Assembly (NCBI GenBank): GCA_945859975.1
Contig: CAMAPH010000017.1
Span: forward strand, 1-54,742
Source of the DNA: Chthonomonas calidirosea
GTDB lineage: Bacteria; Armatimonadota; Fimbriimonadia; Fimbriimonadales; Fimbriimonadaceae
Length of the DNA stretch: 54,742 bases
Reading direction: 5' to 3'
The translations under genes were made by a program, and so were the position numbers. Below are positions 1-54,742 of this stretch, piece after piece. The notes under the pieces were generated by a model that was not told the origin of the DNA, searched no databases, and was given only the letters and a program-made list of their open reading frames with translations. How positions within the stretch are numbered: position 1 is the stretch's first letter; the number at the start of each line of letters is the position of its first letter.

Positions 1-2
1 GG

Positions 3-239
3 CTCCGGAATCGCGGTATTGGCATCCTGATCACCGACCACAACGTCGCGGCCACCCTGCGTATCACCGACCGCAACTACATCCTCATCGATGGGCAGAT
101 CATCAAAGAAGGCTCTCGGGAAGAGATCTCAAACGATCCGCTAGTACGCAAACACTATCTCGGCCAACAGTTTTCGACCGATTCAAACGAACCGAAGCCC
201 GAAATCCCCCTGAGCGAGGAACCGCCTGAAACTCGTTGA
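3..239 (+). CDS. lptB: LPS export ABC transporter ATP-binding protein, C-terminal part (5'-truncated by window)
   Basis: Own translation of frame 3: LRNRGIGILITDHNVAATLRITDRNYILIDGQIIKEGSREEISNDPLVRKHYLGQQF, with the LptB ITDHNV H-loop and YLG end; stop TGA 237-239; upstream of LptF/G. Confidence 0.9.
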   Translation, partial: LRNRGIGILITDHNVAATLRITDRNYILIDGQIIKEGSREEISNDPLVRKHYLGQQFSTDSNEPKPEIPLSEEPPETR

Positions 240-1335
240 TCGGCTGATTTTCAAGGAGGTCATCGGGCCATGGGTGTTCGGGGTTGGGATGTTCACGACC
301 CTCCTCATGGCGGGCACCTTCCTCGGTCGCCTGACCGGCTACGTGGTGGATGGCGTGCCGATGTCTCTCATCGTGGAGGCATTCTTCCTGCTGATGCCCG
401 CGTTGCTGGCGAAGACATTCTCAATGTCGATTCTTCTGGCCGCGTTGCTGAGCTTTGGCCGATTGAGTTCGGACAGCGAAGTGGTTGCCCTCCGGGCCGC
501 AGGGTGCAGCATCCCTCGGCTCATTTTGCCCATGGCAATGTTCGGCTTTGGGGTTGCTCTACTGACCTTTGGCTTCAACGAGACGGTAGTTCCTAACGCA
601 ACGAAAGGCTCGCTGGAGATCGCGAACCGCATCTCGAAGGAAAAGAACGTCAGCGCCGCCCTCCCAATTTCCCGGACTGAAATTCAGAAAGGAAAGCTGC
701 GGCTTGGGATCGTCGCAAAGAACGTGAACCCAGCGGATCGCACCCTCCAAGGAGTCACGCTGATCAGCTACGACGATAAGGGCGAAGAGTCGTTTATTCT
801 GCTTGCGAAAGAGCTTCGCTATACCGGCACCCAGAACTGGGAAGTCACGGGAGGCGCAACCCTGCTCTCCCCCGACGGCGCAACGGTTTCTCGCTTAGAA
901 GGGCGAATCTGGCCGGAACAGATCAGCAAGTTGGAGACGTCGTTTACCGACCTCATCAAAGAGCGAGACGACGACTTCGATGCCCTGACGATGGCCGAAT
1001 TGGGTGCCCGCATCGAGAAACACCGTCGCGATGGATCGCGCTTACCAGCACAAATTGCGAATTATGAGTACGGATACTGGAACAAGCTCAGTGTTCCGCT
1101 CGCCGCGATAATCTTTGGTGCCCTTGGTGGCGTCCTAGGAATACGCAGCCACCGCACAGGAACGGCCGCAGGGTTTGCCCTTGCGGTGGCTATCATCTTT
1201 CTGTACGTGATGCTGGCAAACTTTATGGCGGTTTGGGCTCAAGGTGGAGCCGTACCAGCTTGGGTTGCGAGTTTTGCTCCGCTTTTAATCGGATCAATCG
1301 CAACTGGCGTGATAATGTGGCGAAGGAACGGCTAA
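226..1335 (+). CDS. lptF: LptF/LptG family LPS export permease
   Basis: RLSSDSEVVALRAAG motif, 3+3 TM layout, typical C-terminus. ORF track starts at 274, but the conserved N-terminus (L)KLVDRLIFKEVIGPW extends to a CTG at 226. Confidence 0.88.
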   Translation: MKLVDRLIFKEVIGPWVFGVGMFTTLLMAGTFLGRLTGYVVDGVPMSLIVEAFFLLMPALLAKTFSMSILLAALLSFGRLSSDSEVVALRAAGCSIPRLILPMAMFGFGVALLTFGFNETVVPNATKGSLEIANRISKEKNVSAALPISRTEIQKGKLRLGIVAKNVNPADRTLQGVTLISYDDKGEESFILLAKELRYTGTQNWEVTGGATLLSPDGATVSRLEGRIWPEQISKLETSFTDLIKERDDDFDALTMAELGARIEKHRRDGSRLPAQIANYEYGYWNKLSVPLAAIIFGALGGVLGIRSHRTGTAAGFALAVAIIFLYVMLANFMAVWAQGGAVPAWVASFAPLLIGSIATGVIMWRRNG

Positions 1336-1342
1336 GAGCACT

Positions 1343-2887
1343 TTGGATTTCCTAACGATTGGATTTCTTCTCGGCATCGTTGGCGTCAGCGGATTCATCG
1401 CTTACGTTGCCGATAACTTAGGACGGAAGCTAGGCAAGAAGCGGCTATCCGTAGGGAAAATGCGGCCCAAGCACGTCGCAATTTTCGGCGTTGTCCTCAC
1501 AGGAATGGTCGTTTCCGGCTCCACAATCGCGCTGGTGGCGTTTGCCAGCAAAGACGTGCGGCGATGGCTCCTCTATGGCCGACAAGCGCTAGAACAGCTC
1601 AACGTGACCCGAGACAAAGTAACCAGTCTGGAGGCGGAAGGAACCAAGCTCGAACTGTCGAACAAGAATCTGGTGAGTCGAAACTATGTGCTTACCGCGC
1701 AGGCCAGTCGGCTGAAGGCCCAGATCGAAACCCAGCGAAAATCGATCTCCACGCAGACCGAGACCGTCACCCGCCTTCGCGCCGACGTTAGAAAATTTGA
1801 GTCTCGCGTCGCAGAACTTGATCGCCGCGAATCCGAAAACTTGAAGCAGCTTGAGCAGCGCCAGGCCTCCCTCACTACGGCCAAAAAGACTCTGGACCAA
1901 GTTCAACTTGAAATCAAACGCGCAAAAACGGACCGCTTCACGGCAGTAAAAGAGTTCAATGATGTCAACCGTAAGAACTACGAACTCACATCTCAGAACT
2001 CGGAGCTCAGCGCTGACATCGCAAAACAAGAGGGGGAAATAAAAGTTCTGCAAGCCGAGGCTGCACGGCTGACCGGCGAGCGCAAACTGGTCGAAGGCGA
2101 ACTGGACCGTTCGAAGAGCGATCTCGAACGGACCCAACGCGAGCTGGGTCGGCTGGAAACCCAACTGAACTCCGTACAAGCCGACTATCGCTTGGCGGTC
2201 TCCTACAACCAAATGCTGGGTTCAACCTTCGCCGCCGCACGCAAGGCGCCCATGACTTTCAAGATCGGCGAAGAAGTGGTGCGGTTGCCGGTCGCCGAAA
2301 ATCTAACGGTCGAAAGCGCGAGGCGGTCGGTCGATGTCTTCCTCAGCATGGCCAGAACCGTCGCCAGCGGCCGAGGAGCAAAGTCCAACGGCCAGTACGA
2401 TTCGGCAGACATCGTTGACCACCAAGATGTCATCACCAAACAAAACATTCCAGCAAGCGAGATTCGCGCGAGCATCGTGCGCCAGTTGGTTGGTCAGGCC
2501 GAAGCACAGGTTATCGTTGCCTACTCCAGCTTAAACGCCTTTGAAGGCGAGCCGGTCAGCATTGAAATTGGCGTCTTCAAGAATCCGATCATCTACAAGG
2601 CCGGCGCTAATCTGGCCGAAACTCGGATCGACGGATCAAAGGATGAGCCCGCCATCTTCCGCCAAGTTGTCTCGTTCCTCTCCGAACGCCTAGCAACAAG
2701 AGTCGCCAAAGACCAAGTGATTCCACGCTCTGGCTCCGAGCGTCCGTTTGGTGAAGTGAGCACGGAAGAAATGCTGGAACTGGTGAGCACGATCCGCAAA
2801 GCCGATCGACAAGTTTTCCTCCGCGCTCAGGCCGATGAAGAAACCCGGGCAAGCGATGTCGTTCGCCTGCGATTCAAAGTTTTCTAA
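1343..2887 (+). CDS. DUF3084 domain coiled-coil membrane protein
   Basis: N-terminal GFIAYVADNLGRKLGKKRLS..MRPKHVA motif of DUF3084, 2 TM, long coiled coil; usual position after lptF. Confidence 0.8.
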   Translation: MDFLTIGFLLGIVGVSGFIAYVADNLGRKLGKKRLSVGKMRPKHVAIFGVVLTGMVVSGSTIALVAFASKDVRRWLLYGRQALEQLNVTRDKVTSLEAEGTKLELSNKNLVSRNYVLTAQASRLKAQIETQRKSISTQTETVTRLRADVRKFESRVAELDRRESENLKQLEQRQASLTTAKKTLDQVQLEIKRAKTDRFTAVKEFNDVNRKNYELTSQNSELSADIAKQEGEIKVLQAEAARLTGERKLVEGELDRSKSDLERTQRELGRLETQLNSVQADYRLAVSYNQMLGSTFAAARKAPMTFKIGEEVVRLPVAENLTVESARRSVDVFLSMARTVASGRGAKSNGQYDSADIVDHQDVITKQNIPASEIRASIVRQLVGQAEAQVIVAYSSLNAFEGEPVSIEIGVFKNPIIYKAGANLAETRIDGSKDEPAIFRQVVSFLSERLATRVAKDQVIPRSGSERPFGEVSTEEMLELVSTIRKADRQVFLRAQADEETRASDVVRLRFKVF

Positions 2888-2906
2888 GCCATCATTTCGA
2901 CGTAAC

Positions 2907-3320
2907 ATGGAAAAATCGGTGCTGGCGATTGACCCCGGAACTCACAAGTGCGGGATGGCTCTGGTGCATCGAAACGCCGACTTTCACCTGACCCGGCTTT
3001 GGAGCGAAATATGCCCCACCGACGACGTGTTGTACAAGCTACACGAGGCTTTCGCCGTTGCACCATTCGACATGGTCATCATCGGCGGCGGCACCCATTC
3101 ACAGCCAATTGTCCACCTCGTGCGACAACAAATGCCTAGCATGGCGGTACTCGTCGTCGATGAAACCAACACGAGTTTGGCGGCCCGCGAAAGGTATTGG
3201 GAGTTCAATCCTAGGCAGGGTTGGCGGCGATTTTTGCCCAGTACGCTGCAACTTCCACCGGTCCCAGTGGATGACTACGTGGCCTATATTCTTGCGGAGC
3301 GTGTGTTAACAGAGAGTTAA
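2907..3320 (+). CDS. YqgF/RuvX-like RNase H-fold resolvase-family protein
   Basis: VLAIDPG..KCG, VDETNTSLAARERYW and PVDDYVA motifs; ATG at 2907 chosen. Confidence 0.8.
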   Translation: MEKSVLAIDPGTHKCGMALVHRNADFHLTRLWSEICPTDDVLYKLHEAFAVAPFDMVIIGGGTHSQPIVHLVRQQMPSMAVLVVDETNTSLAARERYWEFNPRQGWRRFLPSTLQLPPVPVDDYVAYILAERVLTES

Positions 3321-3350
3321 GACGGGCTCAGCCCGGTACAATAAGAGGGT

Positions 3351-5189
3351 ATGTCCCAAAAGATCCGTAATATTGGCATCATTGCTCACGTTGACCACGG
3401 CAAAACTACGCTGGTCGATGCCATCTTCAAGCAGGCGGGTCTTTTCCGTGAAAATCAGCACATGGCCAATCGGGTCATGGACTCCAACGACCTTGAGCGA
3501 GAAAAAGGAATTACTATCCTTTCCAAGGTTGCTAGTGTCCGCTATCAAGACACGAAAATCAACATCGTCGACACCCCAGGTCACGCTGACTTTGGCGGCG
3601 AAGTCGAACGAGTATTGAGCATGGTAGACGGCGTTCTCCTCATCGTTGACGCCAACGAAGGCCCGATGCCGCAAACGCGATTCGTGCTTAAGAAAGCTTT
3701 CGAAAACAAGCTGAAGCCGATCGTGTTCGTCAACAAGATTGACCGAGAGTTCGCTCGACCGGCCGAAGCGTACGACAAGACGCTCGACCTGTTTATCGAC
3801 CTTGGCGCGAACGAGGAAGACCTCTTCTTCCCTCACCTCTACGGATCAGGCGCATCAGGCTTTGCCCGAGAAACTCCCGATGGACCAGAAATGGACCTTC
3901 GGTTGCTTTACGAGATGATCCTTCGGGAAATCCCGGCTCCCCGAGTTGAGGCGGAAGGTGCCTTCCGACTACAGGTTAACAACCTTGACTACAGCGACTA
4001 CCTGGGCCGCATGTTCGGTGGAAAGGTCCTTCGCGGAACGGTCGCCGTCGGCGACCGAGTCGAGATGCTTCGAGAGGACATCACGAAGAAGAACGCCTTT
4101 AACGTCACCAAGCTTTGGATCTACGAAGGCATTCAGCTGAAGGAAGTCGAAAGCGTTGCTGCTGGCGACATCGCGATGCTCGCTGGACTCGACAACGTTC
4201 TCATTTCAGACACGATTTGCCACGTTGACACCTCGGAAGCCCTTGAGCCAATCCGAGTTGAGCCAAGCACGCTCAGCATGAACTTCTACGCAAACAACTC
4301 GCCGCTCGCCAGTAAAGACGGCGGTAAGTTCCTCACGATCCACAAGATCAAAGAGCGATTGCAGAAGGAAGAAGCGGTTTCCGTTTCCGTCAAGATCGAC
4401 CCGAACGCCCCATCCGACACCGTTAAGGTGAAGGCACGAGGCGAACTCCAGCTCGCCGTTCTCATCGAAACGATGCGACGAGAGGGCTATGAAATGCAGA
4501 TTTCGCGCCCGCAGGTTATCTTCACCCGAAACGCCGAAGGCAAGATTGAAGAGCCGTTCGAGCTAGCCACCCTCGAAATGCCGACCGACAGCGTCGGCTC
4601 CGTCATGGAAGACTTGGCTCGCCGAAAGGGAGAAATGCTGGACATGCGCCAGAACGACTCCGGCAACTCAATCCTTCAGTACTCGATCCCAACTCGTGGC
4701 TTGATCGGTTTCCGATCGAACTACCTGACCCTCACCCGAGGGCTCGGAATCATGGGCTCGCTGTTTGATGGCTATCGGCAGTACACCGGCGAAGTCGAAA
4801 GCCGAACCCAAGGATCGCTGATCTCGAAGGACACCGGAAAACTCACACGGTACGCGTATGAGGACGTCCAGGTCCGCGGAACCCTTTTCTACCCGGTCGG
4901 AACCGAGCTCTACGCCGGAATGATCGTTGGAGCCTGTTCGCGAGACGAAGACATGATTGTCAACGCCACGAAAGAAAAGGCTGCCACGAACATCCGATCG
5001 GCAAACGCCGAGCAGACCGCCGTTCTGGACTCCCACAAGGAGTTCTCGCTGGAACAGGCTCTGTCCTGGCTCCGCGACGACGAACTGCTGGAGTGCACGC
5101 CAAAGCAGCTTCGCTTCCGAAAGAAGGTTCTCGACCACTCCGAGCGACGCGTCTCCGAGCGCCGCAACGACATGGCTGGAATCGTCTAA
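3351..5189 (+). CDS. typA: Translational GTPase TypA/BipA
   Basis: AHVDHGKTTLVD, DTPGHADFGGEVER, NKID, RGELQL..LIETMRREGYE, DDELLE.TP motifs. Confidence 0.97.
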   Translation: MSQKIRNIGIIAHVDHGKTTLVDAIFKQAGLFRENQHMANRVMDSNDLEREKGITILSKVASVRYQDTKINIVDTPGHADFGGEVERVLSMVDGVLLIVDANEGPMPQTRFVLKKAFENKLKPIVFVNKIDREFARPAEAYDKTLDLFIDLGANEEDLFFPHLYGSGASGFARETPDGPEMDLRLLYEMILREIPAPRVEAEGAFRLQVNNLDYSDYLGRMFGGKVLRGTVAVGDRVEMLREDITKKNAFNVTKLWIYEGIQLKEVESVAAGDIAMLAGLDNVLISDTICHVDTSEALEPIRVEPSTLSMNFYANNSPLASKDGGKFLTIHKIKERLQKEEAVSVSVKIDPNAPSDTVKVKARGELQLAVLIETMRREGYEMQISRPQVIFTRNAEGKIEEPFELATLEMPTDSVGSVMEDLARRKGEMLDMRQNDSGNSILQYSIPTRGLIGFRSNYLTLTRGLGIMGSLFDGYRQYTGEVESRTQGSLISKDTGKLTRYAYEDVQVRGTLFYPVGTELYAGMIVGACSRDEDMIVNATKEKAATNIRSANAEQTAVLDSHKEFSLEQALSWLRDDELLECTPKQLRFRKKVLDHSERRVSERRNDMAGIV

Positions 5190-5201
5190 GGGCTGAGTCG
5201 C

Positions 5202-5239
5202 AAAAATGGCGTCCGCAATACTGCGGACGCCATTTTTTT
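5202..5239. terminator. Bidirectional rho-independent terminator
   Basis: AAAAATGGCGTCCGCA-atac-TGCGGACGCCATTTTTTT perfect hairpin with A/T tracts on both sides, between convergent genes. Confidence 0.9.
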
Positions 5240-5246
5240 GTGTCCG

Positions 5247-6218
5247 TCAGGCGCTAAGCGCGAAGTGCCAGACCGAAGTCTCAGTCGGCACAACCGTGCC
5301 CTCGCCCGATTCCACGTCGTACCGGTGCAGATACGGCATCGACTCGTCGCTGTCGTCCAAGTCCTCGCTTACAAAGACATGCTTCGAGTCCAACGACCAA
5401 GCGATGCAGTCTTGGTAGGTCTCGTGCTGCGATAGCTGTCGGACATTCGTGCCATCAGCGTCCATGATGAAGAGCGAAATTGGATCAACGGCTTCATCGT
5501 CTGGCGATTCTTCGTCAATCGGAAGTGCGCCGATCATCGCGATCTGCGTGCCATCCGGCGACCAACGTGCGTTCATCGCGGCGCAAACGGGCAAGTCGAG
5601 TTCGGTAACCGTCTGCGTCTCGCTGTCCCCTAAGTACAGGCCGTGCTCAAACTCATCGTCTTCCCGAACCAGGAAGAATGCTGATGAGGTCCCCGACCAG
5701 TACACGCTGCCGCCCACATTGAGCAGATCCTCTAGCTCCCAAGGTTCGCGACCGTCGGCGTAATGGACTTCGTAAACGTCCTCGCCCTCATCGTCTTGCC
5801 GAACCACGATCCATTTCGATTCATCATCGGCAAGCGAATCAAACGCAATCGCGGGCGAGTACTGAAGATCCTCGCCTTCCAGATCGACGGATACCATTGG
5901 CTCGCCATCCCCGGATGAGAAAAGTAGCCGCTGTCCATCGTTGATGAACTGCTGGAAGAGCATTCCCTCGGGCACGCCAAGCCGGCGCAATCGCGAGCCG
6001 TCCGGGTTCACCAGATAATCAGTAGAAGACTTGTCGCTGTCCGCGTCGCCGGCAATGCAGAAGTAAATTGAATCCTGATGCCAGCAAGGAAACAGCACGG
6101 CATCATCGAGTTGAGCGATCGTGCGCTTGTTGGAACCGTCTAAATCGCTTACGTAAAGCTTCCCTTCGTACGCGTCCGTCCCGGCAAACACAATTCGCTG
6201 CGGCTGTGAAGTTTCCAT
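5247..6218 (-). CDS. TolB-like/PD40 beta-propeller repeat protein, very acidic
   Basis: Repeats ARWSPDGTQIA, LFIMDADGTNVRQL, IAWSLDSKHVF, LYVSDLDGSNKR. Confidence 0.75.
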   Translation of the reverse strand: METSQPQRIVFAGTDAYEGKLYVSDLDGSNKRTIAQLDDAVLFPCWHQDSIYFCIAGDADSDKSSTDYLVNPDGSRLRRLGVPEGMLFQQFINDGQRLLFSSGDGEPMVSVDLEGEDLQYSPAIAFDSLADDESKWIVVRQDDEGEDVYEVHYADGREPWELEDLLNVGGSVYWSGTSSAFFLVREDDEFEHGLYLGDSETQTVTELDLPVCAAMNARWSPDGTQIAMIGALPIDEESPDDEAVDPISLFIMDADGTNVRQLSQHETYQDCIAWSLDSKHVFVSEDLDDSDESMPYLHRYDVESGEGTVVPTETSVWHFALSA

Positions 6219-6266
6219 CTACTGGCAAGGTTAGCCAATTCGACCCCCGCAAACGGGGACTTTTCG

Positions 6267-7298
6267 TTACTTTGCCGGAATTGGTCCCTTTATTCCGCCA
6301 CGGGTGCGGAAAACGAGGATCGCGAGGATGCCCAATCCCACGGCTCCGGCGTAGCCTGCATACTCCGTTCGCGTCCAAGCCAGATACGCCAGCGGGAACA
6401 GAAACGCAACGTTCACGAAGATGTAGGCAACCGTGACCGGAAGGTGCTTCTTGGCCTGGGTCGCCGCGACCTGAAACGCGTGCGTCCGGTGCGCTTGCGA
6501 TGGGTTCTCTTTGTTGAGGATTCGGCAGATCAGAGTCACCGTAGCATCGCAGAAGAACGCGCCGATGATGAGCAACCAAACGAACATCCCAACGCCGGAC
6601 TTGAGACCAATCAAGGCAAGCACGCCGAAGGAATAGCCATTGAGGGTCGAACCTACGTCGCCCATGAAAATCTTTGCTGGCGGCCAGTTCCAGAACAAGA
6701 AGCCCGCCGCTGCCGCGGCTAAAAGCCAAGCGGCCCAAGCGGCGCCGAAGACCTCACTCTTGAAGAGGACAAATCCCATTGCGCCGCCAACCAGCACCGC
6801 TTCTTGCCCGGACATCCCGTCGATGCCGTCCATGAAGTTGAAAAGATTGATGAGCCAAACCACGGTGATAACGGCGAACAAATTGCCGAACCAACCGAGC
6901 GAGAGCGTCGTGAATCCAAGGTTCATCTCTGGCAAGCCGCCGAGCGCCCAAACCGCCAACCCCGCGCTTCCTGCCTGAACCAGCAAGCGAACCCGGAAAG
7001 GAAGATCCATTCGGTCATCAAGCCAGCCCGTGCCAGCAATCAGCGCACCTCCGAGGCCAAGGCCGATTGCTTGGCTACCCGGAAGAACTCCACCGACGAA
7101 AAGCCCCAAAACCGCAAGCAAGTACACGATCGCGATGGCCGCTCCGCCGCCCCGAGGGGTCGGCACGGTGTGCATGCTGCGCTCGTTCGCGACATCCATG
7201 ACCTTCTTCTTCAGCGCGAACGATCGCACGAGTCCGGTGAGACCAGCAGACGCGACCAAAGCCGCAACGAGAGCGCCGATTCCGATGGTGGTATTCAA
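6267..7298 (-). CDS. MraY-like polyprenyl-phosphate sugar-1-phosphate transferase (WbpL/WecA type, Glycos_transf_4)
   Basis: RSMH.VPTPRGGG, GWLDD, NLFNFMDGIDG, FWNWPPAKIFMGDVGS, AHRTHAFQ motifs; multi-TM. Confidence 0.92.
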   Translation of the reverse strand: MNTTIGIGALVAALVASAGLTGLVRSFALKKKVMDVANERSMHTVPTPRGGGAAIAIVYLLAVLGLFVGGVLPGSQAIGLGLGGALIAGTGWLDDRMDLPFRVRLLVQAGSAGLAVWALGGLPEMNLGFTTLSLGWFGNLFAVITVVWLINLFNFMDGIDGMSGQEAVLVGGAMGFVLFKSEVFGAAWAAWLLAAAAAGFLFWNWPPAKIFMGDVGSTLNGYSFGVLALIGLKSGVGMFVWLLIIGAFFCDATVTLICRILNKENPSQAHRTHAFQVAATQAKKHLPVTVAYIFVNVAFLFPLAYLAWTRTEYAGYAGAVGLGILAILVFRTRGGIKGPIPAK

Positions 7299-8257
7299 TC
7301 TTTCATCCTTTCCGTTCGATAATGCTGGGCCATCTCAAGCATCCCAGCTTCGAGCGCGTGAGGCGCCTTCCAGCCTAGGACTTCATATGCCTGGGAGGAA
7401 TCGACGACGAGCGAGCCGAACAAGGAATCGAAGGCTTTCTGCTTCCGCGCCACCTTGGCCGCGAACGAAGCCAGTCCGACTGGGAAGGGCAACAGCTTTG
7501 CTGGCTTCTCAAGCCCGCGCCCAAGAATGGTCAGAAGCTCAGGAGTCGAAATCACCTCTGGATCGGCGACGGTAAGTGTCTTCCCGGCCGCCTGAGGGCT
7601 CTCTGTGCACACTGCAACAAAGTCCGCGAGGTTTCGAACGCCGACAAAACTACGTCGGTTTTTCGCCGAAGCCAGCGGCAGCGGCACCCCCTTCCAAACA
7701 ATCCCTAACAGACTGCGCATGTTGCCTGGAACGGCCGGACCGTACACCAACGGCGGACGAATGTTGACGATTTCCAACCCTTCGATCCGAGCAAGTTCGT
7801 CCTCCGCTTCTCGCTTACTAATGGCATACAGGTCGTGCGGCTGAGGATCGTCCGTGCCGCGATAGCCAGCACCGGCATAGTCGGGACCCTGGCCGTTACC
7901 ATTCACGCCAATCGAGCTCATGAAAACAAATCGCTTGACGCCAGCGGCTTTAGCGGCCTTCGCCAAAGTCACCGTGCCGTGACGGTTGACCTTTCGGAAC
8001 TCGGCCAATGGGTCAGCGGCAGTCTCGTTGAGAACGTGCGCTCGGGCCGCTAGGTGAACCACCGCATCAACGCCGTGTAGGGCTCGGGACCAGTTCGTCT
8101 CCGGGCCGATGGAGCCAACCTCAAAGTGATCGACGCCCTTCGGCAATCGGTCAACTGCAAACGCGTCTCGAACCGCGACCCGGATCGAATGGCCCGAAAG
8201 GCGCTCGCAAACGTGTCGGCCAATGAAGCCAGTTGCTCCGGTGATCAGAATCTTCAA
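7295..8257 (-). CDS. NAD-dependent epimerase/dehydratase (WbpV/WbpK-like)
   Basis: TGATGFIG, HLAARAH, YAISK, IRPPLVYGP, RSFVG motifs. Confidence 0.88.
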   Translation of the reverse strand: MKILITGATGFIGRHVCERLSGHSIRVAVRDAFAVDRLPKGVDHFEVGSIGPETNWSRALHGVDAVVHLAARAHVLNETAADPLAEFRKVNRHGTVTLAKAAKAAGVKRFVFMSSIGVNGNGQGPDYAGAGYRGTDDPQPHDLYAISKREAEDELARIEGLEIVNIRPPLVYGPAVPGNMRSLLGIVWKGVPLPLASAKNRRSFVGVRNLADFVAVCTESPQAAGKTLTVADPEVISTPELLTILGRGLEKPAKLLPFPVGLASFAAKVARKQKAFDSLFGSLVVDSSQAYEVLGWKAPHALEAGMLEMAQHYRTERMKD

Positions 8258-9240
8258 GCAGTTACCCTCATGAGCGAATCGAGACTTGCGAGTTTAGACC
8301 GCAACTCCTCTCCTTCGAGACGATGACAGTTGGCCGAAGTGAGCGGATGAGGCAAGTCCGAGGCTGGAGGGGAGCTTGGCATTAACCGGAAAATCGATCC
8401 GAGGTCTTCGGCAATTGCTCGTTCCTCGGCCGCCAGCATCGTTTCGTGCTTGCGTTCGCCTGGTCGTGCGCCAACGATGGTGATCTCGGGTTTCGCATTC
8501 ATGAGGTCAGCAATGCCATTGGCAAGATCAAGAATCGTCGCTCCGCCAGTGTTCGCGGCAAAAATTTCTCCACCCATTTCGGTTCGCGCCAAGGCTTCAA
8601 GCGTGAGGGCGAGAACTTCGTCCGGGGTTGAAAGGAAGCGCGTCATTTCGGGATCGGTAACGTTCAATCCCTTTCCTTCCGAAATCAGTCTCACGAATAG
8701 CGGAACCACCGACCCCGGCGAATCGAGCATGTTGCCGAACCGGATCGCGGAAAACTTTGTGCCGGTGCTGTTTGCCGCACGCGCTCGCATGAGTTTCTCC
8801 ATCAGCGCTTTCGTGATTCCCATGCAACCAGATGGCTGGACCGCTTTGTCCGAGCTCACCGAAATCATTCGCTCTACTCCAGCGAGCTGCGCTTGGTCCA
8901 TGAGCACATCGGCGGCGAGGGCATTGACCCGAACTGCTTCGGCCGGATTAGCTTCGCAAACTGGAACACTCTTTTCTGCCGCCGCATGAATCACCCAGTC
9001 GATGCCTTCTAGCGCCGCGCGGCAATCCTCGGGGTTCTGAATGTCTCCCGCGACAAATTCCACGGCCGCGTTCGGAAACTGCGCCTGTAAAGCGGCTTGA
9101 CGCTCAACACTTCGTGACATCAGCCGGAGCGAGGCCACCTGAAGCTGGGGCAACCACTTAAGCGCGGTCAGTCCGTACAGGCCAGTACCACCGGTGATGA
9201 GAAGGCGCTTTCCGGGAAGGGCAGGAGGAACTTGAATCAT
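8254..9240 (-). CDS. UDP-GlcNAc 4,6-dehydratase-like polysaccharide biosynthesis protein (FnlA/CapE/PseB family)
   Basis: TGGTG, HAAAEKSVP.CE.NP.EA, SSDKAV, MGITKALMEK, RFGN, DPEMTRF, RPGERKHE. Confidence 0.85.
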   Translation of the reverse strand: MIQVPPALPGKRLLITGGTGLYGLTALKWLPQLQVASLRLMSRSVERQAALQAQFPNAAVEFVAGDIQNPEDCRAALEGIDWVIHAAAEKSVPVCEANPAEAVRVNALAADVLMDQAQLAGVERMISVSSDKAVQPSGCMGITKALMEKLMRARAANSTGTKFSAIRFGNMLDSPGSVVPLFVRLISEGKGLNVTDPEMTRFLSTPDEVLALTLEALARTEMGGEIFAANTGGATILDLANGIADLMNAKPEITIVGARPGERKHETMLAAEERAIAEDLGSIFRLMPSSPPASDLPHPLTSANCHRLEGEELRSKLASLDSLMRVTA

Positions 9241-9857
9241 AAGAAAGTTGATCCCGCAGGAACCACGGTATCGCTGGGAACGATTTTTCCGTACGGCACC
9301 GAGGCGCCGGTGTCTAAGTGTATTCGGTCGCCGACCTTTACGCCCCCGGCAAGGGCGACGCCTGGCCCGACGTGGACGAAATCTCCGACCACCACGTCGT
9401 GGTCAACTGCCGAGTTCGTATTGACGATGCAGTGCCGCCCGACTTGCGCCGCAACCATGACGACCGCGCCCGCACTCACGAATGTCCCTTCCATAATCGT
9501 CGCGTTCGGGTCAACAAAGGAGAACGGATGTTGAACTACGGGGAACTCAAGGTGAGAAAACTCTTCGCTCCAACGCATTCGGGCGAGATTGTTACCAACT
9601 GCAAAGTTCGCATAGCCGCAGACTTCGGCTAATCCGGCAATCGGTCCTCGAACCGGAATTCCGAGCACTTCGGTGCCAATGGCAGATTCCCGATCGTCCC
9701 AGAACGCCACGACCTTCCAGCCCAAGGCCAGCGCTGCCGAGGCGACAACCCGCCCGTGCCCGCCCGAACCGACAACGTGAAGCTCTTGCGCGACTTCCAT
9801 TTGCGGTGTCAGTGATACCACCTGAACTAGTTCAGTGATCGTTAAGGCAGTAGCCAA
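9237..9857 (-). CDS. PglD/NeuD family sugar acetyltransferase (hexapeptide repeat)
   Basis: GSGGHGRVV, AVGNN..R, QHP, IVNT..VDHD..VGDFVHVGPG. Confidence 0.88.
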   Translation of the reverse strand: MATALTITELVQVVSLTPQMEVAQELHVVGSGGHGRVVASAALALGWKVVAFWDDRESAIGTEVLGIPVRGPIAGLAEVCGYANFAVGNNLARMRWSEEFSHLEFPVVQHPFSFVDPNATIMEGTFVSAGAVVMVAAQVGRHCIVNTNSAVDHDVVVGDFVHVGPGVALAGGVKVGDRIHLDTGASVPYGKIVPSDTVVPAGSTFL

Positions 9858-10432
9858 ACAGAGGACTCACGCGTGAATTCGGCTCGGCGATTGCCATCGA
9901 ACGCCAACGAAAGGATGTCGAGCGATTCAACTTGAATCTCGACCGCCACAAAATTGGCATATCCCGCGACGGATTCTTCCTCGTTAGGTTCACGGTCAAT
10001 CAGCTCGGGTGGAATGTTGGATTGGTAGATGTCGGAACGTTCGCTCGGGCCGGCTGGCGAGAGGTACACCCGGCGTCCCAAAAGAGGAGTCTTGTCCCAG
10101 GCATCCTGGGCAATGTCGTCCTGATGGTGCGCGACCGCCGTGCCTCGAAATCGAATCTGGAACCCGTGCGGCTGCGAATAGAACAAACCCGACACGCGCG
10201 GTTCTGCTTGGATTTCACCGACCTTTGGCGAACGAACATCCGCGTTGAAGCCGAGGGTCCAGCGTTCCGCGTCTACCCGACGAAGAACAACGGTCCGAAG
10301 CTCTGGCTGACCATCCCGAATCGTTGCTAGAGAAAAGGTTCGAAACAGGTGCCCGCGATCTTTGAGTGCTTCGCCACACTCGTGCCAAGCATGGATCAGA
10401 AGGTCTTCGCGATTCTCGTACATGGTTTGCAT
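9842..10432 (-). CDS. Pyridoxamine 5'-phosphate oxidase-related FMN-binding protein
   Basis: LAT...PELRTVVLR, F.AD.RSPKV, LFY..QIRFRG, NF..V...D.L.L...RR.F. Confidence 0.8.
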   Translation of the reverse strand: MQTMYENREDLLIHAWHECGEALKDRGHLFRTFSLATIRDGQPELRTVVLRRVDAERWTLGFNADVRSPKVGEIQAEPRVSGLFYSQPHGFQIRFRGTAVAHHQDDIAQDAWDKTPLLGRRVYLSPAGPSERSDIYQSNIPPELIDREPNEEESVAGYANFVAVEIQVESLDILSLAFDGNRRAEFTRESSVWLLP

Positions 10433-10496
10433 TTTCCATCACCGAATCGGACTCATGCATGTGGCATTCAGAGCGAATTCCAACGTAGGATGAGGC

Positions 10497-12161
10497 ATGA
10501 CTCCGGAAGAGCGGTCCCGCTCCCTCCAAATTCTCGATAAAGTTGTGGAATCTGCGCCGAAAGATAACGCGCGATTGCAGAACTACCTTGCCGCCCTCCG
10601 CACGGAAATTGAATCCGAAGCCCGTGGACAAGAAGAGCGCGAGGCGCTACTGGCCGAATACGAAGCCGCGTACCAAAAGCTCACCGCACCGGCCAACCGC
10701 ATCGGCGTGTTTGTCGGCTGGCACGAAGACACCGAGCAGTACGCCCTCATTTCGCTCGGAGACACCGAGTACGTGAGCATGGTGGACGACAAAATCAAGC
10801 GCGAGGCTCTGCTCCCCGGCACTCGCGTCCGAGTGAACGACGCCTTTGCCATCGTCGGCATTTTGCCGCCCGGACAATCTGGCGGGCTCGTGAAGGTCGC
10901 CGCGATCCTGGACGACCTCAGGATTCGGATCGGCAACGATACGCCCGGCAGCGATGGACGACTCGTATTCCGAGCGGCGACGCTGACGGAGGCAAAAATC
11001 ACCGCCGGCGACGAAGTCCGGCTCGATAGCTCCGGCCGCTTCGCCGTTGAGCATTTTGAGAAGCAGGAATCTCGAGACTACTTCCTCGAAGAAGTGCCAG
11101 TTCTGCCTTGGGAAAAGGTCGGCGGTCAGAAGGAAGCCATCCAAGTCATCCGCGAAACCATCGAAGAGCCGCTTCTTCACCCAGAAATCTTTGCGGCCTA
11201 TGACCAGAAACCGATCAAGGGAATCTTGCTCTACGGCCCTCCTGGCTGCGGCAAAACCCTCATCGGAAAGGCAACCGCCTACAACCTGACCCGAGAGTAC
11301 GAAAAGCAGGTTGGGCATCCGGTCAAGGAGTACTTCATGACCATCTCTGGTCCTAAGATCCTCAACATGTGGCTTGGAGAAACCGAGCGCATGGTGCGCG
11401 AAATCTTCAAAACCGCCCGCGAGAAGGCGAAAGAGGGCCGCCTGGTCTTCATTTTCATGGATGAAGCTGAGGCCGTCCTTCGTACGCGCTCAAGCGGACG
11501 GTATCTGAACATCAGCAACACCGTGGTTCCGCAGTTCTGCGCCGAGCTTGACGGAATGCAGTCACTCGACAACGTGGTGTTGATGCTTACGAGCAACCGA
11601 CCTGACTACATCGACCCGGCCGTACTCCGACCGGGCCGAATCGACCGCAAGGTGAAGGTCACTCGCCCCGATCGAGCGGCAGTCGAAAGCATCCTCGGAA
11701 TCTATCTCACGCCGAACCTGCCTTACGACGCCGAGCTTCTCGCCAAGTGGAACGGTGAAGTCGACTGCGCGCGAAAAGAACTCATCGAGAACAGCATCGA
11801 ACAGCTTTGGCGAAGCGATGCGGAAAACGAGTTCCTGAAAGTCTTCCTTCGAACGGGCTCATCGCAGACGCTGTACTTCCGAGACATGATCTCCGGTGCG
11901 CTGATCAAGAGCATCGTGGACCGAGCCAAGGAGTCCGCCATTCGGCGGGCGATTCAATCGCCAAAGGATCCTCACGGCATCTCTCAGGAAGATTTGTTTG
12001 GCGGGATCAAGACCGAGTTCAAGGAAAACGAGATCTTCCCGAAGAGCGATGCGGTGGACGATTGGCTCCAGTTGCTCGACCTGAATCCAGAAAATGTCGT
12101 GAGCGTGAAGCCGGTTGGTCGAAATCGCGGCGAAGAAATCAGCCGAAAGGCGATCGTTTAG
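10497..12161 (+). CDS. arc: Proteasome-associated AAA+ ATPase (ARC/Mpa family)
   Basis: N-terminal coiled coil, tandem OB-like region, LEEVP..WEKVGG, GILLYGPPGCGKT, ISGPKILN.W.GETER, FMDEAE, SNRPD.IDPAVLRPGRIDRK, ISGALI..IVDRAK, EFKENE. Confidence 0.88.
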   Translation: MTPEERSRSLQILDKVVESAPKDNARLQNYLAALRTEIESEARGQEEREALLAEYEAAYQKLTAPANRIGVFVGWHEDTEQYALISLGDTEYVSMVDDKIKREALLPGTRVRVNDAFAIVGILPPGQSGGLVKVAAILDDLRIRIGNDTPGSDGRLVFRAATLTEAKITAGDEVRLDSSGRFAVEHFEKQESRDYFLEEVPVLPWEKVGGQKEAIQVIRETIEEPLLHPEIFAAYDQKPIKGILLYGPPGCGKTLIGKATAYNLTREYEKQVGHPVKEYFMTISGPKILNMWLGETERMVREIFKTAREKAKEGRLVFIFMDEAEAVLRTRSSGRYLNISNTVVPQFCAELDGMQSLDNVVLMLTSNRPDYIDPAVLRPGRIDRKVKVTRPDRAAVESILGIYLTPNLPYDAELLAKWNGEVDCARKELIENSIEQLWRSDAENEFLKVFLRTGSSQTLYFRDMISGALIKSIVDRAKESAIRRAIQSPKDPHGISQEDLFGGIKTEFKENEIFPKSDAVDDWLQLLDLNPENVVSVKPVGRNRGEEISRKAIV

Positions 12162-12218
12162 GCCCACCCTAGGGCGGAACGTTGGGACCCGGTAAGGAAA
12201 ATCATCGTCTAAAAGGAC

Positions 12219-12716
12219 ATGACCACTTACTGGATCCCGATCTGGATGGCAATGACAATCGCCGTCGGCGTTCCGATTGAGGACAAGAAGATCACTCCGC
12301 TACCCGCGCTTGACGTGATGCGCGGACAGAATTCCTTTGCCACCGGGCCGGACATCATGGTCATCCGCGACCGGCAAGGCTGGGCTTCCCTCTGGACGAG
12401 CCACATGGGCGGAGGACTGCCGAACACTGCGATCCCCCCGCTACCCGCATTCGATTTCGAGAAGGTAATGCTCGTCGCCATCACTGGCGGCGAGGTCTAT
12501 CCGACGGGCGATTATATTTATGAAAGCGGCCGGGCGAAAGGCAAGAACGCGCTTATCCGAATCCGATTTGTAACCGGGACCGCCTCGGTCCTCGCTCGCC
12601 CCTATGCCTTCTTTGCCGTACCCCGCGTGGAAGGTGAAGTCGTGATCGAAACGCCCACTGGCCCTAAGGGCGCTTGGGTTGAGAAAAGGCGATTCCCTAA
12701 GGTAGGCAAAAACTAA
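12219..12716 (+). CDS. Secreted protein with probable PrcB_C-like domain
   Basis: Hydrophobic N-terminus; LW..H...P.P.FDFEKVMLVAI..G...T.Y and PY....VP pattern. Confidence 0.55.
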   Translation: MTTYWIPIWMAMTIAVGVPIEDKKITPLPALDVMRGQNSFATGPDIMVIRDRQGWASLWTSHMGGGLPNTAIPPLPAFDFEKVMLVAITGGEVYPTGDYIYESGRAKGKNALIRIRFVTGTASVLARPYAFFAVPRVEGEVVIETPTGPKGAWVEKRRFPKVGKN

Positions 12717-14002
12717 CTGGACCGAATGACCGCACGAGGCGCGACCGGTTCCGCGCTGAACGACATGGCAGCCAACGCGCCAGCCGCAGCATTCTCAGCC
12801 GCGTCGGGAGTGGCGGCATGAACGCGTAGGATCGGCTGACCCTTCGCCACCTGATCTCCGACCGAAGCCAGCAGTTCAATGCCGACTCGGTGATCGATCT
12901 GATCGGACTTCGTCTTCCGTCCGCCGCCAAGATCGAGCACGAGTTGAGAAATCTGAACGGGGTGAATGTCTGCCACCCATCCCGCTTCCGCGGCGTTGAC
13001 TGTGACGATGTCCGGTGCAACTGGCAGTAGCAAATGCCTCTCTGCCCCTTGGGCGATCAGCCAACGCTCGGCCTTTTCCCAGGCGGCACCACTCGTGAGG
13101 CAGGCCTCGGCTCGTTTCTGCGCGGTTTCGGGGTCTTCCCCCACAACGGTCAGCACATGCGCGGTAAGGGTGACGCACAGCTCTCTAAAGCGCTTTACGG
13201 GGCCAATCAAGTCCTTTCCGGTCAGCACATCCCAGGCTTCTCGCACTTCGACGGCGTTTCCGACCGCCGAGCCGAGCGGAACATCCATGTCGCTGATGAG
13301 CGCGGTTGTGCGGAGACCCGCCCCTTCACCGATGCGAACCAACAGCTTGGCCAACTCTCGGGCACCGTCTTCGGTGGTCATAAAGGCACCTCGTCCGGCC
13401 TTCACATCCAGCACCACGTACTTCGCACCGCCGGCGACCTTCTTGCTGAGAATGCTGCTTGCCATAAGCGGCATGCTCGCCGTGGTTCCCGTTACGTCCC
13501 GCAATGCATAAAGGTGCTTGTCGGCGGGAGCAAGGTTCGCCGTCTGTCCACCGAGCCCGATTCCGACCGCCATGGCTTGCGCCTTCAACTCCGCCGGGCT
13601 AAGGTCGGTCCGGAAGCCTGGAACACTTTCGAGCTTGTCAATGGTGCCACCGGTGATTCCGAGCCCACGACCGCTCATTTTAACGATGGTCAATCCGCAA
13701 GCCGCCAGCATCGGCACAACGACCAAAGTCGTCTTGTCACCGACGCCGCCGGTGCTGTGCTTGTCGACCCATGGCTCGGGCAAACCGGTCAAGTCCAGCC
13801 GCTCTCCGCTGTCCGCCATTCCTTCGGTCAGCCAGGCTGCCTCTTCATCCGAGAGTGGATTCAAAAACGCCGCCATTAGCCACGCCGAAACTTGATAATC
13901 CGGAATCGCACCATGGCCAACCAGCCGACAGAACTCGGCCAATTCCGCTTTCGTGTGAGCGCGACCATCGCGCTTGGTTTCAATAAATCGAACGACGTTC
14001 AT
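12713..14002 (-). CDS. pdp: Pyrimidine-nucleoside (thymidine) phosphorylase
   Basis: DKHSTGGVGDKT, KMSGRGLG.TGGTIDKLES, PADK.LYALRDVTGT, SILSKK. Confidence 0.95.
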   Translation of the reverse strand: MNVVRFIETKRDGRAHTKAELAEFCRLVGHGAIPDYQVSAWLMAAFLNPLSDEEAAWLTEGMADSGERLDLTGLPEPWVDKHSTGGVGDKTTLVVVPMLAACGLTIVKMSGRGLGITGGTIDKLESVPGFRTDLSPAELKAQAMAVGIGLGGQTANLAPADKHLYALRDVTGTTASMPLMASSILSKKVAGGAKYVVLDVKAGRGAFMTTEDGARELAKLLVRIGEGAGLRTTALISDMDVPLGSAVGNAVEVREAWDVLTGKDLIGPVKRFRELCVTLTAHVLTVVGEDPETAQKRAEACLTSGAAWEKAERWLIAQGAERHLLLPVAPDIVTVNAAEAGWVADIHPVQISQLVLDLGGGRKTKSDQIDHRVGIELLASVGDQVAKGQPILRVHAATPDAAENAAAGALAAMSFSAEPVAPRAVIRSS

Positions 14003-14601
14003 CGGTAATTTTCAACCTGCCGGACAAAGTTCTGGACAATCCTGAGCCCGTCCTGAGTCAGCACGGATTCTGGGTGGTACTGCACCCCTTCAATAGGCTT
14101 CGATTGATGCCGAACCCCCATAATTTCGTGGTCATCGACGCTCCGCGATGTCACTTCAAACCCCGCTGGTACTTCGTGTTTTTCAACGACCAGGGAGTGG
14201 TAGCGAATCGCCGAAAATGGATTGGGCATTCCATCAAGCAGCCCTTTTCCGTCGTGCTCAACCAGCGAGGACTTGCCATGTTTGGTTACTTCCGCACGGA
14301 GAACGGTGCTCCCAGCGACATAACCGATAGTCTGGTGCCCCAGACACACCCCAAAGATTGGGACATCGAACGCTGTCCCCTGCTCGGCGATCAAGGCGTG
14401 CCGAATCACATCAACACAAACGCCGCTCTCATTTGGCGTGCACGGACCGGGCGAAAGAAGGATGCCTTGCGGTCGAAGTTCGGAAATTTGCTCGACCGAG
14501 ATCTCGTCATTCCGGTGAACCACGACGTCACCACCACTCTGGCCGATGTACTGGACCAGATTGTAGGTGAACGAGTCGTAATTATCGATCACGAGAATCA
14601 T
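13999..14601 (-). CDS. trpG: Anthranilate/aminodeoxychorismate synthase component II (glutamine amidotransferase)
   Basis: IDNYDSFTYNL, SPGPCTP, GVCLGHQ, RYHSL, GVQYHPES. Confidence 0.93.
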   Translation of the reverse strand: MILVIDNYDSFTYNLVQYIGQSGGDVVVHRNDEISVEQISELRPQGILLSPGPCTPNESGVCVDVIRHALIAEQGTAFDVPIFGVCLGHQTIGYVAGSTVLRAEVTKHGKSSLVEHDGKGLLDGMPNPFSAIRYHSLVVEKHEVPAGFEVTSRSVDDHEIMGVRHQSKPIEGVQYHPESVLTQDGLRIVQNFVRQVENYR

Positions 14602-14673
14602 TGGCTAGGGATACCTGAATCCAGCGAACGCGCCGAAGCCGAGGCAACCATAACCCGGCTCGCATAATAAAGC

Positions 14674-15747
14674 ATGCCCTTTGAAGTCAACGCGGTTCTA
14701 GCGATGATCGGATGGAGCTTGCTGCCGGTTGCACTCGGGTTCCTGGCCGGTCGAGTTGTTTTGCCACTGCTGGCAAAAGGGCTGGCTCGAAGATACGACC
14801 GCCGTAAGGAGGACACCCTCCCGTGGACGCTTCGCAAGTATGCCTTTGTGATGGGAGCGGTGCTGTCGGCTTACGTGCTGACCCTTCAGCTTCGTGCGCT
14901 GGACGAACCCTTTGCCAGGCAACTGGACTGGGCTACCGTCGACATTTGGATCAAGTCATTCGCGACCATCGTTGGGTTCATGGCGGTTCATCGTGCCGTG
15001 CACCGCGCGATCGAACTTGCGCCGCCGTCCCTTGACGCCAGCGCCCGCAGCCTACTGACGAAGATTTCAGCGGCCCTGATCTTTGGCATCGCCGGGGTCA
15101 CCGTGCTCAGCCTGTTCAAAGTTGACGTCGGTCCGCTGCTTGCAAGCCTCGGCGTCATCGGAATTGCCGTTGCGCTTGCGCTCCAGGACACCTTGGGCAA
15201 CTACTTCGCCGGGATCACGCTCACCATCGACAAGCCGCTCCGACCGGGCGACTACGTGCGCATGGATGGGGGAGTCGAGGGTTTCGTGGAATCGGTCGGC
15301 TGGCGCAGTACGCGAATCAAGCCATTTTCGGAAAGCGTGATCATCATTCCGAACAGCAAGCTCGCGACGTCGATTCTCACCAACAATTACTATCCCGACA
15401 ACGGTGCGCGGGTTTATGTGGATTGCGGAGTGTCGTACTCCAGCGACCTTGCCCATGTGGAGGCGGTCTGTACCGCCGTCGCAAAGGAAGTTTCAAGCAA
15501 AATCGAGGGTGGCGACCCGGAGTTTGAGCCGCTGGTGCGTTACAAAACCTTCGGCGATTCCAACATTCTTTTCACCATCATCCTTCGCGCTAACGACTTC
15601 GACGCCAGCTTTTTGCTCAAACACGAGTACATCAAGGCGCTCCACCAGCGATTTCGGGAGGAAGGGATCGAGATCAGCTATCCGGTTCGGGAGATTCGGA
15701 TGCCTGCGTCCGCACCGAGACAATCGTCGGATGCGGCGAACCCGTAA
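14674..15747 (+). CDS. mscS: Small-conductance mechanosensitive channel family protein
   Basis: SLGVIGIAVALALQDTLGNYFAG, KPLRPGD, GWRSTRI, IPNSKL, GIEISYP. Confidence 0.92.
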   Translation: MPFEVNAVLAMIGWSLLPVALGFLAGRVVLPLLAKGLARRYDRRKEDTLPWTLRKYAFVMGAVLSAYVLTLQLRALDEPFARQLDWATVDIWIKSFATIVGFMAVHRAVHRAIELAPPSLDASARSLLTKISAALIFGIAGVTVLSLFKVDVGPLLASLGVIGIAVALALQDTLGNYFAGITLTIDKPLRPGDYVRMDGGVEGFVESVGWRSTRIKPFSESVIIIPNSKLATSILTNNYYPDNGARVYVDCGVSYSSDLAHVEAVCTAVAKEVSSKIEGGDPEFEPLVRYKTFGDSNILFTIILRANDFDASFLLKHEYIKALHQRFREEGIEISYPVREIRMPASAPRQSSDAANP

Positions 15748-16210
15748 CCCAAACTGCCTGCCCCATCACCAACCGCAATTCTCGATCGCAACGAGTCGAC
15801 TTAACCATCCGGCCATCTAGGTTGAGCAAGGCTCGATGATCTTTGCCTGGAGCGCGCAAAACCACTGCTGCCCGCCAGTCCGATTTCGGTTCAAATGGGA
15901 TCTTTGGTGCAGTCTCCACAACCACAACGGGCTCTGGTCCGGTTCGCTGGCTTGGCGGTCGCTTCTCCTTAGGGTTCTGCAAAGCTGACCAATCGAGCTC
16001 GGCGAGTTTCGGCCTGGCTGGTTCAGATGAATTCGATGGAGCTGGCCTGGCGGGAATGGCTCGGCTTGTAAGATGAAAGTGATGACAAACTGGGCAGCGG
16101 TAAGACCCGTATCGTCTTTCGGAGGCAGTCTCCGCTTCCTCGGCTGAATCGTACTTTGCCTTAGAAGTGCAGGCTCTTTCTGCCGATTTGATAAAGCGCC
16201 CTTTGCCCAT
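15674..16210 (-). CDS. Hypothetical protein with N-terminal Cys/His putative zinc-binding motif
   Basis: CTSKAKY..AEEA...YRCPVCHHFHLTS; fills an otherwise empty gap; 3' end overlaps mscS by 74 nt. Confidence 0.55.
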   Translation of the reverse strand: MGKGRFIKSAERACTSKAKYDSAEEAETASERRYGSYRCPVCHHFHLTSRAIPARPAPSNSSEPARPKLAELDWSALQNPKEKRPPSQRTGPEPVVVVETAPKIPFEPKSDWRAAVVLRAPGKDHRALLNLDGRMVKSTRCDRELRLVMGQAVWVTGSPHPTIVSVRTQASESPEPDS

Positions 16211-16443
16211 TTCCTCCGTTACGTCGTCAACCTAATGATGACGTGATCTGGCCCGGAGTCATCCTGCAATCCTTACGATTGGGTCCATCTCAATTTCATC
16301 CTTAGTTGCTTTTACTTACCAGTCGATCTGCAGAATTTGCCGGATTGAGTAGGTTTTGACCATTTTGCTGAGCAATTCTTAAAGAAATTTTGCGTTTTCT
16401 TAACAATTCCTAGATAGACTAAGGCTTCCTTTGGGGGATAAAA

Positions 16444-18321
16444 ATGTCTGCAGGACTTATTGCGCGACAACTCAGGGCTAGGGCCAGGCTCGTATTTTTG
16501 ATTGATTGGACGCTGATCATTCTGGCGTTCGTATTCAGCTTCTCGGTCCGTTTCGTTTCGGAGGACAAAATTGCTGGAGATCTTCTCCGCGATCGTATCT
16601 TAGTCATCGGCGTGTTGAGCGCCGTGATTCTAGGGTGGAAGCGTCTTTGGGTGATTCAGCCCAAGTACATGGGCGTCTTCGACATCCGATCAATCGGCTC
16701 TGTGGCTCTGGCCCTTGGCTTCTTCGCTCGCTTGAACGAACAACGGCTCCGGAACCTTGAGTGGTTCGAAGGCTGGTCCATGCCATTGCTGTTCATGTTC
16801 ATGACGCTCACCTTCCTCGGCGGATGGCGATTGCTGCGCCGAATTGAGCAGAACCGAGTCAGCGCCAAAGATATGCAGGGCGTGCCCGCTCGACGAATCT
16901 TGATCGTCGGCGCAAACGATGCCGGCGAATCCGTTTTCCGTGAGCTCGTACGCCAAGTACGCGCCGTTAGCGTTGTTGGATACGTCGACGAGGACCCAAC
17001 GCTAACCGGCTCCACCGTTCACGGCCTAAAGGTCTACGGCACGGTTGAAGAGATTCCCGCGATCGTTGCTGAAGCCGAAGTCACCGAAATTTTGATCGCT
17101 TTGCCCGACCTCGGTCCGGCCGAGCTTCGCCGCATCTTCGACATCTGCTCGAAGACCCGAGCCCGCGTGAAGCTCGTTCCTTCGTTCTCGTCTTTGGTCT
17201 CCGGCAAGCCGGACCTCAGCACGATTCGAAACATCGACCCGAACGACCTCCTTCGCCGCGATCAGATCGGCGTGATCCAAGAGGACGGCCTCAGCTTCCT
17301 CGCCGGAGAGCGCGTGATGATCACTGGCGGCGGCGGCAGCATCGGCTCCGAAGTTGCCCGACAAGTTGCCAGCTTCAGCCCGGCCAGCCTGATCCTCCTC
17401 GGAAAAGGCGAAGGCTCAATCTTCGAGATCGAGCAGGAGCTTAAGCACCGAACCCCGGTTCGACCAGCCGCAGTCATCGCCGACGTTCGCGATCCAATCT
17501 CCATCGGCAACGCCATCAAGAAGTACAACCCAGGCGTCATCTTCCACGCTGCCGCGCACAAGCACGTGCCGCTGATGGAGGACTCGCCGATCGAAGCGAT
17601 TCGCAACAACGTCTTCGGAACGCTCAACGTTCTTAACAAAGCGGTTGAAGCCCACGTTAAGAAGTTCATCCTCGTATCGACGGACAAGGCCGTGAAGCCC
17701 GCAAACGTCATGGGCGCAACCAAGCGTGTTGCCGAAATGATTGTCTGCGCTCGCAGCCGAGTCTCCGATGTTGAATTCGCGGTTGTCCGATTCGGAAACG
17801 TTCTCGGAAGCCGAGGAAGCTTGGTCCCGCTGATCTGTAAGCAGATCGCTGGCGGCGGCCCGGTCACCATCACCCACGCCGAAATGACCCGGTACTTCAT
17901 GACCATCCCCGAAGCCGCGCAGTTGATTCTGCAAGCCGGATCGATGGGCCGAAACGGAGAGATCTTCGTTCTCGACATGGGCGAACCGGTCAAGATTGCG
18001 GACCTGATCAAGGACATCATTCGAATGCACGGACTAGTCCCCGAGCAGGACATCGAGATCAAGACGGTCGGAATGCGACCGGGCGAAAAGATGCACGAAG
18101 AGCTCTACTTCGCCAACGAAAAGGTCACCGCCAGTCGCCACCCGAAAATCTGGGTTGCCGACCAAGGCGTCGAGATTCCATGGACCTGGTTGGAAGATCA
18201 GCTCGGCAAGCTCGACGAAATCTGCATCGCCGGAAATCCGGAACAAGCCCGAGCATTCTTGCTTGAACTCGCCTGGGCGAAAAATCTGCCACCAGCGCCA
18301 ATGCGCACCATGAATGCCTGA
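16444..18321 (+). CDS. Membrane-bound nucleoside-diphosphate sugar dehydratase (CapD/PglF/WbpM family)
   Basis: 4 TM, CoA-binding-like ILIVGA..AG, ITGGGGSIGSE, HAAAHKHVP, STDKAV.P.NVMGATKR, RFGNVLGSRGS, RPGEKMHEEL. Confidence 0.93.
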   Translation: MSAGLIARQLRARARLVFLIDWTLIILAFVFSFSVRFVSEDKIAGDLLRDRILVIGVLSAVILGWKRLWVIQPKYMGVFDIRSIGSVALALGFFARLNEQRLRNLEWFEGWSMPLLFMFMTLTFLGGWRLLRRIEQNRVSAKDMQGVPARRILIVGANDAGESVFRELVRQVRAVSVVGYVDEDPTLTGSTVHGLKVYGTVEEIPAIVAEAEVTEILIALPDLGPAELRRIFDICSKTRARVKLVPSFSSLVSGKPDLSTIRNIDPNDLLRRDQIGVIQEDGLSFLAGERVMITGGGGSIGSEVARQVASFSPASLILLGKGEGSIFEIEQELKHRTPVRPAAVIADVRDPISIGNAIKKYNPGVIFHAAAHKHVPLMEDSPIEAIRNNVFGTLNVLNKAVEAHVKKFILVSTDKAVKPANVMGATKRVAEMIVCARSRVSDVEFAVVRFGNVLGSRGSLVPLICKQIAGGGPVTITHAEMTRYFMTIPEAAQLILQAGSMGRNGEIFVLDMGEPVKIADLIKDIIRMHGLVPEQDIEIKTVGMRPGEKMHEELYFANEKVTASRHPKIWVADQGVEIPWTWLEDQLGKLDEICIAGNPEQARAFLLELAWAKNLPPAPMRTMNA

Positions 18322-18325
18322 TCCG

Positions 18326-18357
18326 TCTGGCCGAACGCGACACCGCGTTCGGCCAGA
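18326..18357 (+). terminator. Stem-loop after capD-like gene (probable terminator)
   Basis: TCTGGCCGAACGCG-acac-CGCGTTCGGCCAGA perfect 14-bp stem directly after the stop; weak U-tract. Confidence 0.6.
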
Positions 18358-18382
18358 AATATTTAGCTTCGATTCTTCTGGA

Positions 18383-18411
18383 TTGACCTCAACGCCATAA
18401 GCTTATAAACT
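18383..18411 (+). promoter_or_regulatory. Sigma70-type promoter for a leaderless transcript
   Basis: TTGACC (18383-88), 17-nt spacer, TAAACT (18406-11), ATG 6 nt downstream. Confidence 0.65.
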
Positions 18412-18417
18412 GAGCGA

Positions 18418-19449
18418 ATGCGTAGATTGCACTTGGCATTCGTTGGCGGTTTAGGCCTCGCTCTCGTTGGTTGCATGGGGAACTCCGATGCGGTGGTCGC
18501 CCTCCAAACGTTATTGGTCGCCGGTTCCGGCACGTCTGGCGCGGTTGATGGTCCAATCGCTACCGCAACCTTCAACAACCCCGTAAACGTCGCCGTAGAC
18601 ACCGATGGCTCGGTGTACGTGAGTGATTACGACAACGACCGCGTACGCAAAATTCGGAACGGACAAGTCACGACGCTCGTTTCCGCCGCGAACTTCTCGC
18701 GCCCATTCGGAATCACGATCGCGCCCGACGGAACGCTTTACGTTCAAACCGACGCCAACGACACCGGTGAACGGAACGCTAACACCGGCACAATTTGGCG
18801 CGTCAATAAGGCCACTGGTGCCGCTACCGTCGTCGTGCGGAATATCGGTCGCCCCCGCGGAATCACCGCCCTCACCGATGGCCGACTCGCACTCGCCAAC
18901 TTGACGATTCAAACCATCGCCATTCTCAACCCATCCACCGGAGCCATCACCCAGATTGCCGGGCTGCCTGGAACCGCAGGCTTTAGCGATGGAAACGGCA
19001 CCGGAGCGCTGTTCAACCGACCGTACGGCCTGACGCAAATGTCAAACGGAGATCTGCTGGTTGCAGATCAGTCGAACAACCGAATCAGACGAGTGACCCT
19101 GTCGGGCGTAGTAACGACCTTCGCTGGCACGGGCGCCGTGGGCTCAGCAAATGGAAACCGAACCGCTGCCACCTTCAATAACTTGCAGGATGTGAAGCGG
19201 GATCCGCTAACCGACTTGATTTACGTTTCCGACTCCATGAACCACACCATCCGGCGAATCAATGGTTCGACGGTTGAAACGATTGCGGGCGACGGAACCG
19301 CTGGCTATGCCGAAGGGGTTGGAACCGCAGCTCGCTTCTTCTACATCGAAGGCATCGGCCTCGACTCAAATAACGGCTTCTTGTACCTTGCCGACGGAAA
19401 TGGCGGAGAAGGTGATCCATTTAACCGAGTTCGGCGTATGAAACTGTAA
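18418..19449 (+). CDS. NHL-repeat lipoprotein
   Basis: Lipobox LALVGC; repeated G..DG....ATFNNP..VAVD.DG.VYVSD..N.RVRKI. Confidence 0.88.
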   Translation: MRRLHLAFVGGLGLALVGCMGNSDAVVALQTLLVAGSGTSGAVDGPIATATFNNPVNVAVDTDGSVYVSDYDNDRVRKIRNGQVTTLVSAANFSRPFGITIAPDGTLYVQTDANDTGERNANTGTIWRVNKATGAATVVVRNIGRPRGITALTDGRLALANLTIQTIAILNPSTGAITQIAGLPGTAGFSDGNGTGALFNRPYGLTQMSNGDLLVADQSNNRIRRVTLSGVVTTFAGTGAVGSANGNRTAATFNNLQDVKRDPLTDLIYVSDSMNHTIRRINGSTVETIAGDGTAGYAEGVGTAARFFYIEGIGLDSNNGFLYLADGNGGEGDPFNRVRRMKL

Positions 19450-19520
19450 TTCGAATTGATCAATGGCAGACTAAACCATTAGTCCCTAGTAGTCAAACGG
19501 ATTACTGGGTACTTTGATAT

Positions 19521-21830
19521 ATGGTTAGTCTGCCTCGATTCTCTTCTTCCCCAAAGACGATCCAAAAGATTGCGCTTTTGGGTACTTGCCTTCCCCGAAA
19601 ATGTGGCATCGCCACGTTCACCGCAGACCTATCCAAGGCGCTATGCGATTTGGACCTCGGCCTAACCGTCGAGTCGATCGCAATGATCGACCGAACTGGC
19701 ATTCCGTACCCGAAAGGCGTTCGATTCCAAATTTCTGAATCTGACCTCCCGGCGTACCGAAAAACGGCCGATCTTGTGAACCAGGCCGGCTACGACATCT
19801 TGTCCGTTCAACACGAGTACGGCATCTTCGGCGGCGAAGCTGGCTCCTACTTGATGAACCTCGTGCGCGAGGTCAAAATGCCCGTCGTCACCACCCTTCA
19901 CACCGTGCTGGAGAATCCAGCTCCGGCTCAAAAGCGGGTGATGGACGAGCTACTCGGTTTATCGGAGCGGGTTGTCGTGATGAGCCAACGGGCCGTCGGA
20001 TTCCTCCACCACGTACACCAAGTCCCGCCTTGCAAAATCGACCTGATTCCGCATGGTATCCCGGTCGTTGACCTAACAACCGGCGCCAACTTCCGAGATA
20101 CTTTAGGCATCAAGGGCCCAATGATTCTGACCTTTGGTCTACTGTCGCCCGACAAGGGAATTCAGTTCATGATCCAGGCGATGGTGCCGATCCTTGCCAA
20201 GCACCCAGATGCTGTTTACGTCGTTGTCGGCGCAACCCACCCCAATATCGCCGCATCAACCGGCGAAGGGTATCGAGAAAGCTTGGTTCAGATGACGAAG
20301 GACTTGGGCATTGAGCATGGCGTTCGGTTTGTCGATCGGTTCGTCTCGTCCGAAGAACTAACGCAATACCTAGGGGCGATGGACTACTACGTCACGCCTT
20401 ACCTCAATCCGAAACAGATAACCTCGGGAACCCTGGCGTACTCTTTTGCGGCGGGCAAAGCGGTCATCTCAACTCCGTATTGCTACGCCGAAGAGCTCCT
20501 TGCCGACGGTAGGGGCGTCCTCGTGCCCTTCCGAAACTCGGAAGCCCTCGCGAACGCAATACTGCACCTTGAGGCGAATCCAGAGGAACGCTCCGGTATG
20601 GCGGGGCGCGCCGCAGAGCACGGCGCGCAGATGGGCTGGCCCAACGTTGGCATGAGATACCTGGCTAGCTTTAGTCAAGCAAAGCGGGAAAGCGCTGCTC
20701 GGCTACGGTCAATATCCGCCGCTCCCGTACCGATCTTCCGTATCACCGATACCCTGCCGCCGATCAACCTGACGCATTTGCAAGAGATCTCCGACGACAC
20801 CGGAATCATTCAACATGCAACTTTCACGACCCCAAATCGCTCCGAGGGTTACTGCGTTGACGATAACGCCAGAGCTCTGCTTCTGACCTCCCAACTTGAA
20901 GGAGTAGCGAGCCTCACGCCGGAGCAGAGCCTGCTCCAAAGTCGCTACCTCAGTTTCGTCCTCGACGCCTTCAACCAAGGAACGGGGCGATTTCGAAACT
21001 TCATGAGTTATAGTCGCGACTGGCTTGAGGCTACGGGTTCCGAAGACTCTCAGGGTCGCGCGCTCTGGTCACTTGCCGCCTGCGCCAACCGCACACAAGA
21101 CATCAGCCGCCGAGAGGTCGCAAAAGAGCTTTACGAACGCGCCGCGCCCGCACTTCTCGAGACCACCAGCCTGCGGACGTGGGCTTACGGGGTGATCGCG
21201 GCCGACGAATATCTTCAGCGCTTTCCGAAGAACGCGTCGATGATCACCTACCTTGGCAAGCTGGCCGACCGGCTAGTTCTTCAGTTTGAAAACTACGCGA
21301 CCGAACCCTGGCCATGGTTCGAGCCGAAACTGACCTACGCAAACGCGCGCATTCCGCAAGCTCTTATCATCGCGGGCGATCGCCTCGGAAACTCAAACTT
21401 GCTCGAGACTGGCCTCAAATCGCTCGCTTGGCTCATGGCGTTGCAAACGGCCGCCGGCGGCGTATTCGCCCCGATTTCCAGTAAAGGATTCTCCTTTGGC
21501 GATGAGCGCAGTTTCTTCGATCAGCAACCGATCGAAGCATGGTCGACCGTTTCCGCATGCTTAGCGGGTTACCGAGTTTCTGGCAATCCAATCTGGCTCG
21601 AAGAATCTGGCCGGGCATTTTCATGGTTCCTTGGCCGAAATCTGCTTCAGATTTCGGTTGCAGATCCAAGTTCCGGAGGATGCCACGATGGCTTGCATGT
21701 TACGCGTATCAACCGCAACCAAGGCGCCGAATCGACGCTTGCCTGGCTCTGCGCCCTCACCGAGATTCAACTAGCTCGGCAAAATCCAATCTCTTCCCCG
21801 GTCCGAAAGGAAACGTTTGAAATCAACTAA
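19521..21830 (+). CDS. GT4 glycosyltransferase fused to a C-terminal (alpha/alpha)-barrel glycosidase-like domain
   Basis: PRKCGIATFT, QHEYGIFGG, FGLLSPDKG, QITSGTLAY; C-terminal EGYC.DDNARAL, WFE..LTY.NAR, FDQQPIEA, NQGAESTLA. Confidence 0.88.
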   Translation: MVSLPRFSSSPKTIQKIALLGTCLPRKCGIATFTADLSKALCDLDLGLTVESIAMIDRTGIPYPKGVRFQISESDLPAYRKTADLVNQAGYDILSVQHEYGIFGGEAGSYLMNLVREVKMPVVTTLHTVLENPAPAQKRVMDELLGLSERVVVMSQRAVGFLHHVHQVPPCKIDLIPHGIPVVDLTTGANFRDTLGIKGPMILTFGLLSPDKGIQFMIQAMVPILAKHPDAVYVVVGATHPNIAASTGEGYRESLVQMTKDLGIEHGVRFVDRFVSSEELTQYLGAMDYYVTPYLNPKQITSGTLAYSFAAGKAVISTPYCYAEELLADGRGVLVPFRNSEALANAILHLEANPEERSGMAGRAAEHGAQMGWPNVGMRYLASFSQAKRESAARLRSISAAPVPIFRITDTLPPINLTHLQEISDDTGIIQHATFTTPNRSEGYCVDDNARALLLTSQLEGVASLTPEQSLLQSRYLSFVLDAFNQGTGRFRNFMSYSRDWLEATGSEDSQGRALWSLAACANRTQDISRREVAKELYERAAPALLETTSLRTWAYGVIAADEYLQRFPKNASMITYLGKLADRLVLQFENYATEPWPWFEPKLTYANARIPQALIIAGDRLGNSNLLETGLKSLAWLMALQTAAGGVFAPISSKGFSFGDERSFFDQQPIEAWSTVSACLAGYRVSGNPIWLEESGRAFSWFLGRNLLQISVADPSSGGCHDGLHVTRINRNQGAESTLAWLCALTEIQLARQNPISSPVRKETFEIN

Positions 21831-22806
21831 ATACTTGGAACTCTTGACCCGCAACGTCAAGAATCCTATTCTTACTGCCGCTGATTGGCCCTATCCCGTT
21901 CACACCGTCTTCAACGCCGGTGCAACGCGATTGGCTGATGGAACCACCCTTTTGCTTTGTCGAGTTGAGGACCGACGCGGAATCTCCCACTTCTGCGCCG
22001 CTCGTTCGGCCAACGGCGTTGACGGCTGGGTCATTGATCCTGAGCCAACCTTCTCCCCCGACCCGGAAAACCATCCGGAAGAAATGTGGGGCATCGAAGA
22101 CCCGCGCATCACGTTCATGCCGGATTCCGGCGAGTATCTCATTGCGTACACCGCCTTCGGAAAATCCGGCCCGGGCGTTGCCATCGCCTCGACCAAGGAC
22201 TTCAAGACTTTCGAGCGATTTGGTCTCGTGATGCAAGCCGACGACAAAGACGCGGCCATCTTCCCGTGCAAATTCAACGGCGAGTACGCGCTAATCCATC
22301 GCCCGACCACGGAAATGGGATCGAACATGTGGATTTCGTTCTCCCCGGATTTGCGTAACTGGGGCGGGCACGTGGTCCTGCTTCCGGCACGTCGCGGTGC
22401 CTGGTGGGATGCCAACAAGATTGGACTTTCACCACCGCCAATCCGTACAGACAAGGGCTGGCTGGTGGTTTACCATGGCGTTCGGCGCCATGCCTCAGGT
22501 TCCATTTATCGACTCGGTCTGGCCTTGTTCGAGCTTGACCATCCCGAAATCTGCATCAGCCGCGGCTCAGAATGGATCTTCGGGCCGGAGGCACCGTACG
22601 AAAAGGACGGTGACGTACCGAACGCCATCTTCCCTTGCGGATACACCGTAGAGCCCGATAACGATACGGTGAACTTCTATTACGGTGCCGCAGACACCGT
22701 CGTTTGTCTCGCGACGGCAAGCATCAAACAGCTGCTCGAATACCTTGAAGTGAACGGCTCAACCGACCTTCTCGGCATCGCGGGACAAGTCGCCGAGCGC
22801 TCCTAG
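21817..22806 (+). CDS. GH130 family glycosidase/mannoside phosphorylase
   Basis: NPIL, VFNAGA, GIEDPRIT, DDKDAAIFP, HRP, PPPI.T..GWL..YHGV, GDVPN..FPCG, YYGAADT; TTG start. Confidence 0.9.
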   Translation: MKSTKYLELLTRNVKNPILTAADWPYPVHTVFNAGATRLADGTTLLLCRVEDRRGISHFCAARSANGVDGWVIDPEPTFSPDPENHPEEMWGIEDPRITFMPDSGEYLIAYTAFGKSGPGVAIASTKDFKTFERFGLVMQADDKDAAIFPCKFNGEYALIHRPTTEMGSNMWISFSPDLRNWGGHVVLLPARRGAWWDANKIGLSPPPIRTDKGWLVVYHGVRRHASGSIYRLGLALFELDHPEICISRGSEWIFGPEAPYEKDGDVPNAIFPCGYTVEPDNDTVNFYYGAADTVVCLATASIKQLLEYLEVNGSTDLLGIAGQVAERS

Positions 22807-22825
22807 CTCCAGTTTAGGTTCAACT

Positions 22826-22862
22826 AGTCCCGTCCGAAATTATTCGGGCGGGACTTTTTTTT
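22826..22862 (+). terminator. Rho-independent terminator
   Basis: AGTCCCGTCCGAA-atta-TTCGGGCGGGACT followed by a T-run. Confidence 0.85.
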
Positions 22863-22869
22863 GCGTGGG

Positions 22870-22924
22870 TTGACAAACTTAGAGTAAATACTCTAATATC
22901 AATTCGTTAGAGCAAATGCTCTAA
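22870..22924 (+). promoter_or_regulatory. Promoter with two palindromic TetR operators
   Basis: TTGACA 22870-75 and TAATAT 22894-99; operators TTAGAGTA-aa-TACTCTAA (22879-96) and TTAGAGCA-aa-TGCTCTAA (22907-24). Confidence 0.85.
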
Positions 22925-22934
22925 ACTGATCGAC

Positions 22935-23555
22935 ATGAAGCGAACTGAATCGACCCGACAGCGAATCTTGGACTCTGCCCTGCAGTTGTTCAATGCGAGC
23001 GGCACGGCGTCCGTTTCAACCAACCACGTTGCCGCAGAAGCCGGACTCTCCGTCGGGAATCTGTACTACCACTACAAAAGCAAGCAGCAAATCATCCGAG
23101 CGCTGTTCGACCAGAACGAGGCTGAAGTCCTCTCCGCCCTTGCGCCGCCATCCGACCGCCCCCTCAACATCGACGATCTTGAGTTGATGATGAAGGCGAA
23201 CTTCCAAATCCTCTGGAAATACCGCTTCCTCTATCGCGAACTTGTCGCCTTGCTGATCGAAGATCCCGAACTTGCCACCAGCTTTCGAGACCTTCGACAT
23301 CGCGGGTTCAGCAACTTCGAACGACTACTGCAGTTCTTCGCCGCATCGGGCGTGCTTCGGCCGATTGAGGACCCAGAAGAACTCTCGAGGCTCACTCACC
23401 TTTGCTGGCTCATCAGCGAGTTCTACATCTCGTACGTCGAATCTGGTCTTGGCCTTCTTCAAACCGTTGAGGGTGAAGGCTGGCAAGAAAAGGGGCTCGC
23501 GCTCCTTTGGCACGTGATTGAGCCTTACCGACCGCCCCATCCCGAAAGTCCATGA
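22935..23555 (+). CDS. TetR/AcrR family transcriptional regulator
   Basis: TRQRILDSALQLFN..G...STNHVA...GLSVGNLYYHYKSK; WKYRFLYREL. Confidence 0.93.
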   Translation: MKRTESTRQRILDSALQLFNASGTASVSTNHVAAEAGLSVGNLYYHYKSKQQIIRALFDQNEAEVLSALAPPSDRPLNIDDLELMMKANFQILWKYRFLYRELVALLIEDPELATSFRDLRHRGFSNFERLLQFFAASGVLRPIEDPEELSRLTHLCWLISEFYISYVESGLGLLQTVEGEGWQEKGLALLWHVIEPYRPPHPESP

Positions 23556-24196
23556 CCGCTACTGCCCCTCATCCCTTGCACCGCGTAGGCATTGCCGCCG
23601 TGCCCGTCATCTTCACCGTGGCCTTTAGTCTTTTGGGCTCACGATTCGACTATCCAAATATTCTCCGCGCCCCAAGCGCCGACATCCTCGTTCGGTTCGC
23701 TGGCAGCGAATCCACCCTCCTTCCTCTTTGGTGGTCAATGCTCGCTTCAGCCCTCCTGTTCATTCCCGTCAGCTTTGGCATCAGCAAGCAGAGCGGAGCA
23801 AGCGAGTTGGCCGGGATCTTTGGCGCCCTTGCCGGAATCGTTCAAGCGCTTGGACTGTCCCGCTGGCTGTTCATCGTCCCTGCTTTGGCTCACCAGTACC
23901 AAGACTCTCCGGCCACCCGGGCGCAGACGGTCCAGCTCTTTGAATTATTTCATCAATGGCTCGGCGTGGGCATCGGGGAGTGGTTCGGATACCTTTTCAC
24001 CGGTCTGTGGACGTTGATGATTGTCCATGCCCTCTGGGACAAGGCTCGCATCCTCGCCATCATCGGCCTGGTCTCTGGCCTTGGCATTCTCGTTGGCCTT
24101 CTCGAAGTCTTTAACTTCCCTGCGGCAGGCGCTGTGAACGCAGTTGCCTACCTCGTCTGGTCACTCTGGCTGATCGCACTCGCTTTCCGCCGCTAA
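23552..24196 (+). CDS. DUF4386-like multi-pass membrane protein
   Basis: FDYPNILR.P..IL..F, QALGL.RW...VP.LA, GVGIGE..GYLFTG.WT; ATGA overlap with tetR. Confidence 0.7.
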   Translation: MTATAPHPLHRVGIAAVPVIFTVAFSLLGSRFDYPNILRAPSADILVRFAGSESTLLPLWWSMLASALLFIPVSFGISKQSGASELAGIFGALAGIVQALGLSRWLFIVPALAHQYQDSPATRAQTVQLFELFHQWLGVGIGEWFGYLFTGLWTLMIVHALWDKARILAIIGLVSGLGILVGLLEVFNFPAAGAVNAVAYLVWSLWLIALAFRR

Positions 24197-24221
24197 CCGT
24201 TCATCCCCCCAAAAACCGATC

Positions 24222-24677
24222 ATGAAGAAAGTATACATTCTCGCCGTCGCATTCGTTGCCCTTACTACTCATATTGCGCTTGCCCAAGAAGCATCCGACA
24301 AAACGCTTTACCTGCACGGGTTCCGATCCCCTTCGATTGGTTTGGAGTATCGATCCGGTTCGGTTGGCGTCCACGCGGGTCTTTACACAACCATTCTCGG
24401 AAAGGGCGAGAAGTCGACCGAATTCGTAAAGGTTGGCGCGACCGGCTACTGGAAAGGCTTCTTAGGTCCACGCTTCGAATCGTTCGGCGGCGTCTCCTAC
24501 GTCCGCGGCCAAAACCGCGAGTACCGAAAGAAGGACGGCCTGTTCATCGAGCAAGGCTTTGTCTACGATCTTGGTAAGAACTTCGAATTCCGACTGGGAA
24601 CGGGCATCTTGCTGGCGAAGGGGTTCAAAGCCAAATTCAACCCAACCGTAGGCTTCAGCTACCGTTTCAAAATGTAA
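24222..24677 (+). CDS. Secreted, probable small outer-membrane beta-barrel protein
   Basis: Signal peptide ending ALA-Q, alternating amphipathic strands, C-terminal VGFSYRF. Confidence 0.6.
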   Translation: MKKVYILAVAFVALTTHIALAQEASDKTLYLHGFRSPSIGLEYRSGSVGVHAGLYTTILGKGEKSTEFVKVGATGYWKGFLGPRFESFGGVSYVRGQNREYRKKDGLFIEQGFVYDLGKNFEFRLGTGILLAKGFKAKFNPTVGFSYRFKM

Positions 24678-24787
24678 GTCGCCGACTTGGCCCTCACTTC
24701 TCAATCGAGCTTGGGGGCCACACATCGTCTGTGGTCCTAGTTTCTTCCGACTAGCTCAACCCCAAATCGCGTACATTCGTTGGACGC

Positions 24788-25870
24788 GTGGAAATGACAA
24801 ACCAATTCCGAAACTGGATGTTCATCGCGATGGTGGGCGTGGTCGCCTACCTTGCCGCCTCGGTGATGCAGCCGTTTGTCTCTGCACTGCTATGGGCGTC
24901 TGCCCTCACCATCCTCACCGCCCCGCTTTACGAAAAGGTACGTAATGGTTGCGAGCGAGGAAGATTCAAAAAGAGCGCAGAGACCATCGCCGGTCTTGTG
25001 GCCTGCCTCGTGACAATCCTTGTTTTTGTCCTTCCGTTTGTCATTGTTCTGCTTGGTATCAGTCCGCAAGCAGAGGGTGTTGGTGCAACCGACGGGTCTT
25101 CCAGAAGTATCGAGCGCACCCTACAAAACCTTGACCAACAGCTTGCCTCGGTTAAGGCCAGCGTCGGGGCCAGTTCCTTTTCGCTCGAACGAACGTGGCA
25201 AGAGAACCAGAAGGAGATCGTGAGCGGCTTGCAAGCCCCGCTTGTCGGGGTGCTGAAGAGCCTTGGCGTGACACTGTTTAGCCTCGGCATCGCCATCTTG
25301 GCCCAGTTCTTTTTGCTCCGTGACGGCTGGAAACTCAAGGAGGGAGCCCTCGACTTGATTCCGCTCGAACACACTCAGACCGAGCGCCTGCTGCAGCGTT
25401 TGACCGATACGGTTTGGGCGGTGTTCTACGGGACGGTGCTCGTGGCGATGCTGCAAGGCGGCCTCATCGGTGCCGCGTACGCCTACGTCGGCTTGCCCAA
25501 TTGGCTTCTTCTGACCGTGCTCTCTGCGGTGATGGCCATCATTCCGCTCCTCGGCGCACCCGTGGTGTATTTCCCGGTCGCGTTCCTGTTGCTCTTCCAA
25601 GGCAAAACCCAAGAGGCACTGATCATTCTCGGCTTTGGCACGATGTTCGTCAGCAACATCGACAATGTCATCAAGCCGTTCCTTATCGGTGGACGGTCGA
25701 ACCTGCACCCATTGCCGATCTTCTTCTCGATCCTTGGCGGCGTTTTCTTCTTCGGACCGATCGGCGTCATCTCTGGCCCGATGTTGCTCACCATCACCTT
25801 GGTGGTCATTGAGGCGCTCCGAGAGAAGACCAAGCTGCCCGACGCACCAGAAACCGCCGCATCCGAGTAG
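24788..25870 (+). CDS. AI-2E family transporter
   Basis: FFLLRDG, VA.LQG, IP.LGA, DNVIKP.LIG, HPL.IFFSILGG..FG..G...GP. Confidence 0.9.
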   Translation: MEMTNQFRNWMFIAMVGVVAYLAASVMQPFVSALLWASALTILTAPLYEKVRNGCERGRFKKSAETIAGLVACLVTILVFVLPFVIVLLGISPQAEGVGATDGSSRSIERTLQNLDQQLASVKASVGASSFSLERTWQENQKEIVSGLQAPLVGVLKSLGVTLFSLGIAILAQFFLLRDGWKLKEGALDLIPLEHTQTERLLQRLTDTVWAVFYGTVLVAMLQGGLIGAAYAYVGLPNWLLLTVLSAVMAIIPLLGAPVVYFPVAFLLLFQGKTQEALIILGFGTMFVSNIDNVIKPFLIGGRSNLHPLPIFFSILGGVFFFGPIGVISGPMLLTITLVVIEALREKTKLPDAPETAASE

Positions 25871-25880
25871 GATTCGCGGC

Positions 25881-26753
25881 ATGACAACATTTCTTGGCAC
25901 ATGGGAAACCCCGGGCAAACCGGCGGTTGAGACGGCATGGCGCGCTTTCCAGGGCGGGGCAAATCTTCGGGAGTGCATCGAACAAGGTCTCGCCGTCTGC
26001 GAGATGGACCCGACCTTCCTCGCCATCGGCCTTGGCTCGCTGCCAAACTCCGATGGCGAGATCGAGCTTGATGCCGCCATGATGGACGGCGAGAACCTCG
26101 AGTGCGGCGGCGTTTGCTCCGTCCGAGGAATCGTGCCGGTCATCTCCGTCGCCAAGAAAGTGCTGGAAGAAACTCCGCACAATCTCCTTGCCGGTGAGCA
26201 GGCGCGTCGATTCGCGATCTCGAAAGGCTTCACCCCTCGGAACTTGGTGACCGAAGAGATTGCCCGACAATACGAAAAGTGGCGGGCAGGCGTGTTTCCC
26301 GACGAGTACATGCACTCCACCTCAGATCTTCATGGCGATACCGTGACCATGCTTGGGCTCAACGACGGTCACTGCGTCGCTGCCAGCAGCACAAGCGGCC
26401 TCGCCTGGAAGCTCCCCGGCCGCGTGGGCGACTCCCCGATCTTTGGGGCTGGACTTTACGCCGATGACGAAATCGGCTGCGCCGGCGCCACCGGCCTTGG
26501 CGAAGAACTTTGGAAAGCCATGGCCTCCTACCGCGCCACTCGCAACATGGAAGCCGGCATGACCGCCCAAGAAGCCTGCGACGAAGTGATCCAGCACATG
26601 ATCCGCCGCCTCCCTAACGCCTGCGTTATGAGCTGCGTGGTCCTTGCCCTACGAAAAGACGGCGACTTCGGCGCGGCCATCACGACCGGCAAGTTCGACC
26701 TTTGGGTTTGCCAAGATGGCGCAGTTTCAACGCACGCATTTGAACCTAAATAA
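25881..26753 (+). CDS. N4-(beta-N-acetylglucosaminyl)-L-asparaginase / isoaspartyl peptidase (Ntn hydrolase)
   Basis: ELDAAMMDG, HGDT autocleavage site, STSGLAWKLPGRVGDSPI.GAG, ATG.GE; ATG 25881 chosen over 25635. Confidence 0.9.
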   Translation: MTTFLGTWETPGKPAVETAWRAFQGGANLRECIEQGLAVCEMDPTFLAIGLGSLPNSDGEIELDAAMMDGENLECGGVCSVRGIVPVISVAKKVLEETPHNLLAGEQARRFAISKGFTPRNLVTEEIARQYEKWRAGVFPDEYMHSTSDLHGDTVTMLGLNDGHCVAASSTSGLAWKLPGRVGDSPIFGAGLYADDEIGCAGATGLGEELWKAMASYRATRNMEAGMTAQEACDEVIQHMIRRLPNACVMSCVVLALRKDGDFGAAITTGKFDLWVCQDGAVSTHAFEPK

Positions 26754-26768
26754 GACAGGATCGCTCCC

Positions 26769-27605
26769 ATGCTTGGAAACCTACGTCGCCGCGCGCTTGA
26801 ACAAAAATTAAAGGGCATCTTCCGGTTCAGAAGAGACCGCAACGGGCTGACGCAAGAAGAAATTTACGAAGGCATCAATAGCGGAAAGTTCCTGATCAGC
26901 ACGCTTTCGTTTGCGTTCGGATTTGCTGTGATGACCAACTGCCTCACGAGCATGTACCCATTCTTCGCGCTTCAAGAAGAAGGATGGGTGCGGTCTTCGC
27001 GCGGCGCTGCCTTCGGCGCTGTCTGGTGTCTCGTAACGATCTTCTTCACAAATCGTGAGCTCAAGAAAATCAAAGCACGGCGACTCGATGATCAGATCAC
27101 CGGCCTAATTGTTCTGTCTCGATACGCGACCGAAACCGTAGCCGCGCTAACTCAAACGAGCCAAATCTTGCGCTGCGTTCGTGTGATCGATACCGAAAGT
27201 AGCCGGCCAAACTACGTGGCGAGCAATCAAAATGAGTCCGTTCAAAGGCAACTCGACGAACTCGAGGGTTTAGCCATAAACGACCGGATCGCGGTTGATC
27301 GGGATAGCCCGGACGACATCATTACCGCTATCTTTCACACGCTGGTTGAATTCGAATCACGTGGCGTGTTGCGCAGATCGACCGTGCTGGATGTGACCGA
27401 CGTCCCTGGGGACATCTTTGCCCGCCTTGTTCAAGAGTACGGCTCACACATCAAGGCATTTCAGGTCATTCCAAAGCGCCTTTCGGCATCTGGAAAGCAA
27501 AAGCTGGGCACGATGACGGCGTTTAGCGACGCCGACTATGAAACGTTGGCACCTGTTCGATTCCGAACCACCGACATCCGCGTTGACTGGCCACTTAATA
27601 CCTAG
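26769..27605 (+). CDS. Hypothetical 2-TM membrane protein with CARF-like (Cam1-like) C-terminal domain
   Basis: Two hydrophobic helices, then GLIVLS...LRCVRVIDTESS...VD.DSPDDI...GV....VLDVTDVPG...FQVI; fold call by eye. Confidence 0.55.
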   Translation: MLGNLRRRALEQKLKGIFRFRRDRNGLTQEEIYEGINSGKFLISTLSFAFGFAVMTNCLTSMYPFFALQEEGWVRSSRGAAFGAVWCLVTIFFTNRELKKIKARRLDDQITGLIVLSRYATETVAALTQTSQILRCVRVIDTESSRPNYVASNQNESVQRQLDELEGLAINDRIAVDRDSPDDIITAIFHTLVEFESRGVLRRSTVLDVTDVPGDIFARLVQEYGSHIKAFQVIPKRLSASGKQKLGTMTAFSDADYETLAPVRFRTTDIRVDWPLNT

Positions 27606-27693
27606 GTCGGCACCCACTTCGTTCTGTGTGGATGCATCACGCCGGGGCCAAACATATTACAATCGGGTAATACCTAGGTACGGCAACGGAGCC

Positions 27694-28479
27694 GTGAGCG
27701 TGATATTGGTGACAGCACCGCAAAACCTAAAAGAATCGATCTACCGCACCATCGCACAGCATCGGCTCGGCATGTTTACCGCCGACGTTTGCGATGCCCT
27801 CAAAAAAACAAGCCAAGACCTGGGCAGCAGTTTTGAAGCCCTCCTCGCCGAGGGTCGGCTTCATAGCTTTGCCGGATTCTGGATGGTTCCGGAGACCTTC
27901 GACAAAGCCGCCGAAAGGTTCTTGGACGAACTGCGTCGCCAGCAATCCGCCGACCTACGCGTCGTGTATTTTGACGCCGAGGCCATTGCAAAAGCCGTCG
28001 ATTTGCCGTGGCACGGAAAGCCCTTGCAGCGCATCGTCAGCCTGCTAGAAAGCCGAGGCGCGCTCCGAATCGATCTACTTCACATCCGACTCACCGACTT
28101 GACCCTAGAACTCACGCCACGGCAAGTCGATCTTCTGGCGCGGGCCATGCCTTTCGTGAAGCAGAATCCCGTCAACGTCTTAAGCCCGGCAGAAATCGCC
28201 CGCGCGCTTGTGGTTCCGATTCCGGCCATCTCCGAAATCCTTCGCTTAGGCACATTCGCGGACCAAACGATTGAGGTCACGGAGCAGATGTACTACTCGC
28301 CAGAGCAGATCGAGGCGATTCAACAAACGATGCGTGAGGCGTTTGGAAAGCGGGAATTCACCGCGAGCGAAGCGCGTCAGGCCCTGGGCACGAGCCGAAA
28401 GTACATCATTCCGATTCTCGAGTACCTCGATGCCAGCGGATTTACCAAACGAAGTGAAGACCTAAGGACAATTGCTTAG
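27694..28479 (+). CDS. Stand-alone SelB C-terminal winged-helix (SECIS-binding) domain protein
   Basis: FTASEARQALGTSRKYIIPILEYLD..GFTKR.EDLR matches the SelB WH4 motif; no GTPase domain; start uncertain (GTG 27694). Confidence 0.8.
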   Translation: MSVILVTAPQNLKESIYRTIAQHRLGMFTADVCDALKKTSQDLGSSFEALLAEGRLHSFAGFWMVPETFDKAAERFLDELRRQQSADLRVVYFDAEAIAKAVDLPWHGKPLQRIVSLLESRGALRIDLLHIRLTDLTLELTPRQVDLLARAMPFVKQNPVNVLSPAEIARALVVPIPAISEILRLGTFADQTIEVTEQMYYSPEQIEAIQQTMREAFGKREFTASEARQALGTSRKYIIPILEYLDASGFTKRSEDLRTIA

Positions 28480-29321
28480 GCGATCAGAGTTCGAAGCGCA
28501 GCTCCAACCGATGCCGGCTTCATAACAATGCACTCCACATCGCCGTACCCTTCCGCCAGCAGGCGTGCGGCCAGCGCTTGGCCCTCCGGCGCACGGATCA
28601 GCAATCCTTCCGGGTGCCGCTGGACCGAAACCTGGAACGGGGACACCAAAGCCCGCACCGCGCCTTGATGCTCAGTTCGTACGATCATCTCGGTCTCCGA
28701 CACCCGCGTCAGCAACTCCTCCACGCGCCCCGCAAACCGCACCTCAAGCGCGCTGAGCACTATCACCGCATCGCAAAGCTCCACGATTTCGGGCCGGTGG
28801 GTCGCAATGACATCGCATACACCCGCGCTGCTGCCCTTTTCTAAATGCCCCCAAACCGAATCAAAGGTCCAAGGGTCCAGATCATCAAGCTGGCCATCCC
28901 AGAGCCGAACATCTGCCGATGAGCTGAGAAGGGCAAGCGTCTCCGCCGCGGCTTCTTGGCTTGGCGAAAGGTCAGAAACCGAATGTGCCCGAACATCCCA
29001 GAGCCGCGTTGCGACGAGGAGTTCCGTGGACTGCGACGCTGAATTCTCTTGAGTCCGCTTCGCGATCGTTTGCGGCTTGCTCCTCGGAGAGAGCGTTCCC
29101 GGTTCAAGAAAGAACACCTCACCTTCAGAGTGAACGCTCCCTTCTTCCAGTCGATCCTGTCCCGCGATTGCCCGGAGCAGCCGAGATTTGCCCGATGCTC
29201 CTGGCCCCACGACGGCGAGCCGCTGGCCGGCCGCGAGCGACAGGGTCATTGCCAAGCCCCGTCCGCAAAGGCGAACCTGGCTCAGCGCAACCCGATCAAC
29301 TCTCGATTGGACGGCATTCAT
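28476..29321 (-). CDS. ABC transporter ATP-binding protein with degenerate motifs
   Basis: Walker A GPGASGKS, signature LSPSQ, Walker B LWDGQ, H-loop ATH. Confidence 0.75.
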   Translation of the reverse strand: MNAVQSRVDRVALSQVRLCGRGLAMTLSLAAGQRLAVVGPGASGKSRLLRAIAGQDRLEEGSVHSEGEVFFLEPGTLSPRSKPQTIAKRTQENSASQSTELLVATRLWDVRAHSVSDLSPSQEAAAETLALLSSSADVRLWDGQLDDLDPWTFDSVWGHLEKGSSAGVCDVIATHRPEIVELCDAVIVLSALEVRFAGRVEELLTRVSETEMIVRTEHQGAVRALVSPFQVSVQRHPEGLLIRAPEGQALAARLLAEGYGDVECIVMKPASVGAALRTLIA

Positions 29322-30394
29322 ACGTTAGGCAAAACGAGCAGTTCCTTCGTGGAGTGGGTCAATCGCCGCACTCCGTTCTCCTCAACTACCACGTCATCTT
29401 CGATTCGCACGCCACCGAATCCCGGCACATATGCTCCCGGCTCGATCGTCCAAACTTGCCCGACCTCGATGACATCTGTGCTAGTCGGAGACAAGCGCCC
29501 CGTGTCATGGACCAAGCGACCAAGCCCATGGCCCAATCCGTGGCCAAAGAACTTGCCAAGTTCGTGCTTGGTGAGAATGTCGCGAGCGATCGCGTCAACC
29601 TGAGCACCCGTCATGCCAGCCTTCATCTGCTCAAGAACCGCGACCTGAGATTCCAGAACTGCCGCATAGTGCTCGCGGTGCCGATCTGAAGCCTCACCCA
29701 CAACAACCGTTCTTGTAATGTCGGAGTTATAGCCGTTCAGACTCGCGCCAAAGTCCATGGTGACGAAGTCGCCGATCTCCAACTTCTTCTCGCTCGGCAC
29801 ACCGTGAGGGCGAGCGCTCCGCTCCCCGCTGACCACGATCGGATCGAAAGCGATTCCTGCACCTTGTCGCTTGAAGAAGAATTCAATCTCAATCGCGATA
29901 TCGAGTTCTGCAACGCCAGGCTGGATCAGGCGAAGCACATGATCGAAGCAAGCGTCGGCAAGATTGCACGCCGCTTCAAGCTTCTCAATTTCATCCGCAG
30001 ACTTGATCATTCGAAGTCCCGCGAAGGCGCCCTTCGATGGCCAGATTTGGATTCCGCTCCATTTCTGCTCGTACTCTTGCCACGCGTCGAAGGTGATCAC
30101 CGTGGGATCCAGGGCCAGCGACTTCACCCCAAGTTCCTTGAGGTTCTCAAGCACGAAATCAGAATCTAGGACCGGAGACTGGAAGCTGAAAACCGGCATC
30201 GAGCTGACCTGCTCGTTGGCCTGCAACGTGTAGCGACTATCGGTGATAAATCGGGCATCTTCCCGCGTTACGATCGCTTTACCCGCCGAGCCGGAGAACC
30301 CGGTGAGCCAACCGACGTTGACAATCTCGGTGACCAAGAGAGCGTCGACCCCTTCCGGGATTCGAGCACGAATTTTTTCTAGGTTGCTCATCAA
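29318..30394 (-). CDS. pepP: Xaa-Pro aminopeptidase (M24B)
   Basis: [55 protein letters not shown]. Confidence 0.93.
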
Positions 30395-30843
30395 ACGATT
30401 TCCTTACGTAGGTTCAAAAGCGCATGAAGTGCGAGTTCGTAGCTAAACGCGCCGAACCCGACAATCTGCCCAACCGCTACCGGCGAGATGACCGAGATCC
30501 GTCGGAATTCTTCCCGCGAGTGAACGTTGCTGAGGTGAACTTCGACCACCGGAAGGCGAACGCTTGCAAGCGCGTCACGCAGCGAAATGCTGTAGTGCGT
30601 GAGACCGCCGGGATTGATAACAATCGCCTCCGCCCACTTTCGGTGCTCCTGAATCGTGTCGATCAGAATGCCTTCGGAGTTCGATTGAAGGATTCGGACT
30701 TCGATGTTCAGCCCTTTCGCCGCGGCGCGAATCTCGTTATCGATCTCTTCCAGCGGCTTCTTGCCGTAAATATCCGGCTCGCGAAAGCCCGTCATGTTCA
30801 GGTTTGGTCCGTGCAGAACCAAGACTTTCATCGGACTACTCAT
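30391..30843 (-). CDS. aroQ: Type II 3-dehydroquinate dehydratase
   Basis: [44 protein letters not shown] 30843 chosen. Confidence 0.96.
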
Positions 30844-31040
30844 GATTTTTGCTCCAACAGTCGTGTTTTCATTTCTTCGGCGGGGATCACATTTTCGGGC
30901 AACAAGCGGGGAATGTCGTCGATGATCGGGAATCCGACCCCCGTCTTGGTGCAAATCAGGTAGTTGCCTTCAAGTCGCAAGGGCGGACGGTCCGGCTCTA
31001 GGGGGTTTGCAAGTAGGGCAAGGACTCGATCCGAAATCAT
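30840..31040 (-). CDS. Trm112/YcaR-like small protein
   Basis: LLA.P....L.....LIC......FPI.DDIP.LL; coupled to neighbours by overlaps. Confidence 0.8.
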
Positions 31041-32143
31041 TTCTTGGTCTCCTGAAGCACCTCGGCATAAGCTGCCAAAGTCTTCTCTGCGGTAGAGGTC
31101 CAGCTAAAATCGCGTTCTCGCGCGCGACCCTGCTCAGACATTCGCTTGAGCTTACTCGGGTCGGATAGCACCTGCTCAATTTTTGCCGTCCAGTCCCGCG
31201 TTTCCCAGGAGCGGATGAGCGCCTCCTGGTTGGCCACAACTTCCGGCAACGCCCCGCCCATGCTGCTAAGCACCGGGCAGCCGCAACGAAATGCTTCGAG
31301 AACGGGAATGCCAAACCCTTCATGAAAGCTTGGTGCCAAATATAACTCCGCCGCGGAATACAGCGCGGACAGAGACCGATTCGACACGTACCCGGTCGCG
31401 ATTCCCCGCTCGCCGTACCCATCTCGGCTGGCTCCCTTTTTCCCGGTCACCAAGAGGCGATGCGGCAACTCTGACCGAAGTCCAGACATGGCCCGAATAG
31501 CTAGATCCATGTTCTTCCGCTCCCAGCGTGTGCCCACCGTCAGCACATAGGGCTCCATGACGCCAAACTCGGACTGCACCTGCATCCGAGCCGTTTCCCG
31601 ATCCATCGCCTGGATCCAGCTCGGCGTCGCGTTGTACACCGCGCGCACCTTCCCCTTCGCCGCGGGAATGTACTGCTCGATTTCTGACTGACTCGTTTCC
31701 GAAACCGTCATCACTCGCTTTGCCCTTCGACAAGCCGACCGGACGCCCAACTGAAGCAAGTTTCGGTTCTTCGCGGAAAACCACTGCGGGCCGATGAAGA
31801 AGCTGACATCGTGCACCGTCGTGATGGCGGGAGTTCGCATCAGTGGGCTGATGCTGTATTGCGTGTGCGCGATGCTCGCCTCAAGTTTTCGCACCGTCTG
31901 CGGAAACGTCACCAGGTTCCACCATCGGGACGACCCTGCTGGAGCGTGAACCCACCGTAAATGACTGGATGCCGGAAACTCCGGCGGCTCAGCAATCGGG
32001 CTCACGAAGCAAATCTCAAGGTCCAACGACAGCTGAGAAAGCCCCTCAATGAGCCCACTCCAGTAGGTGCTGTCTCCCGTTGAGGTTCCGTACGCCAAAG
32101 AAGCATCCAAGGCAATTCGGGTTCTGGGAATCTCTTTGGCCAT
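31037..32143 (-). CDS. GT4 glycosyltransferase (MtfB-like)
   Basis: TTVHDVSF, TVSETS..EI, VGT...RKN, PSFHEGFGIPVLEAF.CG.PV, FSW..TAEKT; ATG 32143 chosen. Confidence 0.9.
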   Translation of the reverse strand: MAKEIPRTRIALDASLAYGTSTGDSTYWSGLIEGLSQLSLDLEICFVSPIAEPPEFPASSHLRWVHAPAGSSRWWNLVTFPQTVRKLEASIAHTQYSISPLMRTPAITTVHDVSFFIGPQWFSAKNRNLLQLGVRSACRRAKRVMTVSETSQSEIEQYIPAAKGKVRAVYNATPSWIQAMDRETARMQVQSEFGVMEPYVLTVGTRWERKNMDLAIRAMSGLRSELPHRLLVTGKKGASRDGYGERGIATGYVSNRSLSALYSAAELYLAPSFHEGFGIPVLEAFRCGCPVLSSMGGALPEVVANQEALIRSWETRDWTAKIEQVLSDPSKLKRMSEQGRARERDFSWTSTAEKTLAAYAEVLQETKK

Positions 32144-32197
32144 TGAGTGGTTCACAATAGTACGTAGCTTTATTGTGCGCTCTCTGGACCTGAACTC

Positions 32198-32602
32198 ATG
32201 AAGAAACAATCTAAACCAACCGGCCTGATCATCAGCTTGGTGCTCATCCTCGCCATGGCCTTTGGCTTTAACGCGTACCAAAGCGGTCTGCTCGATAGCC
32301 TCGCGCCAAAGCCAACCGCCGCTGCCCCAACGGAAAGCACCACGACTGCCGAATCTATTGGCAAAACCACCAATAACCTCGTCAGCGCGGCTATCGCCGA
32401 TGAAAAGCCAAAGGAAAAGGATAAGGAAACCTTCCTAGCCGAAGCCGAAGAAAAGAAGAAGAACATCGAGCGAAAAATGAACCCAGCAACCTCGGGTCTT
32501 CCGCTCATGGCTACGCCAAAGCAAACCATGGCAAAGCCCGTGCCTAGCGATTCTTCGATCTCCACGCAGTGGTACACCGACAAGACCCGAAAGCCAAACT
32601 AA
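32198..32602 (+). CDS. Hypothetical membrane-anchored/secreted protein
   Basis: N-terminal TM, low-complexity linker, C-terminal KP.P.DSS.STQWY. Confidence 0.65.
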   Translation: MKKQSKPTGLIISLVLILAMAFGFNAYQSGLLDSLAPKPTAAAPTESTTTAESIGKTTNNLVSAAIADEKPKEKDKETFLAEAEEKKKNIERKMNPATSGLPLMATPKQTMAKPVPSDSSISTQWYTDKTRKPN

Positions 32603-32608
32603 GCTCGC

Positions 32609-33373
32609 TTAGTGGGCGATGAGGTGCATGGCACCATCTAGCTCAACACGCCGGAACTTGACCGAGAACACTTGGTCAAGCTCCGGGCTGGCAAGAACTT
32701 CCTCAACCGAGCCCGCTTTCGCAATCTGACCCTGCGAGATCAAAATACAGCGACTCGCCATTCTGGAAACCAGATTCAAGTCATGAATCGCCGAAATCGC
32801 GGCGCCACCGTCGGCCACATGCCGGGCCACCAAATCTGCGACTCCAAGCTGGTGCGCAATGTCCAGGTGACTTGTAGGCTCATCAAGAAGCAGTAGATCA
32901 GACTCCTGAGCAATCGCCCTCGCGACCAACGCCCTCTGCCGCTCTCCTCCGCTGACCTCCGACATTCGCCGCCCCGCAACGTGGATGCAGTCCGCGATCT
33001 CCATCGCCCGCACGACCGTTTCCCGGTCCGCATCTGATTCGAACAGCCCATTCCCCCGAACCATCCGCCCCATGCTCACAACTTCTTGAACGGTGAACGC
33101 AAACGGCGGGGTCTCATCCTGCGGCACGAAAGCGATTTGCCGCGCGATTTCATCCGACTTTTGGCTTTGCAACGACTTCCCTTGGAGGGTTATTTCGCCC
33201 GCCGTTGGCTTGACTCCACCGCAGATTGAGTTCAGCAGGGTCGATTTCCCGCTCCCGTTCGGCCCGATCAGCGCCAGACTCTCACCGGGAAAGACCTCGA
33301 AGGAGATGTCCCGTAGCACGACTTTGTCGCGGTAACCCGCGCTCAGACCTTCGACCTTCAAAAGCGGCGTCAA
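32609..33373 (-). CDS. Iron-siderophore/cobalamin-type ABC transporter ATP-binding protein
   Basis: GPNGSGKST, FVPQ, FTV.EVV.MGR, SGGERQR, LLLDEPTSHLD.HQ, HDLN. Confidence 0.9.
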   Translation of the reverse strand: MTPLLKVEGLSAGYRDKVVLRDISFEVFPGESLALIGPNGSGKSTLLNSICGGVKPTAGEITLQGKSLQSQKSDEIARQIAFVPQDETPPFAFTVQEVVSMGRMVRGNGLFESDADRETVVRAMEIADCIHVAGRRMSEVSGGERQRALVARAIAQESDLLLLDEPTSHLDIAHQLGVADLVARHVADGGAAISAIHDLNLVSRMASRCILISQGQIAKAGSVEEVLASPELDQVFSVKFRRVELDGAMHLIAH

Positions 33374-35376
33374 GCGAGCGTGCCTCCGCTAAAGGCCTGG
33401 AACAGCGCGTTGTAGAACCCACCGCGCGCCATGAGTTCCGTGTGCGAACCAGTTTCAACCACTTCTCCCGCCCGAAGCACCAATATCCGATCTGCCCGGG
33501 CAGCGGTCGTCAACCGGTGCGCGACCAGCAGTGTTGTTCGGTCCTGCATCACTTCATACAACGCTTCCGTGACGGCCTTTTCGCTCTCGGCATCGAGCGC
33601 GCTGGTGGCTTCGTCAAGAATCAAAACGCGCGGCTTGCGCACGATGGCCCGCGCAATTGCGACCCGCTGCCTTTGACCACCGCTCAGGCGAACGCCAGAT
33701 TCGCCAAGCTCACTCGTTGGCCGCGCCGCCAACTCTCGCGAAAACTCTGCCGCGTGCGCTTGCTCCAACGCCCAAGTCACATCCTCGTCTGACGCCGCCT
33801 GCGCTCCGAGACGAACGTTTTCCGCGATCGTGCCTGCAAACAAGAACGTGTGCTGCGGCACCACGCCAAATTGCTCTCGCAACCACTTCGGGTCGAGCTC
33901 GGAGATATCCGTGCCGTCCAGTGTGATCCGCCCTTCACTTGGTTCATAGAATCGAAGTAAAAGGTCAGTAATCGTGCTCTTGCCCGCTCCGCTAGGTCCG
34001 ACCAAAGCAAGCGAGGTCCCCGTCGGAATCTCAAAAGTAACGTTGTTCAGCGCGAGCGTGCCGTCCGGATAGCGGAACGTGACGTTCTCAAAAGCGATTG
34101 CCCCCTGAATCGAAGGCAGGACCAACTTAGAACTCTCCGCATCCGATGGTTCCGGCACGTCAAGCACTTCCCGATGCATCCGGTCGCTCGCAGCCGTTAC
34201 TTGACTGTAGGTGTTGGCAACATTGCCAAGGCTGCGGAACCCCTGATTGATCCGGTCGAGGGCAAAGATCAGCGCCGCAATCTGGCCTAGCTGAAGCAGC
34301 CCGAGATAGCTGAGCCAACCGCACAGATACAAAACCGCCGCAAGCGCACCCGCCCCGAGCAACTCCACCAACGGCCGAAGCGCCGCTGTTGTTCTCGCCG
34401 CATGAAGCTGGCTGCCAAGACTCCGATCTGTCAGCGCACTAAAACTCGCAAGAACGCTCGACTCGGCCGCGAACGCCTTCACCACCCGATGCCCGGCTAG
34501 CGCTTCGGTCGACATCGCCGCAACCTCCGCCAGATCATCCTGCGCCTGACCTTGCGCTGCCTTGACCTTTCGCCCATTCTTCTGGATCACGAACGCCATG
34601 ATCGGGATGAACAACGCCGCCACCGCCGCGAGCTGCCACTGGTAATAGAGGATAAAGCAGAAAGCGATCGTCGCCCGAATCGGCGCATCGATGCTGTCGC
34701 GGATGATGTTCACCGAGTTTTGGTAGACCGAAACATCGTTGGTCAAAACGCTCTGAATGGCACCCGCCCGCTTGTCCGTAAAGAAGCTGACCGGCAGTCG
34801 CTGAATCTTCGCGAACAGTTTCTTGCGAACATCCGCCGCCAAAGCCGCCCCGGCCTTGCTCATGTAGAACGCCTGCCCGCGAGTGAACCAGTACTTCAGC
34901 GCGAAGACCAAAATCACGAGGAACGAATACAGCCCGAGCCGCTGCACCGCGTCGGCATTCCCTTGAATCTTGTTCGCGGTCGCATTCACGGCCTCGGTTG
35001 CTTTTTCTTCCGAAACCTTGAGTCGGGCCGCGAGCCGAGCCGGCAATGTGCGCTTGCTCGTGTCGCGCTGAAAGACGTCATCCTCCATCAGGACGACGAG
35101 CGTTTCTTCTTCTTTCTTGCCCAACAACCCGGCCAGATCTCGAGCCCGCGCGCGAAGCTCCTCCCGCCGCTTGGTGAGAAGCGCCTCCTCACTCAAAGCC
35201 CGCGGCGCGGCTTCCTGGATGCTCGAAAACGACCGCTCGATCAGCGGGATCGTGAGTCCGTCGAGCAACGAAGTCACGAGAACACAAGCCAAACCAATAG
35301 CGATGGTCCGCCGATGCGGCTGAAGATCCGCCTTGATCCGCGGATCAAAGCCCTGAAATAGCGGAAATCGTTTCAA
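33370..35376 (-). CDS. ABC exporter, fused permease/ATPase (MsbA-like)
   Basis: 6 TM plus GPSGAGKST, LSGGQRQR.AIARA, LDEATSALD.ESE, AHRL; start uncertain (TTG 35376 or GTG 35409). Confidence 0.9.
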   Translation of the reverse strand: MKRFPLFQGFDPRIKADLQPHRRTIAIGLACVLVTSLLDGLTIPLIERSFSSIQEAAPRALSEEALLTKRREELRARARDLAGLLGKKEEETLVVLMEDDVFQRDTSKRTLPARLAARLKVSEEKATEAVNATANKIQGNADAVQRLGLYSFLVILVFALKYWFTRGQAFYMSKAGAALAADVRKKLFAKIQRLPVSFFTDKRAGAIQSVLTNDVSVYQNSVNIIRDSIDAPIRATIAFCFILYYQWQLAAVAALFIPIMAFVIQKNGRKVKAAQGQAQDDLAEVAAMSTEALAGHRVVKAFAAESSVLASFSALTDRSLGSQLHAARTTAALRPLVELLGAGALAAVLYLCGWLSYLGLLQLGQIAALIFALDRINQGFRSLGNVANTYSQVTAASDRMHREVLDVPEPSDAESSKLVLPSIQGAIAFENVTFRYPDGTLALNNVTFEIPTGTSLALVGPSGAGKSTITDLLLRFYEPSEGRITLDGTDISELDPKWLREQFGVVPQHTFLFAGTIAENVRLGAQAASDEDVTWALEQAHAAEFSRELAARPTSELGESGVRLSGGQRQRVAIARAIVRKPRVLILDEATSALDAESEKAVTEALYEVMQDRTTLLVAHRLTTAARADRILVLRAGEVVETGSHTELMARGGFYNALFQAFSGGTLA

Positions 35377-35435
35377 CGGTCTCGATGCGAGGGTACCGTG
35401 CCCGGGCACAGCTGCCCCAGTCCGTTACTCGTTCC

Positions 35436-35460
35436 GTAGCTCACCCGTCTCGGGTGAGTC
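35436..35460 (+). repeat. GTAG-family REP-like palindrome, copy 1
   Basis: GTAG-CTCACCCG-tct-CGGGTGAG; homologous to the copy at 43969. Confidence 0.65.
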
Positions 35461-35500
35461 CGCACAGACAAGACTCGGTTTTGCCTACGACAGATCGAAC

Positions 35501-35522
35501 GCAGGCGGGAAGCCTACGCTAC
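35501..35522 (-). repeat. Second GTAG-type REP-like hairpin, inverted orientation
   Basis: Minus strand reads GTAGC-GTAGGC-ttccc-GCCTGC. Confidence 0.45.
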
Positions 35523-35550
35523 TTGTAGCAACATCTGATATCATTTTCTT

Positions 35551-35808
35551 ATGGCAACCGTTCAGCGAGCCGTTAGTTTACGTTTAACCGAAGCGACCTT
35601 CCAGGGCCTCAAAGATCTGGCGACTGCTCGAGGATTGAGCATGAATCGGGTCGTTGAAGAAGAGCTCCAAGCCACAATCCTCAGAGAAAAGTCAAAGAGG
35701 CTCTCAGAGGCTTTCAAAAAGATTGCCGAACAAGGGAAAGAGTACAACTCTGTCGAGTACGCCCACTCTGCCCAAGCCGAAATTGCGCTCTCGGGATCGA
35801 GCGATTGA
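35551..35808 (+). CDS. Ribbon-helix-helix antitoxin
   Basis: VSLRL.E..F..LK.LA..RG.SMN.VV; overlaps the toxin start; extended -10 TGaTATCAT 6 nt upstream. Confidence 0.8.
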   Translation: MATVQRAVSLRLTEATFQGLKDLATARGLSMNRVVEEELQATILREKSKRLSEAFKKIAEQGKEYNSVEYAHSAQAEIALSGSSD

Positions 35809-36152
35809 AGGTTCATCGCGGAGAAATTTGGCTAGTCAGTTGGGAGCCACATCGCGGATCAGAGCAGGCTGGCACCCGTCCGTCTCTCATCATCCAAGCC
35901 AACGAAGCGAACGAGTTGGAGTACTTTGAGAACACTATCGTTCTCGCCATGTCGACGACTCCCGCCGTTGATGATTTGCTCCATATCTCTGTCGAACCGA
36001 GCCGCCTTAATGGTCTAAGCAAGGCCGGCATTGTTCGCTGCGAGCAGGTGCTTACGGTCTCAAGGTCAAGGCTAATCCGAAAGTTTGGAATTCTGGAGCC
36101 AAGGTTCCTCGCCAAAGTGGACGCTGCTCTTCGAGCTGTGCTTGCACTATGA
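35805..36152 (+). CDS. mazF: PemK/MazF family toxin (endoribonuclease)
   Basis: RGEIWLV...P.RGSEQAG.RP.LIIQ, NGL.K.G...CEQV.TVS..RL...G. Confidence 0.93.
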   Translation: MKVHRGEIWLVSWEPHRGSEQAGTRPSLIIQANEANELEYFENTIVLAMSTTPAVDDLLHISVEPSRLNGLSKAGIVRCEQVLTVSRSRLIRKFGILEPRFLAKVDAALRAVLAL

Positions 36153-36283
36153 GGTGGGGTCAGATCTTTAGCCACAGGACTCACTAAGAGATTCTGTTCT
36201 CAACGTTGATCAAATAGGCTAGAAAACTGACGCTCTTCCGAAGAAACTATAGAGGTGAGCAAAACTGAAATTTTTGCTTTATT

Positions 36284-37141
36284 TTAACAGTAAGGCGACT
36301 TAGATTTTGAGAGCCTGAATCCTTTACGTTGAGACAGTTCCTCGTAGAGGAAGTCGTGTCGCTCAGATAAATTGAAGGGTCCCCGCTTCACCTCTTCTAT
36401 CGCACTATTCGAATCCTTCCACGTGTAAACTTTGCGAAGTTGATTCCCAATGCACTCAACTTTGCCCTGCCGCTCGAAGGGAATATTCAGGATACGGATC
36501 TCTTTCTCTTCACTTAAAATTGACAATTTCGTGCTTGCCAGACATACAAACAATGCTGCAATCAACTCGCGCGCCCGAGCCTGCGCTTCTTCATTCTTCC
36601 TAAGCCCTACTCCATTCAACGCTTCCAGAAACTTTTGGACATACTGATGATTCTGCTCTTCAATACTTTCAACATAACGACACCTGAAAGCAAGATTGAG
36701 TCGTTTTGACCCGCCGTTCAGTACTCCTAAATTAGTTAATCGCGTTGCATCGACTTTAAGTGCAACTCCTGCACCAGTGTCTCCGTAGCGCCGCCACATC
36801 AATGGTTGGTCGCCAAGTTCCGAAAAAGAAAGCACGTACACTTCTTGAATCGCGGATTCAAACTCGATTTTAGCCGTATGACGGGTACCGTCCGACCTCT
36901 GTCCAAGATCGAGCTCCTTTAGTGCGTCTCCAGCAACGAGGAGCCCATCTGTCACAAGTTCCCTGGGATCGTTCATCGTATGGATATGCGACAACCGGAA
37001 TCCACCCGTTAAGATCGAACTTAAGGCAGTTACACTTGTGTAATGCCACGCGGACGGGGGCTCCGCCAGTAATTCAACAGGCTCTGCTCCTGAGATTTCC
37101 TGAACAAACTGACTAATCTGGGATAGCTGGAGTGGGCGCAT
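36284..37141 (-). CDS. DUF2971 domain protein
   Basis: HYTS, MNDP.E, YVLSFS...DQ.LMW.RYG..G.GV.L, K....EEKE.R; visibly more AT-rich than flanks. Confidence 0.8.
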   Translation of the reverse strand: MRPLQLSQISQFVQEISGAEPVELLAEPPSAWHYTSVTALSSILTGGFRLSHIHTMNDPRELVTDGLLVAGDALKELDLGQRSDGTRHTAKIEFESAIQEVYVLSFSELGDQPLMWRRYGDTGAGVALKVDATRLTNLGVLNGGSKRLNLAFRCRYVESIEEQNHQYVQKFLEALNGVGLRKNEEAQARARELIAALFVCLASTKLSILSEEKEIRILNIPFERQGKVECIGNQLRKVYTWKDSNSAIEEVKRGPFNLSERHDFLYEELSQRKGFRLSKSKSPYC

Positions 37142-37156
37142 TACTTCGAACCCTTC

Positions 37157-38572
<1,416 letters not shown>

Positions 38573-38599
38573 GCGTAGATTCTACCGACGACCGATCGC

Positions 38600-39505
38600 T
38601 TAGGCCAAATACGAGCTTCGGCTGGATTCCGACAGGAAGGTTCGCAACGTCTTGACCGTCTCCACCGGGCGCTCTTCCGTCACAAAATGTCCGCAGCCCG
38701 CTAGCCGCGCAACCTCCGCCAGCGGAAACTCCCGCCAGAATCGGTTGAGCGCTTTCTCGCCAAAAGCGGGGTCGGCCATGCCCCAGATGAACTGCATCGG
38801 CAAGCCTTTCAGCTCTTCTCGCCGAGACCAGATCTCATCGAAAACCGGACCGCTTTCTAAAATCTGACGGAACTGCTTGTGCAACCCGTGCCGCGCTTCC
38901 TTCTCGTCGAATGGCGTAGCGTAAGCCGCCGAAACCGCTTCGGTGAATTTCGACTTATCGCCGAACATCGTCTTCATCAGCTTCTTCGCCGCGTTGATGT
39001 TCAGGAAGATCATCATCCCAAGCGGTCCGGTGGCGATCTTCCAAATGCGCTCGGCCGCCGCGTCGCCCTTCAGGTTCCATGCCCAAGAATTCATCATCAC
39101 AATCCGGCGAACGTTCGGCAAGTTGTTAAGGGCGTATTCGAGCCCAATTGGCCCGCCCATTCCGTGCAGCACCAGGGTCACGTTTTCCAATCCGCGCTCG
39201 TCGATGAGAACCTTCAGGTTCCGAGCGTGGCAAACCGGGCTGTAGCTCCAGTTTTCTGGCTTGTCCGAAAGCCCAAAACCGATGGCGTCCATCGCCACGC
39301 AACGGTAGTCCGATCGCAAGTCGCGAATCGCGTGCCGCCACTCATAGGACCACGTTGGCGTGCCGTGGACAAATACAATCGGGTCACCCGATCCCTCGTC
39401 GACAAAGTGCATGTTCCCTCCGTCGACCCCAATAAAATGACTCTTGAACGGATACTCCGTCCGGTTAATCCAACCTGCGGTGGCTCTTTCGATAACGAGG
39501 CTCAT
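38600..39505 (-). CDS. Alpha/beta hydrolase, haloalkane dehalogenase/OleB-like, nucleophile substituted
   Basis: HG.PTWS..WR, D.IGFGLSDKP, VLHGMGGPIG, WG..DP.F, GHF..EE. Confidence 0.85.
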   Translation of the reverse strand: MSLVIERATAGWINRTEYPFKSHFIGVDGGNMHFVDEGSGDPIVFVHGTPTWSYEWRHAIRDLRSDYRCVAMDAIGFGLSDKPENWSYSPVCHARNLKVLIDERGLENVTLVLHGMGGPIGLEYALNNLPNVRRIVMMNSWAWNLKGDAAAERIWKIATGPLGMMIFLNINAAKKLMKTMFGDKSKFTEAVSAAYATPFDEKEARHGLHKQFRQILESGPVFDEIWSRREELKGLPMQFIWGMADPAFGEKALNRFWREFPLAEVARLAGCGHFVTEERPVETVKTLRTFLSESSRSSYLA

Positions 39506-39652
39506 TGGCTCCTCCCCTATTCCCTACTTACTTGACGAACTCACAGATTCCCGGTTCGCAATTTTCCTCTTGCAATGAGCGAACCTTAACAAAACGCCAG
39601 AATCCTAGGTTCCAAAATTCTTTGGAGCTTCGAGTTTCATAACCTTCCCTAG

Positions 39653-41380
<1,728 letters not shown>

Positions 41381-41474
41381 TTCCTCGCGGGTCTTGACCT
41401 GATTGCCTAGGAAGCAATATAACTAGTAACTTTGCGAGGTTGAGTCCAGCCGTTTCTGGCGTAGCATTCGGTTA

Positions 41475-43331
41475 GTGGCACATTCGCTGGACCCCGAGTA
41501 TTTCAGTTGGGAGAGCGATACATTCAGTATCACCCCAAGCAATTCAACCGATCTCATCACGATTGCTGATGCGATACAGGTAGGCACGGCGGGCAGCTTG
41601 TCGCTCATCACTCCCGACGGAAAAACTCTTACCCTTGCTAGCGTGCCGGTCGGCTTACTGCCCGTCTCGGCGAAGAGAGTTCTATCCACGGGCACCACGG
41701 CCGCTCAATTGGTTGGCGTTGTGAGGCAAGAAGTGATTTCACGCAAATGGTCAAAATTCGATCTAGCGAAATTACAAGATTGGTCCACCTACGGTTACAC
41801 CCTTCCCGACGGCCAATTCGTCGAGAGATCGCTCGACGGCAATTGGAGAACCGGTAAAGACGTAGCGGAACTCTTACCTAGCGATTGGAAAGATGAAGAT
41901 GTTTGGACCGTTGTATACGCAGACCCCATAACTGGTTCGGATAACGCCAACTACGAAAGTGGGTTGAGCTGGACTACCGCCTACCAGAGTCTGAAAGCCG
42001 CCATCGGCAAAAAGTTTCTCCCACCTCCACCTCCAACTGACGAAGATCCAGACCCTGATCCAATTCCCATAACCAAAAAACTGATCATCGTCCCCGATGA
42101 TGCGAAGTTCTGGTTTGCAAATGGCGAAGGCGGCCCTTGGACCAATAGTTCGCCAACAAATCCAGTTTTCAGTACCATCATTGTTCCGTACTCTGTCTAT
42201 CTCAACAATGGCTTCGGCAAGGAAAGCTGGACCTGTTCGCTAGAAGTTAAAACCTCTTGGGCACCAGACCCGAATCACAGCGGGGTGTATATAGGCACAA
42301 CACAAACCGACGACCCGAACGGCAGTTGGCCGCTATTAAATGCAGCCGTGACTCAATCCATCAGATCAGGCGCAGTCTTTGATCAAGGGAACCCGGACAC
42401 CTTTGGTCTGCCCCGTCGCTTCCTGTACCAAGCCAGCGAAGCCTTGGTTCAGGTCACACCTTACACATATGCTTTAAAAGGTACAAATCAGCTGGTCGTT
42501 AATGTTGGTAGCGGTGCAAATCGTGGCATCGAAACGGTTAAGGTCTTCCTTTGTAGCATTACGAACGCCTTAATCAAGCCCTTTACCGGTTCGATTCACA
42601 TTGTTAACTGCAAATTCGAAGGAGGCAAGCCAGGGTTCTCTATAAGTGTTGCTTCTGGCGATTCAGGGCAGTTGGCGGTGAGGCTTTACGGGTGCGAAGT
42701 CCGGATGACTGTAGACGGGTCGCCGGGAATTAACCTTAACGGTACCGTGGCGGAAGCGACAGTGGACATTGGCCTTTATCGCTGCATAAGTGCCGGGAAT
42801 GGTTTTGATGGCGTTTCCTACCTGGGAAATTGCACGTTCGTCGAGTCAGATTGTTGGGCCTTTGGAAATGGGTACTACCAAAATGCCTCTTCCGGAGCAT
42901 ACGGCAAAATTAATGGTTTTACAACTCATAACTATGTAAAGGGCATTCGTACAAACTGTATTGCGTACGGTAACGGAGGTCCGAACTTCGCCGATTCGGG
43001 CAATAAAGGTGCGATTGCTGTGGTAAATCTGGGCTGCTACGCTTTCGATTCGTGGGGTGACAGGATAATCACCCACTACAGTACGGACTTCGCCGTTATT
43101 GCCGACGTACCATTCGGAGGATACGACGGGTCTGCTAGAGTATGGCTGATCGATTGTAAGACCCATTCCCCGGAAGGCAAATCGTCGACCTCAACTTTTG
43201 GAATTAACGTCGAGAAAAGCGCCACTGCTGGAGCGGCAATGGCATATTTCACTGGAGACTGGTTCTCTAGATCAAGGCTTTCAGGCGGTGCCACGATGGC
43301 CAACGTCACCCGCCTGCGCTTCCCAACCTAA
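41475..43331 (+). CDS. Hypothetical protein: N-terminal GTA/phage head-spike-base-like domain plus C-terminal right-handed beta-helix-like domain
   Basis: ITPSNSTDL...ADAIQVGTAGSL.L...DG...TLASVPVGLLPVSAKRVLSTGTTAAQLVG; YADP.TGSD..N..G.SW..AY.SL..A; repeated C.A.GNG..G/N beta-helix turns. Confidence 0.65.
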   Translation: MAHSLDPEYFSWESDTFSITPSNSTDLITIADAIQVGTAGSLSLITPDGKTLTLASVPVGLLPVSAKRVLSTGTTAAQLVGVVRQEVISRKWSKFDLAKLQDWSTYGYTLPDGQFVERSLDGNWRTGKDVAELLPSDWKDEDVWTVVYADPITGSDNANYESGLSWTTAYQSLKAAIGKKFLPPPPPTDEDPDPDPIPITKKLIIVPDDAKFWFANGEGGPWTNSSPTNPVFSTIIVPYSVYLNNGFGKESWTCSLEVKTSWAPDPNHSGVYIGTTQTDDPNGSWPLLNAAVTQSIRSGAVFDQGNPDTFGLPRRFLYQASEALVQVTPYTYALKGTNQLVVNVGSGANRGIETVKVFLCSITNALIKPFTGSIHIVNCKFEGGKPGFSISVASGDSGQLAVRLYGCEVRMTVDGSPGINLNGTVAEATVDIGLYRCISAGNGFDGVSYLGNCTFVESDCWAFGNGYYQNASSGAYGKINGFTTHNYVKGIRTNCIAYGNGGPNFADSGNKGAIAVVNLGCYAFDSWGDRIITHYSTDFAVIADVPFGGYDGSARVWLIDCKTHSPEGKSSTSTFGINVEKSATAGAAMAYFTGDWFSRSRLSGGATMANVTRLRFPT

Positions 43332-43341
43332 GGTTAAACCC

Positions 43342-43929
43342 ATGAAACTACTGTCTGCACTGTTCTCCCTTACCTGCCTCTTCTTTATCGGCTGCGGCGG
43401 AAACGATTCGTCAGCGCCCGATTCAGCAATTCCCATGCAAAACCTCACCCTCAGCAATAACGAGTCTTCAAACGTCCGTCCGTTAAAGGCTAGTCTCGAT
43501 CCACAGGCCAGTGCCCTTCTCGAAACCCTTGATGGCGGAAGGAATGTACTGGCATTCTTTACATTCGATGATAGAAAAGCACTCGATTTGACTGAATTGA
43601 ACTTGGTGGTGCAGAAGGCTCCAATTGTGCAAGGCACTATCGTTAACGTGGAAGACTTTGTGTCTCTCAACAACGATTCCATCAAGTATAAAAACGAAAT
43701 TGCATCGCTTTTACCGGACGGATCATTGGGTTCGTTCACCGGCCGATACTGGTATGCAACCTCGGGACAAATTGCCGTGGAAGAGTTGACTGAAACGTAC
43801 GTGGTTGTACGATTTTCAAACATCCGCTTTGTCTTCGACCCACTGGAAGACACCGAGGGGAGACCAAACGACGCAGAAGGTGAGTTCAGCCTCAACGGTA
43901 CGGTCCGCCTGCCGGTCAACTACAACTAG
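43342..43929 (+). CDS. Hypothetical lipoprotein
   Basis: MKLLSALFSLTCLFFIG-CGG lipobox; ATG 43342 chosen. Confidence 0.75.
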   Translation: MKLLSALFSLTCLFFIGCGGNDSSAPDSAIPMQNLTLSNNESSNVRPLKASLDPQASALLETLDGGRNVLAFFTFDDRKALDLTELNLVVQKAPIVQGTIVNVEDFVSLNNDSIKYKNEIASLLPDGSLGSFTGRYWYATSGQIAVEELTETYVVVRFSNIRFVFDPLEDTEGRPNDAEGEFSLNGTVRLPVNYN

Positions 43930-43968
43930 TCCGACTGGGTCTTGATGTTTTCCGTCGCTCCCCGCGTC

Positions 43969-43995
43969 GTAGCTCACTCGTCCCGAGTGAGCTAC
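43969..43995 (+). repeat. GTAG-family REP-like palindrome, copy 2
   Basis: GTAGCTCACTCG-tcc-CGAGTGAGCTAC perfect 12-bp stem between convergent genes. Confidence 0.65.
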
Positions 43996-44078
43996 TTGTG
44001 CGGATGTCGTCCAACTCCTAACTCTTCCAAACTCCCAAACGAATCAGAATGAACACGAACCGGTTTCCCAGATCAAAC

Positions 44079-44717
44079 TCACCGGCCCAGTTGCTCTAAC
44101 CGACTAACCCAACCATCAAAGTGCGGGCACTTCTCGCGAATCGCGGGTAGACCAATGTGCTCTACGACTTGCGGACCGGCGGTGGACTTTCGATGCTTGT
44201 AGCTAGGAATCTCCCGAATCAACCGCTTGCTGGGCGCCGTTTCCTCGCCCTCATTTATATCTTCCGGGGCCAAGTGTTTGACCTCACGCTTCAACGAGCT
44301 GATGCCGATTTCGGCATCTCCATCTGGAAACGCCACGCTCAACTTGTCGAGATCGACGTACAGAAGTGCTTCAAACTCATACGACTGTACGTAAGGCAGA
44401 AAATTTGGGTTCGGCAACCCTTCGAGCATCGCTTCCTCCATCTGCATCGCTTTCGAAACGCCGGACAATGAAACAATTTTTGGCGAATCCGGGACGGTCA
44501 TGATCTTGTAAAGGTCGAAAATCGTCGTAAGCCACTCATGGCTTTTACGGCTTTGCAGAGTCAGATTAAGCTCCCGCTTCAGCTTCTTCCATGACAGCCC
44601 ACCACCAAGATTCGTCGCTTTTGCGAACACGTTCCGCTGAGTCAAGTGCGGCCTAAGGACTTGGTTCACAAAGTTCACCTCGGTTTGTCCCTCACAAAGC
44701 ACCGTTAGTGAGATCAC
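44079..44717 (-). CDS. DUF4276 family protein (TOPRIM-like)
   Basis: VLCEGQTE..FV..VL.P, TT.FDLY, F.PYVQ.YEFEALL, PEDIN....TAPSKR, Y.K...G...IGL..IR..CPHF..W. Confidence 0.88.
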   Translation of the reverse strand: MISLTVLCEGQTEVNFVNQVLRPHLTQRNVFAKATNLGGGLSWKKLKRELNLTLQSRKSHEWLTTIFDLYKIMTVPDSPKIVSLSGVSKAMQMEEAMLEGLPNPNFLPYVQSYEFEALLYVDLDKLSVAFPDGDAEIGISSLKREVKHLAPEDINEGEETAPSKRLIREIPSYKHRKSTAGPQVVEHIGLPAIREKCPHFDGWVSRLEQLGR

Positions 44718-45851
44718 TTATTGCGGTCCTCCACCTGTCACGTTCTTCTCGTAAAGTTGACCGAGGTCGTACTCTTCTAGCCAGCCTTCCAATGCCACCG
44801 GGTCGAGCCGCTTAATCACCGTGCTACCGCGTCCTTCAGCATCCTCGTCCCGCTCGACTACGGCAATATCCGCTGGATCATAATCCCGAATGAGGAGCGG
44901 CGACTGAGTAGCAACGATCACCTGACGCTTCTCCGATACCGCTTTCAGCAACTCCGCGACAATCCGAATTCCCTGCGGATGCAGACCAAGCTCTGGCTCG
45001 TCGTAAAGCATAATGCTCGGCATCGTTTCATCGGGCTGTAACAACGTGGTGATCAACGCGATTGTCCGCAGAGTTCCATCTGATAGCTGATGCGGCCCGA
45101 ACAAAGTCCCCGAACGGTCCCGCCATCGGAGCATAACGAAGCGGTCATTCAACGCATCTGGCTCGACGACGAGGTCCTCGATAAATGGCGCGATGTATTG
45201 GACCGTGTCGAGAATCCGCCGATAATGTGCCGGGCGTTTCTCCTTTAAGCGATACAGGAAAGCCGCCAAGTTTCCGCCGTTGGAAAGCAGGCCATGCTCG
45301 CCGTTTAGTTCCTGGCTGACCCGCATGTTCGCATCTTCGCTGGTGTCGTGAAAGTGATAAACGCGAATTTGTTCTGCCAGATGTCGAAAAAGTCGCGCGG
45401 AACTTAACTCGCTGAACATTCCGGGCGACACAACCCACGATTCCGAATGTCCACTTCCAGAAAAGTATCTTTCGCTTTGACCTTTGCCCGAGAGACCCTC
45501 TGCGACGCTTTCGTTCCCAAAATAGAGATCGTTAGACTCGCTCCACTTGAGCCTACATTCGTACTCGTTCCAGACTTGTTCATCGTCGATTCGAAAAGTG
45601 GCATCGATCGTTTTTGTAACTTGCGGACCGTAATGCAAAAGTGAGGAGGCACGACCTTTCCGGGCCACGTAGAGTTGGAGATTTCCGGACGTTCCGCTAA
45701 ACATCGCGGACGTCATCTGGAAGAACTCAATCAGGTTCGACTTACCCGCTCCGTTCGCGCCGATCAGGACGTTGAAAGCACCAAGCTCAATCTCAACATC
45801 TTTCAGAGATCGAAAGCCCTTGATCTTGAGGTGGGAGATTGTTGTCGGCAT
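44718..45851 (-). CDS. AAA family ATPase (AAA_21/AAA_15 ABC-type)
   Basis: IKGFRS, IGANGAGKSN, YHFHDTS, LSDGTLR, DEPELGLHP, VIVATQSP; ATG 45851 chosen. Confidence 0.9.
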   Translation of the reverse strand: MPTTISHLKIKGFRSLKDVEIELGAFNVLIGANGAGKSNLIEFFQMTSAMFSGTSGNLQLYVARKGRASSLLHYGPQVTKTIDATFRIDDEQVWNEYECRLKWSESNDLYFGNESVAEGLSGKGQSERYFSGSGHSESWVVSPGMFSELSSARLFRHLAEQIRVYHFHDTSEDANMRVSQELNGEHGLLSNGGNLAAFLYRLKEKRPAHYRRILDTVQYIAPFIEDLVVEPDALNDRFVMLRWRDRSGTLFGPHQLSDGTLRTIALITTLLQPDETMPSIMLYDEPELGLHPQGIRIVAELLKAVSEKRQVIVATQSPLLIRDYDPADIAVVERDEDAEGRGSTVIKRLDPVALEGWLEEYDLGQLYEKNVTGGGPQ

Positions 45852-45949
45852 AAGATCAAGGCTCCAAGACGGATTCAAGCTCGCAACCTCACCAATTCGT
45901 GCATTGCGTTCCGCTACAATCTCATTTTACGCGCGAATCCAATCGCCGC

Positions 45950-46318
45950 CTAGAACCGCAGAAAATCCTCGTAGTGCCGAAGCCCGTCACCGTCGAGCGC
46001 AATCAAATCAAACCGCTGCGGCGTCTCCTCCAGCCCGTGCTCCGAAACGAACCGCGACGCGACCGTCTCCAAGTGCCGGAACTTCGAATCCGAGACCGCA
46101 TCCTCCGGCGAGAATCCCGGCGCGGACGTCGCTTTCACCTCGACGAAAACCAGCGTGCCCCCGTCCATCGCCACCAAGTCCAACTCGCCGCCGGGGCGTT
46201 TCCAGCGGCGGGTGACCAGCGTATAGCCGAGCGAGAGCAGGTAGTTCGCGGCCGCGTCCTCCGCCGCCCGGCCAAGTTCCATCCGCGAACTTATTTCTGC
46301 ACCTCGACGTGGGTGCAC
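45950..46318 (-). CDS. yraN: YraN family (UPF0102) protein
   Basis: G..AE..A..YL...GY..V.R.W....GELDLVA.DG.TLVFVEVK, RFDLI. Confidence 0.9.
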   Translation of the reverse strand: MHPRRGAEISSRMELGRAAEDAAANYLLSLGYTLVTRRWKRPGGELDLVAMDGGTLVFVEVKATSAPGFSPEDAVSDSKFRHLETVASRFVSEHGLEETPQRFDLIALDGDGLRHYEDFLRF

Positions 46319-46710
46319 CGCTGCCCGCGGAAGTACAACCGCATCCCGTGCTTACCTCGCGGACGCGTAACCTGAAGGTCAAAAACACACACCGTGCTCG
46401 CCGAGTGGCAGTTTGACAACTTCGAAGTCACCGCATCGATCGGGCCCAGAATCGTCTCCAACCGACCCAGGTCGTACGCTCCCCGGGGCGAAATCAGGTT
46501 CTGCTCGACCGCCGCGGCGTACTGTTCGGCTTCTAACAACGGCCGCAGCCGCTCCATCCCCGCCCGGGACTTCCGCTCATTTTCCCGCGACAGCCACGCG
46601 ACGCTCGCCGCGCCGAGCCCAAACAGAACCACCCCCGCGATCAGCAGATGCACCAGCATGTCTCGATTGATCGCCTTCAGGTCCCCAACTGGCCGCTCGG
46701 TGCTGATCAT
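46291..46710 (-). CDS. Hypothetical membrane protein
   Basis: Single TM; fills the gap between rnhB and yraN on the same strand. Confidence 0.55.
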   Translation of the reverse strand: MISTERPVGDLKAINRDMLVHLLIAGVVLFGLGAASVAWLSRENERKSRAGMERLRPLLEAEQYAAAVEQNLISPRGAYDLGRLETILGPIDAVTSKLSNCHSASTVCVFDLQVTRPRGKHGMRLYFRGQRCTHVEVQK

Positions 46711-46719
46711 GGCTTGCTC

Positions 46720-47292
46720 CTAAAACAGCGCCGGCTGCGGCTCCGTGCCCAGCGCGCGCTGCACCGGGGCAAAGCTGCGCCGGTGAATCTCGCACGCCCC
46801 GAGGCGCGCCAAAGCTTCCAAATGATCGGGCGTCGGGTACCCAAAGTTCCGCGCGAAGCCGTACCCCGGATAGACCGCATCAAAATCCGTCATCAACCGG
46901 TCCCGCGTGACCTTCGCCAAGATGCTCGCCGCCGCAATCGCGGCATACTTTCCGTCCCCTTTCACCACCGTTTCCGACTCACAGCCAAGGTCACGCGGAG
47001 TCTGGTTTCCGTCAATCAAAACCTTTGTCACTCCCAGCCGCCGAATCGCCCGCGCCATCGCGGCCAAGCTGGCATGCAAGATATTCAGCCGGTCGATCTC
47101 CTCAATCTCGGCAAGCTCAATCTCGAACCGCGCCCCGGCAATGATCCGCTCAAACGCCCGCTCTCGCGCAGCTAAGTCAAGCTGTTTACTATCCCGAATC
47201 CCGGTCAAGTCAAAACCTTCGGGCAGCAACACCGCCGCCGCCACAACCGGCCCAGCCAGCGGCCCACGGCCCGCTTCATCTGCCCCCGCCAC
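46720..47292 (-). CDS. rnhB: Ribonuclease HII
   Basis: DEAGRGPLAGPVVAAAV, DSKQL, EID.LNIL.A, DGN, KGD, AASILAKV.RD, GY.T..H, HRRSF; may start at CTG 47310. Confidence 0.96.
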   Translation of the reverse strand: MAGADEAGRGPLAGPVVAAAVLLPEGFDLTGIRDSKQLDLAARERAFERIIAGARFEIELAEIEEIDRLNILHASLAAMARAIRRLGVTKVLIDGNQTPRDLGCESETVVKGDGKYAAIAAASILAKVTRDRLMTDFDAVYPGYGFARNFGYPTPDHLEALARLGACEIHRRSFAPVQRALGTEPQPALF

Positions 47293-47306
47293 CCCCGGCG
47301 TCGCGA

Positions 47307-47942
47307 TCAGGAGCGCGATACAAGCCCCCTTATCGCCTCGGTAAGAATCGGCTTCACCTCATCCACCGGCACCCGCTGCCCAACTTCCGCCGTGAGCGAC
47401 GTCACCCCATAATCCGCAATCCCGCAAGGCGTAATCCAGAGAAACGGCGAAAGGTCCGCGTCGCAGTTAAGCGCCAAGCCGTGCATCGAAACCCACCGCT
47501 TGACCTTAATCCCCATCGCGCAGATCTTCCGATCCTCGACCCAAACCCCGGTGTTCGGCGGAAACCTTCGCGCCCCGACGCCAAGCTCAAACACCGTCGA
47601 TATCACCGCTTCTTCCAGCAAGCGCAACCAAGCGTGAAGGTCCCGCCCGATGAAATCCAGCGGAAAAATGGGATAGGCGACCAACTGCCCCGGCCCGTGG
47701 TAAGTCACATCTCCCCCTCGGTCCGACTTAAAAACTTGAATCCCCCGCTTCTCGTACTCCTCAACCGGGTGGTGCAAATTCTCGGCATGAAAATTCGCCC
47801 CGAGCGTTAGCACCGGCGGGTGTTCTAGCAGCAGCAAAGTCGGCTCGGTTTCGCCCGACAAAACCTCAGAATGGAGCTGTTCTTGAATCGAAAGGGCTTG
47901 ATCGTAGGGCACGGTGCCGAGGTCTTGAACCTGAAAGGTCAC
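47307..47942 (-). CDS. lipB: Lipoyl(octanoyl) transferase
   Basis: LEHPPV.TLG, DRGGDVTYHGPGQLVAYP, KICA.G, HGLALN, I.PCG. Confidence 0.96.
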   Translation of the reverse strand: MTFQVQDLGTVPYDQALSIQEQLHSEVLSGETEPTLLLLEHPPVLTLGANFHAENLHHPVEEYEKRGIQVFKSDRGGDVTYHGPGQLVAYPIFPLDFIGRDLHAWLRLLEEAVISTVFELGVGARRFPPNTGVWVEDRKICAMGIKVKRWVSMHGLALNCDADLSPFLWITPCGIADYGVTSLTAEVGQRVPVDEVKPILTEAIRGLVSRS

Positions 47943-49717
47943 TCTTCCTCCGTCGGGGAGAGCGCAAGATACACCCGCTGACCGTCCACCTCTCGGGCCA
48001 AGGGAAGGAACTCGTATTGCGGCAGACCCAACGTCACCGGCTCGCTCACCGCGATGCCGCCAACCGTCGCCACCGACTCAATGTGCGCCGCAATGTCGAT
48101 GACTTCGGTGAACTGAACGTCATCCACCGCGCCCGCCACCTGTCCCACGTGCAGGCCGATTCGCAATCGAAACGGCATCTGAAGCCGGTTCACGTTGGCA
48201 TTGAACCGGGCGACGTCGGTCTGAATTCGACGCGCCGCCAAAAACGCCTTATCGCAACTCGGGAACGCCACAACCGCTCCATCGCCCGCTGTCGAGTGAA
48301 CCTTCCCTTCAAACTGAGCGCAAACCTTACCGAGCCAATCCTGATACTCGCGGAAGCTGTATTCAACGATCAGGGGGTCCGCGTTCGCCTTCATCTGGCT
48401 GCTTTTCGCCGCGTCGACCACCAAGATGCAGGTGCTGTTAGTTCGGTCAGCAAGTCGCCATTGAATCCGCAGCATCTCGGCCAAAAGGGTCGCACCGTCA
48501 TTGTTATCCAGCGACTCTTCTCGGGCCGCCTTCCGCTGAAGCTCCGCTCCCAGCGCGGCAAATCCCGATACAAGACCGCCAACAAGGAGCTGGATAAGCG
48601 TCGCTGAAATCTGTGAAAAGCTAAACGGATTATCGACGGCCTGTCGGATCGGTAAAAAGCCCATCGCAAACGAACCTGCGCACATTGCCGCGCTCACCAA
48701 GAGCGCGTGCCCAATGCTTCGGGAAAAGATTCCGGCGCCGACGTGGAGCACGCCTCGAAGACAGAGCAGAACAAAGCCCACAACCATCCCGATGAGGGCT
48801 GGTACCGAAGTCCGCGCCTCTTGCGCATCTGTGATCGGAAGAGATCGCATGATCAAGGCGCCGGTAAGCGACAACAAGACCGTACCGATCACGCTGAACG
48901 CCATGGGCGACTTACGGAAAAACTTCGCCGTCGGAGATTGTTCTAGCCAGTTGCCCACCTGCTTCTGAGTGCTGCCCCTACTCAGTCGCTCCTGGAGTTC
49001 GAAGTATCGCTCCAAAAGCTCTTGGCGGCTCATGCTCGCCTCGCGACGTTCTTGCTTCCGGGCATGCGCCCAGCCGCCAAGCACGGAGGCAATCACACCG
49101 GCGCACAAGTAACCCAACGTTACGAACAAGATTCCCATCGAGCTCAACGCGGCATACAGCGCTCGCTCGCCCAAGCTCTTGATCCCCTGGGACAGCATGA
49201 TGGACGCAGCAACCCCCAGCGACCCCATCGCCCACACCACAACGGCGCCTTGCAAGGCCGCCTTCGCCGTCCGAAGGTGGAAGTAGCAAGCGAGGTGGGC
49301 GAGCACTAGGAATAAAAATTGGAATAGGATGGCCAGCGCATCGGCCGGAACATATTGCGCAATCTTTGCCGAGTCTGGAATCAGACTATCCGTTCCGATG
49401 ACTCCGAGCACGCAAAGAATGTTCGTGATCGCGACAAACAGGATCGGTTTTGAAAAGGCCCGCAAGATGAGGCGCCCGACCCAGTCGAAGCCATGCCGGG
49501 CAAAGTCGAACGAAACCTTCTTGCGGAGAATGGGATCAACTGCCGCCGAATTGACGGACGCGTTCTCCACGACACTCTCCACGAACCCTGCCGACAGGCC
49601 GAACCGGACGGCCAACTCATCCGCCGGACGACGCGCCTCGCCCGGATTTGTTCGGAGGTGATCGAGCAGGGCCGTCGCGCCCTTAAGTTGGCTTTCTCGT
49701 GGTGTTTCTACGGCCAA
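47939..49717 (-). CDS. Multi-TM membrane protein with C-terminal class III adenylate/guanylate cyclase domain
   Basis: About 8 TM; ILVVDAAKSS, AGDGAVVAF, FRLRIGLHVG, VIDIAAHIES...GGIAVSE. Confidence 0.85.
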   Translation of the reverse strand: MAVETPRESQLKGATALLDHLRTNPGEARRPADELAVRFGLSAGFVESVVENASVNSAAVDPILRKKVSFDFARHGFDWVGRLILRAFSKPILFVAITNILCVLGVIGTDSLIPDSAKIAQYVPADALAILFQFLFLVLAHLACYFHLRTAKAALQGAVVVWAMGSLGVAASIMLSQGIKSLGERALYAALSSMGILFVTLGYLCAGVIASVLGGWAHARKQERREASMSRQELLERYFELQERLSRGSTQKQVGNWLEQSPTAKFFRKSPMAFSVIGTVLLSLTGALIMRSLPITDAQEARTSVPALIGMVVGFVLLCLRGVLHVGAGIFSRSIGHALLVSAAMCAGSFAMGFLPIRQAVDNPFSFSQISATLIQLLVGGLVSGFAALGAELQRKAAREESLDNNDGATLLAEMLRIQWRLADRTNSTCILVVDAAKSSQMKANADPLIVEYSFREYQDWLGKVCAQFEGKVHSTAGDGAVVAFPSCDKAFLAARRIQTDVARFNANVNRLQMPFRLRIGLHVGQVAGAVDDVQFTEVIDIAAHIESVATVGGIAVSEPVTLGLPQYEFLPLAREVDGQRVYLALSPTEEE

Positions 49718-49786
49718 TGGTCATCTCCTCCCAGCTTCGATGATACGTTAACTCATCTCAGATTCGTTACGTTGCGTCACACTAAT

Positions 49787-50127
49787 AGTCCGAGTTGGTC
49801 GGGTAGCGGCCCCATCTTCATGATTGGGGAGGAAAGTCCGGACTTCACAGGGCAAGGTGCCCGGCGAGAGCTTGCTCATGCCGGGGCGGGGTGACCCGAC
49901 GGAAAGTGCAACAGAAACATACCGCCCACCCCGATTTATCGGGAGGTAAGGTTGAAATGGTGAGGTAAGAGCTCACCGGCGTTGGAGGTAACTCCGCGGC
50001 CGTGCAAACCCCATCTGAAGCAAGACCAAATAGGGAGGAGATGACGCGGCCCGCCGATCCTCCGGGTTGGTCGCGTAGATAAATCGCTGCACAAACACAG
50101 AATCCGGCTTATAGACCGACTCGGATT
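49787..50127 (+). ncRNA. rnpB: Ribonuclease P RNA (bacterial type A)
   Basis: P1 GTCCGAGTTGGTC/GACCGACTCGGAT; GAGGAAAGTCCGG; AGTGCAACAGAAA; AAACCCC..GAAGCAAG; ACAGAATCCGGCTTA. Confidence 0.97.
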
Positions 50128-50169
50128 TTCCAGCCGTTTACACGTCCCAAATAAGACAAAATAGACGCG

Positions 50170-50910
50170 ATGGCACTCAAAGTTCTCGTTTGGGACGAAT
50201 ATCCCGCGCACGCTCCCAAGGAGCTTTATCCAACCAGCCTCCGCGGCGCAATCGCCGACGGACTCAAGGAACTCGACACCGACGGCCTGCTCGAAGTCCA
50301 TGCCGTTGGACTCGATGAAGCCGATCAGGGCCTGCCCGACGAGCTTCTGAATTCCGCCGACGTCCTCCTCTGGTGGGGCCACGCTCGACACGGGGAAGTG
50401 AGCGACGAGCTTGCCGAAAAGATTAAGGTCCGCGTGCAAGAGCACGGCCTCGGTTTTGTCTGCCTCCACAGCGGCCACTACAGCAAGCCATTCCGCGCCG
50501 TCCTCGGCGCCACCGGCCACCTCAAGGGCGGCTGGCGAGAAAGCAACGACACGGAAGAAATCACCGTCTGCGCCGCCCAGCACCCAATCGCCCTCGGCGT
50601 GAGCAACTTCACCCTTGAGGCCGAAGAAATGTACGGCGCGCCGTTCGACGTACCTCCGGCCGAAGCCATGATCTTCCAGAGCTACTTCCCGCTCGGCGGC
50701 GAGTACTTCCCCTGCGGCCTGGTTTGGACCGTCGGCAAGGGCGTTGACCCCGAGTTCACTTCCGGCCCCGGCGGCGGCGTTGGACAGGGCGAAGGCATCG
50801 GCCGAGTCTTCTACTTCCGACCTGGACACGAAACCTACGGAACGTACTTCCACGACTCCGTCAAGCAGATCATCTTCAACGGCACCCTCTGGGCCGGCAA
50901 GCAGAGCTGA
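50170..50910 (+). CDS. ThuA-like (trehalose utilisation) domain protein
   Basis: VWDE, GL.DE.L...DVLLWWGH..H.EV, LHSGH.SKPF, EEMYG.PF..P, FYFRPGHETY. Confidence 0.9.
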   Translation: MALKVLVWDEYPAHAPKELYPTSLRGAIADGLKELDTDGLLEVHAVGLDEADQGLPDELLNSADVLLWWGHARHGEVSDELAEKIKVRVQEHGLGFVCLHSGHYSKPFRAVLGATGHLKGGWRESNDTEEITVCAAQHPIALGVSNFTLEAEEMYGAPFDVPPAEAMIFQSYFPLGGEYFPCGLVWTVGKGVDPEFTSGPGGGVGQGEGIGRVFYFRPGHETYGTYFHDSVKQIIFNGTLWAGKQS

Positions 50911-50924
50911 TTCTTGATTCAACT

Positions 50925-50957
50925 GTTCGGGAGCAAGCCAACGCTTCGCTCCCGAAC
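50925..50957. terminator. Stem-loop between convergent genes
   Basis: GTTCGGGAGC...GCTCCCGAAC 10-bp stem plus inner AAGC/GCTT. Confidence 0.55.
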
Positions 50958-52174
50958 TACTCCTTCGGCGGCTTGCCCTTCTGGATGAACGCGTTCAAAA
51001 ACTGTCCGGTTGGCCGATAGACCGTCTTACCGAACCGGACCAACTGGCGAGCCCCGTCCCACTCAACCGGCGCAGCGAAATTGTGCGTTGCGACCAGTAC
51101 GTTTGCTTCCGGTTTGAACTCCTGGCTCGGCACTTCCTCAAATTTCCCGGTCCTGTAGCCTGACCAGTTCCCCCCTTTGCTGCCCACCCTCCAAGTCCGC
51201 GGCCCGCTCGGTAGTGTTGTTGTGGTCAGCGTGTGGGGTCCTCTGTTGTGACTGCCATAGATAACGTCTGGGAATCGATTGATCTGCACGACCTCTCCAC
51301 TAAGCGCATCTACGTACACGAAGTAATAGACGTTAGGTTCGCCTCGACTCTCGCCGTATCTTGGATCCCTAAACTGCATCTCGTAAGCCAAAATGGCTTC
51401 GTTGTCGTTGTTCGCCCGCAAGTGCCGCCCAGACAGCCAGCGCTTACTGTATCCTCTACTTTCGATACCAGACGGCATCCAAAGACACAGGGCCGTCTGA
51501 ATACCGCCCCCCGGAAGCAAGGCCGCTTCAAAGCTTGCAGCCGTAGCCATCACCCCAGCCCATTCTGCATCCTCCTTGGATACCTTGGGAACAAATGTTT
51601 TTGGAGGTTTTGGAAGGAACTGGCTCGGTCCCCGAAACATGTTCAGCTGGCCATTCTCTTGATCCAGCAAGAGCAGCTCAGTTTGTCCTGTTTCATAAGG
51701 AACGCCGTTCACCATTGGTAGATACTGGATCTCTAACGAACTTGACTCGTTACCCTCGTTTGGTTTACGCCAACGGATTAGAATTTCGCCTGGATAACCT
51801 GCAAGATTGTAAATTCGTTGTGCCATCCGATCCGCATCGCTGTTAGACAGCTTATAGGGCACAACGGTATCGACCGTCTTTCCGTCGACAACAGGATTTC
51901 GTTTCCCGAGGCGCGCGCTTCGATCTGAATGGAATGCCACGATGGTGTCCGATTCATCCTTTGAATACACGCTAAAGTCCTGGTAGTACGTGAGCGTGCA
52001 ATTTTGAAGTTCACCGAATGGATAATCTAGCTTTTTTGAAACAGGGTTCTCGATCCATTCTGGATCAAAAGCCGACTTCGGCAAAGTCCCTTGAAACGCT
52101 ACCTTAAAGAACTCGATGAGACGTTCAGGCGGAGATTGCTGCAAATATGACGTTAAGAACGCGAGTGTCAACAT
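50957..52174 (-). CDS. Hypothetical exported protein with PepSY/YcdB-like segments
   Basis: P.VSKEDA...G and AILAYE.......VYVDALSGEVV pattern; ATG 52174 chosen (track start 52210). Confidence 0.6.
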   Translation of the reverse strand: MLTLAFLTSYLQQSPPERLIEFFKVAFQGTLPKSAFDPEWIENPVSKKLDYPFGELQNCTLTYYQDFSVYSKDESDTIVAFHSDRSARLGKRNPVVDGKTVDTVVPYKLSNSDADRMAQRIYNLAGYPGEILIRWRKPNEGNESSSLEIQYLPMVNGVPYETGQTELLLLDQENGQLNMFRGPSQFLPKPPKTFVPKVSKEDAEWAGVMATAASFEAALLPGGGIQTALCLWMPSGIESRGYSKRWLSGRHLRANNDNEAILAYEMQFRDPRYGESRGEPNVYYFVYVDALSGEVVQINRFPDVIYGSHNRGPHTLTTTTLPSGPRTWRVGSKGGNWSGYRTGKFEEVPSQEFKPEANVLVATHNFAAPVEWDGARQLVRFGKTVYRPTGQFLNAFIQKGKPPKE

Positions 52175-52182
52175 TTTACGGA

Positions 52183-53355
52183 TCACGGAATAGTTCGAAC
52201 GCGATACCACGATGACGACACTGAACTGCCGGTGTAGACATTCTGTAACCGCACATGAGGATCTCCGATAACTTTCATCTGGATATTGCCGTTAGTGTAT
52301 GGATTTCGAATTCGTGCTACGTGGTCTGCCTCGTGAACGGCCGTCCCAATCGTATCCCCACTCGGCAGCGATTTGTATATCCAAGTTGCATGTTGCGCGA
52401 TCGTTTCCGGATCATCGTTAAGTGGCATATCAAAACCGGCAAAAGCTTGTCCAAGCGCAAACCTCGTTCCAGCTCGTGTTCCAAACCAGCTGGAATCCAG
52501 ATCCGGAGTGCTCAACAAACTCCCGGAATGTATGACAACCAAGTGCGGAAATGGATAGCGCATACTACGACTTGAAACCGCAGATTGCACTTCGTTGTTG
52601 CTAGACTCAAACGAAAGTGCACCATCACGGGTCGCTCGAAAGTTGGTTGCGTCCCCGTGCGTAAAACCGAAGAACACCGTCATTGACTTGAGCTGCTTCT
52701 GAAGTTCCGCTTTTGACAAAGATCCGCCTGCCCTAATCTGATGATTCAAGCCGAATAGCGCCAGACGACCGCGAGCGGATGCGAGCTTCGAAACCGTATC
52801 CCAATCAGAAGTCGTTGGCTGCGACGGCACTCGGCATCCATCTTCCGTACGCACTTCGTCCGTATGCAATGTAAGCCCAACGTTGTAAGCGAACACCGTT
52901 ATCTGGCAGCTCAGGCTTTTTTGTTCAGGCTCATAGATCAGAGTGCCACGATGTTTTTCCTTTTGAACACTCCACTTCGCTGAAACTCTAAGCGGTATCG
53001 CCGAACCATGAGAGAAATGTGTACTGGCAAATGAGACATGTACGAATTCGCTATATGCACTGCCCGGCCGCGGATAAACCACTTCACCAGAAATTTCAAC
53101 CTTAAACTCATCTAACCGTGCATTGATGACGTCTTCCGGTCCGGCATCCTCATCACCTCGTAATCCAACACGTTGGGCATGTGCGAAGAATGGCGCCGAT
53201 GTGCCGGAAACCTGCTGACCATCGGTCAAACCAAAAATTTCGGTGCGCAACTGCACATAACCAATATCGACCTGGGCAATCCCGTCGATTCCCCTTTGCT
53301 GCGCAAAACCGATCGCCCCAATGGACAGCAGCAAAACCAGGACGAGCCACCTCAT
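52183..53355 (-). CDS. Hypothetical secreted protein with caspase/gingipain-like (clan CD) C-terminal fold
   Basis: Signal peptide; FFGFTHG, LVVIHSGS, AFAGF, L.SG.TIG.AV, VIGDP.VRL. Confidence 0.55.
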   Translation of the reverse strand: MRWLVLVLLLSIGAIGFAQQRGIDGIAQVDIGYVQLRTEIFGLTDGQQVSGTSAPFFAHAQRVGLRGDEDAGPEDVINARLDEFKVEISGEVVYPRPGSAYSEFVHVSFASTHFSHGSAIPLRVSAKWSVQKEKHRGTLIYEPEQKSLSCQITVFAYNVGLTLHTDEVRTEDGCRVPSQPTTSDWDTVSKLASARGRLALFGLNHQIRAGGSLSKAELQKQLKSMTVFFGFTHGDATNFRATRDGALSFESSNNEVQSAVSSRSMRYPFPHLVVIHSGSLLSTPDLDSSWFGTRAGTRFALGQAFAGFDMPLNDDPETIAQHATWIYKSLPSGDTIGTAVHEADHVARIRNPYTNGNIQMKVIGDPHVRLQNVYTGSSVSSSWYRVRTIP

Positions 53356-53407
53356 TTGATATAAAGACTAACGCAAGAACCCGCAAATCGTAACGACAAA
53401 ATCCAAA

Positions 53408-54742
53408 TCAAACCCCCGCCATCGCCGACAAAATCTCCGTCTCCGATGCCGCCCGGCCCAACTCGGCTACCTGCACCCCTTCCCGCAGAACAATCATCCG
53501 ATCGCAAAGTGCCCGCAGCTCCGGCATATCGCTGCTCACCAGCAGCACCGCCTTCCCGGAAGCCGCCGCCTCCCGAATGAGCCCGTGGATCTCCACCTTC
53601 GCCCCTACGTCCACTCCCCGCGTCGGCTCATCGATCAGCAGAACCGCCGCATCCGTCGCCAGCCACTTGGCCAAAACCACCTTCTGCTGATTCCCGCCCG
53701 ATAGCCCGCCCACCACCGACTCAATGCTCGGCGCCTTCACCCGAAGCCGATCCGTAAACTCCCGCACCGTTCGGGTCTCCGCAGCGCGATTGAGCCAACC
53801 AAGCTTCGACAACCGAGGCAAAACCGCCATCGAGCCGTTGTGCCGAATCGTCATCCCAAGCACCAGCCCGTGCCGCTTCCGATCTTCTGGCACCAACGCC
53901 ACCCCCGCCGCGATTGACCGCTGCGGCGACCCAAGCACCAGCGACTTCCCGGCCACCGAAACGCTGCCCGTCGCCCGCCGATCCACCCCAAAAATCGCCT
54001 CGCAAACCTCCGTCCGCCCCGCCCCAACAAGTCCCGCAAGCCCGACAATCTCCCCTGCCCGAACCGTCAGCGAGATATCACGGAACCGCCCAACCGAACT
54101 CAGGCCTCGAACCTCGAGCACCGGCTCACCAAAAGCGCCGTCCCCCGCCAAAGAATCCCCAAGCTCGCGCCCGACCATCATCTGCACCAGCGAGCCCGGC
54201 GTCACCTCCGCAATCGGCTTCGTGCCGACCCAAGCCCCGTCTCGCAGAACCGTCACCCGGTCCGCAATCGCGAAAATCTCATCCAACCGGTGCGAAACAT
54301 AAAGACAAGTAGTGCCCGCCGCCGATAGCTCCCGAATCAAGCCCAATAGCGCCGTCGCCTCCGTCGCCGTCAGCGAGCTTGTCGGCTCGTCGAAAATCAG
54401 CACCTTCGCCCCGCGCCCGATTCCGCCTGCAATCTGAACCAGCTGCTGCTTGCTCACCGACAGCTTCGCAACTTCCATGCTTGGGTCGATATCGGAACCA
54501 ACTTTCTGCAACCACCTCCGCGCCGTATCCAGCATTTGCCGGTCCGAAACCCAGCCGAACTGGTTCGGAATCTCGCCAAGCAGCAAGTTGTCCGCCACCG
54601 TCAAATTCTCGGCAAACAGCAGCTCCTGGTGAACAATGCTAATCCCCGCCGCCTGCGCCTCGCGCGGACTCGAGAACCGAACCGGCTTATCATCCAGCGC
54701 AACATGCCCTTGCTCGGGCGAGTAAAGCCCCGCCAAAACCTT
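53408..54742 (-). CDS. Sugar ABC transporter ATP-binding protein (RbsA/MglA family), 5'-truncated by window
   Basis: IVHQEL, DEPTSSL, YVSHRL.E, GLAGLVGAGRTE, VPEDRK..GL, LSGGNQQKV, DEPTRGVDVGAK. Confidence 0.95.
   Translation of the reverse strand, partial: KVLAGLYSPEQGHVALDDKPVRFSSPREAQAAGISIVHQELLFAENLTVADNLLLGEIPNQFGWVSDRQMLDTARRWLQKVGSDIDPSMEVAKLSVSKQQLVQIAGGIGRGAKVLIFDEPTSSLTATEATALLGLIRELSAAGTTCLYVSHRLDEIFAIADRVTVLRDGAWVGTKPIAEVTPGSLVQMMVGRELGDSLAGDGAFGEPVLEVRGLSSVGRFRDISLTVRAGEIVGLAGLVGAGRTEVCEAIFGVDRRATGSVSVAGKSLVLGSPQRSIAAGVALVPEDRKRHGLVLGMTIRHNGSMAVLPRLSKLGWLNRAAETRTVREFTDRLRVKAPSIESVVGGLSGGNQQKVVLAKWLATDAAVLLIDEPTRGVDVGAKVEIHGLIREAAASGKAVLLVSSDMPELRALCDRMIVLREGVQVAELGRAASETEILSAMAGV

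Follow-up and report, generated by a model that had tools for sequence, protein, structure and literature searches.

A gene at positions 26769..27605 on the forward strand of the window (the whole 54,742-nt stretch of Chthonomonas calidirosea DNA analyzed here) encodes an inner-membrane protein that belongs to a new, very small family, hereafter termed TM-CARF. Its soluble domain has, according to structure models, a CARF fold with Cam1 as the nearest solved relative, and we propose by analogy, with a probability of roughly 0.6, that the family comprises membrane CARF effectors gated by a ligand, for which no signal maker is known.

The 278-aa ORF begins 16 nt past the stop codon of an upstream asparaginase-family gene, with AGGA located about 10 nt before its ATG, and its translation contains all of the strings quoted in the preliminary description (GLIVLS, ILRCVRVIDTESS, VDRDSPDDIITAIFHTLVEFESRGV, VLDVTDVPG, and AFQVI). 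Searches of billions of proteins yielded only five relatives, which share 97, 75, 75, 31, and 25% identity with the window protein. Compared with its counterpart in G021, a relative with a single-contig genome, the gene shows a dN/dS of 0.076 (30 synonymous and 8 non-synonymous differences); the values for neighboring genes range from 0.008 to 0.119. Because the ORF is conserved across homologues and has this dN/dS, sequence comparison identifies it as a real gene and no chance ORF. It is under purifying selection and therefore not decayed, which speaks against the earlier suggestion of a decayed effector.

The protein starts with a putative cytoplasmic segment (aa 1-40; 26769..26888, forward strand) that carries 10 Lys/Arg residues and is helical in the models; it includes a basic helix at aa 2-21 and the pre-TM motif DRNGLTQEEIYEGINSGK, and all 18 columns of its pre-TM part (aa 23-40) are invariant in the comparison of four close homologues. 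The following TM helix 1 (aa 41-61; 26889..26951, forward strand) is clearly hydrophobic, with a Kyte-Doolittle mean of 1.71 over 19 residues (aa 41-59), is modeled as a helix at 40-61 in the better of two AlphaFold models, and has 18 of 21 columns invariant among the same homologues. TM helix 2 (aa 79-95; 27003..27053, forward strand) is weaker in the window protein, where the stretch from aa 79 (aa 79-93) scores 2.04 over 15 residues and 1.25 over 19; it is clearer in the homologues P0003 (1.74) and P0005 (2.37), and in the better model it belongs to a helix at 70-108, the end of which, up to about aa 108, is predicted to act as a linker helix. These profiles and the modeled helices agree with the layout reported previously, in which a soluble domain follows two TM helices. 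TM2 is directly followed by RELKKIKARR, read here as a basic flank; because both flanks of the TM region are basic, the protein fits an N-in/C-in hairpin that would place the soluble domain in the cytoplasm. Invariant columns account for 100% of the pre-TM part, 86% of TM1, and 65% of the CARF core, and the membrane part is thus the better conserved one. A two-TM channel with an RCK domain was considered and set aside: a lone MthK chain appeared in Foldseek (probability 0.57, rmsd 20), and no selectivity-filter motif was apparent by eye in the 17 residues that separate the two helices.

To assess the fold of the soluble domain (aa 110-270; 27096..27578, forward strand), two AlphaFold models were each aligned to solved structures, once with Foldseek and once with VIA-align. 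The first model was built from 4 sequences (pLDDT 57, and 70-90 in the domain), and the second, better model from 6 sequences (pLDDT 74.6, with ten-residue block means of 65-94 over aa 111-270 and a dip at 141-160). Cam1 ranked first in all four structure searches, and the CARF-like fold suggested in the preliminary description, which hinged on this comparison, is retained as a model-based assignment. For the first model, Foldseek gave four matches at E<=0.001, all of them Cam1 chains (best E 6.6e-5, TMt 0.62), and VIA-align against 48,161 chains placed Cam1 8t64_A at the top (Z 10.7, rmsd 2.8, 114 aligned residues), with CRISPR cOA-sensor proteins in 12 of the best 13 rows. For the second model, the only Foldseek matches at E<=0.001 were the best four, again all Cam1, and ranks 1-16 of VIA-align among 48,161 chains were all occupied by type III CRISPR cOA-sensor proteins, including Cam1 with a Z of 11.2 and an rmsd of 2.7 over 115 of 131 residues. 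In the latter search, an unrelated structure first appears at rank 17 (Z 8.8); unrelated Rossmann-like domains lie about 2.4 Z units below Cam1, and flavoprotein reductase domains reach Z 8.8.

The modeled beta-alpha core contains strands at 112-117, 136-141, 170-175, 205-208, 230-233, and 236-238, followed by a C-terminal hairpin with strands at 257-259 and 263-265. Hallmarks described for CARF domains (PMC4012209) are a six-stranded Rossmann-like core in which strands 5 and 6 form a hairpin, a polar Ser or Thr at the end of strand 1, and D-x-T after strand 4. The six-stranded core and the strand 5/6 hairpin are present here in the predicted structure, and strand 1 (GLIVLS) closes with S117; 5 of 6 members have Ser at this position, the exception being P0005 with Met. 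Pfam contains no CARF family that matches the window protein at E<=1 or any of the 6 members at E<=0.1, and neither CARF nor any other family was matched by the protein in NCBIfam, PADLOC, or PDB sequences; likewise, HMMER searches of PDB sequences with the single protein and with a profile returned no Cam1 chain at E<=10. The CARF assignment therefore derives from predicted structure alone.

The strand-4 motif D208-V-T-D-V-P-G214 (27390..27410, forward strand) is located at the site of the CARF signature [DN]x[ST]xxx[RK]. Residues D208, V209, T210, D211, P213, and G214 are invariant in all 6 members; a regular-expression search found the full signature in 0 of 6, the Lys/Arg being replaced by G214 in each of them. 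Thus, the altered ligand motif of the preliminary description is a property of the whole family, in which, judging by the aligned residues, half of the signature is kept (D-x-T invariant) and the Lys/Arg is lost. A homodimer of the domain is predicted with an ipSAE of 0.71 against 0.07 for the best control, a result that may draw on solved CARF dimers memorized by the model. Of proteins with solved structures, 20 of 30 pairs of one chain attained the ipSAE mark, as did 1 of 23 single chains. Separate dimer runs agreed in at least 88% of contacts, with a partner pLDDT of at least 81. The predicted interface is built from the strand-4 loop, helix 4, the strand 5/6 hairpin, and the C-terminal hairpin; it encloses residues 209-215 of the strand-4 motif, and its 46 residues include 10 of the 24 invariant residues of the domain (Fisher p 0.051). 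The invariant residues R118, Y119, R146, N148, D208, T210, D211, K236, and R264-F265-R266 are candidates for lining a ligand pocket.

The search for signal makers covered the window, its genome (G000, 95.8% complete), and related genomes. No match to the Csm1, Cmr2, or Cas10 palm2 models was found in G000; the Csm1 and palm2 models also found none in G021, which carries the TM-CARF gene, or in G028, the Cmr2 model having been run on G000 only. SMODS (CD-NTase) and mCpol (PF18182) were not matched in G000 or G021. The window has no direct-repeat arrays, and the sole CRISPR locus found, of the Cas9-Cas1-Cas2 type, is on another contig. These results are in line with the earlier statement that cas10, a CRISPR array, and a CBASS cyclase are missing from the window, and they extend the suggested independence from CRISPR to the genome level, both in G000 and in the single contig of G021, in neither of which Cas10 was found.

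Comparison with known systems places the protein near several membrane and soluble CARF proteins. Similar to Cam1, it combines an N-terminal TM part with a C-terminal cytoplasmic CARF domain that dimerizes, here by prediction. However, the two proteins are only 12-14% identical in structural alignments and have no sequence similarity detectable by HMMER; Cam1, whose tetrameric pore has a conserved acidic residue in its lining, has a single N-terminal TM helix, whereas TM-CARF has two hydrophobic helices, preceded by a conserved cytoplasmic N-terminus of 40 aa. Hence the preliminary label of a Cam1-like protein holds for the fold; the protein is not a member of the Cam1 family by sequence, and its membrane part differs. 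In Cam1, loops of C-terminal strands cap the ligand pocket (PMC10808066); comparably, the C-terminal hairpin of TM-CARF, which carries the invariant R264-F265-R266, is part of the predicted interface. Most Cam1 homologues reside in type III CRISPR loci (PMC10808066), in contrast to the genome studied here, in which no Cas10 and only the Cas9-type locus were found.

Cap1 (CRISPR-associated pore 1, with two TM helices, a domain of the CARF-like type, and DUF4579) shares with TM-CARF the succession of two TM helices and a CARF-type sensor, and only 57% of Cap1 homologues are reported to lie in type III loci (bioRxiv 10.1101/2025.11.13.688252), so that a location outside CRISPR loci is not uncommon among such proteins. 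The cA4-binding motif R(X3)QQ(X10)L of Cap1 is present in 0 of 6 TM-CARF members, which also lack DUF4579 or any other Pfam match; no Cap1 structure was among the fold matches, and Cap1 is set apart by motif and domains only. The type II CARF-TM protein of Panoptes is paired with mCpol, held off by cA3, triggered by absence of the ligand, and free of CRISPR (PMC13577387); it provides a precedent for guard logic that needs no infection-activated cyclase. An adjacent mCpol is required there, whereas the TM-CARF gene is flanked by the asparaginase-family gene and a gene for the C-terminal part of SelB (SelB-C). The domain order also appears to be reversed relative to TM-CARF, in which TM precedes CARF, because a soluble form of the Panoptes effector was made by swapping the TM domain for a C-terminal tag (PMC13577387). 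The CARF domains of RtcR and RV2818 lack the strand-4 basic residue, which has been taken to suggest another ligand (PMC4012209). TM-CARF shares this lack of the strand-4 Lys/Arg; however, RtcR and RV2818 are soluble regulators and show no sequence match to this membrane protein.

For the favored reading of TM-CARF as a ligand-gated membrane effector, the gating steps are inferred by analogy with Cam1, Cap1, Chp1, and Panoptes type II CARF-TM. The ligand would be small, anionic, and probably nucleotide-derived, and it would sit in a pocket on the two-fold axis of the dimer; its binding or its loss would be relayed via the linker helix to an oligomer's TM region, and the resulting change in the TM region may alter membrane permeability and lead to growth arrest, most plausibly as an anti-phage response. 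By the same analogy, the ligand is likely not a canonical Cas10-made cOA, because the Lys/Arg is missing as in RtcR and RV2818 and no known cOA synthase was found. Membrane CARF effectors (Cam1, Cap1, Chp1, Panoptes CARF-TM) form a class that was opened recently, and in the publications considered here every one of them goes with a cyclase (Cas10 or mCpol). The TM-CARF family would represent the same sensor-plus-membrane logic maintained under selection where the known cyclases were not found. If active, it would imply that CARF ligands have a source not yet known or that CARF domains accept a new class of ligands, and its 278-aa product would offer a small single-gene system for the gating of membrane helices by a CARF dimer. 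If the protein is inert or serves a housekeeping role, it would mark how far inference from the CARF fold alone can reach.

A more specific version, which we put forward tentatively as possible, is a stand-alone CARF-gated effector that has no dedicated cyclase and reads a ligand other than Cas10-made cOA through a remodeled pocket, where D-x-T would be kept, the Lys/Arg lost, and an invariant set of Arg, Lys, and aromatic residues added. Candidate ligands for such a pocket include a host nucleotide depleted by phage (guard logic without mCpol), a nucleotide derived from damage or phage, and an RNA end; RtcR senses RNA ends. If true, this version would describe a single-gene, CRISPR-free CARF immune sensor.

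An unlikely alternative is that the protein is a housekeeping membrane sensor, a regulated channel, or an anchor, with a common metabolite or nucleotide as the ligand of its Rossmann-like domain, the likeness to CARF being due to Rossmann-like convergence or to a non-cOA use of CARF as in RtcR. The genomic context favors it. The TM-CARF gene is located in a same-strand run that starts with an AI-2E family transporter gene (24788..25870, forward strand; PF01594, E 4.5e-42), just downstream of a terminator-like hairpin (24714-24738), and continues with the asparaginase_2-family gene (25881..26753, forward strand; PF01112, E 5.6e-59; start inferred via G020 and supported by synteny), the TM-CARF gene itself, and the gene for SelB-C; there is no terminator-like site between these genes, and the asparaginase_2-family and TM-CARF genes are probably co-transcribed. 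No defense or mobile genes were found within about 12 kb, where the neighbors are housekeeping genes. The missing strand-4 Lys/Arg, shared with RtcR and RV2818 (PMC4012209), and the Z of 8.8 reached by flavoprotein reductase domains point in the same direction. Yet the best 16 structural matches are all cOA-sensor CARFs with no metabolic Rossmann domain among them, and the Foldseek matches at E<=0.001 comprise only Cam1, itself a TM-fused CARF. A housekeeping role is also hard to reconcile with the presence of full-length copies in 2 of 175 genomes of the taxonomic family, and the linkage between asparaginase and selB is older than the arrival of the TM-CARF gene, so that the operon context is probably accidental.

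The distribution of the gene bears on another, improbable explanation, in which TM-CARF is a relic, a cOA-gated effector orphaned by loss of its type III CRISPR or mCpol partner and on its way out. The same two genomes are the only ones with full-length copies among 401 genomes of the phylum; one sister species has deleted the gene, and G028 keeps only its last ~37 codons at the same site. The tiny, patchy family and the deletion in the sister species indicate that the gene is dispensable, and the very patchy occurrence, the remnant in G028, and the failure to find Cas10, SMODS, or mCpol in carrier genomes are what a relic would leave. However, the dN/dS lies within the range of the housekeeping neighbors, residues of the pocket and the TM region are invariant down to 25% identity, and long contigs in lake-water runs of two additional studies carry the gene intact; moreover, a toxic membrane effector without its signal would be expected to decay fast.

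A genome-contig scan for the context of P0002-P0005 had L003 as its sole match, none of 416 candidate stretches from a metagenome scan with the family profile was confirmed, and the best score in a protein atlas (0.77) was under the lead threshold. Two candidates were rejected as spurious: the repetitive 723-aa protein P0006 (E 1.1e-5), which matches only the TM stretch 47-77, and does so five times, and which is excluded from alignment A2; and L037, a match of 38% identity over 53 residues that falls in the TM part of a 657-aa ORF, which on reading is otherwise unlike TM-CARF. A word-based literature search found no published description of the family.

Downstream of the TM-CARF gene, the 261-aa SelB-C (27694..28479, forward strand; PF09107, E 2.6e-18) corresponds to SelB's C-terminal half, with the winged helices, and lacks the GTPase half. 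In G019, a full-length 616-aa SelB directly follows the asparaginase gene at the same site, which in the window is filled by the TM-CARF gene and SelB-C. The D-x-P-G-H motif is the switch II motif of translational GTPases, the SelB of G019 reads IVDVPGHERF, and the TM-CARF family has the similar DVTD[VL]PG[DH], with its gene exactly where the N-terminal half of SelB used to be. Nevertheless, an origin of the soluble domain as a degenerate remnant of SelB's GTPase domain is extremely improbable and was rejected: BLASTP against the G019 SelB is not collinear (best E 0.37), tblastn on 26500-28600 recovers, in any frame, only SelB residues 364-614, a P-loop is present in 0 of 6 members, three beta-alpha units and a fourth strand precede the motif, which is not the order of a G domain, no GTPase is among the best 50 VIA-align rows with either model, and homologues of 25-31% identity make the family older than the locus.

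A promoter scan was uninformative (1 site observed vs. 1.6 expected). No RNA-library contig covers the TM-CARF gene, and the data consist of contigs only and hence have no bearing on its transcription. Such contigs span parts of the asparaginase gene (26003-26194) and of SelB-C (27830-28090), and a third piece of 45 nt fits partially at 26390-26434, with loose ends on both sides.

The open reading frame at positions 26769-27605 of the forward strand encodes a 278-aa protein, here termed TM-CARF, and its translation contains every sequence string quoted in the preliminary description. According to our reading of the sequence, an AGGA element lies approximately 10 nt upstream of the ATG, and the gene starts 16 nt past the stop codon of the upstream gene. 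We propose, with a probability of about 0.6, that TM-CARF is a putative ligand-gated membrane effector representing a new CARF family. It is a real gene, and its family is very small. A word-indexed search of 5.8 billion proteins yielded three relatives among 1644 candidates, with 97, 75, and 76% identity, one of them named in its source 'hypothetical protein [Fimbriimonadaceae bacterium]'; the Fimbriimonadaceae are a family within the Armatimonadota. When 1.84 billion representatives were searched exhaustively by HMMER with a four-sequence profile (E ≤ 0.001), four matches emerged, P0003 to P0006, including P0004 (278 aa, E = 5e-30) and P0005 (236 aa, E = 3.5e-13); P0006 matches the transmembrane stretch only, repeatedly, and was excluded from the family. 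A second indexed search with a profile of six sequences (the window protein and homologs P0001-P0005) found no further relatives, and no significant match was detected in Pfam, NCBIfam, PADLOC, or the PDB sequences. The family profile matches 3 out of 175 genomes of the same taxonomic family, and the same three among 401 sampled genomes of the phylum; full-length copies are present in the genome containing the window (G000) and in the same-genus genome G021, and only a fragment in a third, G028.

The suggestion that the soluble domain adopts a CARF fold is borne out by two predicted structural models. In the first, built from four sequences (mean pLDDT 57; 70-90 in the soluble domain), strands and helices alternate; Foldseek against 350,542 PDB chains gave four matches at E ≤ 0.001, all of them Cam1 (best 6.6e-5, TMt 0.62), and VIA-align against 48,161 representative chains placed apo Cam1 on top (Z 10.7, rmsd 2.8, 114 residues aligned), type III CRISPR cyclic oligoadenylate (cOA) sensors occupying 12 of the 13 top rows. 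Addition of two distant homologs raised the mean pLDDT to 74.6 in the second model, with ten-residue block means of 65-94 over aa 111-270 and a dip at 141-160. Cam1 again provided the top four and sole Foldseek matches at E ≤ 0.001. VIA-align ranks 1-16 are type III cOA sensors throughout, namely Cam1 (Z 11.2, rmsd 2.7, 115 aligned) as well as Cad1, Can2, Card1, Csm6, Csx1-Crn2, Can1, Cami1, Sso2081, Cdn1, and SSO1393, and an unrelated protein first appears at rank 17 with Z 8.8; the margin of Cam1 over generic Rossmann-like domains in these models, approximately 2.4 Z units, is thus real but not large. Two copies of aa 100-278 are predicted to form a homodimer with a score of 0.71 (best control, 0.07), a pass that may partly reflect model memory because solved CARF dimers exist; of 30 proteins whose solved structures are pairs of one chain, 20 attain the dimer mark, as does 1 of the 23 whose solved structures are single chains. 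Three runs share at least 88% of contacts, with partner pLDDT of at least 81. The predicted interface comprises the strand-4 loop, helix 4, the strand 5/6 hairpin, and the C-terminal hairpin (residues 145-147, 209-215, 218, 221, 230, 233, 235-238, 245-252, and 260-275). These 46 of the 179 residues include 10 of the 24 invariant domain residues, which suggests a modest enrichment (Fisher p = 0.051).

CARF domains are described as conserving a Ser/Thr that ends strand 1 and the signature [DN]x[ST]xxx[RK] following strand 4 (Makarova et al., 2014; PMC4012209); the same source describes the RtcR and RV2818 CARF families as lacking the strand-4 Lys/Arg and as possibly binding other ligands. In the TM-CARF family, Ser ends strand 1 in five of six members and D208-V-T210 is invariant, the full signature is found in none of the six, and Gly occupies the Lys/Arg position in all of them, so that the altered ligand motif noted earlier proves to be a family-wide feature. 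Residues R118, Y119, E122, R146, N148, D208, V209, T210, D211, P213, G214, F231, Q232, K236, D254, and R264-F265-R266 are invariant in all six members, and we infer that the basic and aromatic residues among them, located at strand ends, would suit an anionic, base-containing ligand.

The first transmembrane helix (TM1, aa 41-59) has a mean Kyte-Doolittle value of 1.71, and the second (TM2, aa 79-93) scores 2.04 in a 15-residue span but drops to 1.25 when 19 residues are averaged; TM2 is clearer in two relatives (1.74 and 2.37). There are 10 Lys/Arg residues within aa 1-40, and the translation reads RELKKIKARR after TM2. Since both flanks of the hairpin are basic, the positive-inside rule fits an N-in/C-in topology with a presumably cytoplasmic soluble domain. 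Among four close homologs, 100% of the columns are invariant in the pre-TM segment (aa 23-40), 86% in TM1, and 76% in TM2, compared with 65% in the CARF core, and this order of conservation argues that the membrane part is more than an anchor.

Several membrane CARF systems have been described. Cam1 combines one TM helix with a CARF domain, binds cA4 as a dimer, is predicted to assemble into a tetrameric pore, and occurs mostly in type III loci (PMC10808066). Cap1 contains two TM helices, a domain resembling CARF, and DUF4579, and 57% of its homologs are reported in type III loci (bioRxiv 10.1101/2025.11.13.688252); Chp1 is described as joining HAD, four TM helices, and CARF (bioRxiv 10.64898/2026.08.05.743128), and Panoptes type II as pairing mCpol with a CARF-TM effector held off by cA3 (PMC13577387). 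TM-CARF probably shares with them the sensor-plus-membrane logic and, according to the models, the CARF fold; however, it falls outside all four families by sequence and motif (the Cap1 motif R(X3)QQ(X10)L occurs in none of the six members), lacks the strand-4 Lys/Arg, and has no cyclase partner that we could find. A genome search for cas10, as the preliminary description advised, gave no match in G000 (95.8% complete, 101 contigs) with the Csm1, Cmr2, and Cas10 palm2 models, nor in G021 (one contig, 3.3 Mb) or G028 with Csm1 and palm2, Cmr2 having been applied to G000 only; the same searches were positive in control genomes. SMODS (CD-NTase) and mCpol were not found in G000 or G021. The window contains no repeat array, in agreement with the initial observation. 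Off the window contig, G000 carries a type II CRISPR-Cas locus (contig C66, 5599-11358) encoding a 1042-aa Cas9 with RuvC_III, Cas9_a, and HNH domains alongside Cas1 and Cas2; its 36-nt repeats, at least 17 of them, lie approximately 66 nt apart and extend to the contig end. The genes within approximately 12 kb of the TM-CARF gene are housekeeping. That TM-CARF is instead a sensor serving a non-defense function appears rather unlikely.

The TM-CARF genes of G000 and G021 differ by 30 synonymous and 8 non-synonymous changes; the resulting dN/dS of 0.076, alongside 0.008 to 0.119 for seven neighboring genes, makes the decayed effector considered at the outset unlikely, and we regard a relic as improbable. 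The 2.7-kb stretch is also present in full, on a single contig with an uninterrupted TM-CARF gene, in each of two lake-water runs that come from two other studies; 48 and 56 letters differ from the window. At 27332-27338, inside the gene, the contig of lake-water run X3 carries paired -1/+1 indels separated by six bases, and its reading frame is back after two codons; this region includes the His190/Asn position, at which the window protein and P0001 differ. The blastn alignment of the G021 gene has two gaps.

The TM-CARF gene belongs to a same-strand run that also includes an AI-2E transporter, an asparaginase-family gene, and SelB-C, the winged-helix C-terminal half of SelB only (261 aa; 27694-28479, forward strand); a terminator-like hairpin precedes the first gene, and none lies between the genes. 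In G019, the asparaginase-family gene is followed directly by a full 616-aa SelB, and in G020 by a 254-aa SelB C-half, whereas in G000 and G021 the TM-CARF gene stands between the asparaginase-family gene and the C-half. In G028, the same neighbors enclose a 47-aa ORF (L006, 1495-1638, reverse strand) that retains approximately the last 37 TM-CARF codons, in wording nearest to P0002, and so records a recent deletion of the gene in a sister species. Thus, these gene orders indicate that the TM-CARF gene came to stand where the GTPase half of SelB had been lost, and that a deletion later removed it from one lineage. An origin from SelB itself was rejected: BLASTP found nothing (best E = 0.37), tblastn matched SelB residues 364-614 only, and the P-loop is present in none of the six members. 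The D-V-P-G-(H/D) string resembles the GTPase switch II motif, a likeness best read as coincidence.

SelB matches occur in 44 out of 46 same-genus genomes, many of them within frames of full-SelB length (595-664 aa) and others within frames of 253-320 aa. G019 has both SelA and SelD, and neither was found in G000, G021, G028, or G020, which have the short form; truncation of selB therefore accompanies the disappearance of the selenocysteine trait. SelB-C, with a dN/dS of 0.033, is strongly constrained by purifying selection and appears to be a leftover of SelB that was retained in a new role following this loss.

Convergent with SelB-C, a gene at 28476-29321 (reverse strand) encodes a 281-aa protein that matches ABC_tran only weakly (E = 6.6e-8 over 114 residues), has no evident membrane partner adjoining, and is conserved in G021 and G028. 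A 151-aa ORF at 24222-24677 (forward strand) has no Pfam match, and its hydrophobic N-terminus resembles a signal peptide. At E ≤ 1e-5, no Pfam family is matched by the ORFs at 36284-37141 (285 aa) or 41475-43331 (618 aa). The GC content is 0.47 at 36001-37000 and 0.50-0.53 at 42001-46000, compared with approximately 0.57 elsewhere in the window.
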